This document shows, one piece after another, positions 1 to 64,000 of a DNA stretch of 64,000 nt. Position 1 is the stretch's first letter. Every line of letters begins with the position of its first letter. This stretch comes from Catajapyx aquilonaris (Eukaryota). The stretch covers positions 1 to 64,000 of the forward strand of contig JYFJ02002021.1 of the NCBI GenBank assembly GCA_000934665.2. Reading direction: 5' to 3'. A program made the position numbers and the translations under genes. Under the pieces are notes generated by a model. It did no database searches and was not told the DNA's origin. It saw only the letters and a program-made list of their open reading frames with translations.

Positions 1-1276
1 GTCGATCCTTCAAATCCGGATAATGTTGCCAAAGCGATACAGCCTAACACAAAGGTAGCTGTCAACCTGATCCGCGGTTTAATCATGTTTAATGTTTGGT
101 TAAAATTACAGATGGTCTGGGTGGAGACGCCAACCAATCCAACGTTGAAGATTGTGGACATACAGAAAGTGGCCGATATTGTGCATAAGCACAAGGATGT
201 TATATTCGCAGTCGACAACACTTTTCTGTCATCGTACTTTCAGGTACAGTAAACTAGTAAAGCATTCAGAATGTTCTCAAACACGGCTCATATCTCGGGT
301 ATGGAGATGATAATACCCATTTTATGAGGTACTTTACATATTGTATTCCTTTCAATGCTAATACTATCTCCATAATGACATGTGGCTGCTTTATGTTCAT
401 GTAATGATCTAATGTACTGAAAAATGGGAGAACAATCTGACTTCCTCAATGTTTCGATGGAAATATCCTCACAGAACAATATGAGTAAACAGACTCAACA
501 AAAAGCAACAATGGAAGAAACGATGACGTCAGATCGTTTTCCGTACATTATTCGCATTTATTCTCCCAGAGGCCTCTTTCGCTTGGAGCTGACATAACGG
601 TGTACTCGCTGACCAAGTACATGAATGGCCACACTGATGTGATAATGGGTGCTCTGACCACCAACAACGACGACCTCAATTCCCAACTGATCTTCCTCCA
701 AAATGCGGTTGGAGCCGTGCCGTCACCATTCGACTGCTTCTTGGTCAACCGGAGCCTGAAGACGCTGCATGTCCGCATGCAGGCTCACATGAAGAACGGA
801 CTAATTGTGGCAAAGTTCCTGGAGAAACACCCTTGCGTTCAGAAGGTGGTGCATCCGGGGCTGCCTTCCCATCCGCAGTACCAACTTGCCAAGCAGCAGA
901 GCTACGGATGCAGCGGGATGATGTCATTTTACATCAAAGGAGGACTGGATCAGTCGCAGAAGTTCTTAAAATCCCTCAAGGTCTTCACTTTAGCTGCGAG
1001 CCTGGGTGGATATGAGAGTCTTGTTGAATTACCGTAAGTAATTGCAATGTGCACTATGTCGGAAGAATAATAATAATCAGTTCAAATGCTGATTGGAACA
1101 TATCATTTGATGCTTTGTGAATTTACAGGTCGCTAATGACACATGCGTCTCTGTCGCCCGAAGATCGAGCTAAACTTCAGATTACGGACACTCTCATCCG
1201 TGTGTCCGTTGGGTTGGAAAGTCCGGAGTCACTTATTCTGGATTTGGATCAGGCGTTAAAAGTGGCCAGTAAATGA
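1..1276 (+). CDS. CTH: Cystathionine gamma-lyase, 3' part (gene starts upstream of the window)
   Basis: Exons ~1-54, 112-243, 570-1033, 1129-1276 joined by GT-AG introns. Cys/Met-metabolism PLP enzyme motifs: MVWVETPTNP, AVDNTF, SLTKYMNGHTDV (PLP lysine), SLGGYESLVELP..MTHAS, LIRVSVGLE. Stop TGA at 1274-1276. Confidence 0.93.
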
Positions 1277-1522
1277 ACGACCAAATAGTCCAATAATGAT
1301 GAATCATTCCACTTGTGCACATGCATGTCTATGCCAGTGACATTTTGTTATGGACGATGATGATTAGAGCATGTTAATTATTATAATTAATTGTACAGCC
1401 AGTTTGTTTTGCACGTTACGTTTGTAAGGGGTAATTTCAATAAGAAGCATTGGTTGAATTGACGATGGTTTATGATTACATGATATAAATTAGTTTAAAA
1501 TGAGGCATGTATGCGGAACAAA

Positions 1523-4386
1523 TCATTTGAAATCATCTGCAAACAGCTCGTTGAAGGAGCGGCTCAGATGTGACACCACTAATTCTGAGAGGTGGCTGGG
1601 TACTATGCCGCTCATGTGAATTCTGCCGCTTTCGACCATCTGCAAATGAAAGCAGCGTTAACAATTGCGAATATTTCGGAAGGGATTGCGCACAACTGAC
1701 AGTGAGTGTAAAGGCTGGTTCACCTTGTTCAAGTACGTGAGTTCACTCTGTCTGTACCTTTCTTGCAACGGGACAATACTCGGACAGTTATTCAGAGTGT
1801 CCAGGATGTGACGGAGGGACTTAATGAAGATGTCTTCAGTAAGGTAGTCGCAACTCACGCCCATATCGAAACTGTATGGAACATCAAACGACTCTTCCTT
1901 CGTTACAATCAAGCACCTAAAATTATCGGAAGAAGAACACCAATAAATTATTATCAGTGTTCATTAGAATCGCACAGAGCCTCGAGACGTACCTGTAAGT
2001 GGAAGCCAGTGACTTTACGGAACTGTAGGGACTGACAATGATTCCCACAAATGGAGACTCTTTCTGCGCGAAATATTGTTGAAACTTGTGTTGTGTCTCC
2101 AGATCTCGTACAGATGGGTTGGGAAGAAACGTCGGATGGGAGTGATACCAGCCTATCACCTCCAAACCCCTGGATCGAAGGGACTCGCCTGCTTCATACT
2201 GAGAAACTAAAAATTGTGGATCACATCATTAACGTACGTATCATAAAGCGAGAAAATTTACCCTTGTCGAACACTGTTATTCGTGTCTTACCTGGACACA
2301 TTTCGCACTGAATCCCAGTGCTGATGCTGCGACAGGGCTCGGCACACACAATTTCCAGCCTACACTCCGCGGTTCTGTAATAGCCGCCGAGTAATCCGAT
2401 AACTTCAGTGTGACAAGCATGAGAGTGGATGTCCATCACCAGGAGGGCGCCTATCTCCAGCTGGATCGCATACGGAGCCTGGTTGGAAATAAAAAAGGCG
2501 TACTTGAGCCAAGTAATTGTTAAGAAATTAGCATGAGACTAACCGGCTTCTCAGGTCCAAACTCGCAGCATCGTATGAGCTTAAAGGGGTCGCTCTTGTC
2601 CCTTTTCGGCTTGACGTTAACATTTCCTCCTCTTGCAGGAGCTTCGGGGAAGACTTTGCTCTCCACCACTTCCCCCATCTCGTTGTGCTGCATGGTGATT
2701 CCACCTTCCCCACAGATGTCGAGGATCCCTTTCTTCTTACGAGGTCTCACGGTGTCAAACATTCTCACCGAAAATTCATCTACGCTCTTGCTGTACACGA
2801 CGGAAGGAACAGTTGGTCTGTTGTACTGGGCCATATCACATCCGAAATTGATTGCTCCAATCTGCTCAAGGTACGAGTGAATCCTCCCGATGCAGTTGAC
2901 GTCACCGCAATTCTTCAGTCCGGGTCTGACTGAAGTTTTGGTGACATATTGAGGTCGGCATCTCCTCCAGCATTCCAAGATGTGATTGCGTATCCTCAGG
3001 TACCGCTCCTCAGTCTTGGTCGGCCTTCCTTCAAAAAACTCACTATGCACCTCCTTTTCCTGCTCACTCACTCTGTTATAATCCAGCTCAACCGCACATG
3101 TTGGCGCAGGAAGTTGCAGAATCTGCTCTATCAATTCCTGGTGGCTCGATCGGTCTTTAAACCGAGGCTCTTCTGCCATTGGGATTATGTCTGGAGCCAG
3201 TGGGTGGCTGGAATGGCATGGTAAAATTAGTGGTTTTGTTAATATCCTCTTCGGAATACCTACCTTGGCGTTTCGCTTACAACAGGCGGATGATTGGTGA
3301 CAACTGCGGCTTTCTGCACGTAATTGTCCATGACCATGTCACTGTTGAAGTCGTCAATGTCTATCTCCTCTTCCGAATCGGACTGCTCCTCCCGTCTGAT
3401 CCGCACTATTTCCTCATGAATGGCCGGGCTCCTCGTAGTCTTGGCTGGCACTTTGGTTTGTACCTTCACCTTCTTTGTCTTCCCACCGTCTCTCTTCCTC
3501 TTCCTCTCCCCGATGACAGGAACCGTGGTCTGACCAGTAGTGACCGCAGTGATAACTTCCTCCACCGAAGTCGGTATCTGGTTATCATCAAACACCTCCA
3601 CCCCCGAGGCACTCGCAGCCTCTTCCCGCCACTGGTCTGCCCCGGAAGGAGACGCCAGGCTGGTCGCTGGCGGACTGCTTCCGAGTACGTGGTAGGTCTG
3701 CCGCTCCTCCTGCAGCATCTTCTCAATGGCCATCCGGCTGCGCTCATCCACATGGTCCAAGTACCACGCAGACGGAGAGTCCAGCAGCCACGGATGGGGC
3801 ATCTCCGGAGACGGGAGAAGATCCGAATGCTGGACCAGATCTGGACTGGCGTAACATTGCGAGCTGTAAAAGCACGTTTAATTAAATTGGCTCGCTGATC
3901 CTTGTGGCCGACTGCTTCATAGATTGAACATTTGACCCGAATCCAGTGACCTGCTTGACCTTTGTTGTCTCCAGAATCACTAAGGTCATATCTACAAACT
4001 ACTTGAAAATGTACGACAGTAGGGACAAGATAACTTATGGGTTTTGGGAGGTGGCTTGTGTCCTTGGCTACCATAATTAGCCCCGCCCCCTGCTGAGTTT
4101 CGAATCCTGATTGGTTGACAGATAGGGGGCGGGACTATATTATGGTTGCCAAGGACACAAGCCACCTCCCAAAAACCCATAAGTTATGTTGTCCCTACTG
4201 TAGTGATAATCAAGTCGTTCTGACCTTTGACCCTATTTTTTCCCCCTGGATACGTGCAGGTAATAAAACGACGCCCAGTTTAATTCGCCTGACATGTGAA
4301 GCTCGACTTTGGAACAATTAGAACCCACAAACTTACTCGAGTTCTAATTTGAAGTCGCCCAAAATGTCCACTTCCTCGTCCGCCAT
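1523..4386 (-). CDS. MYSM1: MYSM1-like histone H2A deubiquitinase (SWIRM + MPN/JAMM)
   Basis: Exons (minus) 4386-4337, 3863-3264, 3207-2544, 2478-2292, 2206-1993, 1916-1724, 1639-1523, all phase-consistent GT-AG. N-terminus MADEEVDILGDF; AIEKMLQEE motif; SWIRM (FFEGRPTKTEERYLRIRNHIL...GDVNCIGRIHSYLEQIGAINFG); JAMM (EVIGLLGG...GWYHSHPTFLPNPSVRD). Confidence 0.9.
4017..4200. mobile_element. MITE with ~75-bp terminal inverted repeats (Tc1/mariner-pogo-like CAGT...ACTG ends) in MYSM1 intron 1
   Basis: CAGTAGGGACAAGATAACTTATGGGTTTTGGGAGGTGGCTTGTGTCCTTGGC... at 4017 mirrors ...GCCAAGGACACAAGCCACCTCCCAAAAACCCATAAGTTATGTTGTCCCTACTG ending at 4200. TA follows the right end; the left flank is GA. Confidence 0.85.
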
Positions 4387-4917
4387 TTTGACGTCGGTGT
4401 TGCCAACAGAACAGACTTGTTTTTTCCGCCTAAAAATTCACGCACACAATTAAACCCCGCATTACAACAAGGGCATGCTAATAAAATATAATTAGTAGTA
4501 ATAATGCAATAAATTAATTAAAAAATTATTATTTTATTGCAATTGTAATAGCTGCTATATAATAACAGTTAATTAAACATCAGATCGAATGCGCCAAATG
4601 CTGAGCTCATGTAACTTACTTTGAATTAGATTTAACTCTAAATTACAATTGTTCAGGTGTATATGTACAGTATGTACAGTATGTACTGTACAGCGTACAC
4701 TTATTGTTAATTAATATCACTGATCAGCCATCAGTGAAAGTAGCAGTTACATTTAAGCCGCTCTTTTTGCTCTCTTTATGACGTATGAGCAGCAGCTACG
4801 TTAAAGGCGCCAAATGATGGCCGCCATTTTTTTTAATGTCACACATTTTTTCATTTTTGCTTTGAAGTTGTTGTCGTCTCGTTTTGAAGCGATTTTAACT
4901 CGGTTTTTTATTTAATA

Positions 4918-5473
4918 ATGGAATCGGACGAAACGGGTTCAGAAGAGAGACAGGAACCAGTAGCTGAGATGGAAGCGGCAGGAGAGGTAGACAATACTGG
5001 TCAGTCCGACTCTGACGAGACCATACCGCTTGATCCGGAGGAGCTGATTGATGTGGATGAGATGGATTCAGAACCGGTTCAGAAGCAGTCTGAAGAAGGG
5101 TCAGCTCAGCAGGAGTCTGAAGGGACGGTCCAGCAGGCGGCCACAGACTCAGGTGTTGCAGCTGCAAGTACGAAGCTGCTCAGCCTTCCGTTGGCGAAGG
5201 TTAAGTCCATCATGAAGGAGGATCCTGAAGTACATATCGTCAGTCGTGATGCGATTTTGCTAGTTGCCAAAGCAACGGTAAGCAACATAAGCAAAAAAAA
5301 AAGTGTATACATTACATATTTTTCTATTGCAGGAACTGTTCGTTCAAGGTCTCGCCAAAGATTGTCACAAAATATCAGTCGAGGACCGAAAGAAGGCTGT
5401 GAGGAAGCAGCACGTGGAATCCTGCACGGCTCGAGTGGACGCCTATTTCTTTTTGGAAGGAACCCTCGATTAG
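4918..5473 (+). CDS. POLE4: DNA polymerase epsilon subunit 4-like histone-fold protein with an acidic N-terminus
   Basis: Exons 4918-5277 and 5333-5473. LPLAKVKSIMKEDPEV...LLVAKAT|ELFVQGLAKD...YFFLEGTLD* matches the NF-YC-type histone fold and the C-terminal FLEGTLD of POLE4. Confidence 0.85.
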
Positions 5474-6728
5474 ATTCCACTGCAAATTGTACAAATAAAA
5501 TTGTTTCATACGTTCGTACCAGGAATGTTATCAGTCACATAGCAAATTAGTAGCAACCGCTTTATTTCCAGCAATCAGTATTGTAAAGACAATCATTTTT
5601 TTTGTGTTTTTTTTTTTGGGTTGACAAAAAACAAAAAAAAGTCACTTGAACAGCATCAATCACGGCCACACAAATAGTCTTGGCACATACAAGCATAATT
5701 CCAAGAAACAAAAAAAAAATTGGGAAGGGAAAATTAATTATCTTGCAAAGTCTCAAAACGTTCGCTCTATTGGTCAAACAAAATAAGTGAAAAGACTTTC
5801 TAACTACAAGAAAAATTGATTTTTGTTTTTTTTTTTTTTGCCCAAAATTCCCAATCACAGCCAGTGACAATTTTTTAAGTTTCCGAATAAGCATGGAGGG
5901 TTATAACTGAAAAAAGTGATTCTAATCGTCATCCTACACGAAATAAATAAACTACATCTCACTTTCCTTTTTTAAAAAAAATGTTGCAATTGAGATTAAA
6001 GACAGGAAAACAATATTAAAAAATAGTCATGTCAGATGAAACAAGAAAAAAAAAATATTCATACTAAACAAGTACGTGAACACAAGTACTGTACTCAATA
6101 TTTTCAACCGCTTTCCTAAAAAAGCGACAGTGCAACACTTTGCATAGCCTGTTGTTGTTGTTGTTGTTTTTTTTTTTTAAATAGTTTACCAAGCAATTTG
6201 CAAAATCAAACTTCAAACCTGAGATCCCATAAAATTATAATAATGACAGGCGGTATGGAGAGGGGAAAAAAAATAAAAAAATGGAAGCCATTTAAGTAGA
6301 TAGGAAAAATTACCTTAATTCCTATTGCAATGCTGTTAAGTTGTGATGTGAAAAATTTTCCCCTCCCTTCACTTCGTATCCAAAAAAAACAAAACATAAC
6401 TGCACACATAACCCCAGTGGAGACATGGAAGAAAAAGAAGAAAAAAAAAAAAATCTCGCAAATAAAATTCCACCAATCACAACATCACTCAGATCTACAT
6501 TACACCAAACACCGGGGCGGGTCAATATTTTTTTTTCCTCTGATCCCGACTACTCATACAGTTTCAACCAAAACATTTAAATCCATTATTCTTTTACTGA
6601 AACAGGCTATGCTTCTGTTATGTTTCTACTATAACTACTACTTGCGGGAAGAGTCGGGGAGGAGGAAAAAATTGTTGTGAAAAAAAAAAATGATAGAAAA
6701 GGAAAAAATCCTTGTCGGTGGAGAATTA

Positions 6729-9700
6729 TTACTTCCGCTTCTTTCCTTTGTTGCGACGGGAGGACTCGTGGCGTCCAGACATGTTGCTTCCTTGGTTGGG
6801 AGTCTCCCCTCGGGTACCATTGTAGAAATTGTTCAGTATGTCTTCTAAGTCAGCATCACTGCAAATCAAATACTTGGGTTAGGAAAATCATTGCGTTCAT
6901 GTGCACATTTTTAATGCCAACTTGTTTCCAGCTTACTTGGCAAAATACAGTGCGTTCCGAGTATTGGCGTCTTTTTAAGTTTTCACTAATATTGCAGCAG
7001 AAGTTTGTCAGCTACACAAAATGACCTCGGAAAAAATTCACAATAACTAAAAGGACCTGAATACTCGGAACACACTGAGTAACACTGACTTGAGTAAACC
7101 TGAGCCAGTCAACTCCAAATGGGCCTGGCTGTGAATAAATTAATGTATTCTTCGGGAAGGTCTCACATACCAACAGAGCTAAGTGCTTGACATCCGAGTG
7201 ATTAATGCCAGCACAAACTTCAATGGGTACCTTCTATCCAAACATTTTGGTGACAGGGATAAGGAATGGCTGCGGAAGGAAAGGGAACAGCATAGGTAAG
7301 GTGATGGCAAGGTTTGTTAAAACGCAATCTCCAAATGGTGTCCATGACAAAAGTTAGTTTCATAAAAATATGGACCAATTATTAGAATGAAGTGGAGGTC
7401 AGTTAAATCGCTTCGTTGGGATGTGGTCATAAGCCTACCCTGGAAGTCCAAGGCCACAGCCAAACATTATTTTGGGGGCACGTTGAAGCCATCAGGGTAG
7501 AATTAATATCCTCGGCCTTTTATTTCATCACTCCTCCATATAATTAAAAAAAAAAAGGACAGGGATTTGGATGGGTTCCTCACTGTTTACGGCAGCTTAC
7601 CTGGGGTACTGTGCCGGTTGCTGTCGGTGGTGACTGGCATGTCGCCTTCCTAAGACAATCCGGTACTGCACAGAATGGGAGTTGGCCCTCAGGTGCTTCA
7701 AGTTCTCCACCTGGCAGGCCGCCCACTCCGTTATGTCGTACACCACACCTTCCATGCACGCATAGTAGTGCCACAGGAAACCCAGCATGCTGCTCTCGGC
7801 CCATATGTCTCCCTGGTGATATTAAAACACATTATGGTATCAAGTAGTGAACCTAGCTATGAAACCCAATAAAAATATGACTGACCTCTCTTGCAGCATG
7901 ATGAATCTTGCACTGTGAACAGAACCTGGCAGCGTAACAAGGCCGGTCGGTGTGCATGCGTCGATGCCTCTTGTTGCAGTTAGTGCACCTGATGGTGTTG
8001 GCCACTTCCTCCATCTTCCTATGCAACTGCTCCACCAGGTCCGAGAGTTCGTCCCTCTGCTGCTCCCTCTGCGCTCGCACCTGGGCTGCCCTGAGGTCAT
8101 ACTCCGCTCTCTTCTCCGGCTCACCAATCAACTCAAAGGCATGGGCCAGGATTTTGAAGGCCTCTTCCGCTCCAAGCTGGTGGTTCTTGTCTGGATGGAC
8201 CAGGAAAGCCTGCCGCTTGTAGTACTTTTTAATGTCTTCATCTGTACAGCTTTGTGTCACACCCAGGATGCTGCCAAAACGAGCAAAGTTTGTAAACATG
8301 CACTTGCTACAAGGCAGCTACTAATTATATTATTATCAAACGAAATCAATATTAGCACAGTTGGATGGTGTTATGCAATAATGTGTCAATCTCTCACCTA
8401 TATGGATCTTTTCCTTTGCATGATAACAATCTCTTCAAGGCCTCTTCTCCAGTGGATGGCAGCGAGATGTTGCAGTCTAGTCCTAGCGAGCAGGTATCCG
8501 CCACCGGACTGGTTCTTAAGGAGTTAATCACCTGTCGAAATCGAACCTTTGCCCAGTTCCAAGTATGCAGCACTCCAACCATCCCACGGTAAAGAATCCA
8601 GTTCCAGGTACGTACACCCCTAACGAACAGAAAAAGTGGTACTGTCAGCATCTTTTAGTCTTTTTAAAAAGGAGCAAGGGACTTACAAGTGGGCCAGAAG
8701 TCGCGAACTCATGGTGACAACATCGTAGAGCAGTTGCAGCAACCAGAAGGTGGCGAAGAGAGCCATGCATCCCCAGCGCTGGCAGTACAGGGCTGTCAGT
8801 TGGCATAGTGTCACTAGAAAAGGTCGACATTCCAGGTATTTCAATGCAATTCTGTCAACATCGTTATAACGCTGAACTCACCGATAAGGAAGGTTTCCCC
8901 TTCCCGCCTCTTCCCGCTACGATGCCCCTTCCTCATGAGGGGCTCCTTCGTGACTTTCTCAGTGCGAGGAAGACCAGCAGGGATGCAGTTGACCCCGGAA
9001 GCCCCTTTGCCCTTTTGCCCGCCTCCCTGTTGCCCTCCTCCCCCTCCTCCGCTGGAAGCCGCAGCAGCGGCAGTAGCAGCAGCGGCTCCTCCCGATCCGC
9101 CTCCTGTGCCACTTCCTTTCTTTTCATGGGAGCAGGCCATGCAGTTCTTGGGTGAAGTGGCAATCGGAGTCGGAGGTGCAGGAGCAGCAGACCCTGATGA
9201 CGATTCACGAGCCACGTTCTTCTCTGGGCCACCATTCAGCCAGGATGTCTTCAGATTGTTGTTGATGTACATAGGGCTCTTCTGCGGAGGCTGCTTCGGC
9301 TGGTTGCTCGACACCACCTTGTCATTGTTCAGGAAGGTCGTATCCGACACCGACTTTTCACCTGACAGGAAAGGAAAATATTCCAGGTTTCTATGCCACG
9401 TTCAAATGAGATTTTCAGCCAATTGTACTCTACAAATGAGCTACATACCATGACCACTCTTGGATTTGAACGAGTTGTGCTCCGGAACAGTCTCCCAAGC
9501 ACTTCCGTTCACTTCCTTGATGTCTTCCTTCACATCTTTCCCATTGCAAGCCTCTGCATTGGTGGCGGTCAACTCCACCTTGGATGGCTGCAGATCAACG
9601 AGTCGGATGACCCTTGGAGTCTTTTCTTCTTTAGGGTGATGGTGATGGTGCTTCTTCTTCCCTTCCTCTCTCTTTCCGCCTCTCTCTCCCTCTCCCGAGT

Positions 9701-10301
9701 GCTGCCTGGAGAGTGACCCTTTCCGAGCCTTGCCCTTTAAACCAGGAGCCGATTTAGTGCGGGTCAATGGAAGCGGTGGAGTTGACGCCTGAGCCTGGTT
9801 GGGTGGCGGAGATCGGCTCAATACATCTGAGTAACTAGGCCTGGCTCGTTTTGGTGGTTCCGGCTGCGGGGGTGGTTCCGGCTTGAATATTGGCGCAGCA
9901 GGAACAGGCCCAGGAGCCACATTCAGAGGCGGAACACCACTACCAAATGGGGAATAAGTCCCAGTTGAAGTGGGTGCCCAGTTTCCAACCATTGCATTCA
10001 AGACGTTATCCTTAGTGCCATTATTCATAAAAGAGCCATTCATGCTCATGTGTTGTGAAGTATATAAATCATCAACGCCAGACCATTGTCGGAAGCTGCC
10101 AATAGGCGGGCGAGGGTCAGACCAAGGCGCAGGACCAAGGGCAGTGCAGGGAGCAGAAGACGGAGTTGGAGGTGGGGTGAAGCCAAAGGGGTTATACTGC
10201 CCCTCGTGTGTTAGTTCAGTGGCAACATGTTCCAGCAGGCGGTCCAGAGTACGGCGGTCCTGCGAATGGTTCAGGAAGCCCCCGAATTGATTGCTGGTCA
10301 T
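6729..10301 (-). CDS. DNAJC14: DnaJ homolog subfamily C member 14 (J-domain + Jiv90 domain)
   Basis: Exons (minus) 10301-9449, 9361-8882, 8813-8687, 8619-8398, 8270-7886, 7812-7601, 6858-6729. LPSTGEEALKRLL, DPYSILGV...LVHPDKN...AEEAFKILAHAF (HPD motif), Jiv90 CTNC...ARFCSQCKIHH..EGDIWAES..YYACMEGVVYDITEWAACQ. Basic C-terminus KGKKRK*. Confidence 0.9.
6948..7077. mobile_element. Small MITE (CAGT...ACTG TIRs) in the last DNAJC14 intron
   Basis: TA-CAGTGCGTTCCGAGTATT at 6948 and AATACTCGGAACACACTG ending at 7077 form ~18-bp inverted repeats. Confidence 0.65.
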
Positions 10302-12361
10302 GGCTATTGGTGGCAATGATCACTTGGCTGGGTTAAAGGAGCCAATCAGGCAGTGGGTTCCACCTGTTAAAATGGGAGAGAGAGGAATTTATACAGTGAA
10401 AGTAAACCACTTTTCAAACTCTACAAAATGCTACAACTATCAAATAACTTGCGGATATTAAAATAAATCTTCACTCTCAATAAGGAGCAATTAAACATGC
10501 CATAACGACAATTCACAAGTTCTTCAGACTTGACTGAAAATGACGACGCGACATTTGAAAATAAACATGTTTACAAATTCATCCCTTGCATGTCAATTAC
10601 TCAGTTTCACTCCACTATTCACCCTTGACATGTTGTTTTTCTTTTAATACAATTTACTGTGCAAAACTGTCACTTGGTTGGTAGTTTTATACGCATTGTT
10701 AATGACAAAGTCCTGGGGAAAAAGTCAAGGTCATGCAAACTCTTGGCAATGTTTACAAAAACACTTGCGGAAGGTTAGTGCAAAATTTCCTACAGTAAAA
10801 GCTGTTTACCATAGCATAAAACACATCATTTTAAATTATTTTGGAGCAACACAGTGCGGCTAAAGATGAAGGTATTTCGTTGTCAAAAATGTTGCGGAAT
10901 TATTCAGACAGTAATAAAAGTCAGTTCATCAATTAATCCATAATAACGCTCATCTGCTTTGGTGATGGTAGACAGACACATTACAACAATATTACGATCC
11001 CAGTCCCAACCATTTCCCCGACTGCGGTGCACATGTATTACAAGAATCGCGGATGCAACAACCTAACGCCAGATACAAACATCTGCTTAGCAAGGTTTAT
11101 TATGTAATCAACTGAACCTGGCACAATGCTAAACGAGCTTGGAAGCTGTAAAAAAATATATTAGTAGGCCATGACTTTCTCCTAACCTTGCATTGTCATT
11201 ATGATTAATTGATAACACACCACCATCCTACATTGACCTATCCTAACAACCTTCACACAATAACCTGCAGTGCCTCATATCAATTTCAGCCATCAATGAA
11301 GCGCAAATATGCACAAACGGGAAGAAAGAACACGTTTCATTCATTGCCAATTAATGAGCTCTTTGTCAGCAGCCGTAATGTAAAAAGTACAACTTGCTAC
11401 TCAGTATAAGTTCCCGCAATTTATGGCAGCCTTCATTCACACACACACACATCAGGTGATATTCCACCGTATACGATGCAGAGTAACACTCGCTTCATAA
11501 ATGACACAATGTCCATTGTTCCCGTCTCCCAACATCAGTCGAACACGACATATCCCTTGCCATTTCACTCTTGGCAGATCACAATACCCTCGCGGATCAA
11601 GCATTTCCACCTCATTCGCCACGGGAATAAATGAGACCTGCTATCCAATAAATTCATTAATTATAATTTCTTCTCTCCAAATTTCAAAATTAGAATAGAC
11701 TTACACACGTTAGCATGAAGAGCACAGAGTTATGTAAATTATACCCACCAGTTCAGAAATAGATTAGATAATTTTTGCATCCACTGCAGTCAGATTATGT
11801 AACAATGTCATTTTGACTAGCGCAAATTGAGGGAGTAGAACTTGACACCAATTTAAAACAATGTCAGTGTCCGGTGGCGGGGAAACATAATCCCAGGCAT
11901 TCCTTTTTATAAGGTCAATCACTCACGAGGATATGCTCAGGTTGCATTTTTCCGCGTTCCTTCAAGTTGCACAATGCCGATAATACGAACAATGTGCTTA
12001 ACGTTTTTGAAAACAACTTCTTGCTCAAAATTACACAGAAAATAAATATTTCAAGTTTTTGAATTCCACGCCTGGTAATAATTATTATTTAGTCATACTT
12101 TCATCAAATCTCTCAATATGCTAACTCAATTATAAACTATCTATCGTATCAGGGGCATAAAAGATGCCTGTCAATATTGCATTACGTCTTAAAATTGGTG
12201 GAATTAGTGTGTGTCTGCCTCGGTCGCAAATTGAGTTATCTCCTTTGCCAAGAAGTGGTTAAAGGGTCAGGAGTTGGCTACTGCAGTATCACATCTTTTA
12301 TAGGATAAAATACACGCGATGTGAAAATAAGCCACGTGTCACATTATAAAGTGAAAACCAA

Positions 12362-12518
12362 CAGTAAAACCTCGATATAACGCTCTTCAAGGGACCGCCC
12401 AAAAGTAGTGTTATATGCAGGAAAATTTACCTTATGGAAATGATCGAGGGACCGGTAAAAAGGGGCATTAAAAGCGGGAAAGCGGGAAATGCAGGGGCAT
12501 TATATCACGATTTTACTG
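12362..12518. mobile_element. Tc1/pogo-like MITE in the DNAJC14 5'UTR intron
   Basis: CAGTAAAACCTCGATATAA at 12362 versus TTATATCACGATTTTACTG-TA ending at 12518 (imperfect TIR, TA on the right). Confidence 0.7.
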
Positions 12519-13953
12519 TAATTGGAGGCAATGTTTACGATTGAGCGACATTTGCAGATAGGTTCAGACAACATTTCATTGTTTAACTGAGCAAGAACAC
12601 ACTCAACATACCAACTAACGAGAATGAAAATCACTTCTGAAATATACCGCATGAGGATCACACAATTGCTAATAGTTTCTGCAAAAAAACTACATAAACT
12701 TGCTAACAACGCGAACCCGAGTTAGCTGCCACCACAGAGAAACTTACAATGTCAAACTTTACCATTTTAATTACCCATAGCTAACCTGTAGCTAACATAT
12801 CAACTACTTCCCTTTTAATCCACAGCTGCGAACGTTCAGCCATAAACCCGCAATTTTCTTTATTTCATCCAAGGTCAAGGCACCACTTGTGTAAACACAA
12901 CAACGCCCTGAATAATAATCCCTAATCACTTTGTAGTGCCACACTGCATAATCCAAATAACTCTCGCACAACTTGTCACACCACCGCACGACTTTAAACT
13001 GCACAACTGCCTTAAAAACGTCAAAACACGTCGAAACTCAACACTGTGCGAAATAGCTGTGGGATTAAGTCACGTTTACATGTGAGCCATTTGATTAGTG
13101 ATTGATGACAATCTCTGCGTGAACGTAACACATTTTTACCCCATCGCTCGGCGATGACATCGTTTCAACATTGCATGTAAATGTGGCTTTAAGGTGCGTA
13201 TACCTGCGAGTGATGTCATCGCCGAACGATAACAATGCTGAGTAGCCCGAGTAACCAGTATTGTTTGAGGTGAAAGTAACAATCGAGTTTCGCCTTAAAC
13301 ATACTCGGGTTACTCTGAGCTTGGCGATCAAATTGCTCACATGTACAAGCACCGTAGCTGATGAGTTACATGGTAGCAGTCGAACTTCTTGTGCAGCGAA
13401 CATAGGTATTGCATCGACCGTCTTCATTTCTTTCGCGTGTGCCTCGGGACGAAGTTGTACCACATATGTACGAGCGATTTGTACGGTCTGTTCATGCCAA
13501 TATTAGTCGTCGTTCGTTACTCTACCGTACTGATTCGCTTGGTTCGTCCGCATTGTACATACCCAGTCGGCATTCCCTGTACTTGACCCCAATAAACACT
13601 CACCTCCCAAGTCACCAAATGTCACCAAAATATTCGCCCACCACTAGTCCTAGCTTCTCAACTTTTTTCAATCCAATCTTTTTCCAATACTTTTTTTTTT
13701 TAAGTTCCTTTTTTTTTCTTCTTCTCCCACCGAACTGATTCCAACCTTCCCTTTTTGCCCCCTTATCTTGTGTTCCTATAATAGACGGTTGTGACGTTCG
13801 GATCATAAACACCGGAGTACTATATAAAGGAAGGTGGGGTGGGGTGGGGAGTGCTTATTTGTGGGGGGAGGGTGGGTCATAGGTCAAGAGTGGGGGTCAC
13901 TGAATGTAATTAGGGTTTTAATAATTAGTGATTTAAAAAAAAAAATTGCTTAC

Positions 13954-14060
13954 CATCCGGATAAAGCTCATTAGTCCCCGTTCGAAGCACTTTCAATTGT
14001 TTCTTGTGGGGCACTAACATGGTTCGGGCGTTAGTGGACAGGTGGCAGCACTCTAACAAA
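13954..14060 (-). other. Probable upstream first exon of DNAJC14, carrying a uORF start
   Basis: Strong donor ATG|GTAAGC at 13954/13953, close to the divergent promoter shared with CHERP. The matching acceptor TTAACAG is at 10364. The exon's 5' limit is approximate. Confidence 0.55.
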
Positions 14061-14616
14061 GAAAGATGGGGGGGGAGAAATATCTCACACGAATAATTAA
14101 CAAAAATAACTGCACTTTAAATCGTCACATAATTAATAACATTTAACTTATTAATAACGCATTCTACGGTGCTACACTGTGGCCACATTGCGCATTTTGG
14201 CAACACTGTTCCGTTTTGAGGGCGACTCCAACATGGCGGACTTTTAGTTCATCGTAGCGTCGCCGGTCGTTCGATATTTTTTATTGTTCTTCTATAGTAA
14301 ATACACATACACTTTAACTAGTTAATTTTTTGTTAATTGGCATTAATTGGGTGTTGCCCGCCACCTCCAAAAAAAAAAGTGATCATCCCTGCAGCCTCTT
14401 TGAGTGATCTTGCTGCAACGGATGGAATAGAACGGCCATGACTAGTTCAAGGGGTAAAAAATAATCGAGTCTGTAGAGAACATTTTTTTGGGGAAGGTTA
14501 TAGCCTATGGGAGATGACTTGAATTCCAAAAATATGTTCTAGTTGGGGTGTTGGGGAAAAGATTTTTAATAATTTTTGTTTTTTGCATCGTCGCAGATCC
14601 CAGGGCTCGAGGAGGG

Positions 14617-17600
14617 ATGGACCTGCAGCCCCAACCTCCTTCAGGTAATTAGAATTCATTAATTACTTAGTAATAAAGGGAGACAGTCAAATGCAAGAAC
14701 CAAATACCATCTACAGGAAATACCTGTTTTACGTCACTTCATTTCACAATACCGCCAGTTTGAAAAATACATTTTGAGACATTCAAATATATCGCAATGT
14801 AAACGTAAACACACTGCAGTAGAGGCGCTTAGTTTGTTTTTCGTGGCACCTTGGTATGTCGATATGTACCCAGTAGGGTATTGTTGGTCTCGCCACTCCC
14901 CGAAGTAACCGTTGTTAAATGCACAACATGTACTGCAGTTATTCCTGTAGAAGGGAAAGGAGTCCTCAAAACAGGACACTCAACCTGTAACCTCTCATTA
15001 AACGTGTGCATTGAATGTTTTAAATATTCTGCATTAAAAACAGTAATTTTAGTGCTGTCTCTGGGAAATTTACAGAAATTTTGGGACTTATATCTCATTT
15101 ACTTACATTATAATTTTGTCGTGTTTTATGCTGATTAAAGCTGCATTTACATGTGAGTGATTTGACAAGCGAAGTCTTCGCCAAGGGTAACATCGAGACG
15201 AAAATCGATTGTTACTTTCACCTCAAACAATACTGGTTACTCGGGATACTCAGGGATGTTTACCGCTCGACAAAGAGTTCGCTTGACTCAAATCGCTCAC
15301 ACGTAAACGTGGCTTCACTTTACGCCGCGTTTTGCTGGAAACAATTACAGGCGTAAAACTGGTACTTCCTGTATTGCATTTTGTTTGAATTTGATGTATT
15401 AAAAAATATGTGAAAAAATGACTGATAACACTTCTTGCAAAAACCATATCTGAAGGTTGGGGAACTAGCTGTAGTTGCTATACCTACTCACAAACTTATT
15501 TAGCCGATCCGCTAAGGATACATTATTAGTCACGATAAGATTACATAATTGCACTTTCATAGAGCAAGAACTGCACAACATAATTGACAAGCTGGCGCAG
15601 TTTGTGGCTCGCAATGGACCTGAATTTGAGCAAATGACCAAAAACAAGCAGAAGGACAATCCCAAGTTCCAGTTTCTCTATGGAGGGGAATATTTCAACT
15701 ACTACCAGTACAGAGTCACCACAGAACAAGCTAGTGAGTAAAAAAAAAAAAAACTTTTACTCTTTTAAAAAATAACAATCCTGATTGGAGCTTGACTCTC
15801 GACTGATTATTCTCTAGTAATTTAAAGCCTGTCGTTACTTGCATGAAGCAGCCTTGTAAATGCAGTGAAATCTATGGGTTGGGTAGCCATTCCTTTCGAG
15901 AGAAAATTTCCTGAATAGGTATCCATTGTATGCAGCAGAAACGCATTGCAAAGTAACCAAACCAACGTTTCAGAGAGGATTCTGCTACATCCAGGGCTTA
16001 TTTTAGACAGGTTTCACTGTGTTGAAAGGCAGTGCAAGTACCGATTGCTTTTAATAGTAGTAGGTTAAACACAATCTGAATTTGTGGGTTAGTCAGGGAA
16101 ACATGAAAAATAGCAAGTAATTGTGCGTAGGTCCAATTAACACTTTCTCTTCATGCTGATGCGAGCCATCTCCAGCGCTGAAACAATACTTAGATTGGCT
16201 TCTTTTACTATCCCAGTCCAAAAGCAGATAGATGCCCGCAAAGCAGCTGCGGCTGAACAGCAATCCCTTCAGCAACAGCAGCAACAGCAATCCCAGCCAC
16301 CTGTGTCCCTTCCTCCCCACCCTATGCCCTTGTCAATGCAGCTTCAAAATGCCATGCATCCTGCTCATCCTCCGCCCCCACATGCGCACCACCAGCCCCC
16401 ACCCCGCCACCAGCAGCCACCTCCGCACCAGCAGCCACCTCTGCACCAGCAGCCGCCTCTGCACCAGCAGCTGCCTCCGCACCAGCAGCCTCCTCTGCAC
16501 CAGCAGCCTCCTCCGCATCAGCAGCCACCTCCGCACCAACAGCCACCTCCGCACCAACAGCCACCTCCGCACCAGCAACCTCCTCCGCACCAGCAACCTC
16601 CGCAACAACAGCAGCCACAACAGCAGGTGCAGCAGCCACCTCCCCCGCAACCGCCTCTGCAGCCATGGATGAACATTCAGCAGGTCAACTTGGACACCAT
16701 TTTGGTTCAGATCCAGCAACTGCAAGAACAGATTCACCAAAGTGAGCAAAATCTGGCCGCTCAGCATCAGGTGAGAAGATGTTCATTGGTATCAAGATTC
16801 TATCACAGCTGGGTTGCATTACATTGCCAGTTGCCAAAACTCGTAATGCTTGTATTCGTCAAGTCAACAGCGAAGCAAGTCTTCCAAGAATTTCCAGGTA
16901 ATTGGTCCCTTCTTGTGTTATTGTAGGTCCTGATGCAGCAACAACAGGTGCAAATAGAAGATGCTGTTCAGAAGGCGCAGGATGATAAGCTGCAACGAAT
17001 GGGAGATGAGACTGGGATCATCCTTTCAGAGATAGAGCAACTATTGCAGCCAATCATAGACTCTTGCACTAAGGATTCCATCTCGGCAGGGAAGGGATGG
17101 ATTTTTAGCCATGCCACTGCTCCGAGGAACAATCAACTCATTGCTAACTACCTATTGAAAAAGTAAATGGAGCATCGCACTTTCTAGATCAGACACGTTT
17201 GTTTATTCATATTGCACAGAAGCATGAGGCGATGAAGATGGTTATGTGGTTCTTAATCTTTTAATTTTTTTTGTCACAGGGTGATCGCAGTGGGGTCGAC
17301 ATTCATACAGAAGCTTCACCTGATTTACTTGGTGAATGATGTACTACACCACTGTGTACGCAAGAATGCAGAGGAGCTGAAGGGAGCGCTGGAGCAAGTG
17401 GTGGTGCCAATGTTCTGCAATGCGGCACTGGGGACTTCTGACGAGCAGCAGGGAAAGCTCAACAAGCTGCTCAACCTCTGGGAATCCAAGACCAACTACT
17501 TCGAGCCCATGATCATCCAGCAACTGAGGACACCACAGCAGTCATGGGCCGAGTACCAGAGTTCTCTAGTGGCTGAACACGCAGGAGTCATCGCTGGAGT

Positions 17601-20600
17601 AACAGCTGCCGTGCAGCAGGCTTACGAAGGATATCAGAATCAGCACCAGGCATTTGTGCAGCACATCACACAGCGGATACAGGTGTGTGGTACAGTTGCA
17701 TCCGCTACAAGGTTAGCTGTATTTTATTCCAACGTTGGATGTGTTTCTGTTTGTTGCAGCAACTTGAGCAGCAGAAAGCGCAGGCTCAGGTGCAGGTACA
17801 AGTCCAATCCCCGCTTCCTCCACCTCCTCAAACCTCTGGCCCTCCACCGTCCTACACTATGCAGTTCCAGCAGCCTCAGCAACAGCCGCAGCAGCAACCA
17901 CCTCCACCTCCATTTTCCCAGCAGCAACAGCCACCAATGCAGCAACAGTTTGGCCCACCTCCACAACAATTTCCTACCACAGGGCCTCCTCCAGGTAAAA
18001 TAATAGTAATAGTATTATTAAGCATATTATTATTATTATTATTATCAATGATAATAATAATAAGTCATTTATATTTTGTACCATTGCGTAATTTCAAAAC
18101 TTTGTTCCTCGTCAGTGTATGTGACAGACATGCAGGGTCCTCCTCCTCCGATGAGCCAGGCTCCTCCACCTTTCAATGCAAATCGAGGCCCTCCTCCTCC
18201 ACCACCCCTGCCTCCACTCCCAGAAGCCAACTTCAGCCAGCCTCCACCTGGATTCCCACCGCCAGGATTCCCTGCAGGTGCTACCTTCTTTCCTCTAAAG
18301 TATTGTTAATGCACCGGAATGGAGATCAGCACCTGAACTAGGGAATTTTGACTATTTTGACCTGGTTTTTGACTAAGCAATCCGCTATGGGCTAACATGG
18401 CTGTTAATGTCTCCAGGTCTGCCTCTTCCTGACCTGAGCAAGCCACCACCTGGCTTTGGACCCAGGGAACCCCCTGAACCTAAGATGGAGGATCTACTTC
18501 CGACTGTGCCGTATTATGAACTGCCAGCAGGTCTTATGGTGCCACTAATTAAGGTAATTTAACAACAGCAAATTTCACAGATATCATTTGAACACTGTCA
18601 AAATGACTTTTTTTTTTTTTTTTGTAATTGGTAGTAGTTAAGCTAATTATAACAATGCAGTCAATGAATAACTTGCTTCTTTCAGCTCGAAGATGGGGAA
18701 TACAAGCCACTGGAGGCGGATGACATTCGCCTCCCACCTCCTGCACCGCCAAGTGAAAGACTGCTTCGAGCAGTTGAAGCATTTTATGCGCCACCTTCCC
18801 ATGAGCGGCCACGGGACAGGTGTGACCCCAACAATGAACAACAGTATAAGCCAAATGAGGGTTCTAATTGGAAGGGGGGAATTGCTTTACGTAACGTAGT
18901 GAGCCATACTTTTGCAGTGGGCCTTCCCATTTCGTGTAGTATTAGAAGTAGAGGAGGGCTCAGTGTAATAATGGCATGGTGAATTGATGTCATCTGCAAT
19001 GATTCGATCAAAATTACAAGCATCATATGGAAATCTTAACAAGGAAGCTGTCGAAGTTTATATGTAATATTTTATAAAAGTATTTGCCCTGGACATTGAA
19101 ACTGGCCATGTGCCAATTTGTATTGAGGTACTTAAAAATGCACTAAATGATTTTTAAAGGATTTACTCTGCCATAACTCATACTTGAAGTACGTTTAAGA
19201 GAATGTGACGTTACGTCGGCTGCAGCATGTCAAATACATCGCAAGTTGATTTGTAGTTTCAGCAAATCTGTAAAGCATATTCACTCACCGTTTAAGCAAA
19301 TGACCTCAAATATCATCACATTGCACTGATTTATATCTTGGGCATTATATGGGGCCAAATGGAGTTATTGCTCACCTTTGTGTTTGTATTTCCCAATCAG
19401 CGAAGGTTGGGAGCGCCTGGGTCTCTATGAGTATTACAAGGCAAAGAATTCAGCGCGCAAGAGGAAAGAAGATGATATTAGGGATGGAAGGAGGGAGCGT
19501 TCCAAGTCACCTTCACCCATATACAGGATGAGAAGAAGGTCAAGGAGCCATACGCCTCAGGCGAGGAAACGATACCAGAGGTCAGTTAATAATTGAAATG
19601 TGGCACCAAGTTAGAAATTGAACAAAATTAATTGCTTTGCAGCAAATCTCCAAGTCCCCAGTCCATCCGAGCACGATCTCCCCACACCCCAAGATCCGAA
19701 TCAGACTCAGATTCCCAGTCAGGGTCCCCACCTGGAAGTCCAGTGGGAAGGGGCGAAGGCAGCAGCGTCACCAGTGGACGGTCGGCAAACAGGGAGAGAA
19801 ATAAGTCTCCATCCAGGTCACGCTCAAGATCTGGGTCACCACATTCTGGATCAGGTTCCCCTCGATCGAGGTCCAGGTCAAGATCTGGGTCACCACCTTC
19901 CTACTCTTTGCCTGCGCATCTCAGACAACGCAGCCCTGAACGAAGTCCAACTCCACCTTCCTTCTTGTGAGTTATGTTTGTGAATGTCGACCCAGACAAT
20001 ACTTTCTCTCTAGAGAAATGTATGAGGACTTGACTGATGGATCCTTACTTGTATGATTCCAGTGGAGGGAGTTATGGAAAGCCTGTGGATCACCGTTTGG
20101 ATGAATCAAACAAGGGCCACCAGATGCTACGTAAGATGGGTTGGGGAGGAGCAGGTCTCGGGGCCAAAGAACAAGGGATTGAAGAACCCATCCCTGGAGG
20201 AGAGGTAAGATCTCCTTTTATGTATGGAACTTGATGTGTCGTCAGATTGATGCCTTTGATAAGAATTGTATGTAAAATATATTGATATCAGGAAGTCCTC
20301 ATTATTTGAAATACATTGAAACCTGCCCTGGATGTATCAGAAACTTATTTAATATTGTCAATTGCTGCTTGGTCCCAGCAGATGAATGTCAGTGTATTTA
20401 GGTAACGTCTAGTTGAAACCTGTCATGTAGTGAGCGGAGTGATTCCTCTTGGCACAGATTTTAGTGGTTATATTCTCAAGTGTCAACATGCATAATGAGA
20501 ATATCAAGATCATTGGTTGGATTTAAATTTTTCATTGATTGCCTTAGGTAGGGTGTGGGTTCTCGATATTTTGAGTCTGCAAACCCTTTTTTATTAGTCG

Positions 20601-21959
20601 TTCATGATTCTTGGAGATTCAGAGTAGAATGTAGCAGTTAACAAAAACTGACTAAAACTGAAGCAAACTGAACAAAAAGTGAAGGAACTGCGATCCAAAA
20701 ACAGGAATGCACATTCCTTTCCCTTTGCTTCTATAAAGTGATGTGAACAATTATAATTTTGTAGTAAGTTACTTCCAAGGTAGAATGTAGACACCCAGAG
20801 AGATGGCGACTTTGTGATACTGTAATTACAGTATTGGACAGGCATATAAGACGCACTTTACCCCCACAAAAATTGCTCATAAGATTGCCCTGCGTCTTGT
20901 ATGCGAAAATACTCGAAGGACTTTTTTTCCATGAATATGATCTGCTGAAATGGGGGTGCGTCTTATATCCCGTCAAATACGGTATGTTCTGTAATGACTC
21001 AGACGGAAACCACAGAAGAGGATGTCCATTCCTCTGTGTCTGATAGCACCAGTGTTTCATTCAGGTTCTAGGTTCTGTTTTATCAAACCCCCACAGTGGC
21101 TGGCTATGACGGAAATCCTCAACCATTGCACATGCGATGAGCTGATAGTTGGATAGTCATGTTCTAGAAAACTCCAAAACATGCACATTAGTTTTATCTA
21201 AAAGTATTATGCTTCCTATGTACAGAGGGAGAAAAAACATTTGAGCTGTAGTAGCTACACAAGTTGATTGGTATTTAGCCTATTTTATAGAATCTGGTAT
21301 TATTAGGGCCATCCACACACAGCCTGTGATCCAAGATTGACATAATTATGACAACTTTTCCTATGGAATAGTAACTGCCAGCTGTAGTTTTAGTGAAAGA
21401 TTTTCCCACAACAATGCATGGTTTCTGTGTGGAAAATTTCCTTGTTATTATCATGTGACAAAGATTGGAAATACCGGGAAATGCATAATTTCGCTTCTGA
21501 TTTTTTGTCCCTTGCTCAAGCAAGCCCCACAACTAAATTGTGTCGACCGTGACCTCCGGATTTAACCATATAGGGCTTCCTCCTCTACGTAGACAGGTTG
21601 TGCTATATCGGACTAAAATGTCATGGGAAATCCATTCTTGCTACTGGGAACCCACAATTTATTTATTTTTCGCTCAAGACAAGTTTCTGTTAAATCCAGA
21701 TTGTCAGGACGGCATAATGAGGACTGCCTGTTTAGCGTTACATTGCCACCAAAGAACTGGATGTCCCAACAGAACAAGGACTCAAGTCTCAGTAAATTCT
21801 GAACCAAAGTTCACATCGTTGCATTTACAGCTTCGAGACCGAGTGGACCAGTATAAAGGAGTTGGGATCAACTTGAATGATCCTTATGAAAGCTTCCGGA
21901 AGAGTAAAGGGCAAGCCTTCATCAATCGAATGAAGGCCAGAGCTGAAGACAGACTGTAA
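14617..21959 (+). CDS. CHERP: Calcium homeostasis ER protein (SURP, CID, RS-rich and G-patch splicing factor)
   Basis: Exons 14617-14644, 15563-15733, 16217-16770, 16927-17162, 17280-17682, 17760-17994, 18128-18277, 18417-18553, 18686-18819, 19401-19580, 19643-19966, 20063-20204, 21831-21959. SURP IIDKLAQFVARNGPEFE; CID KLHLIYLVNDVLHH; PYYELPAGLM; EGWERLGLYEYY; RS region; G-patch NKGHQMLRKMGWGGAGLG; DPYESFRKSKG. Confidence 0.95.
15863..16019. mobile_element. Degenerate MITE in CHERP intron 2
   Basis: CAGTGAAATCT at 15863 versus AGGTTTCACTG ending at 16019; the TIR is short and imperfect. Confidence 0.45.
16387..16610 (+). repeat. Coding 18-bp tandem repeat encoding (PPHQQP)n in CHERP exon 3
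   Basis: About 11 copies of CCGCACCAGCAGCCACCT-like units, visible in the ORF as HQQPPP/HQQPPL repeats. Confidence 0.9.
20829..20982. mobile_element. Tc1/mariner-type MITE with TA target duplication in the last CHERP intron
   Basis: TA-CAGTATTGGACAGGCATATAAGACGCAC ... GTGCGTCTTATATCCCGTCAAATACGG-TA: ~26-bp imperfect TIRs flanked by TA on both sides. Confidence 0.8.
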
Positions 21960-22294
21960 AAAAAAAACATAAAATGTATGCTTCAAAATAATAATAATAA
22001 TAAAAACATTAGCCGATCATTTCCATCATATCCTTGCATTGCAGTTATTGACATCCAGCCTTTTCCTGATTTTCAGTCGTGTCAATAAATGAATTATTGC
22101 CATTTCTTTTTCCTACCAGGCATTCACTACATTGTTGCAATTTTGAAATCATCATTTGCTAATTTGATCAATAATAAAGTGTATAATACTGAACAGCCAT
22201 CATGCTGATCATGTGCATTTAAATAAATTTAAAAAAATCCAGTGTGCCGTGTCAAGCATAGCTGCCAGACTTTCCACACATGGCACGTATGGCA

Positions 22295-22725
22295 CACGTG
22301 CAACTAGGCAACATGGTCACGTGTAACATCGCCTGTTCCCTTCTGACTCACATTTTCTCATACCAAACTACCCCAACAGCAACTCGTGCCAGTAAAAGCG
22401 TGAAAGGGTGTGCAAAAACCTTTTTTGAAAGAAGAAAAAAAAAAAAAATATCGCCTGATATGTAACAAACGAGACATTTCCTTGGCATCCATCCAATTTC
22501 CCTCCCCTAGTTATTTATTTATTATTTTTTTTGCTCCCCTCCAACACATGCTCACACGAGGATATATAATTTTTTTTTCTTGTGTGTGTGCCATACATGT
22601 GTGTGTGTATCTTGATCCCCCTGGTTAAGCTCCGCCTATTGGAGGTCATTCCTTATGTCGCGTGACTCTGTGGGTTGGTAGAGAGGGTGAGGGAGGGGGT
22701 AGGTTTCATTTTGCATCGGCACGTG
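22295..22725 (+). promoter_or_regulatory. E-box cluster upstream of clockwork orange
   Basis: CACGTG at 22295, 22318 and 22720, and at 23762 in intron 1. N-box/class-C-like CACGAG and CACGCG occur on the minus strand near 22383, 22659 and 22809. Inr-like TCAGT at 22792. Confidence 0.7.
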
Positions 22726-22951
22726 ATGAGTGTGTGTGAGTGCGTATATGTGTGGGACGAAGCTTGAAGAGAGAGAGAGTCATAAGCTTGTTCAGTACAT
22801 TCTTAGGTCTCGTGCACATCACACAGTTGTAAATTTGGGAGTTTTGTTTTTGTTGGGGGGGAAAAACTAAAATTTTATTTTCGCGGGTTGTTCACCCTTT
22901 AGTATATTTCTTTAAAAAGGGGGTTTGTATGTTTATGAAAAGTGAAGAAAA

Positions 22952-25473
22952 ATGGAGCAGTTTTGGGATGAACATTCGGGACATGGATTTTCATACGATA
23001 GGTAAGTTTGTAATGCCTCAGTACTGTACATTCACAAAACTCAATTTGCGTCAATGAATTGCAATTGCTCAATCACTGCACAGATTTGCAATAATAAACA
23101 GTAGCTTTCCATTATCAACAAAATTACATGAAAATATGTAGATGCTTATTATTAATATTATCATTATATGCAATTGCTCAACGAATGCAGATTTGCAATT
23201 AACAAAATATGTAGCTTTCCACTATTAACAAATTCAGAAAATATCGAGATGCTTATTATCATATACACTAATTAAATAGCTTTCCATACGGTACAAATGT
23301 GCAAAAATAAATGCCATGTACGTATACCCCCTCCCCCCCCCCCCAAAAAAAAACTTGCATGCTCTGCCGTAGTTCCCATTGACGTAATAGCGATAAATTA
23401 TACCCAAGGCAAAAAAAAACCACAACACAAATCGCGAGGATCTCTATAAAAGTTGCGCAAAAAAATTTCGCACACCTTGTGCAACCTAAGCTGTTTTGCG
23501 TCAGCAGCTCGACCTGGACCAGATGAGGAAGAAGCATTGTCCTAATCTGCATTCTAGACGTGATTAAATTAATTCAAAAAAAAATAATAACAAAAAAAAT
23601 AGTCTGGCCTTGGCATCTGTTTCACGTTCCCGGATTTCAGAACTACCCACCTCAAAAAATGAGGGTATGAAGGCAAAAAAAAAAAAATACATGATATCGA
23701 ATTATCATACATCCACTTGTCACACATACGCGAAGGGGTGGAGAAAAAAAAGGGTAGGAAACACGTGTGAAGAGTTGAAGGTCTTTTACCCCAGCCGCCC
23801 ACGTATCTCAGTGACTACATTATCAGGAGCCATGTGCACTATTGAACTTCCTCATTCAGCACATGACACATTTTCTTGAAGAAAAAAAAAATTACTGAAC
23901 TTATTTTTTTAAATATTATTATTTCAGGAGCTTGAATTTCTCAGCAGCTGGATCCAATGATGAAGATGAATATGGAATGCCCAAGAAGAAAGCAACCAGG
24001 GTAAAAAATAAAGTCATGAAACCATTGCAGAGCCACTATAAACTATTATGGACGGATTATGGAAAATTAATGATGTAATTTTGCAGGATCCGTTGTCCCA
24101 TCGGATTATTGAGAAGCGTAGGCGTGATCGGATGAACAATTGCTTGGCAGACTTGTCCCGTCTGATTCCATCCAGTTACCTGATCAAGGGCAGAAGAATT
24201 GAGAAGACTGAGATAATCGAGATGGCCATTAAGCATCTGAGACACTTGCAAGCACATGCCTGCAAAGATTCAGGTTGGCTTTTTTATGGACTCACAGTTT
24301 AGTTGTTGGATTTTGAATGCAACGGTATACTTTATTAAAATATGACATCCACATTATGCAATTTGATATCTGAAAATTATTGATATGTGGCTTAATTTTT
24401 GGCAGAGAAGTGTGAAATAGCCCATGAGATTGAATCTGGCGGTTCAAGTTCCACCGAACAGTTCCAGCTGGGCTACCAGGAGTGTATGTCCGAGGCCATG
24501 AGGTTTATGGTGGAGGTTGAGGGTCACTTCTCAGGCGATCCCTTGTGTATCCGGCTTGCGACTCACCTACAGAGACACAGGGATAAAGTCATGCAAGGTA
24601 AAACTTGATTCAAAGCAATTTATGTACAGTAGGATTTATTCTGAAGTTGTGCCAAAAATTGATAATTTTTTTGCAGCAGGTAGATTAAGCTTTCCTCGCA
24701 GTCAGCAATGCTCAAATGATGCCAGTTCATCCAGCAATAGTTCGGATGCCAACCATACTCAGGCCACACCTAATCATGATGGTATGGAAAATGCTCAGTT
24801 TCATTGTAGTAGTAGTATGATTCTGATAATTAATTGGCATCTGGCATTTCCAGTAAGTAAACCAGTGCCAGCGATGGACTACATAACAGTGAAAGAAGAG
24901 TGGAACCAGTCGGGCCACTCAGACAATGAGACACCTCAGCCCAACTCCCTCTCGATCGATGTCGACCATGGTGGTCTCTCGCCGAGGAGTGCTCCTGAAG
25001 TACCTTCAAGTCACCTTCGTCGCATGCTGCAGGTTGGCATGGGTCCCCGCAGTGCCTCGTGTGAAGACGTCACCAACGACAGCATGACCAACGGAAGTGA
25101 TAATGTCCCACGGATATTACTGACCAGTCCTCGTGAGTCACCGCCTCCATCGTACAAGTTCAAGAACAGCATAAAGCGGAGGTTCCAACAAGGGCAAGGG
25201 TCACCAACGACAACCCCATCATCCAAGCACACCACTCCTATATTTGCACTGCATCCTCAGGGAACGTACTACATACCAATGACATTAGACAGTGACATTT
25301 TGGCACCAGGCATGCCTAGCGATGAAAGTTGCTGCATGCCACCATTGCATCCAGTGACTATATCAGTTGCATGGTGTCACCAGGATGCTGCCAGTCCAAG
25401 TCACCAGTCGTTGACAACTTCCATCCAAGTGACAATACCAAATTGGGCAGCACCCCTTTTGGACCATAGGTGA
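22952..25473 (+). CDS. cwo: bHLH-Orange circadian repressor clockwork orange
   Basis: Exons 22952-23001, 23928-24000, 24087-24273, 24406-24597, 24680-24781, 24854-25473. b[31 protein letters not shown]...[15 protein letters not shown]; Orange [32 protein letters not shown] and [13 protein letters not shown] motifs typical of CWO; no WRPW. Confidence 0.93.
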
Positions 25474-26244
25474 CAGAGCTTTTAATGACACCTTTTTTTT
25501 CCATTATTTTTTTTGGTGCAATTGAACTTTCATGTGGGTCTTCATAGGAGGGAATAAAAGAAATGTGTTGCCATACATACATTTTACTTAATTCGGAAGG
25601 AAGACTTGCTGTGTATGTACACAAAAATTTTAAAATACCCTGAAAATTCCTACCAAAAATGGAAAAATAATTTCACCACAAAAAAAAATTCTGCGAACAT
25701 GAAACACAGCCACAGCGTGAGATGCTAGCAACATCATTATTTAGTGTACGCATGTGCTAATTCAGCACTAGGAGTGACCATATACATTAACCCATCCTGT
25801 TTACTATAAAATAAATCACAAAACATACCTACACTTGATAAACATATACAGGTTGGTTTTAAATCCCACTGAGGAGTTACTGAAGGTGCTTATATGAAAA
25901 TTCAGAACATGAACAGTGTTCACATAAACTCCATCACTTGTTCTGTGAAGATTGGCTGAATGATGAAGTCTGTAATTTCCTCTTGATAACGTTAACAGGA
26001 GGACAAAAATCCCACCCATTGTCTAAGACAGACATTAAACCTAATTTATCACCACCTCCATTCTTTTTTTGCAAATTCAGCTTTGCAATATTCCTAGCGT
26101 AATAAAAAGTAATACAAAGAATATGGAAACGCCTTCCCTAGTGCTGCATAACTTACAGTAAGGTACTCTATATGCATAAAAAATAGTGAAAAAACATGCT
26201 GACATATGCTCCACATCCATAGGACAATTACGTTGGATCATAAC

Positions 26245-26774
26245 GAGTCTGGATTTTTAGGCACAACAAAACCTTGAAATAGGCACAAAAATTTCACTTT
26301 TGCGGGCATATGGAGGATAATGTTACAGAAACTAATAAAGCTAGACAAATTTTATAGGTCTCAAGTAACCAGAGCAAAAACCGAATAACAACGACAAACT
26401 GACAGAAAATCATAAAACTTGGGCAAAAGCGATAGGTCAGTCATTAGCGACACTAATTACTTTGAACGATTTTGATCCTCTCAGGAGCACAAAAAATACT
26501 CCGCAAAAAAAAACGTGCCTTTGAAGGAATCAGTCCGCCCAAATAGTCCCGAAATTGCTTCTACAAGTTCAAAAACTATCCCAAAAAAGGCATGAAAAGT
26601 CACGAAAGGCCAGAATAGGCAAAATAGTTCCCAAAACCACTAAATAGGCAATTTTAGGCACCATAAAACCTACAATTTCCACATCCTGCACTTATGAAAC
26701 GGATAGATCTCATCTCGAAACCGTCCCAACCGTTCAGGAACTAAATAGGCATTTGCCTAAAAATCCGGACTCTA
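26245..26774. mobile_element. Non-autonomous hAT-like element with an 8-bp TSD
   Basis: Left GAGTCTGGATTTTTAGGCA at 26245; right TGCCTAAAAATCCGGACTCTA ending at 26774. Direct repeat ATCATAAC on both sides (26237-26244 and 26775-26782). Internal ATAGGCA subterminal motifs. Confidence 0.85.
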
Positions 26775-27459
26775 ATCATAACATGCTGTGTAATTTTTCG
26801 CCAGTGACTTACCGAGCACTTAATTTCAGATTTTTCACTAGATTTAACTTATGGCACTGCATTTCGCCTTTATTCAAATATGTAATGTTAGAGCGATGCG
26901 TACGATTACCAGCCTTACATAAGTACACTATAAAACTTAGCAGTATTACGGCCATGCCAAAGCAAGGCAGCCCAGTCACCAGAAAGCATTTATCCACAAG
27001 CTATGTCCGTGATTGGAATGATAGGGTGACTGACCTTCATCACCCTCCGGAAAACACCGAGTGGTGTCTTAACTATGGCAAATGGAAGGAATTAAAATTT
27101 ATGGTGGGCCAAATGTCAGATCCGTAGTGGAAATCTCGCTTTCACTTCTCCGATAACTGATGATGAAAATAGCTTGCGTTTAGATAAATGCTAATCGCTA
27201 ATGATTGAGCTACCTCATTTACATGCAGCCTACGACTAGGGGAGGGCTATAATAGTCCTCTGTAAGCCCTTGGGACTCCTACACCATAAGCAACTGGAGA
27301 GATTTCTTCTTTTTTGGATCATATTGTGCAGAGAAAAGGGATGTCTGTCAGGAGACCCCCTCGTCACAAAAACTGGGTGTTGGCCTAGAAGGTAAAAGCT
27401 TTCCTTGCATGTTACGTTTCAAAAGACAAACGTTGCGAAGTAGTGGTACCTGTGATTCC

Positions 27460-29650
27460 TCAGTGTCCCCAGTAGGGTGACACATGGACATTGAGCATAG
27501 CAAGCTTGTACTGCTTGTCGGTGAGCATACTCCACTGGTAGCCCAGAATCTGTGAGACCTCCTTTTCCATGGCCTCATAAGAGCGAGCGGATCTGCACAA
27601 CCACGAATAAAAATCTGCACTCCAATCAGGGCTGCGGGGCCAATCAGCTCGCAGGATCACGGCATTGCGACGCACGTAGAAGTAACGCAGGTTGCTGGCA
27701 GAGTAAGCCATCAGGAGGACTGTGGCTGTGGACAATTTCTCACGTACCATCTGTTGCGGGTTTCGGAGAGAAAAAATGGGATGAAAAGACAAAAAAGCTA
27801 GCACATTTTCATGTCTAATATTGGTCAATGTAAATAAGAGCTTTGTTAGACCTTTTTTTACTTTGGCTTATCAATAACACCACATAATATCATCAAAAGC
27901 AGCATCGATTAGCAAAATTAAGTAAGCGCAACTCACGGCTGTTACACATTCAGCTAGACTTTACCTTGTGCCATGAAACATAAACTCATGCTTCATGGTG
28001 GAATTAGTGACAACTCATGCCAGTTAGCACATGTATGCCACAGCCAGAGGCAGTACCAGTGTATGCAGGAAAGGACACTGCCTGCACAACATAACCAGAG
28101 TGGAATCCACTCTGTCGTGGAAGGACTTGTGCATGTGGAAGCGTGGCAGTCCTCTGTGGGCGTACACCTCCAGGTCGCCTTTGTACATGTCCGTCACCAT
28201 CATCACCGACTCAGCCGTGGTCTACGCGAATAGAAAATAGTCATGAACATCGTTAATATGTCTGCAAGAGCATTCCTTACCCTAGTGTACGAAGAGTCAT
28301 AAATGATGGACTTGACTGGTGCCCTCTCCTGCCAAATGACCTCTCTGTGAACCTTCCCTTTGGATTCAAGGTGTACTCGAAGCCTCGGATTATTCTGCCT
28401 ACACTCCTGCCAAGCCTTGCGACTGACAGACACGCCTCCTTCTGTGTAGCTGTTCTGGAGTATGTGTAGGTTCTCCAAGGCAGTGTTACCCAACAGTTGC
28501 ACCAGTTCATCACCGAGATTCTGCGGACTTATCACCAGAACCTGCCAATGCAAAGTTTTACACTTGGTATATTAATTTTGCATTTCCTCGGTAAATCCCA
28601 GGAAGGACAAATTGAAGCCGAACCTTCAGGTTAACAAAAACTCCAGGATGCAGAAGCTGCAGCTGTGTCCTGGTGGCATTGATGAGAGTTAGCGTCTTCA
28701 GTGTCTCGCAACAGACGTAGCAGACCTCGTCCAGGAGATGATTAGCCTCATGAACATCGAGCAAAAGATCGGTCAGTTCCAGATGCTTCAGGTGAGTCAG
28801 GTTGCCCATCAGTCTCTTGAGTGCCTCCAGCAGCTTTCCGCCAGTGCCGTACACCAGCTGCTCTTTGCGGGTGGCCATGTTGCATGAGAAGGTGTACTTG
28901 AGGCTGTTGACGCGAAGTCCTGTCTCATGACGCTCTACCATGTATGACATCATGTTCATAAACTCGTACAAGTTAAAGAAGTTCCACATCGGAGTGAACA
29001 CCAGGCAGCGGAAATTCTTTCCCACGCGGAACAAGCATACCTGAGAAAGACAAATTTAATGCTAGATGCATAATGATACGCTGGAATCTCTCGCTAACCT
29101 GTGTCCTAAAGTGGTCCAACACCGACTGCCAACCAGTGTAGTAATTATATTTGTGTCGAGTCAAAGTGTTATCCTCAAGAATGAAGCACGACCAAACCCG
29201 AGGCAAATAAAAGATGCGATTCCAACCGCGGCACACCATGGACGCATAATACCTCTGCTGGATAGTTAAGTGGGCAAATATCTTCTCCATTATCAGATCC
29301 GGAAGGTACGCCCATCCACCGTACTCCATATTCTCCCCATCAATTCTGTCATTATCCTCAACATCTATGTACACCGCTGGGATAAAATATATTCAGATTA
29401 CTTCTGGTGTACGTAACAATTATCCATTAATTTGAACGTTGCTATGGTTTTAATATTCATATTGTAGCTGATGCATGACACTTTGATAAAGTGCCAGATA
29501 AATATTGGGAGAGCAAATCATACCCTTCTCTTGACTGTCAACCTTCCAAACAGCGTTTGACGAAGTAGAGGACCGACGTCTCTCCTTAGTCTCATCGGGC
29601 ACTTTCTTCTCCTTCTTCTTCAACGGCTTCTTGCCCGCAGGTACAGACAT
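27460..29650 (-). CDS. F-box protein, FBXO39-like (F-box plus LRR-like repeats)
   Basis: Exons (minus) 29650-29524, 29376-29099, 29040-28624, 28541-28281, 28221-28057, 27750-27460. F-box WAYLPDLIMEKIFAHL...ASMVCRGW; LRR-like LKHLELTDL, LKTLTLIN, LENLHILQN. The start codon is uncertain. Confidence 0.8.
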
Positions 29651-29910
29651 CTTCAGTACTTCCAGCACAAAAGCTGCACTATCATCCCAATAATGCGGAT
29701 CTGCACTGTAAAACAATCAATCAGCATTAAATTTAAAATTTAAATTTTCCTTTGGAAGTGCCCAATCAAGTTATAATTGAATGCCTATAATAGCCAGATG
29801 GGAATGATGTTTGTTTGAGATTAAAATATAAATCCATTGCACAATTAGAGAATTAGTTTTTCAAGGCGGTTACAATAATTGTTATTTCTCGGCACTCACT
29901 TTCGGTACAG

Positions 29911-30031
29911 TTTCACCGAGCTCGGTATATGATAAAAACCGGCGGGTTGTTTTTCTCCAGAAAATCCATCCAAATATGTAGGGATTTTCCGAAAGAAATC
30001 TGGTTTTATCATATCCCAAGCTCGGTGAAAC
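29911..30031. mobile_element. Palindromic MITE-like element
   Basis: GTTTCACCGAGCTCGGTATATGATAAAAACC (from 29911) is inverted to GGTTTTATCATATCCCAAGCTCGGTGAAAC (to 30031). Confidence 0.55.
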
Positions 30032-30627
30032 CGGTCCTTATACCGAGCTCAGTATATTATAGATCCATGTTTCTTTTCGAAAGATCCTCAGCTTTCATTG
30101 TTGACAACAATGGTTGCTATTGCATAACCGATAAGGTATATTCACATGCAAAGCAAGACACTTAATCATGCGCTGTACACATGACAACAACTACCCGTAC
30201 TGCTTTATAATTAAGTTATGACATGCCGAGTGACATGCTCATGCTAATTACATCCAAACTGTTACATGCAATGATATTACCAAATTTTTAACTTTCAAAG
30301 TGTGGAGGGGTGGCAAATAAAGGACAAAACGCACACCTTTCCTTCCAACCCACAAGGTCAAAATCCTTTCCAACAAAAATTCTATTTTTGGTCCACCAAC
30401 ATGGAAGCTGCCCTTTTTTTTTTTTAATTTCCTCCCACGGGTGTACATCCAACCGGCCTCCTTTTTTTTTTTCTTTCTCAAACATTACAATTAGCATAAC
30501 AGGTAGTAAAAATTCGCTCTGGTAAAAATTTCGGCAGTTCACTTTAACAGCTGGACCACCCGAAATAAAATGTAAAAAAAAAAAAACACACCGCATTTTC
30601 AACGAAAGATTTTAAAAAACCAAGCTG

Positions 30628-30749
30628 TGACGTCACCGCGTTTCTATTGGCTGCTCCAAAAATATCGATACGGGCTCTACACTTCCTGATTCAAACGAAT
30701 CACAACGCAATCGTGTGCAAATATCGATGTATCGTTTACACTATCGATA
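30628..30749. promoter_or_regulatory. Divergent promoter elements between the F-box gene and bora: CRE, CCAAT box and DRE
   Basis: TGACGTCA at 30628-30635, ATTGG at 30646, TATCGATA at 30663-30670 and 30742-30749, and a near-match TATCGATG at 30722. A probable 5'UTR donor AAG|GTAAGG lies at 30902. Confidence 0.7.
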
Positions 30750-31231
30750 TAGTGTAAGAACACGCCCACTTTTTTTTTTCTTTTTTTCCTTCCCCGAATG
30801 TTCCATTTCGGCCGGTGAAATATTCTCAGTTGGATTTGCGAATATTTTTTTTCCTCTGGCTTTTACTCCTTCAAGACTCTTGTTTGCTGGGCCACCGGGA
30901 AGGTAAGGTGTCCATCTTCGGTTCTGATGGAAGGGCGTGGACCCGGGGCGGCCCGTGGGCGCAGGAAATTCAAGGGTTTGCTGGATTCGAAGGGGGATTA
31001 ACGGTCGTTTTTTGAAGGGGGGGATTTAAATGGCGGCCTGTTCAAAACACGAGATTGTCTTCAAAATGGGTTTGCGGGTTATTTTGGGTCCGGGTTTTGT
31101 TCGAATTAGGGATGCGGGTACGGCGGAGGTTACATTGGAAAATTTGGGGTGAATTGGGGGCCATGACATGGGCCAAACATTTGGCCATAGTCTGCAGTAG
31201 ACGTTCGAATGAAATGGGGCCGCCACACAGC

Positions 31232-31233
<2 letters not shown>

Positions 31234-31277
<44 letters not shown>

Positions 31278-31373
31278 GCCACTAAGAGGGCCCATGGCCA
31301 TATCACAGGATAACAATAATTATAATAATAATAATAGCCACTAAGAGGGCCCATGGCCATATCACAGGATAAC

Positions 31374-31430
<57 letters not shown>

Positions 31431-31435
31431 GTAAT
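31234..31435. repeat. (TAA)n microsatellite interrupted by two identical ~38-bp units
   Basis: AGCCACTAAGAGGGCCCATGGCCATATCACAGGATAACA at 31277 and 31336, each embedded in TAA tracts. Confidence 0.9.
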
Positions 31436-31820
31436 AGGTAGCTTCACTGCAACTGTGAAAATTCTGCAATATTTGTGAATTGGTTGCGGCACATTGCGAC
31501 GTCAGCTTTTTACTAGCGGTGGCCATGCGTCTCGTGGTTTTTGATTGCCTCAACTTTTTGAAGGTTTCTAGGGTGCACGACCTGGTGCTGGTGCCAACAA
31601 TTTTTTTTTCTCGGAGGGTCGTACGTTAAGGCCGGCAAGTTTTCCTGTAAAGTGTTGGCAACAGGCCTTACGACATGATACTTGCCAGGCCCCCGCACGT
31701 GGTTAGCGGAATTCAAGATATACAATGTTTGGCTAACCTCGCTTTTTTTGTTTTCTTTTTGTGGCAGGATTGTAGTCTCCTGGTGTCCATTTTTTTTTTT
31801 CTAACCGTTGAATGTGATAT

Positions 31821-33176
31821 ATGGAGAACCTGGAGGATCGCCCAGTACCTTCGTCGCCTCGTAATCCGTTCCAAGATTTGTGCTCTGTTGTCAACAGTGG
31901 CAGTCAGTACCACAGCAGCAGTAGTAGTACCAAGGTCTATGGAGAGGGGAAGAAAAGCTCGCCCGAACATGCTCCAAAGGAGCACTTCAAGACACCCAAC
32001 AGTAGCCGTGGGGCGAATGGAAAGGTGCGTCCTGTACATAAGTCCCGCAATCCATTTGAGGTGGGTTTGCTGGACAGGCTCGGCAAGGAGATTTGGAGTC
32101 CGTCTGTCACTGACACCAGCCCATCTAATGACGAGGTAAGAACATAAGTTGTGTAATATTGCGGATTGTAGGTAACAACTACTGATGCTTCTTCCAGGGC
32201 AAACCGTTCCGGTGGCCAATAGAGCACCTTGCGGCCATCTGCCCCGTAGCAATCGATCCCTCCCTGCATGTGTCCGAGTCTCCGAGAGATCCTGCAATGG
32301 AGTCGCAAGCACAGGTTGTCATCCAAAAGTTTTTTGACACCACGCAACTGGTGCCCAGCCCCGTGGACGATCCAGTCAACGGCGTGACCTGCCGCAAAGG
32401 TGTTTCTCTGCTGATGTCAAATGAATCGGAAGAACTGCTTTCTCCGTACTTGAACTTTGCACGTGACCAGACCAAAGCTGCATCACTGGAGAGGCTGCCC
32501 TCCTCGCAGGAGTCCACCCTGAGACGGAAGTTGTTCCGACACAGCGACGCACTGGCGTCTCCAAGGCGGCCTCGGAGGCGGACTGGGAGCGACTCGGAAA
32601 TCACCCCTATTCGGGATCAGTTCTCCTCCAGCCCGATATTCAAAGAAGGGTTCCGCACTTCCACGACTCCTCCCCCATCTGCACTGACGACCCCACCCAT
32701 CTCGCCCATTGGAAAGTCCCCGGCTTCTCTCAGCGAAGGGGTCACCAGGCTTCAGAGCAGCAGCAGCGAGCTAGGAGGTAAGTTAATGGGCTCTCCCTGA
32801 GTGAAGGTGTTTTCACGCATTATATTTGACCTTTTCAGGTTCGGAGCATGACCATTGCGAGGACGGTTCTGCTCAGGGCAACTGCACCGTGGATATGTCC
32901 CACTGCTGCGAGTCGGAAGATTGCGAGATGGAGGTGGTGGAAGAGGAGGCAACGGCGCGTGATGTGAGCATGGTGGGTGACTCGACGGCCTTCAGGGACA
33001 CGGGCTACCAGACAAGCAGCTTCAGTCGTGACTGCCTGCCGAACACTTTGTCCATGCAATACTCGGAGTCCATGATGGAAGGGGTGGAAAGCAATATGTA
33101 CCAAACCAGCCACACCAAAGGCTGGGGACTACCACAGAGCTCGTCCACTCCAAGCAACGAGGGACATCTGTGGTGA
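31821..33176 (+). CDS. bora: Protein aurora borealis
   Basis: Exons 31821-32135, 32198-32777, 32839-33176. RNPFE..L...IWSPSV, FRWPIEHLAAICPVAID, ESQAQVVIQKFF....VPSP, LRRKLF, QFSSSP, TPPISPI and the DTGYQT degron-like motif. Confidence 0.88.
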
Positions 33177-33287
33177 CCTTACACATTCTATATAATCATG
33201 ACGAGTCTCGTTTGACCATTTCGTATGATTCTTTTCTTGTTCAGGGTTTTTTTTTTTTCTTATACCTGTATTTTTTCTTTACAATGT

Positions 33288-33300
33288 AATAAAGTTTATT
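33288..33300. terminator. Bidirectional poly(A) signal AATAAA-G-TTTATT between convergent bora and INTS1
   Basis: AATAAA on + at 33288-33293 and on - at 33300-33295, lying between the stop codons at 33176 (+) and 33324 (-). Confidence 0.7.
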
Positions 33301-33323
33301 CCTTGCGTCCCACAATACACTGT

Positions 33324-36300
33324 TCAGTATCCATTTTGCATGTTCAGCAGCAGAAGAGTGCGGATTATCAGGGGGCATGTACTGAGGCTTCCGTACACTC
33401 CCAACGTGAAAGCTTTTTGCAGCAGCATTGTTGCATCTTCTGTAAATGGAAACGTAGCATTAGGATTTTCCCAACCGGCTAGTCACATCCCGCATTACCT
33501 TGTGCCAAAATTGCGAAATCTGGTAACTTTGCAAGTGCTATGTCGACCAAGCTAGCGTCTTGGGAGTCGAGGCATCGCATGAAGGTGTCGACGTACTGTC
33601 CGGCTTCTCCAGGGCAGTGCAGCAAGTGGCGCATCAGCAGGGAGAAAGCCGTGGACCTTACAGACTCCCCCCAGTGGCTAACTAGCTTCTTGAGTGATCC
33701 TGCGAAGGGAAGTAACACACTGGGACGCATTTTGGACATGCTGTCCAACTCCTGCAGTACGGCCATGACGTCCTCGGGATTGCTGCCGCTGCGGCACAAC
33801 TTTGTGTACAGAGGTGCAGTCTGTTGGTGCATCCATTCGTCTGGATGTGGCGCTGAGAGTGCGGATGCAGTTAGGACCACGGGGGGCAAACTTGGGTCGG
33901 AGTCACCGTCTGTTTTAGGTACCACAGCGCCAGACACTAATGCCCTCAGGCTTGGCATCTCAGGATATACTCTCAGCAGCCTGGTGAGGATGTCACCATT
34001 CCGTCGCACAAATGCAAGTGCACGGGTTGGGTCATGCGAGACGTAGTTTTGAAGAACACCCACCAGTCGACTGAGGAGGACGCCCAGATCAGTAGGATAG
34101 GAATGGTGGCGGTCATTGTGGTACGCATGGTGGCGGTACAAGTCCATGTACGAGTTGAGCGTCTCTTCCAGGGCTTCTCCATATTGCAGCCAGAATATAT
34201 GCGGCTGGAGGAGCTCAACCAGACCCAGGACGTAGCTGAACAGGTTCAGATGGTTGCGTGACCTGCATATGAATAATGAAGCTGTAATGATCGAATTGTA
34301 ATGGCAATTCGATGGCAGCTCACCTGAATATTCCGTAGTCCAAGTGAACTCGTCCATGCAACGAGATTGCCATCATGGGCAGGTGCCTCAGGAAGAGTAT
34401 GGGATGCGACGCAGCCATCTTCCGTGCAACCATGTCCACTTCCTTCATACGATGGCCCCACTCCTTCCCTGGTTGCGTGGTCGTCAACAGGCTGAGAATA
34501 GCATGCAGCATGAAGTCGAGAAAGCAGCCGCTCGACTCTGTCCATCTGGCCTCCTTCAGAAATGCGTCCCTGCCTGCGACTCGAGACAATACACGTGGGA
34601 CCTGCAGGTACAACTGAAGCAAGAGCTGGACTGCCATTTCTTTGTTCTCCCCACTTTTCCAGAGGGCAGCCATCCTGTCGACCACTTCCTCCAGGGGCTC
34701 CAGCCTCTCTTGACAGCAACGTAGAAGGAGACGGGTTCGGGTCTCCATGGCTTCCAGGGCACTGCGACGTCCCGCAGGTGACCCATCGTCCAATATGGAA
34801 GCCTCCTCCAAGATATACTCAGCCAGAAAGACCAGTCTGGAGCTATCCAGACACAGGACGTCCTCAGGGCTACGATGCTTCGGAATGTATTTGTCACGCC
34901 CCTGCCACAACTTTTGGTTTGTTGTGCAATTGGACAGGACATCCAATACAGATGTCGGGTCAAATCTGTCGAAAAGGCAAATAAAAATTACTTATGAATC
35001 AGTTTCAGTTTCAGTGATGCAACTCACTCCTTGTTGCATTCTCGCAGAAGGTTGGTGATGCATGTGTCGAGTGCATTCCAGCTGGCTCGGTGAGTGAGGA
35101 GGCTGAGCAGGTACGGCCTGAAAGACGCATCTCTCCTCCTCGAGAACAGAAGCCCCATCTGGGTACTGGGGCAGCATCGGATCATCTCCGGATCAAGGAC
35201 CTCCAGCCAATCTATGTAGAGTCCAGTACGGCTCACTAGTTCAGGTGGTGATGAGGACGAGTGGTTATCCAGCAAGAGGTGGCACACTCCTTCCACTAGA
35301 CGTCCACTCTGATTGCTGCTCATTCCTTCCTCAATCACCTTCCATCCGCGACGCTCCAGTCGAAGTAATGCAGTACTTTGGAGATCTAAAGTGGACAGTG
35401 TTACATACATACATGAGATGACCAGGACACCAATAGCTCACCTTCTGCCATGTCTGTTGCAGACTCAATCTGAGGAACAGGAGAGTGCTTCTTTGGTTGA
35501 AACTGAATTGAAAACTTCTTAAGCATGCGGAAAACCGGAGAGGTTGTCATGTTTGGGAGGAGCAGTAGCTTGCGACTCAGCTCTAACATGCGAGTCATCT
35601 CCATGGAATCCTTCATCTCCACGGAATTCTGAATTGAAAATAAAAGCACGCTGTTAGTGCATTATAATACCTCACCAACAGTGATTGAAATGAATGCGGT
35701 TGTCATGTCACTCTAGGAGCAAATAAATGGTTTAAAAAATGGATTCTGTGTATTCGCAAGACTCCTTGAAAATATACTTACGCATCCTGCGATTAGCATA
35801 CGGAAGAATGCGCTTGCAAAGTTGGGCATCTTGACCACCCGCTTCGCAAACCCAGCTTGGTCTTGATCCATGGTCACTTCGGTCACTCTCAGACATGCAC
35901 TCAGAACAGGTCTTTCCTTCTGCTTGTTTCCGACCATCTCCCTGTGCAGGGCCATCTGCAGTGTCCTCAATGCTCCGTATTTATCCGGTGCGCCCTGGTC
36001 AAATATATTTCCCACCAGTTCTTCCACCTGAAATACAGACAGACTCTCCTCTTCCTTCTTACACACTTCCATCTTGATCGAATGAGCAGGCAGAGATGAT
36101 TTGCTTGAAGTTTCTTCCGCTGCCTTTTCCGAGAGAAGCGGCTTGGTTTCCTGGAGCTGCAGCATATCTACAAAGCGTTGGCCCCCCGATGCCCCTCGTT
36201 TCCACTGGACCTCCACAAGCTGAGCCATGTAAGTCTTGTCCATCACTTCCTCGCTAACAGCAACATGGTTGGTTTCTACTGCTTGATCCAGTGTGTGGAG

Positions 36301-39300
36301 CAGCTGGCTGGTGTGAGAAACATTCAGGAAACAAACAGGTGACATTCGATTAGATTCTCCTACTCCCTTAGAGTACAATGCAAGACTTGCTTGTGGTGTA
36401 CGAATAAAACTAACCTCATAGACGAGACTGGTATCCCAAAGGACTGTATAAACAGCACAAGCTGCGCTGGCTCCAAGTCCCTCAGAGCGGCGTCCACAAG
36501 AACGAGAACATTTGACCGGATCATTCTAAGCTTCAGCCAGTCGTAGAAGAGGAGAGCTTCATCTGCCGTATCGACCAAGAAGGCTTTAGGGGCCTCCTGA
36601 TGGGTAGGAAACCACATTTCCAGAAGCTGGTTGGACAAGCTCGGATCTGAAACGATGGATTGAAATTAGGGACATTTGGGAGCAACAATCGAGACGTTTC
36701 ATTGCAGCTTGCACTGAAGCTGATAAAGCGTTAATCATCCGTCACCTCCAATAGGTCCATAAGTGAGCAGGATGACCATTGCATGTACCACAAGTATGTG
36801 CATGGTGGCCTCCTCTCCAGTGCTCCAGTGGACTCGAATCTGGTCCTGGTTCTCAGACCAAGTCACAGCTTCACGGCTTGGCTCCCTCGCCTGCAAAATA
36901 ATTGCACCATTTCCATTTACTTCAACTTTCCAGTCCCACTCCACTTTAGGCGAACCATGACTATACGAAGCACATTTCATGTTTTCTCGCATGTTCCGCT
37001 CTCACCTTCTGCATGTAGAGAACAAATATTCCTAGAAACGATTGCAGTGTCTCGATGGCAGCCGGCTCATTCTTGCTACTGTCGACGGAAGGCAGAATGG
37101 CAGATGTGAGGGTGCTCCTCTCCACGATCAACTGAGCCATGTCCAGCACAAGATCAGACAAGTCCTGGATCGGGTCGTTGATGGCATGGCGAGCCAGAAA
37201 CTGGATGTATGCCCCAACTGCTTGCGGATCATGCTCAACTTGGCATGCATTTCGCAAGGAGTGTATCACCTAAAATGGATTGCGCTAGGAATATTCTGCC
37301 AGTTTTATTGCATGATTGCGAGCATGCTAAATATGTACCTGTCCGCATATCACTGAGAAATGGGGAAGGAGAGGAAGGTAAGTAAGCAACCAGGCGTGAG
37401 GATGCTGTGATTGCTGAGGATGCTGCGTCTGTTGCCCAACCCCAACTCCTGGAGGTTCTTCACCTTCCGTGCTTGTGTCTAGCAGCTCTGTCTCTTCATC
37501 CTGCGTTGGACCTTGCACCACACCTGATGGTCCTAATACTGCCTTCAGTCCCCTCACGGCCTGGATCCTGCTCGACATCTGTTCAGAGCTCAGTCTCCGT
37601 AAAAAGTAATCCAGCACATCAGCACAGATCTGCGGATCTTGAGATGCATCTCGGAGCATACCCTGGAACGAATAAAATGTTATGCTACTTGTACGTAGAA
37701 GGACAGTATGGGCAGCCTACCTGTAAGTGTGACACTAGCTGCTGCTGCTTCCTTTGCTTTTCCTGCAACCGTATGTTCTTCTCTGCAGCCTTCCCTCCTG
37801 CGGCAGTCCCTCCAGCAGCAATTTGCAACTCTTCGTTTTCCAGTGCTGCCTGCATATCCTCGTTCATAAGAAACTCACACAAGCATTGAACTGGCAGCAG
37901 GCTGAATGAACCCTCACTGGATTCAACCAGGTCAGCCAGCCACGGCATGGACTGGGAGGTACCCTGACGTTGGATTATATCCAGAAGGAAATCTGGGCTG
38001 CGGCTGCGACACAACAGGTGACCCAACTTCAGCGTCGAGTTCAGGGCCTTCAGCTGGTCAAGAATGCCTGGTGGTGGCTTACGTGCTATACCCACCGGGT
38101 CCAGTGTTGTTAGCTGTAACAAATTATTATTAATAACATATTGTTGTACATTTGTTTCCAAAAGGAACATTGTGTACCTGTGAGAGTAGCAGAGACGTCT
38201 GTTCTGTAATAGTGGCTTGTGTAGATGCAGCGGCAAGATGTCCCTCAAAGCCTAAAATTTCTTGCTTTTCTACTGCTGCCAGCTGCAGTTCCTTGCTCCT
38301 GAGCTCCTCTACCTGTTCCCTGCTGGCCATTGTCGGAGGTGGAAAGTTGAAGTGGCTGCAAAAGGAAAATCTCGCAAAAATGTTTGAACGATCAAAAAGC
38401 AACACTGCTTAACTCACTTTGTGATGCACATTTCCATGAAGGCTCGGAGAGTGGAGTAATTCTCCCAGGCCACAGAGCCAAAAGTGTATGGATTGTGTGC
38501 GGATAAAATCAGCAGCATTATCCAAGCCTTCCAGTACAGATTGGTTATGGCCAGCTTTGGAGGTTGGTAGCTTGAAAAAAAAAAGTGCAAATGAATGTAA
38601 ATAACGTTACGACTGCAAAATTAAATAATTACCCGGTAGGAAGTGTGATATTTTCAGGATGATGGTAGGTACAAAGGTTGAAAATCAGATCAATGAGATC
38701 CATCTTGTCAGCCATTAGAACAGGAAATCCTTCGCTACACAGAGTCGCAGCACGTTTGATCAGCTGGTCCCCAAGTTCCAATGCGTCAGGGGCACTCAAA
38801 GGGTGATTCTACCAATAAAAATGGCATTCCCATTACACCTTTTGTTGTGCCAACAAAGCAGTTCGTCACTATCCGCCAAGACACGTACCTTCGACAACCC
38901 GATAATAAATAGCTGAACAAGAGTGTTCTGGAGCACTGGAACTTCCGAAGCAAGTCGAAGCATAAGCTGCCTTTCGTTCTCAGGTGGCCATGGATCTTTG
39001 TTGAAATATACTTCAGGCTGTTCTCGAAATAATACCTGAAATGAAGTACAAGTGTGATGATGAACTTGCTTGTACCATGACAAGTACATATAATCCTCGT
39101 ACAATGCCCTAGTTTAGCAGCTTACCTTGTGTAAGTTGTGTATAAATTCCCTTCTTCCAGGTCTGTACATTCTTAGGGCAACAACATGAAGCCAGTGAAC
39201 TGCTTCCTGCTGGATGTTGGCTACGAGTTTCTGGAACGTCTATTAGGATACCAGAGAAAAAAAAAATGGCAGTAAGCATTAGGCAACAAAATGTTTTCTG

Positions 39301-41524
39301 GCTTCGGTGCAACTGGCCCATTAACAAATCCAAATGGCTTTATTTCCGTGCGTCCCTTCACTGACCTGCAATATTCCTATTTCCTTCTTATCACCACGTG
39401 CTGCAAGAGCTCCGGCTTCCTTAACTGATGGAGAAATGGCAAGAAATATGCAGACGGTCAGAAGGTCTCCGATAGCCAGGAACATCCTTTCCTTGTGCTC
39501 AAACTCTCTGAATTGCGTGTTGTCTGTTCTGTCTCTGGTCAGACCTGCGCAGAACACTTTCAAGTTAATCTCGTGTCTTAAGGCCCTCACTATTTCTCGA
39601 AGGAGGGCTCGGGTGGCATACAGAAAGTCTTCTTTCCGCATCAGCAGCTCCTGAAGTGTAAGGAAGTTTTTATTAAAGCAGCTGTTCAGAAAATACTATT
39701 TCCATTCGATTACGAAGTACGAAGGTAACGTACCACACACACATCCGCCAATGTGGTTGCAGCAAGGTCCGGAGAGTGCTGGAACATGACACCAAGCATG
39801 GCCATGTTATTCTGATTGCGGTTCACAGAGAGTTCATTATAGATAGTGTGCTTAATAACTGCTGCCAAATTATCTGGGTGATGTATTGAGATGAGTTCTC
39901 GTATGCAGTTCAGATACAGTTGGATCAACGGCTTAGTCTTAAGCCTGATTTTCACCAGGTGGCTCACGACATCCACGTCTGATTGCAGGCGGGTGTTGCA
40001 GTTCATGCAGAGTGACATCAGCAGCTCCTGCGCTGGCCGAGTAAGCTTAGGATTCTGCAGCCAAATCTCCAATCGTTGGACCACCATTGTGCGGACCTAA
40101 AAAAATGCAGCAGTTAATGTCACGGGGTCATGAGAGGTCAGGAGAGGTTAATGTTCTGCTTATCATACAGGCAGTGATTTATGGGCAATAAACAATCAAT
40201 CAGTCAGTGATTGCAGAATACAGCTACTGCTTAAATTGAATCCAGTTTATGGAGGATTTCCCTACGATTCGCATTGTCAACAAATTCTTTTATCAGTCAG
40301 TAAACACTGTTAGCCTTATGAATTCCTTCATACTTCAGATAATCCACATGTAGACGTAAGCAGCCGCAAGAAATTCCTTGTTATGTTGTCAGTGTGTTGT
40401 CGCCTTGACAGCTGCTCCTTCACCACGTCCATCACCATTTTTTCCGCCTCCTCTTGCAGCCCTGCATACCTGCGTGAATATAATGGGTGTAAATTCATTG
40501 CGTTTGAAGCCTCGCATTCAGCACTTGCCTCATCTCAACAACAATGCTGGCCTTATCCTTGCTGTCTCCACTTTCAGCCCCAGTGAGATCAACTACCTCC
40601 ATATCCCCGGAAGTTCCGACAGGTGGGGAAGGACATTCGGACCTACCCAACCCGAGTTCTGGGTAGAGCAGCGACTTAGGTGGAAGCCGCGTCACAAAAG
40701 CAGTGCAGATGTTGTCCACAAATCCCTTACAATCCTCGTGATCTACCCAGAGCCGCTCACCCACAGCATCCTCAATATAAACCTTGATAAAAATCTCCGG
40801 CCAGCTCTTCTCATCAGCATACGCCGCCATTAGAACATTGGCTGCCAAAACCGGTCCTAACACATTCCCTTTAGTTTTAAAACTGAGCGACGAATCCCGC
40901 TTCAGCAGGCTACAAAACGCCTCCACAACATGATTAGTGCAAAAATAAAGCGGCTGCGATTTCGCAGTACATATCAGCGTCATGTACAACACCGGATCTG
41001 GTTTCCCCCGCTGAGATTTCAGCTGCTTCACCGTCCCGCATATGAGCGCCTCGATCCGCCCCATGTCCTCATGATCATCCGCATCTCCCAACGCATCGTA
41101 CAAATCCTGCGACGGCACTTCGACCGCAACCAACTCCCACGCCTCCTCCTGCGGATCAACCTTGCTGCTACTGGCCGCACCTGCAGTTGAACTTGTCGAA
41201 TCACTCCGCCCCAACGGCATTAAACCGGACACCAGCATCTTAGACTTTTTTGCCGGAATGGACTGTACTGCGGCCGCCTCACGCTTGCGATCTGAAAAAA
41301 CAAATAGACCGTTACGTGCATTGTAGTGTACATTTTCAGATGCAATTACCTATGGTGAGCGCAGACTTGTGTACGACTCCGGGGGCTCCTGTTCTTTTGC
41401 TGTCAGCTGCTGCATCTCCCTGCTGTTGTCTTCCAGCAGCAGATTTGGATCCAAGAGCAATGAAATCACCAGGAAACTGCATGTTCTTAGCCTTATGGCC
41501 ACGGCTTCCCTTCCCCTTCTCCAT
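33324..41524 (-). CDS. INTS1: Integrator complex subunit 1 (multi-exon)
   Basis: Start MEKGKGSRG...FPGDFIALGSK; WPEIFIKVYIEDAVGERLWVDH; RLEIWLQNPKLTRPAQELL; RSRSPDFLLDIIQRQGTSQSMPWLADLV; MHILVVHAMVILLT; DWLKLRMIRS; LWQGRD; LFLRHLPM; GLVELLQP. The last exon ends ...LNMQNGY* at 33324. Includes a GC-AG intron at 40470-40528. Confidence 0.95.
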
Positions 41525-42127
41525 CTTTTTTCTAGCTCCTATACTCTCTTTTTTTTTGCTCAAAATGTGCAGTACAATCTGTACTTTACATATATAATGA
41601 GCCCAATTAAATATAATGTCCTGTTTTGTTCTGTTCCATTAAAAATCAGCCCGGCTTCTTGTTCCATGAACATTCGGGCGCCATCTTGAAAAAAAAATGT
41701 TACATGCTGACATCTGGCGACAATTATCTGAACTACAATAAATGGCGCTCATTTTAAAATTAATCAGCCCACATTCTAATTAACCCTAATTAACCGTAAT
41801 TAACCACAATTTTTAAAGAGTCTCAGGGCAAAAATAGCGATAGGAGTTATTAGCTGTGTGTTCGATCAGGTTTTATTGTTGTTTCGAAAGGGACAACACT
41901 GTGAAGGCCGGAACCTTCTGCTAATTGCGACACTTTGTGGTGAGTTTATTCTAAAAATATTTCTTCAGATATTGCATTTAATACGTGGAGATTAATTGCG
42001 TAATCAAGGTCGGATTGATTAGGATCGAGGTTACACTTGAACCGTGTACAACGGTGTACACATTCAGGTAGTGTGGCCTTCATACGTAGGAGCGCACATT
42101 GGTCAATTTTTTTTGTAGGTTTTATTA

Positions 42128-42449
42128 TAGTATGTACTGAGTGATTATTACAATTGCGTTCATTCCAGTACGTACTGAGTGATTATTACAATTGCGTTCA
42201 TTTCAGTATGTACTGAGTGATTATTACAATTGCGTTCATTCCAGTACGTACTGAGTGATTATTACAATTGTGTTCATTCCAGTATGTACTGAGTGATTAT
42301 TACAATTGCGTTCATTCCAGTACGTACTGAGTGATTATTACAATTGCGTTCATTTCAGTATGTACTGAGTGATTATTACAATATATTGCGTCGATTGCGT
42401 TCATTCCAGTATGTACTGAGTGATTATTACAATTGTGTGTTCATTGCAG
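42128..42449 (+). repeat. 38-bp minisatellite, 8 copies, ending in the splice acceptor before the ISOC start exon
   Basis: Unit CAGTA(C/T)GTACTGAGTGATTATTACAATTGCGTTCATT(C/T) starts at 42128, 42166, 42204, 42242, 42280, 42318, 42356 and 42407. Confidence 0.95.
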
Positions 42450-42455
42450 GTAGCC

Positions 42456-43567
42456 ATGGCAGTCAGACAGGTTGGTCGTCTTCTGTCCAAGAACTCTGTG
42501 TTGTTCCTGTGCGATATGCAGGAAAAGTTCAGGCCGAACATCAAGTACTTCGAGGAGATCGTGCAGAACTCAAACCGACTGCTCAGGGCGGCCGCTTTGC
42601 TTGATATGCCCACTGTCTGCACGGAGCAGTATCCTAAAGGTATAGCGCTTCGTACATGCGTTGTTCACAGGGTTCAGTACGTTGCTCGACTCATTGCGAT
42701 AAGAACTGGTACGCTCTTCTCCTACATTATGTACAATGCTGTTATTTGTAGGTCTAGGACCGACAGTGCCGGAGTTGGGAATCAAGGAGCAGGGGATTAC
42801 ACCATACCCAAAAACGCTGTTCTCGATGGCCATTCCTGAAGTTCTGAACTACCTGAAGGATAAACCTGAGGTACAATAATGGCTGATTAAAATGCAGAAA
42901 TTTCAATACTCCGAGCTGCTTCGAGCCGAGTTTTATCAACTGTAGTACGTAGCAGCGCAATTGATAAAACTCGGCTCGGAGCGGCTCGGTGTAATGACAG
43001 ATCCATGTGACGTATCACAAATTTATTAGTAACATGATATGTGACTGTGTTGTTACAATCTGTTGTGAATTTGTTTGTTGCAGATCAAGTCAGTCATTCT
43101 GTGCGGGATTGAGACCCATGCGTGCATCCAGTGTACCACAATGGACCTGGTGGAAAAAGGCTACGATGTCCACGTCGTTGTTGACGCATGCTCGTCGCGA
43201 AGTTTGGTTGACAGGTCTTGGCCGATTCTCTCATTCACATCGACTTGAATGAAAACAAGTACCATTTTGGCAATGATTGAAATATGACTTCACTTTCATT
43301 ACTGTATATTTGCAAGAAAGTACGTCATGGTACTTATTGACTTGTTGTAGATTACGGCAGGATATTTACATGTATCATCAGAATGTATTGGTGCATTGCA
43401 GGAAATATGCGTTTGATCGCATGAAGAGCGTCGGGGCATACCTGACCACCTCGGAGAGTGTTATCTTAGCCTTGGCTGAAGGCTCCCACCATCCCAAATT
43501 CAAGGAGCTGCAGAAAATTATTTGGGAACCGGCAGCCGACACCGGACTGATTGACTCCAAAATGTAA
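42456..43567 (+). CDS. Isochorismatase domain-containing protein (ISOC1/ISOC2 family)
   Basis: Exons 42456-42639, 42752-42870, 43084-43214, 43402-43567. [61 protein letters not shown]...HPKFKELQ. Confidence 0.92.
42905..42995. mobile_element. Short hairpin/MITE-like palindrome in an ISOC intron
   Basis: TACTCCGAGCTGCTTCGAGCCGAGTTTTATCAA ... TTGATAAAACTCGGCTCGGAGCGGCTCGGTGTA, ~33-bp arms. Confidence 0.7.
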
Positions 43568-44252
43568 ATTAAACCAGTAAATACTTCGTAGCATTTTACG
43601 CTGCCTTTTATTTAAGTGGACGCTGATCCTGGAAAACATAAATCTAAAAATGAAATATTGACTTCAATGAAAGTTTTCCAGCCAGATGCGATACATAGGA
43701 CAGTACACTGTCCGCAATATATTTTACTTCCTTTTGTTGACATACATGAAGGGCACTACAAACTTCAGGTACTGCACTTCTCAAAGCACTATTGATTTTT
43801 TAAATTGCACTTAGTTTGCATTTCCACCCTGTTTTAATGACTGCGACTGGTTAAAAAAAAAAATCATTCCTCAAGTTGAGAAGCGGTATACCTAGTTACA
43901 ATGCTCATGTGCCTTTTTTTCCTTCATAACATTGTGTGCATTTTCTAGGTTTTTTAAATACCAGGTGCGTGTGAATTTAGTTGTAAAATTATTGTGAATC
44001 GTTACATTCACTCTCTCCAGTTGCGAATGCAAGAACAGACGTTACGGAAGACCTAAATATTTCCAACACAACGTAAGGTGGTTTCTGTGACGTTTTCGCT
44101 TGTACTGACACGAGGGAAAAATATTGCAATTGATTAAGTACGGAGGATATGAACGCTTTGTCTGGAAAAGCTCCACGAAAACAGGGTGATTAATATCACA
44201 TGTACACTACACATGATCAGCCTACAAATGTGCAGCGACACACAGATAATTA

Positions 44253-46533
44253 CTAGAGCTCATCTTTATTAGATTTCTCTTCCGCCATGATCGTGCTGTT
44301 AGTCCAGTCCCTGAATGCCAATAGGGCCACATTTTTAGCACCAATGCAACTCATTTCCATTGCGCTTGCTGCCCATTCAATCGCATTGACGTGGTACAAG
44401 TTGGGAGCCAGAATAAAGGAGCCTAACTCCTGGTTTGACGAGTAGTGTGGGTACGCCCTCCAATTCCTCACGACCACCTCATTGATATCCTCAAATAGGG
44501 CTTCCAACTCCTCCTTGGTCAGCTCAGCCTTCGAGAACACCTTCCACACCTGCGGGTACTCATCCTCCTTATCACTTATGTAGTCGACTGGAGTCACTCG
44601 AGCCAGACTGTTGTACGCCAGCCCATCTTTACACACCAGGATCTGATCCGCTTCTGGTCTGCCCTCCTTCCAGCCAAAGTGACCTGCATTCAACTTCCCA
44701 TTCACCTGCAAACAATTACCTACAGATATGTATGCACATTAATATTTTCTAGCACTGTCATGAAAATTATGGCTGAGCCTTGGACCCTTCAGGTGACAAG
44801 TTATGAACCACAAACACACTACATACCGTACTTGTGTACTCACCAGAGTGTTTACCGTCACATGATACTCTCCAATTGTGTGTGGTTTCGGGATGTTTTG
44901 GAATTCAATGCCAGATTGGGTCAACGGCGCGGCCAAGATGACCAGGTCGTAGATTTTTTCTTGCCCGGATTTTGTCTTGATGGAATATGTACCGTCGTCA
45001 AGTTGTGCTACGCTTGCAACATGATCTTTGATGAGATTACCATCTGTGCCTTGTAAAAGTCTCTCCGGGATTTGTTTGTTGCCGCCAAACACTGACCACA
45101 CACCAGAATCAGCTCCAGCCATAGAGACACTTCCTGCGAAGATATTTTATCATGTCACTAAAAACAAATGGATCTAGCGAAAGAACGTTATACACATAAG
45201 AGATGTAACAGACTTGCCAACAAATTTCTGTGCCGATAAGGTTTGTCCGTAATTAACCATGAGTGCAGACATAATTATCTCATCCGTGAAATGGTGCCCA
45301 TACCCATCGCTACGAAAACCATCTTCACTCGAAGTCTCGGTCATGTTTATGAAGCTGGGGTCCATGGCTGTCAGAAGTTCTGCGACACTGTTAAAAGCTT
45401 CACCTTTTGCTTGCGCCGTGTATATTCTGAAAGTGAGACAATTAAGTGTTATTGTACGCGTGATTACCGAAACAACATCAATAACTTCACAAAGGACATC
45501 TTGATATTGGAAGTAACAAAGCCAAAAATGAATTGATTATTATCATTGTATTGACAGAAATATTTCTGTCTCAGAATATGTTTACCATAAATTGCTGGTT
45601 AGTACAAAATTACACGGATGTACTCTGAGAAATGTCATGCGTAATTTTAAACTCACCTGTCAAACTTGTCCAGCATAGAAGAAATGGCCAGTTCCATTTT
45701 CATCATATTGAATCCATACTGATACAAAAATTTAGCAGCCGTAATTATCATGGAATTGCTCTCAACAAACACGAACTTCTCCCCATTGTATATTCCAACT
45801 TTCTCGTTCCCCGACTCCTTCGCCTCCAGATCTGAAATTCAACACGTCGACATTAACGACAATCCAATTAAAAATAAAACCCGCTACTCACCGACAAGCT
45901 TAGCAAACTGACGGACATACTGGTTCCTCGGATGGATAATACTTCCACCTTCCTCGTACTCGTACCCGCTCACATTCACAGTCCGCAACCGTCCGCCAAC
46001 TTGGTCCGCTTCGTACACATCAATTTCACATTTCCCTTTTCCAAAAAGCTGTTCCAAAAAGTAAGCCGACGACACTCCGCCAATTCCAGCACCAATTATT
46101 CCTGAGAAAGTTAAACGAAGACATTATTAAGTCCGCAGAAGTAATTGTTGTATGACAAATTTGCCTTACATCCCTAGTATGGCATCACGAAACGCCCTGC
46201 GACATCCAATGGATATTTAAATGGATCTCCACCGGATATCTACATTGAATCTCCACCGGATATCTACATTGAATCTCCACCGGATATCTACATTGAATCT
46301 CCACTGGATATTTCAATATCCATAGGATGTCACTGTGCTACTTATTCTGATATTAAGACTTATCATAATTACATTAATGACAATTAATAACATGAGACTG
46401 ATGCAAATTATTGACATTTTTGGCACAAAATGGAATACTTGCCGATGCTTGGAACGTCGTCATTTCCTTCGTTAACCAAGGCTGTCATAAATGGGGCCGA
46501 AAGAAGTAGCAGCAACGAGCACTCGAATTTCAT
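44253..46533 (-). CDS. PCYOX1: Prenylcysteine oxidase 1-like (signal peptide, FAD-binding, C-terminal KDEL)
   Basis: Exons (minus) 46533-46443, 46101-~45892, ~45831-45657, ~45428-45218, 45133-44832, ~44706-44253. IIGAGIGG, VGGRLRTV...EEGGSIIHPRN, VNYGQ, GVWSVFGGNKQI, WKVFS, WRAYPHY, NAIEWAASAMEMSCIGAKNVALL, KDEL*. Confidence 0.93.
46201..46331. repeat. 24-bp tandem repeat (3.5 copies) bracketed by 17-bp inverted repeats; probable MITE relic in PCYOX1 intron 1
   Basis: CTCCACCGGATATCTACATTGAAT at 46227, 46251, 46275 and partial at 46299. GACATCCAATGGATATT (46201) is inverted to AATATCCATAGGATGTC (ends 46331). Confidence 0.8.
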
Positions 46534-46980
46534 TATTAAATGTATATATTTTTGCGTAATTTTTTTAAATTGCGTTCACGCACTTTTTCGACTTGCAAAA
46601 TTTTGGAACCGCGCGCGGTCGGCGACAGTCAACTGTTCTCTCAGACTGAAAAAAAAGTGATTGCGACAAATACATTCTTTATCTTGCCAAATAATATTAA
46701 GTTAATCTTTTTTTTTAAAAAAAAGTAGATAAGATATGTTTTTTAAAAATAATTTTATCATTCCATTTCGAATAGCAGCTTCATTTGACTGCTACAATAA
46801 GCTGCGACTGTTAACAGCGTTTAGAGCCATCCCATTAGCTGCTTATTTTGAATGGATCGAAAAATCACGTCGCGTTTGTCGGCCATGACAGGTTGGGGGG
46901 GAAAAAAATACGTGTCGTCTTTTCTTTTTTGATTCTTCGGCATAATTTTTGGCAATAATTTTGGTTCCGCCCGCTGCTAA

Positions 46981-47235
46981 ATGTCTGAACCAAAGCAGAT
47001 CAGCTTCAAGGAGTTCCTCCCACGCAAAGGGCTGCTCCACCAGGAGGACGTCCCTACATACGCTCTGTGCAAGCCTAAGCTGATGCCCCTCAAGTCCTTC
47101 ACACTGGAGAAGCTTGAAAAGGTTCAGAAAGAAGCGCAGGGAAAAGTTGCACAGGCCAGGAGAGAAGAGGAGGAGGAGGAAGAAGAAGAGGAAGAACAGG
47201 AAGGGCAAGGGGTAGTTGAAAGGGAAGAGTATTAA
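46981..47235 (+). CDS. BBIP1: BBSome-interacting protein 1 (BBIP10/BBS18)-like, intronless, 84 aa
   Basis: FKEFLPRKGLL..ED....LCKPKLMPLKSFTLEKLEKVQKEAQ matches the hallmark BBIP10 motif (EVLPKQG...LCKPKL.PLKS.TLEKLEKM). Acidic poly-E tail. Confidence 0.88.
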   Translation: MSEPKQISFKEFLPRKGLLHQEDVPTYALCKPKLMPLKSFTLEKLEKVQKEAQGKVAQARREEEEEEEEEEEQEGQGVVEREEY

Positions 47236-47253
47236 ATAATAAAAGGAAGAACG

Positions 47254-49992
47254 ATGGGGGCCGGACCTTTAGTTGTCGAGATTGTTCTGACGTTCCTTCT
47301 GGCCGCCGTTCTGCTGTACCAGTACGGGAACTGGCACAGGCATCACGTGGTGGTCACCGTGTCGGTGCTGGTCGCCTGGTACTTCTCGTTCATCATCGTG
47401 TTCATCCTGCCTCTGGACGTCTCCGGGGTGAGTCCGCACCTTTCGTAATGGACAAAGTGTTGTCCATTGCAACATTGCATGGCAACATGTTGACATTCAT
47501 GCCAACATTGCGTGGCAACATGTTTGACATTCATGCCAACATTCCATGGCAACATGTTGACATTCATGCCAACATTGCGTGGCGACATGTTGACATTCAT
47601 GCCAACATTGCTTGGCAACATGTTGCCATTCATGCCAACATTGCATGGCAACATGTTGAGATTCATGCCAACATTGCGTGGCAACATGTTGAGATTCATG
47701 CCAACATTTCGTGGCAACATGGTTGCCATTGCCATGGCTACGGGGTTGTATAGCGATGTATTGATGTGCTGATTGTTTAATTTTTTCAGACTATATACAA
47801 CCAGTGCAGCAAGGAGCATGAGCTGATTTTTACGACGACTACTGCGGCGACGTTGTTGCCAAATGCGACTAATATTACGATTGATTCGGATAATATTACG
47901 TACTTGTCTAATGAGACTGTTGTGCCTGAGGAGAATCCGTGCGTTCAGCCGTGGAGTTATGTCGATAGGGATATCATGTGCGAGCTGTGGCGAGTTGTGT
48001 ACTGGACTTCGCAATGTTTGACATGGTAATAGTTTCGTACTCTCAACGTGAATTTGGGGATGTCTAATGTACTTGTCGTTTCAGGCTGATACTCCCGCTG
48101 ATGCAGTCGTACACTCAGGCAGGCGATTTCACCGTGGGAGGCAAACTCAAGTCTTCCCTTATAGACAACGCCATCTACTACGGGTCATACATGTTCATAT
48201 GCGGGATCCTGCTGATATACATTGCAATTAAGCCGATGCCATTGGACTGGTACGTTGCCTTTCGTTGGGATGTCGCACATTTGTTGCAACGGTTTTCCTT
48301 CAGGGCGCAACTGAAGGCCATAGCTGCAGCCGCAAGCAACACGTGGGGCCTATTCCTCCTGGTTCTGCTGTTGGGCTATGGGCTGGTCGAAGTCCCCCGC
48401 ACTCTGTGGAACTCGAGCAAGCGGGGATTCACCCTGCAATATGCATACTTCAAAGCGGCCAAGCTCAGCCTGGAAAGAGGCGAGGCGGAAGAAGCTCTGG
48501 ATGACGTCCTGGAGAGCCTTCTGGCTGCTTGCGAATCAGTCCGGGATGGAGGGAGGATGAGCGGGGTGCAATCGAGACAGAACGTGGAGACCATCCTGCA
48601 GAAAGTTCCTACCGAGCTCAGAGACAGGATGAACAGGAGGCCTCCACCGGACGACATCCCTGTTGAGCCTCTTTCGGAAAAGGCCCTGGTGAGTATCCAC
48701 TAACCACGGCTGGTCAATCCGTAAAGCAAACTTTCCTTTCAGGTCCGGCTGCACCGCCAGACCATCAAGGCCTTGCAACGTCACCACAGGACAGAGACCC
48801 AGTGGGGTCTTCTGATGGATGCGATCCTGGATCTGGAAGACATAAACCGCAACGAGGGCAGCAATGACCGGTGCTTCAAGCCGACATTCCCGGTGACCAG
48901 ACGTCCACGCTGGCTCTGGTTCTGGTACACTGCGAACGTGGAGTGGTACTGGAAGTGCCTACTGCGCAGCTACGTCCGGAAGGTCACCGCGGTTGCCCTG
49001 GGCATCCTCTCCGTCTTTGTCGTATGGTCGGAGGTGACCTTCTTCAACGAGAAGCCTGTGCTCTCTCTTTTCGCCGTGTTTGTCAACGTGGCCAAGCAGT
49101 CATACGACTACCTGTCTATTGAGCTCATATCCTCAGCTATCATCGGGTACCTCTGCGTGTGCGCATACTACACCATCTTCAAGATCAGGGTACTCAACTT
49201 GTACTACCTGGCACCGTACCACCAAACGGACGAGTACAGCCTCATCTTTTCTGGGATGTGAGTGACGTCCATCGATGTTTTATCGATCATACGAGTACTG
49301 TAACTTTGACTTGTTGCAGGTTGTTGTGCCGTCTGACTCCTCCGCTGTGCTTAAACTTCCTGGGCCTCGTGCACATGGATTCACATGTGATTAAGGATGC
49401 ACATCTTGAGGCCTGCTACACTAAGATCATGGGCCACATGGACGTGCTGTCCATTGTATCGGATGGCTTCAACGTGTACTTTCCGATGGGCATCCTGGCC
49501 CTCTGTCTGGCCACCTACTTTGACTTGGGTTCCCGTCTCCTCACCCTCCTCAGCTTCCAGCAGTTCATTGGCGACAATGACATCACGGCCAACTTGGTGG
49601 ATGACGGCAGGGAGCTCATCCGAAGGGAGAAGAGGAGAAGGCAGAGGGCCGAGGAGTCCTCCCAGCGGCAGAGGGACTTCCAGGAGAAGTTCGGAGGCCA
49701 CTCAGCTTACAGGAGCGCAAGGCAGAGAGCCGAGGAAAGAGGTACTTCTGTGGGATAAAATCAACACGGGTTTAAGATTCCACTCATGCCTTTAATTCCC
49801 ATTCCAGTACGTAATTTGAAGAGGACGGACTCGACAGAATCAGCCCGTGCTGAGTTGCTTCGAGACGCTGAGCCAATTGACTATATGGGCACAGTTCATG
49901 ATGCGAGGGGGCAGCAGCAGATGGGTGAACCTTCGGAGGCACCGTCTGTCCGACCGGGGCCTCCGCCTAGGGGGATTTTTGATGACGTGTGA
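47254..49992 (+). CDS. LMBRD2: LMBR1 domain-containing protein 2 (multi-pass membrane protein)
   Basis: Exons 47254-47427, 47790-48025, 48085-48249, 48304-48688, 48743-49257, 49320-49741, 49808-49992. [96 protein letters not shown]. Confidence 0.95.
47468..47735. repeat. 33-bp minisatellite, ~8 copies, in LMBRD2 intron 1
   Basis: Unit GCCAACATTGCGTGGCAACATGTTGACATTCAT at ~47468, 47501, 47535, 47568, 47601, 47634, 47667 and 47700. It contains the palindrome CAACATGTTG. Confidence 0.95.
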
Positions 49993-50662
49993 TAAGTGCC
50001 GCCCGCAACATTGCTGAGTAGTCTTTGGTTACAATTCTAGTCGTCAACAACATTATGCAACACATTCCATGTGTGACTAATATTCCTTTATTGTAATTGT
50101 CATGTTTGTCTGTGCTCTTTCAATGTGTTTTATTGCTTTTCTAATTTTTAGGGCCAAATTATTTATTCCCTTCTCCCCCGTCACCCCGTTAACTTATTGT
50201 TCTTCTTGTTACTAATAAAGTCTACTTACCTTCACTCAGAATTTTGAAATGACACAGTAGGTGAGCCACGTCATGATCTATTCCACTCGCACATTCAATT
50301 ACACAGACCCGTACGCTTTTTCAAACTTACAATCTAACTGGCAGCTAAAACAAACTGTGACTGGTTCGCAAACTAAAAACTGCGCTTGGCACATGCATTT
50401 GTACCAAAAGAAAAACAAAAGCCAACTGATAAAACTATTCAGAAAAAAAAAGCAACAAGCAACCCAAAATAAAGTTAAAAATATTCATCACCACTCTCTA
50501 TATAATAATTATAACAGTAGGCTGCTTTCACCACCCATAATTTTTTTTTTCCTTTTCTTTCTAGTAATAATACTTATTGTCAGCACTATAATTACACGAC
50601 TACTACATTTCCACCTCCGTGGGGGGAAAAGGAGGAGTTTTGTGACTAGGTTGTGATCCACA

Positions 50663-53600
50663 CTAGCTGGATGAGGGTCCTTCCATATGCTGCATCTCGT
50701 AGAGCACCTATCGAAAGAAATTGTTGTCAAATAATGGATGAATTTACGGTTGATGATAGGCGACTTATTTCTGAATGTCTTTTGCCGTTTGCATTATTCG
50801 AATCAACTTACCTCAAGGATGCATCCCATGCTCCACGCCTGCGTCATACAGCTTCCCCAGCACAGCTCGCCGTTTTTGTTGGTGAGCTCCGGCAGTCCTC
50901 TCCAGTTGCTCTTCTGTACCTCGCTGTAATGCCGGGACACCACTGATCGCACTGTCGTCATGCCCTCTTCTTGCTTTTCCTTGTCCTGCGCTTTAGACAT
51001 CCTGAGCTTGGCCAGAAGGAAGTAGCCCATGGGCCAGACCCACTCGGGCCCCTGGTGATAGTTGAATCCGTGGGCAGTGGAAGGGTCGTAGCCGTCGTCA
51101 CTGTTGTCGTAACGACCATTGTAGCACCAGTCGGCTGGGTCCAGTGTGCGCATACCCAGTGGACCCATGAGGAGGGACTGAGCCTTGCTCAGAGCGATCC
51201 AAGCATGGTTAGGGTCAAATATATCTGGAGCGACAGCCATTGCTACCGGGAAGTTGCATCTGTAACGAGATAAGGAAAAATTGAATGAATTTAAATCCTT
51301 GTTTCACGATTGAGGAAACCGACCTAAGCTGATAATCGGCCCATGGCTGTGACGCTCCGACAGAGTCCTTGTAAATCCCCCTCCTGTGGATCAGTTCCGA
51401 GTGATGCTCCCCTGACGATCCAGGTTCCAGGGCGATCCAGAACCACTTTTCGAAGTTTTCTTTTATGGTGTCCTCCCACTGCTTGAAGGTCCAAAACACT
51501 CTCTCTTCGTCCACCTGCCGCTCGACTCCCTCATAGGGGTAGAGCCCCTCCGAGTGCAACTTTCCGAGCCACTTGACGGCTGCGTAGCTGAGCGCCACTA
51601 TCTCTATGGCGCTCCCGTCCCGCGGGGTGGCTGGCTGTCCCTTATTCCCAGCCTTCTCACTGGAACCCATCTTGTCCATCCAGGTCCCAGCATTGTGGAT
51701 ATTTCCGCCGTACACAAATCCAGTTTTCAGATTAACCCCAATGCTGTTGTTGAATCCTTCATCATTCATGTGCGCATCGATCTGCAGTCCAGCATTGCGT
51801 TCTCGGAAGGTGACGCCAAGGAAGTGGCGCTGAACAGCCTCCTGAATTGTATCCGACAGAAGCTGGATTGAAGGGGCAGTGTCAGAGGTGACACTAGCAC
51901 TAACAGTGCTTGTATGTGATTCACTCGTACTATCTTCTTCAGGGGTATCCACTGGAAACAGGCGGAGGACCTTATCCTGACAATCGCATAGATAGAAAAT
52001 TATTAAGCACACGTAGGGCATTTCAGAGTAACGTGCTCAATGCAGTTAATAATACCTGAAGTATTTTAGCCCCATCTGGAACCATCTCCACGTAGCACTT
52101 GATGCACCACAGCCACCACCACACAGCATCCCTGCAGTTGAATCGTGCACACACTCCCCTGTCCAGCAGGTTGGGAATAAGCCCATGCCGCATTGCTCCT
52201 GCGAAACCCAGTATGATGAAGCGAGCCTCCTGGAAGCGGTCCGTCAGCAACAGCATTCCTCTGAGGGCAATAAACGTGTCCCGACCCCAGTTTCGCATGT
52301 AGCCGACCGAAAAGTGGGGTAGGCCTGCCGCCAACGTCGGGCAGGCCTCTTCCTTCTCACCCGCGTCGTTAAAGCACGTAGGCGGTGTGGGAGGGCTCAG
52401 GGTGGAGCACAACTTTGGCAGGCAGGCTGATGGCACGTAACCCGTCATTTGCACTGAGCCTAAGGCCAACATCTGGACAAACGTTGACCCCTCCCTCACA
52501 AATCTGCAAGTAGAAAGATCCGCAATAAGTACCATTTTCACATGATCTTTCCCGTAAGTACTTACTTGCTGAAGAGATCCCATGCGTGATTGATGATGGC
52601 CAGGTATATGGCACATAGTACGGCTTCGAAGTAGCAAGGTATCAGGTAGCGTGGAATTTTCTTCAGTATCTGAAGGTTTTTCTGCATCCACTGGCCTAGA
52701 CACTGTGTGCTGGTATGTTGCAGGAGTCGTCCATACGTGTACTCTGTTGTAGGGGAATGAGACGCAATCAATATAAATCGCACACAACAAGACAAGTGCG
52801 ATAGCTCACCAAGCAGCCAGTCACCATCTCGGAGGTTAGAGCACAGTGGGTGACCCAGGTCGTTGCTCAACTTGATGGTGGACATCAGTGATATGATCCC
52901 TTGAAAACCACAGTAGTTGAGAGGCCCGTAGTTCGGTATGTTGTAGACCCCCCAGCCTTTCCCGTCTTCCTTCTCCTCCTCTTCGCAGCGGTAAAGGACA
53001 CGGTTCAGGCTATTCAGGGTCAGATCTCTTATCAGACGTCGAAGCCGAAGAACATCTCCTTCCTGCAGGTCACGCGGGTTGCGATACATTTCCATTATCA
53101 TGGATCGTGATATATTCACAGCATCGTGGTGGGATGGGTTCAACCTCACCCTGCAATGTGACATGTTTTAAATTCCCATGACCATCAAGTTTTTTGGGAG
53201 ATAACTAACCTGAAAGCGATGATGCTACCAGGCTGAAAAGTGTGAAACCCAATCTGTGTGACATTTGGAGTCCCAGAATTCTCCAGCCGAACCATCTGCG
53301 ATTCTGCCAGTGGGAAGTGCTCTTTCACATCCGCTGAATAGTCCACCAGACCAGTAATGTATTCTCCGTGCTTCTCATGCTTTCCAGGGCGGATGAAGTT
53401 AGGACTCCCACCGGCTTTGGTATTATGGTGAAGCGCACGTGACTCCAAGATCACTTCCACTACCATCCCTTCAACTCGCAAGGGGGGAACATCATTACGC
53501 CAGAAATTCTCATCCGGCAGGCCAAATGCTGTATACGCCCGAAGGATCACGGACTCATGTGTAACTGGGCAATGACGGGTCACAGTTACTATGTCCCGGT

Positions 53601-56600
53601 CAACCTGCGGGTTGGATTGCAATCAGGATGACGACATCCACATCAAGCAAATGAAATGATGAGTACGAAACTAATAGAAGAACCTTACCTGGTCAACATA
53701 GACCTGCGTGAATTCAGTGGCACCCATTTCGTAGTGCAGATCATTTAGGGCCTTCTTGGCTGCAATGAACCCTGACCTGCGCCCAACCACACCAATGTCC
53801 TTCAATGGGTTGGCTTCATCACTCCACCTAGGATACAGCCGATTTTCTGTCACAATGTGTATATGATGTGGGACAATCTCATCATAACCCCTGCTGCTCC
53901 CTGAGGCACAACAGCCCATGGCTACTAAGGCAGTGCTGGGGAGAAGGTCGTACACCGAACGCTTTTCCACTGGACTAGGGTTGTCATGGGTCATGTCTAG
54001 AAACATGGCGTGGGCTATGGCAGGGGTTAGGGGGCGGAGCGGGGGCTGCAGAAAGGACCCAACAGGCTCTCCTCCATAACGGTAAACTAGGCGGCCTTGC
54101 TCATGGGAGTCCCACGCAGACAAAGCCTCTGAAAAAGTGAGAGAAGCTGGTTGTAGCTTGTGATGCTCTGTAACAGAACAGAAATATCTCACCTCTTATG
54201 AGTGAGTTGATTCCAAGCCTGTTAGCAAATACGTTGTCTGTCAAGTCCGAGTTTGTGAAAAGCTCTGCAACCACGTATAGATCAGGTCGCACAGCTCTTG
54301 CCGCATCCAGGACATACTGAAATTATGCCGCCTTATTAGAAAAGTACCCAGATTTTACAAACTGAAATAACATGAAGCAATAGCAATGAAAAGGTACCGA
54401 CCTCCGCAACGTGGATGGGGGTGGAATGGCAATTGTCCAGACGCACACCATGGAAGGTCCTAGCAGTCACCTCCGCATATTCCTTCATGTGGCTCCAGAG
54501 GAATGGGGAGTCCTCTGGCTTGTTTCCATACCTGAAACCGGGAATAATCCTCACTGAAAATGTGGCCTAGAACAACTGTACCGCACACGAAATAATTCCA
54601 ACAAAAATAGCGAAGATAATTCTCAGGTTTCTCCCTAAATTCCCGCCTCTAAAGTATATGTGCTTGCAAAACCTAACCTGAGCTTCACACTGTCATCCCA
54701 GCAGATGAGCTCCCTTCTGAGGTAGACATTTGACGTGGGCTCGGCAAAGTTCTTCAGTGGGTCATCCCCTATGACCCACCCATTGTGAGCCATCATGTGG
54801 CAGCACTTCTCTGGGGCAAACATGTTCTCCTCCTCAGTCTTGAGGTCAGTCTCTTTGCCGTAGTGCGTGAAGTACTGCGGGACCAACGGGTATTGCTGGG
54901 ACACCACCTGCAGCTTAGGGCCGTCTTCCTGCAGCCTTTCGTAGCGTATGGCAGCTATGGTATTCTCCACAGACGAATGGATGTGAGACTGGATCTCGTT
55001 GAACTTGGTGTGGTTCAACTTGTTGAGACGCTCCTCGAATATGTGGAGGGACACCTGAACCAAAAAGCAATTTAAAAACACTTCCTGTAGATAATAAATG
55101 CATGACGAGTGCTGACCTGCCTACGGTCATCCTCAGAGTGGCACTCGTGTCTGTGCACATTGTAAAGGTGGAGGGCAATGTCCATGTCGACGGTGCAGTG
55201 AAGCCTGCGATACTCTGGATCCTGAATAATTTCTAGGCTGGGGTTGTATTCAGGCTCACGGGGCTTGCGTATGTCAGGGGTGATCATCCGACTGGCAAAT
55301 TCTGCCACAAGTTTTTGCACATCCACAATGTAGAACTCCTGAATCTTCACCTGAGGCAGGAAGAAGCCATGCAAGGCTGCTCGAATGTTCTGGAAACAAA
55401 AGGGGTGACAACTTTTGAGATGATATTAGCACGAATGTGAAACCATGCGTTCAGAGCAGCAGGACCTCGGGAATGGAATAAGCAAAAAAATATTTCCTCC
55501 ATGTCATAACTAGTAAGAGAAGGAATTTGTGGGAATCATATTTTGCTTTGCAAATCAACATTTTGTATGAGACAATGTGATAGTGTTAATTAGAAGAAAA
55601 AAAATTGCAGCTACAATTGCAAATAGGGTAGTGGGAATTGAGATAAAACAACTGAAATGTGCAAACGTGCAATGTTAAAAGATTTCCAGAGCAAACCATA
55701 TTTCCTCTCTTATTTGCAATTATACGACTACCTCCCTGAAATTGACAAAAATACGGCTCAGAAATATTATTTGAAAGATTTCTTAGCATGTTTTGTCAAA
55801 AACACTGCAAAAATATACAGCGCATTACAACCTCAGAAACGTGAAGGTCTTGAAAAGCAAGAAAGCAAGTAAGTCAATGGCTTGAAATTTGAATTTTAAA
55901 TGTTCCATTGTGTACTGCTAGAAAATTTGCGTTTGAATGACATGCTTTCAATTGAGGGATCACACATGTCCTAATCTGATATTCCAATGCATCGAGGCGT
56001 TGCTATACTGTATGGCATGTACGTACTACGGGAGAATGGGGGTAGAAAGAAACCTATTCTAGCTCAAAAATAAAGATTGAACCTTGCAAGCGGCTTACAT
56101 TTAGGTGTTCCTCACAGTTGACCTCGGGAGGTATGCCTGAGGAACCCCACTTGCCCTCGGACACCTCCTTAGAGAAGTATGAGAGCACACAATCGATAAG
56201 ATAGGCAGGCCTCAGATGGGGAGAGTTGAGCATATTATAGGTGCTCTCCGGATGCTTCTTAAGCCACTCTGTTTCGTTGGCTGTGTGGTTCAGGACAATG
56301 TCGCATATGCTCAACACCTTCCACTCACTTCTCATTTTCTCTACGAGCGCCTCCACGTCAGTCATTCTCCGAACGTGCCCCTCACGACCGTAAGTGGGAC
56401 TGAGATTCAACTGGGACTTGATCGAATAGGCTGAGTTTGACTTGCCCAGCTCCTGATGAGAAGAAAAACCAGAGAAAGGAATGTTAAAAACTTCGACTAT
56501 AAAGGTTGTGAGAATGTAATAAACGTTTAAAAAGTTTAAAGCATTCAAAATTAGCTGTGCAGTATTCTAGTACGCCATCAGCAATAAATTCTGGGCACTT

Positions 56601-57704
56601 GATTTGCCCACTGCAAGTTTAATTCAAATCAGTCATTGTGAGTGTTAAATGTGATTTTCGATGATAATACTTTTTTTTTTCTGGAACCATCCAATCCTCA
56701 TTAGCGTATTGCTTAAAGGTGTACCTGAATGGGAGTAAAGTGAATGATGTTGTAGCCAGACTCCTTGGTGACCCTCAGCCTAGACTCCCATTCGTCAAAC
56801 GGGCCCAAGCATTTGGTAATGACTGTCTGACATTGGACACAGTCCAATGGCAAATGCTCTGTTGATGGGCCCACAATGAGGACGGGATCAACTAGGATGT
56901 ATCCAGAGCCTTTCTGCCCGGCATCAGCTCTGTAAGAGACAAAATGTTAATTGCAAGTACATGCGGACAACAGGTGCGCCTCTCAGGTGAAAAATCCAAG
57001 GTCACTTAATCATGAAAATAACCCTGTGCAACCAGTACTTGTCTCTGTGTTACACTTATTCTCTGTATATATAAATTCACTTTGCATTTTACATGAATGT
57101 GGATAAAACTAGCCATGGATTGTACCTACCCATTTTCATAAGTGAAGTAGTAATGAAAAGAACCGGCCATGAAAATAGGCAGGTTGGCAAAATTGGCCGT
57201 GTCATCTGCATTCTTGCATTCACTGGTCCATGGAAGTTCGTAATATGTGTTCCGCACATAAGCCTTTCCAGGGCCTAAAGGGTGGTTCACAAACACTGAC
57301 ACTTTCTTCCCAAACAGTGACGGTCCCAACCTGAACTGCACCACCCATCCTGTTGTGAATAAAAAAGAAGAATTAAATTAAACAAAAATTAAGCATACAA
57401 TAATACTTAAAAATATGTACAGAAAAAGCAGTTTACTTCTCCATGCAGGTGATTACTAGTTTATGAACATAAAATTTCACCAGGCAAGTATTATTTGACA
57501 AACTCATTACCAGTAAGTCCGGTCACATCTGACCTATAGCTACATCTTACATAGCTTTTGTTCATAGAAGCAAAGCAATCAATAAGTAAGCATCGCACCT
57601 TTTTGGACTCGAAACAAGGTGGATTCCAAATTCTCCTCATTATTCAGAATAAACACTCGCACCTGCTGCTTCCCTCCGAACACGGAACTGGCACTTGTCT
57701 GCAT
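50663..57704 (-). CDS. AGL: Glycogen debranching enzyme (4-alpha-glucanotransferase / amylo-1,6-glucosidase)
   Basis: Multi-exon. [127 protein letters not shown]. Last exon [14 protein letters not shown]. Confidence 0.96.
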
Positions 57705-59119
57705 CCCTCACACTCTAATCACAGACTGAAAAAGTAAAAAAATATATAAACTGACGCATTTGATGCTGCACACACTGAAAGCTGCTTTAGTTCTAGACGC
57801 AGTCTAACGCAAGAAGTCTAACAAATGCAATTTTCAGCGCAAAATGAAACACAATTCCATTAGCACGCAAGGAAAAAAAAAAATTTGAACATTCTTGATG
57901 ACCGCAGCAATTAAAGCCCCTGTATTATTTTGTGCGCATAAAACAATGCAATTATTGCATCACTCACTTGTCAATTCAGCGACAGTGGCACTCACTTTAT
58001 CAAAATAATGAACCTGCCGCATTCCACAAACATTATCTACACTTTAAGAACCATTAAAATACAATTCTATTAGCACATACTGATAAAATAATGTGAATCT
58101 TCATGAAGGCCACAGAAATTAAAAGCCTCTATGCCTATAAAATGATGCAATTATTGCATCACTCAGTACAATTCAGCAACAATAATGTCAAACCGAAACC
58201 CGCTGCATTCCACAAATATTACCTGCACTCTTTATGAACCAAACGAGTACTTACAATGACCATTAACCCACTCAACGAGGCAGGCTAATGATGGCCCATG
58301 CAATATACAGCGCATGTTCATTTACAATTTTTTTCTTCAAAAAAAACCTTACCGCTAATAATATTTCACCTGTCTTCCTTTCCCTTCCTAGTTCTAATCT
58401 ATTAATACCTTCTGAAGGCTGTCCTCTCCCCTTGGTATTTACGTCTCAATAGTCTCTCCAAACCCCTTCAGAATATCATGAAACAAACACGTGCATCTCA
58501 CACACACAAATGGAACGTGACACTCATTATCTTCTTTCGTAATAATAATAAAAAGATCTTGCTTCTAATTAATCTCGACCTTGAACTACAAATCGAACGA
58601 CTCGTTTCGCGCAGATCGAACACCCCCCCTTTTTCTGAGTTCTTACCTTCCAAGTGTGGGTTATCCTTCCTTCTTTTTCTTCGGCGACAATTAAATCCAC
58701 ATTTTCTGTTTGTTGTTACCGCTTTTTTTTAAAATAAGATATATAATTATACACAAATAAACCAAAAAGAGAACTTGGAAAGGTCACTCCTACAATTACT
58801 CAACCGGGCTGCGTCTCTTTACACATCACACGTTCGAATCCAACTTGGAGGAAGGAATCCAATCTAATAATCAGCCGACATGCCTATAAACAAACGTCAA
58901 ATTTACAATAAATATTAAAATATAAAACATCAAGTATGAATCAATCGATTGTTAAAATTCAGTATGACGTCATTGCAATAGTATTAGCTAAAAGCGGCTA
59001 TTAATAGCAGCTTGGCGATTCCGAACTGAATTTCGAAGACGCAGCCCCCCGGCGGATTCCAAGATGGCGAAATTTTTGAGGAATTTTTATTATTAAGATA
59101 ATTTTTATTATTATAAAAG

Positions 59120-62100
59120 ATGTCTAGTCCGCCGGTTAGTAGAGATGCGGCTCCTCCGGGGGAATCGGGTGTGGCGACGGAGCTGCATGCGTTCCTGGCA
59201 GGAGCCAATGCGGATTGGCCGAGGGGCAAAAGAGGGGCCGCCTCGGGGCCGACCACGGGCGGGAGCCAGCAGGGGCCGAGTCAGGAAGAGGCACAGAATT
59301 TGGCAAGGACCGCGCTTTACCTGTTGAGGAACATGCCGTTGTGTAAGGAAGCGGTGTTGCAGTACATGTGCGGAATATTTGATACGAGTGCACGGCAACA
59401 TGTCGCTAACCTTAAGGTGAATTTTTTTGGGAGGTTACTTGAGGTTAATTGGGGGTATTAACGTTGTGGATTTTTTATTGCAGGGTGAAGGACCGTCCAG
59501 TGATAGCTACCAGGCCCAGGAAGATATAACGATTGGGGAGATCCACACTGCGCTGTCCGGATTTATAGTGTCCAATGCGGACGCTTGGGCTCCGCTCATT
59601 TCCTCCTGGTCATTAGACTTGTTAGGGACACTGTCTAGACGATATGCGGACGAAACTGTTTTCCCGCATGACGCGGGGCTCAACGATATGTTGCAGATAT
59701 GGGTCGCTTGCCGGGCGACTCGGACTTTGATAGACATTGCGATGCACTGCTTCTCATGCGTTACCAACACGGACTCTGTGTCTGCACTACTGGATATGTC
59801 GGTGAAGCATAGCCCACATTTTGATTGGGTTGTGGCGCATATTGGAGGCTGCTTTCCAACCTTGATTATAACACGGGTGCTGCAGTGTGGGCTGGATGAT
59901 TTCCATGCGTATGAGCGATCGAATCGTGAACAGGCTCCAAAGCTAAAGTCCGTGGTTGGGATCCTGAGCTACTTGGCTGGCAGCCACTTTGGGGAAATTA
60001 GAGATGCATTTGCACACCTGTTCGTGACAACATTTGGCGAACTGAACAGCAGTGCAGCGAGTGATGGCGAGAAGATGTCTGCAGTGCCGTTCCTACTACA
60101 GATGGCATCTATGTCGCGTGTACTATGCCGTGCGCTTATGTCAGGGGTTCTGCCCACACTTGATCCTGATAAGCTTCAGGCATTGTCTCAGTGTGCCAAA
60201 GTGTGGATTGGATCTCGATACTTTGGTTCTGAACGTGCTTTGATTACCCTTCTGGTGCATTTGATCATGCAAAGTGAGGAAGGTGAATCGCATGCACTTC
60301 AGCTTCTCCTTAAATTTGCCACCGAAGATTCCCCTGTGCAGTTGGTGTGCCTGCAACTGACAGAACAGCTGCTGCAGGAGCTGTCTAGACTTGTCCACAC
60401 TTTGGGCGAGACGAGATCGTCACTATCGGATGACATACCAATACTCTCGTCACTGTCGGGAGGGCCAGCTCTAGAGTATTTGCAAGCATCACTGGTATTG
60501 GCACATCCTCACCGTACTCGGTGTTCGGCTCGGCTTTTGTCACTCCTGGCATTGTACCAAGGGCCAGCCATATTGGCATCAACCATCGCATCTGTGTTGG
60601 GACACGAATGTGATGTGTCCGTAATTTCCCAGCTCATGTGCGGCTCGGAAGCAACATACCCGAAAGCACTGCTTGATGGAGTCTCTCAGGTGGTGTGCGA
60701 CCCAAATTCGACCCCACTTTCTTGGTGGAACTTGGTGCAGCTACTGGAACAGGATGTGTCTCGAGGTGCTCATGGCGCAGTACAAGACAGCCTTGGAATT
60801 GTGGCTGACAAGATGACGAACCCTGATCTCTGCCTTCTGGTTGTCAATGCGGCAATCATGACTGGAGTTCCCGAGCGAATTGAAGTATCCCAACTAATCA
60901 AGTTGTGCCACAAGGGGGTTGGGTACTTGTTTGCCAGTTTGCAGGAGGACAATCCAGATATGAAGGTAATAATTAGGCTTGATATGCACTGAGAACAAAA
61001 TGTAACTTGTTTCTTTTCTTCAGGCAATAAGCTGCAACCAGGCTGTAACGCTTCTGGTGCAATGCAGCCAGCGTCCTCCTGGGAAGTCTGCCATCCTTCG
61101 ACTCCTACTAGAGTCTGCGGTGGGATCCACCTCTCTTGATTTGGCTCCGGACCATTCCAGCCTCTTTGGTGGCACCACCTCATCCTCAACATCACCTGAA
61201 AACATTCCTGCGTCCATTTGGCAACCATCCCTCTCTGAGTCAAATCTCCAGCATGGCTTAACCCCATCACCTGCCTTCCATGCTGGAGTAATTGGCCATG
61301 GGCTACGCCAACGTGTAAAAAAGGTGTCCTTGCCACAATCGCTAGTGGTGTCAAACATTCAGCGACTACTTGATGCCATCAATGCATGCATCGACTTGTC
61401 ACCAGAGGCTGTGACGCAAACAGCTCTCCTGTTGGTGGAGTTGGTTTCACCAGATGTAATGTTCAACGGACTTCCCTGGCCAGAAGAGGAATTTGCCAGG
61501 GTGACCATAGAGCGGGATCTGGCCATATACCATGCGTTTCAGGACCGTCCATTGCTATGGGAGCTGCTACGCATGCTGGCATCTAATCTACCTGCGCTGT
61601 GTTACTGCTCCGTGTTGTTGCGAGCAATAATGGCAACCCTTTTGTCATACTGGTCTGCGACTCAAGATGACCGGGCTTCTGATAGTCCCCTACAGATGGA
61701 CGCAACACTGCAGCTGCTCGACGTCATGTTTTTGGGACACCTCCTACCAGTACCCTTGGCGTATGTGGGTGACATACTTCCATATCTCGCCCCTCACGAA
61801 GTGGCAGCCATCTTACGGGATGTGTGGGCATACATGCGGGATAACGTACCAGCACCACCGTCCATATTTGTGCGTGATCCAAACACCGGACATTTGTGGA
61901 GGGATGTGGCGTCTGTCCCGCTGGACAGGCAGTATGTGACCAGGCTCAGGCTCATTTTCCTGGCTAACATGGACAGGCTAGGGGAGTTTTACTCGCACCT
62001 TTTCCCTACTGGACTGGATGAGTCTGATTCTGACTGTGTGCCTTATTGTGAGATAGGGTCTGACTCGGAGGGAGATTTAGAAATAATCTCAGAGGCTTGA
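59120..62100 (+). CDS. INTS5: Integrator complex subunit 5
   Basis: Exons 59120-59416, 59484-60965, 61024-62100. AWAPLISSWSLDLLG, SALLDMSVKHSPHFDWVVAHIGGCFP, FHAGVIGHG, ELVSPDVMFNGLPWPEEEFARVTIERDL, PALCYCSVLLRA. Confidence 0.93.
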
Positions 62101-64000
62101 GTGGTGTTGGGTTCTGAACTGTTGTGAGTAAAAGAAAGGTGCATAGGGAACCGTATCCAAGTAACTGGCTAGGGTTACGTCCTTGCCTCATTGCGCCACC
62201 TAACCGCACAATCTTTACCCTAACGACGCATCCCCATTGCGCCTTCCTTTAAATCTGGAATGAACAGATCTGAAATGTTTTCTGTTTTTGTTTTTTTGGA
62301 ACTTGCTGCTGCATTGTGACATGATGGACGAAATTCCCCGACAATAAGCTGTGTGTTATGCCCATCTGCAATTCACCAAGGAGTAATAGGCACTCGCTCA
62401 GCATTTCGGGATTGTACCAGTTTGGGATGTCCAATCTGTCACGACTAACAGATCACAATTTGGAATCATTGATTAACCAGAATGTGAGTCCTGTAAGCCA
62501 GTGATTTCTTATTGTGTACAACACCTTCATATGGTGGATTTGTAATGCAAAGTAAAGATGTTGTACAGACCATGTGTTGTAATTGTAATTGAATTTCTTG
62601 TCAGTCAGCTGAGACAATATTGCCTTCCTCAGTCTCTTGGTCCCTCCTTTGCCGAACTCTGCGTGTATCCGATGAGATTCTGCCAATGCTACTACATTTT
62701 TTTGGGCCAATCTTAAAGTTGGTGGGGTGTTGCGAATGCTGAGGTCCAAATGTTACAGAGTGAAAAAAGACAAAAAAATGCAAAAAGATTGAAAACTACA
62801 TGACACAGTACGTATACTACACCTTATACCAAAACCTTTTCCAGCAAAATGCGGCATAAAATGAAAAGGGGTAAAACGAGACAAAATAACGGAAGTAAAT
62901 GAGATAGGTTCCAAGATTTCAAAAAATTTCCCACATACAGTGCTTAAATTGCAGTTTAATAATGCCGACTATTTCAAACATTTGTAATTACGTTTAATGG
63001 TTCAGGTTCCAGGTGAAGCGTCATCTGGTTCTGAGGCCTCTTTTCCCTTCTTTTGGCGAGAACTGCAGTAGACTTAGGGTATTTAACAGACTTAGGAGGG
63101 TTCCGATGAGACCAACAATGCGGTACTGTATTTATCGATAGAACCTGCCACAAGGCACCACGAAAGACAAAAAATAGCATTATTTTATGTTCCTGTGTTT
63201 GGCCTCAAAAGGGTTGAAGTGTTGTGCTTATGTTCAGATTGTGCTGTTATCGTCATATTTTTCAATATAAAAAGTTTATAATCTCTTTTTCAAACCGGCG
63301 TTAACGTAAAACGGCGTAAAATGGAGCAGTGTATCATGGGTTGACAAATCATTGCATAACACGGTCCATGCACACCATTCATGAGTTCACTTTTCGGTCA
63401 TTTTAGGCAGAAGAATGAAGATTTCGCCACCTTGATTTTAACTGAATGAAGTACTGGTACGTACTATCCTTTGGGTGTATGTTCCTGGGCATAACTCCAA
63501 TTTTGACATTTTTGTGGGTTGACCCATTATTGCATACCACTGTCCAATTATCCCTCCGCTTTCAATAACTTATTCTGTGCACGTTGACTGACACCAAGTT
63601 CAACATATGTACAGTACCAGACACCACACACGGGTTTGCTGCTATAAATAAATAAATAAATAACATATTTTGAGAATCTATACGTATGTAAGGCGAAATA
63701 AAAATATTTTTGTTTCCCTCCGGCAACATAATTTTTCTTGGTGATTACCATAGAAACAGGCCGTGCGAAGAACGGGTTCCACTGCTAGTTAGTAATTATA
63801 AAAATAATGAGGGGCTGTTTATAATAAGCCGAGAGCAGCGTGGGATTTTTACTGTTCCGTTGTGACACTGTCAAAGTTAAAAAAATTATATCATAATCTC
63901 ATGGTGCATAATAATCCGGTCAAAACATTCCCGCTCCTTGTTCGCCTGTAGTTCCGGAAGTTGCGGTTCTTTATTGTTCTTCATGGCGTGGTGTGCTTCT

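Follow-up and report, generated by a model that had tools for sequence, protein, structure and literature searches.

Dicistronic genes are a known feature of the fly genome. In D. melanogaster 159 dicistronic pairs are recorded, only 45 of them exclusively dicistronic, and many have monocistronic alternatives (PMC4528330). According to FlyBase, ribosomal scanning fits some of these pairs and does not fit most (PMC4528330). File S1 of the same work gives CG42511 and CG8135 the same extent, labels them 'all di/polycistronic' and places 141 nt between the stop codon of one and the start codon of the other. CG8135 is the Drosophila orthologue of LMBRD2 (PMC10409296, PMC13004026). Its knock-down by RNAi causes a male-fertility defect, and the Unknome paper that describes it calls LMBRD2 'poorly understood in any species' (PMC10409296). 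In a 2025 survey, BBS18 (BBIP1) stands apart from the other insect BBSome genes, which are well conserved (PMC12491567).

Have these two genes been discussed together? Neither CG42511 nor its identifier FBgn0260237 is mentioned in the main texts searched, and phrases of the type 'BBIP1 Drosophila' are likewise missing from them. CG42511 does not occur in the supplements of PMC10425847 and PMC12491567, nor CG8135 in the conserved-uORF paper of Hayden and Bosco and its supplements. Literature combining BBIP1 with LMBRD2 was irrelevant in the passages covered; LMBRD2 with words ending in 'cistronic' gave no match, and BBIP1 with such words none that was relevant by title or by the start of the abstract, among the matches listed. 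A conserved coupling of the BBSome and LMBRD2 appears to be undiscussed in print.

The locus described here lies in a window of 64,000 nt from Catajapyx aquilonaris (contig JYFJ02002021.1 of assembly GCA_000934665.2, positions 1 to 64,000, forward strand). As in the fly pair, an LMBRD2 orthologue lies on the same strand downstream of a small partner whose sequence is unrelated to it; CG42511 is a putative BBIP1. The spacer is 18 nt in the window as against 141 nt in the fly. We put at roughly two in three the probability that the locus is the orthologue of a conserved dicistronic gene, with one mRNA carrying both BBIP1 and LMBRD2.

Layout of the locus

The features are collected in Table 1. 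Re-reading the sequence bore out every start and stop that the first-pass annotation had assigned to BBIP1, the spacer and LMBRD2, with the BBIP1 TAA at 47233-47235. The spacer, ATAATAAAAGGAAGAACG, is in frame, free of stops and contains the AATAAA as claimed; it also lacks a pyrimidine-rich acceptor, no pyrimidine tract preceding its AGs. Nor did the start contexts differ from those first described: the BBIP1 ATG sits in tgctaaATGt and the LMBRD2 ATG in agaacgATGg, with a single further ATG (47083) between the two starts. The donor GT of LMBRD2 exon 1 is at 47428. GC content is 0.358 in 46500-46999, and an ATG at 46885 falls just outside the RNA-like contig that begins two positions later. 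The divergent neighbour is identified as PCYOX1 by minus-strand ORFs downstream of its exon 1, which match Prenylcys_lyase (PF07156).

Table 1. Features of the BBIP1-LMBRD2 locus, in window positions (X1, the RNA-like run)
Feature	Position	Strand	Evidence
PCYOX1 exon 1 (start codon 46533), divergent neighbour	46442..46553	-	X1 record 1 covers 46442-46553, then spliced loose end
Presumed divergent promoter region, 333 nt, AT-rich, between outermost contig ends	46554..46886	.	Without X1 contig cover
5' leader of RNA-like contig, without ATG	46887..46980	+	X1 record 2 begins 46887
BBIP1 (BBS18/BBIP10) CDS, intronless, 84 codons plus TAA	46981..47235	+	Pfam PF14777
Inter-cistron spacer, 18 nt, with AATAAA 47238-47243	47236..47253	+	X1 record 3 colinear back to 47241, no foreign leader
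LMBRD2 coding exon 1	47254..47427	+	Pfam LMBR1 profile positions 3-56; X1 contig spliced 47427 -> 47790
LMBRD2 intron 1, with 33-bp minisatellite 47470-47730 (7.8 copies)	47428..47789	+	
LMBRD2 coding exons 2-7	47790-48025, 48085-48249, 48304-48688, 48743-49257, 49320-49741, 49808-49992 (TGA)	+	Unique GT-AG solution

The two proteins

Both proteins score above their Pfam thresholds, and the identities first proposed for them stand. The upstream product matches BBIP10 (PF14777) with 87.4 bits against a cut-off of 26 (E 4.7e-25), residues 1-64 aligning to profile positions 1-63 of 64, and its 84 aa lie within the size expected of a BBIP1 (about 60-100 aa). The core LCKPKLMPLKS..TLEKLE is present, and an alignment of 10 sequences has 21 invariant columns. 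The ORF is that of a conserved protein gene. The ATG at 47083 is the codon of the invariant Met35. Position 48 is Val in the window and Met in at least 90% of the aligned relatives, and the acidic poly-Glu tail is specific to the window sequence. From its family membership, the protein would be incorporated into the BBSome.

The downstream gene model, the sole GT-AG solution, has an open frame of 693 aa; the 54-nt in-phase intron at 48250-48303 was placed from homologues. Beyond the first exon, the ORFs match the LMBR1 profile (PF04791) at positions 106-278, 299-448 and 470-510 of 510. The closest relatives among the best 120 of 1139 matches are LMBRD2, not LMBR1, LMBR1L or LMBRD1; identity in this set is 51-66%, and those with a protein name are entered as LMBR1 domain-containing protein 2 (or its homolog) or as LMBR1-like membrane protein.

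Linkage in other genomes

Is the linkage of the two genes conserved, as the first-pass annotation asked? It is, in part of the sample. Of 68 BBIP1 loci drawn from metagenome contigs, 14 show an intronless BBIP1 ORF that is followed, at a distance of 13-98 nt, by a same-strand LMBRD2 exon 1. Judged by LMBRD2 similarity, the linked loci are cockroach-like (93-100% to Periplaneta over exon pieces) or ant-like (about 95%), with two unplaced; the 14 also include the contig L032, which is aphid-like in its BBIP1. Recurring in several divergent lineages, the tight adjacency is far beyond chance. In all 50 of the other BBIP1 loci with 300 nt or more of downstream sequence the linkage is absent; it is, for that reason, lineage-specific. 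The PCYOX1 neighbourhood is not shared: a PCYOX1 match occurs in 0/68 loci.

The aphid-like contig (2810 nt) begins with a leader of 342 nt and goes on to BBIP1, a spacer of 16 nt, an LMBRD2 ORF of 655 codons without interruption and an AT-rich tail. Introns are present, by contrast, in the window and in those other linked loci whose contigs extend into later LMBRD2 exons. The point at which the leader of L032 ceases to match L031, a related genomic contig, falls directly behind a TTTTAG acceptor and 6 nt ahead of the BBIP1 ATG; on account of this exact departure L032 has the look of a dicistronic cDNA that has been spliced. Three of the best 120 of the 1139 LMBRD2 homologues (two from scarab beetles, one from a butterfly) carry PF04791 and PF14777 together. 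Since these sequences join the N-terminal part of BBIP1 to LMBRD2, the genes abut in these three insects too.

Do such joined proteins reflect a real product? The first-pass annotation had raised a fusion by TAA readthrough; if such a BBIP1-LMBRD2 protein were the functional product, the spacer of the window would act as its in-frame linker. The spacer is indeed stop-free and in frame, but a shared frame has a 1-in-3 chance, and about three quarters of random sequences would leave any one frame open over six codons. None of the 14 related loci preserves the frame relation, several of their spacers contain stops, and for this reason the fusion is rejected. LMBR1 is found in 0/60 longer BBIP10-containing proteins, and the three fused database entries leave out a portion of LMBRD2 exon 1, much as gene-prediction artefacts do. 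A readthrough product is barely credible on this evidence.

Could the spacer itself be a functional element? In the cockroach-like group it is conserved at 91-99%, as compared with 95-99% for coding sequence and 82-94% for intron or upstream sequence; falling between the coding and non-coding ranges, it is too close to call. In cockroach-like and ant-like loci the LMBRD2 ATG is preceded, at 7-16 nt, by A-rich words of the AATAAA or ATTAAA type.

RNA evidence in Catajapyx aquilonaris

A single run was found for this species, X1, which is small, was used as Logan contigs, is RNA-like by its splicing and has 0.48 of sampled words present; no run registered as RNA was among those listed. On 46320-47445 it gives three spliced, RNA-like contigs, at 46442-46553, 46887-47155 and 47241-47427, the second of which continues into a masked GAG repeat. 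Positions 47197-47240 are uncovered by X1 contigs and none bridges BBIP1 and LMBRD2, which is counted neither for nor against co-transcription. Because nothing in X1 spans this interval, we infer co-transcription in this species rather than observe it. The single BBIP1-LMBRD2 transcription unit first proposed has strong support from the comparative side, namely from the linked loci, the aphid-like contig and the FlyBase annotation of the fly pair, and has no bridging contig here.

The spliced LMBRD2 contig extends back to a point 6 nt from the BBIP1 stop codon, carries no foreign 5' sequence and is colinear with the genome past both AGs of the spacer. This bears on the idea of an operon like those of nematodes or tunicates, in which cleavage at the AATAAA would split a dicistronic precursor and the LMBRD2 portion would be trans-spliced at a spacer AG, giving two monocistronic mRNAs. 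The spacer holds the AATAAA and AGs at 47244-47245 and 47248-47249, and spliced-leader trans-splicing occurs in some crustaceans. Against this stand the colinear contig without a foreign leader, the BBIP1 contig, which shows no loose 5' end in X1, and the missing pyrimidine tract before the AGs. Rfam, run on the whole window, returned 0 matches, spliced-leader RNA included. The same arrangement also occurs in insect-like loci, and leader trans-splicing is not known from insects. Such an operon seems very improbable.

A second possibility is that two transcription units overlap: LMBRD2 would be made mainly from an mRNA of its own, starting late in the BBIP1 coding sequence or in the spacer, and a short BBIP1 mRNA would end via the spacer AATAAA or a later signal, with dicistronic RNA as a minor by-product. 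The AATAAA and its counterparts in cockroach-like and ant-like loci would suit this reading, as would the monocistronic alternatives of many fly loci (PMC4528330); the gap between the X1 contigs is compatible with an LMBRD2 start inside the 3' end of BBIP1. On the other hand, the fly pair is annotated as wholly di/polycistronic (PMC4528330), the cDNA-like aphid contig carries both ORFs, one mRNA is the simpler account of a 13-98 nt gap kept in several orders, and none of the contigs listed for X1 at the spacer has a loose end of the poly(A) type. The evidence from initiator motifs is weak. Inr-like TCAKTY occurs at 46758 and 46781 (+) and at 46644 (-) and is absent from 46787-48308 on both strands, hence from BBIP1, the spacer and exon 1; the motif is not enriched in the window, with 190 found against 192 expected. 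On balance we consider two overlapping units unlikely.

A possible route to the second protein

Under the dicistronic reading, transcription would start from a promoter within the 333-nt region, shared with the divergent PCYOX1, and yield a single mRNA made of a leader of roughly 94 nt or longer, the 84-codon BBIP1, the 18-nt spacer and the 693 codons of LMBRD2 from seven coding exons. The contig ends at 46553 and 46887 fit the promoter shared with PCYOX1 that the first-pass annotation proposed, whereas the neighbourhood, seen in none of the related loci, does not lend it comparative support. The first AUG would then serve BBIP1. That both coding sequences are translated from one transcript is suggested by one line of evidence, the protein-level conservation of the two ORFs.

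How would ribosomes reach LMBRD2 in the window? The preferred route for this species would be leaky scanning past two weak BBIP1 AUGs to a stronger one. Positions -3/+4 are T/T at the BBIP1 start, C/C at Met35 and A/G at LMBRD2, which fits. The scarcity of ATGs, by contrast, is not significant: no out-of-frame ATG was found where permuting synonymous codons predicts 0.49 (P about 0.5), and shuffling of mononucleotides gave P 0.067 for at most one ATG. In related loci 5-9 ATGs lie between the two starts, some of them inside the spacer. Several of these loci carry a purine at position -3 of the BBIP1 start, and its weak context is confined to the window. Leaky scanning is accordingly not the general mechanism, and the part of the original proposal that stands is a route plausible only for this species. 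The alternative would be reinitiation after the TAA 18 nt upstream, likelier in insects with a strong BBIP1 start and many internal AUGs. An 18-nt spacer after an ORF of 84 codons is unfavourable for classical reinitiation.

What the gene pair may mean

Why would the two genes stay together? One may speculate that the dicistron is ancient, and that cooperation between its products has preserved it in different insect orders and in at least one lineage beyond the insects sampled. LMBRD2 would then serve the BBSome as partner, cargo or regulator during ciliary or GPCR membrane-protein trafficking, and a common mRNA would set the ratio of the products at translation. We regard this as doubtful. 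A complex prediction for the LMBRD2 and BBIP1 of L032 scored 0.00 ('no answer'), which is evidence neither way. If the idea of an ancient unit were true, published insect LMBRD2 knock-downs, such as the CG8135 RNAi with its male-fertility defect, would also remove BBIP1. More generally, if all transcripts are dicistronic, as FlyBase has it for the fly pair, LMBRD2 RNAi or deletions in insects also hit BBIP1, and the CG8135 phenotype needs ORF-specific alleles for this reason.

Other consequences are practical. A BBIP1 ORF of 60-90 codons in the 5' part of an LMBRD2 mRNA is easily missed or mis-fused in annotation, and three public insect models do fuse the two. The long-term coupling of a BBSome subunit with LMBRD2 is a concrete, testable lead to LMBRD2 function. 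Spacers from 13 to 141 nt with differing AUG content form a natural series on how animal ribosomes reach a second cistron.

Comparison with known systems

Which of the described systems does the locus resemble? The bicistrons of green algae that use leaky scanning (PMC7896298, PMC11892635) share with it two conserved ORFs and a tiny gap between them; in the window the first AUG is weak and a single further AUG comes before the second ORF. The window differs in being animal, and its paucity of AUGs is compatible with chance and is absent from the related arthropod loci; weak context together with AUG depletion as a conserved property, the mark of the algal type, is not what is found here. Spliced-leader operons of nematodes and tunicates likewise have a poly(A) signal near the downstream start and a tiny intercistronic distance. 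Unlike them, the window shows no acceptor tract, and in X1, the one run, there is no non-genomic leader, the contig being colinear through the spacer.

The closest likeness is to other animal dicistronic genes. The fly pairs (PMC4528330), Sloth1/Sloth2 (PMC9681215) and human two-protein transcripts (PMC13303939), as presented in these sources, also place a small conserved protein upstream of a larger one. What defines such a gene at the DNA level, two non-overlapping conserved coding sequences on the same strand with a short gap, is seen in the window and in its linked relatives alike. A mature transcript with both coding sequences is represented among the relatives, by the cDNA-like aphid contig and the FlyBase annotation, and by no bridging contig in C. 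aquilonaris. The window products, unlike those of other animal dicistrons, come from separate families, each well known: one is a subunit of the BBSome, the other a multi-pass membrane protein of the LMBR1 family. Animal dicistronic genes being already known, the window locus adds one more, ordinary case of a conserved gene pair that has drawn little notice.

Layout of the locus

Re-reading of the window bore out what the first-pass annotation had described: the two ORFs, the 18-nt spacer and the LMBRD2 start. The upstream ORF matches BBIP10 (Pfam PF14777) at E 4.7e-25 and 87.4 bits, above the cut-off of 26; the downstream one is an LMBR1-family N-terminus that matches Pfam PF04791 from profile position 3, with the rest of the profile, to position 510, matched by ORFs further on. 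A single GT-AG solution gives LMBRD2 seven coding exons (47254-49992, 693 aa) and introns of 54-362 nt. Most of intron 1 is occupied by a 33-bp minisatellite (47470-47730, 7.8 copies, 91% matches) that generates long spurious ORFs on both strands. The 54-nt intron at 48250-48303 (GTACGT...TTCAG), called solely from comparison with homologues, is in phase, and its retention would leave the frame open and add 18 residues. In BBIP1, a GAG/GAA run (47156-47211) encodes an acidic poly-Glu/Gln tail absent from all aligned relatives.

Features of the BBIP1-LMBRD2 locus in the window, and BBIP1-LMBRD2 spacers in linked loci from metagenome contigs
Feature	Position or spacer	Strand	Description
BBIP1 ORF	46981 to 47235	+	ATG to TAA, 84 codons
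Inter-ORF spacer	18 bases after BBIP1 stop	+	ATAATAAAAGGAAGAACG
LMBRD2 first exon ORF	start 47254, GT donor at 47428	+	second ORF
PCYOX1	upstream of BBIP1	-	Prenylcys_lyase PF07156
L003, L004, L007, L018, L019, L054	79 nt to LMBRD2 start		6 loci
L013, L014	77 nt to LMBRD2 start		2 loci
L009, L011, L012	70 nt to LMBRD2 start		3 loci
L032	16 nt to LMBRD2 start		1 locus
L050	13 nt to LMBRD2 start		1 locus
L053	98 nt to LMBRD2 start		1 locus

Conservation of the pair

How widely are the two genes kept together? An alignment of BBIP1 from the window and nine relatives was used to fetch 68 loci with flanks from metagenome contigs, and linkage was scored by tblastn with the window's LMBRD2 exons and by ORF tracing. 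Adjacency in relatives, which the first-pass annotation had marked for checking, is kept in 14 of the 68: LMBRD2 exon 1 lies directly 3' of an intronless BBIP1 ORF on the same strand (in L054 the ORF is truncated by the contig start). BBIP1 ORFs from one locus in each of five lineages (L003, L009, L032, L050, L053) exceed the Pfam cut-off. Among the other 54, tblastn found no LMBRD2 match in 50, each with at least 300 nt downstream; the remaining four have less than 300 nt. One locus with a short downstream flank, L031, aligns with L032 across the spacer as far as the start codon of LMBRD2, where its contig ends. Most loci without the linkage belong to a single large group whose BBIP1 is of another type, about 97 aa long.

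Which lineages carry the pair? LMBRD2 pieces were compared with named database proteins. Those of the 77-79-nt group are 93-100% identical to Periplaneta americana over exon pieces, those of the 70-nt group about 95% identical to ants, and the L032 BBIP1 is closely similar to the C-terminal portion of a model from Aphis glycines. Identity of the window's LMBRD2 to the seven named insect LMBRD2 proteins compared is just 53-60%, against 64-72% among the less diverged of those insects; the source of the window is probably an arthropod that lies outside the insects sampled. The organism names given for the best 120 of 1139 LMBRD2 homologues are, we judge, all insect genera, and three of these 120 proteins contain an LMBR1 as well as a BBIP10 domain (Popillia japonica, Holotrichia oblita and Leptosia nina). 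These entries (P0127, P0139 and P0170; two from scarab beetles, one from a butterfly) fuse an N-terminal part of BBIP1 to LMBRD2 and omit the real N-terminus of LMBRD2. The dicistronic layout has probably misled gene prediction here, and fusions of this sort imply that the two genes lie side by side in beetles and a butterfly too.

In the cockroach-like loci L003, L007, L013, L018 and L019, the 77-79-nt spacers are 91-99% identical among contigs, a conservation intermediate between exons and introns, and hold 2-3 ATGs with tiny ORFs ending ahead of the LMBRD2 start. In an unrelated eukaryote (L068, 9935-11328, and L067), a 369-codon ZIP zinc-transporter ORF (PF02535) begins 80 nt past the end of a 68-codon BBIP10 ORF (PF14777, E 5e-9) and in the same orientation; BBIP1 may here be closely paired with another membrane protein, or the genome may simply be compact. 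At L059 (205-1080), a 59-codon BBIP10 ORF precedes a same-strand HTH_3 ORF (161 codons) by 213 nt.

Evidence for a shared transcript

Are the two ORFs carried on one messenger? The sole public run with the stretch, X1, is available as contigs, its kind not being on record; over 46320-47445 these behave like RNA. One covers PCYOX1 exon 1 (46442-46553) and is then spliced onward; a 310-nt contig runs from 46887 across BBIP1 into the GAG/GAA repeat coding the poly-Glu tail; a 703-nt contig spans 47241-47427 and then joins to the opening bases of LMBRD2 exon 2 (47790). Could LMBRD2 instead receive a trans-spliced leader at the spacer? The 703-nt contig ends within the spacer, 6 nt past the BBIP1 stop codon and ahead of the spacer's two AG dinucleotides, and carries no foreign 5' letters; such a leader is unlikely. 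No X1 contig on 46320-47445 bridges 47197-47240, a hole in cover that speaks neither for nor against co-transcription. The RNA contig breaks off in the low-complexity run at 47156-47211, which was masked in contig mapping.

Contig cover stops at 46553 on the PCYOX1 side and resumes at 46887, which leaves 333 nt for a divergent promoter region between PCYOX1 and BBIP1. The head-to-head neighbourhood behind the proposed shared promoter is not conserved, with a PCYOX1 match in 0 of the 68 loci. On the PCYOX1 side, just past the end of its exon 1, lies a 24-bp tandem repeat (46211-46311, 4.2 copies, 93% matches). An ATG at 46885, two bases ahead of where the BBIP1 contig begins, starts a 15-codon ORF (TGA 46930-46932), which would be an additional uORF if the true start site is further upstream.

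L032 (2810 nt) consists of a GC-rich 342-nt leader, BBIP1 (343-570), the spacer, LMBRD2 and an AT-rich tail. Its LMBRD2 ORF (587-2554, 655 codons) is uninterrupted; introns follow exon 1 in the window and in the remaining linked loci long enough to include later LMBRD2 exons. Similarity of its leader to genomic L031 ends exactly after the L031 TTTTAG, 6 nt before the BBIP1 ATG, the pattern expected of a spliced 5' UTR; from its structure, L032 may well be a mature dicistronic mRNA caught in assembly.

In fly, CG42511 and CG8135 have identical extents in the FlyBase polycistronic list (PMC4528330, File S1, rows 90-91), marked 'all di/polycistronic', 'unrelated' proteins and '141 nt bet. stop/start'. 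Excerpts of PMC10409296 and PMC13004026 give CG8135 as the LMBRD2 orthologue, and one of PMC5700813 states a BBS18 counterpart for Drosophila. Comparative data suggest that CG42511 is fly BBIP1; searches for CG42511 or FBgn0260237 found no mention in literature main texts, and those of supplements were also empty. For the window locus we infer co-transcription and give the dicistronic reading a probability of about 0.68.

Translation and alternative products

How would ribosomes reach LMBRD2? The first-pass annotation offered leaky scanning or reinitiation, and the start contexts in the window fit the former: T at -3 and +4 for the BBIP1 AUG, C at both positions for the sole other AUG ahead of LMBRD2 (the invariant Met35 codon), and A at -3 with G at +4 for LMBRD2. 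Met48, nearly invariant elsewhere in the 10-sequence alignment, is Val here. Statistically, however, the scarcity of ATGs gives no support to selection for leaky scanning: zero out-of-frame ATGs, against a mean of 0.49, is an outcome to be expected of this protein (P about 0.5), and mononucleotide shuffles give P 0.067 for at most one ATG. In related loci, 5-9 ATGs separate the two start codons, some of them within the spacer, and a purine occupies position -3 of the BBIP1 AUG in several, so leaky scanning cannot be common to all. The natural alternative is that ribosomes resume scanning once they have terminated. We favour a model in which leaky scanning past the BBIP1 AUGs would operate in the window species and reinitiation in insects. 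According to excerpts of PMC4528330, some fly dicistronic pairs fit a scanning mechanism and the majority do not.

A BBIP1-only mRNA may end at the spacer AATAAA; A-rich AATAAA/ATTAAA words also stand ahead of the LMBRD2 start codon in two of the insect groups, but may be just an A-rich start context. A fusion by readthrough of the TAA, also suggested earlier, was rejected: a common frame is kept in 0 of the 14 related loci, and LMBR1 occurs in 0 of 60 longer BBIP10 proteins.

Comparison with known systems

In the library searched, no paper was found linking either gene to di-, bi- or polycistronic expression, and the excerpted text of a 2025 survey of insect BBSome genes (PMC12491567) does not mention the arrangement. 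A messenger for a BBSome subunit and LMBRD2, conserved across insect orders and beyond, seems undescribed. The pair matters for annotating the small BBIP1 ORF, bears on the reading of LMBRD2 knock-downs, such as the male-fertility defect under CG8135 RNAi (PMC10409296, in excerpt), and is a lead toward LMBRD2 function. The locus resembles green-algal leaky-scanning bicistrons (PMC7896298, PMC11892635) in spacing and start contexts, but those are defined by AUG depletion, which it lacks. The window locus is the orthologue of a dicistronic gene in FlyBase, with CG42511 taken as BBIP1, and belongs to a well-known animal class (159 fly pairs in the excerpted PMC4528330); it is therefore ordinary as a kind.
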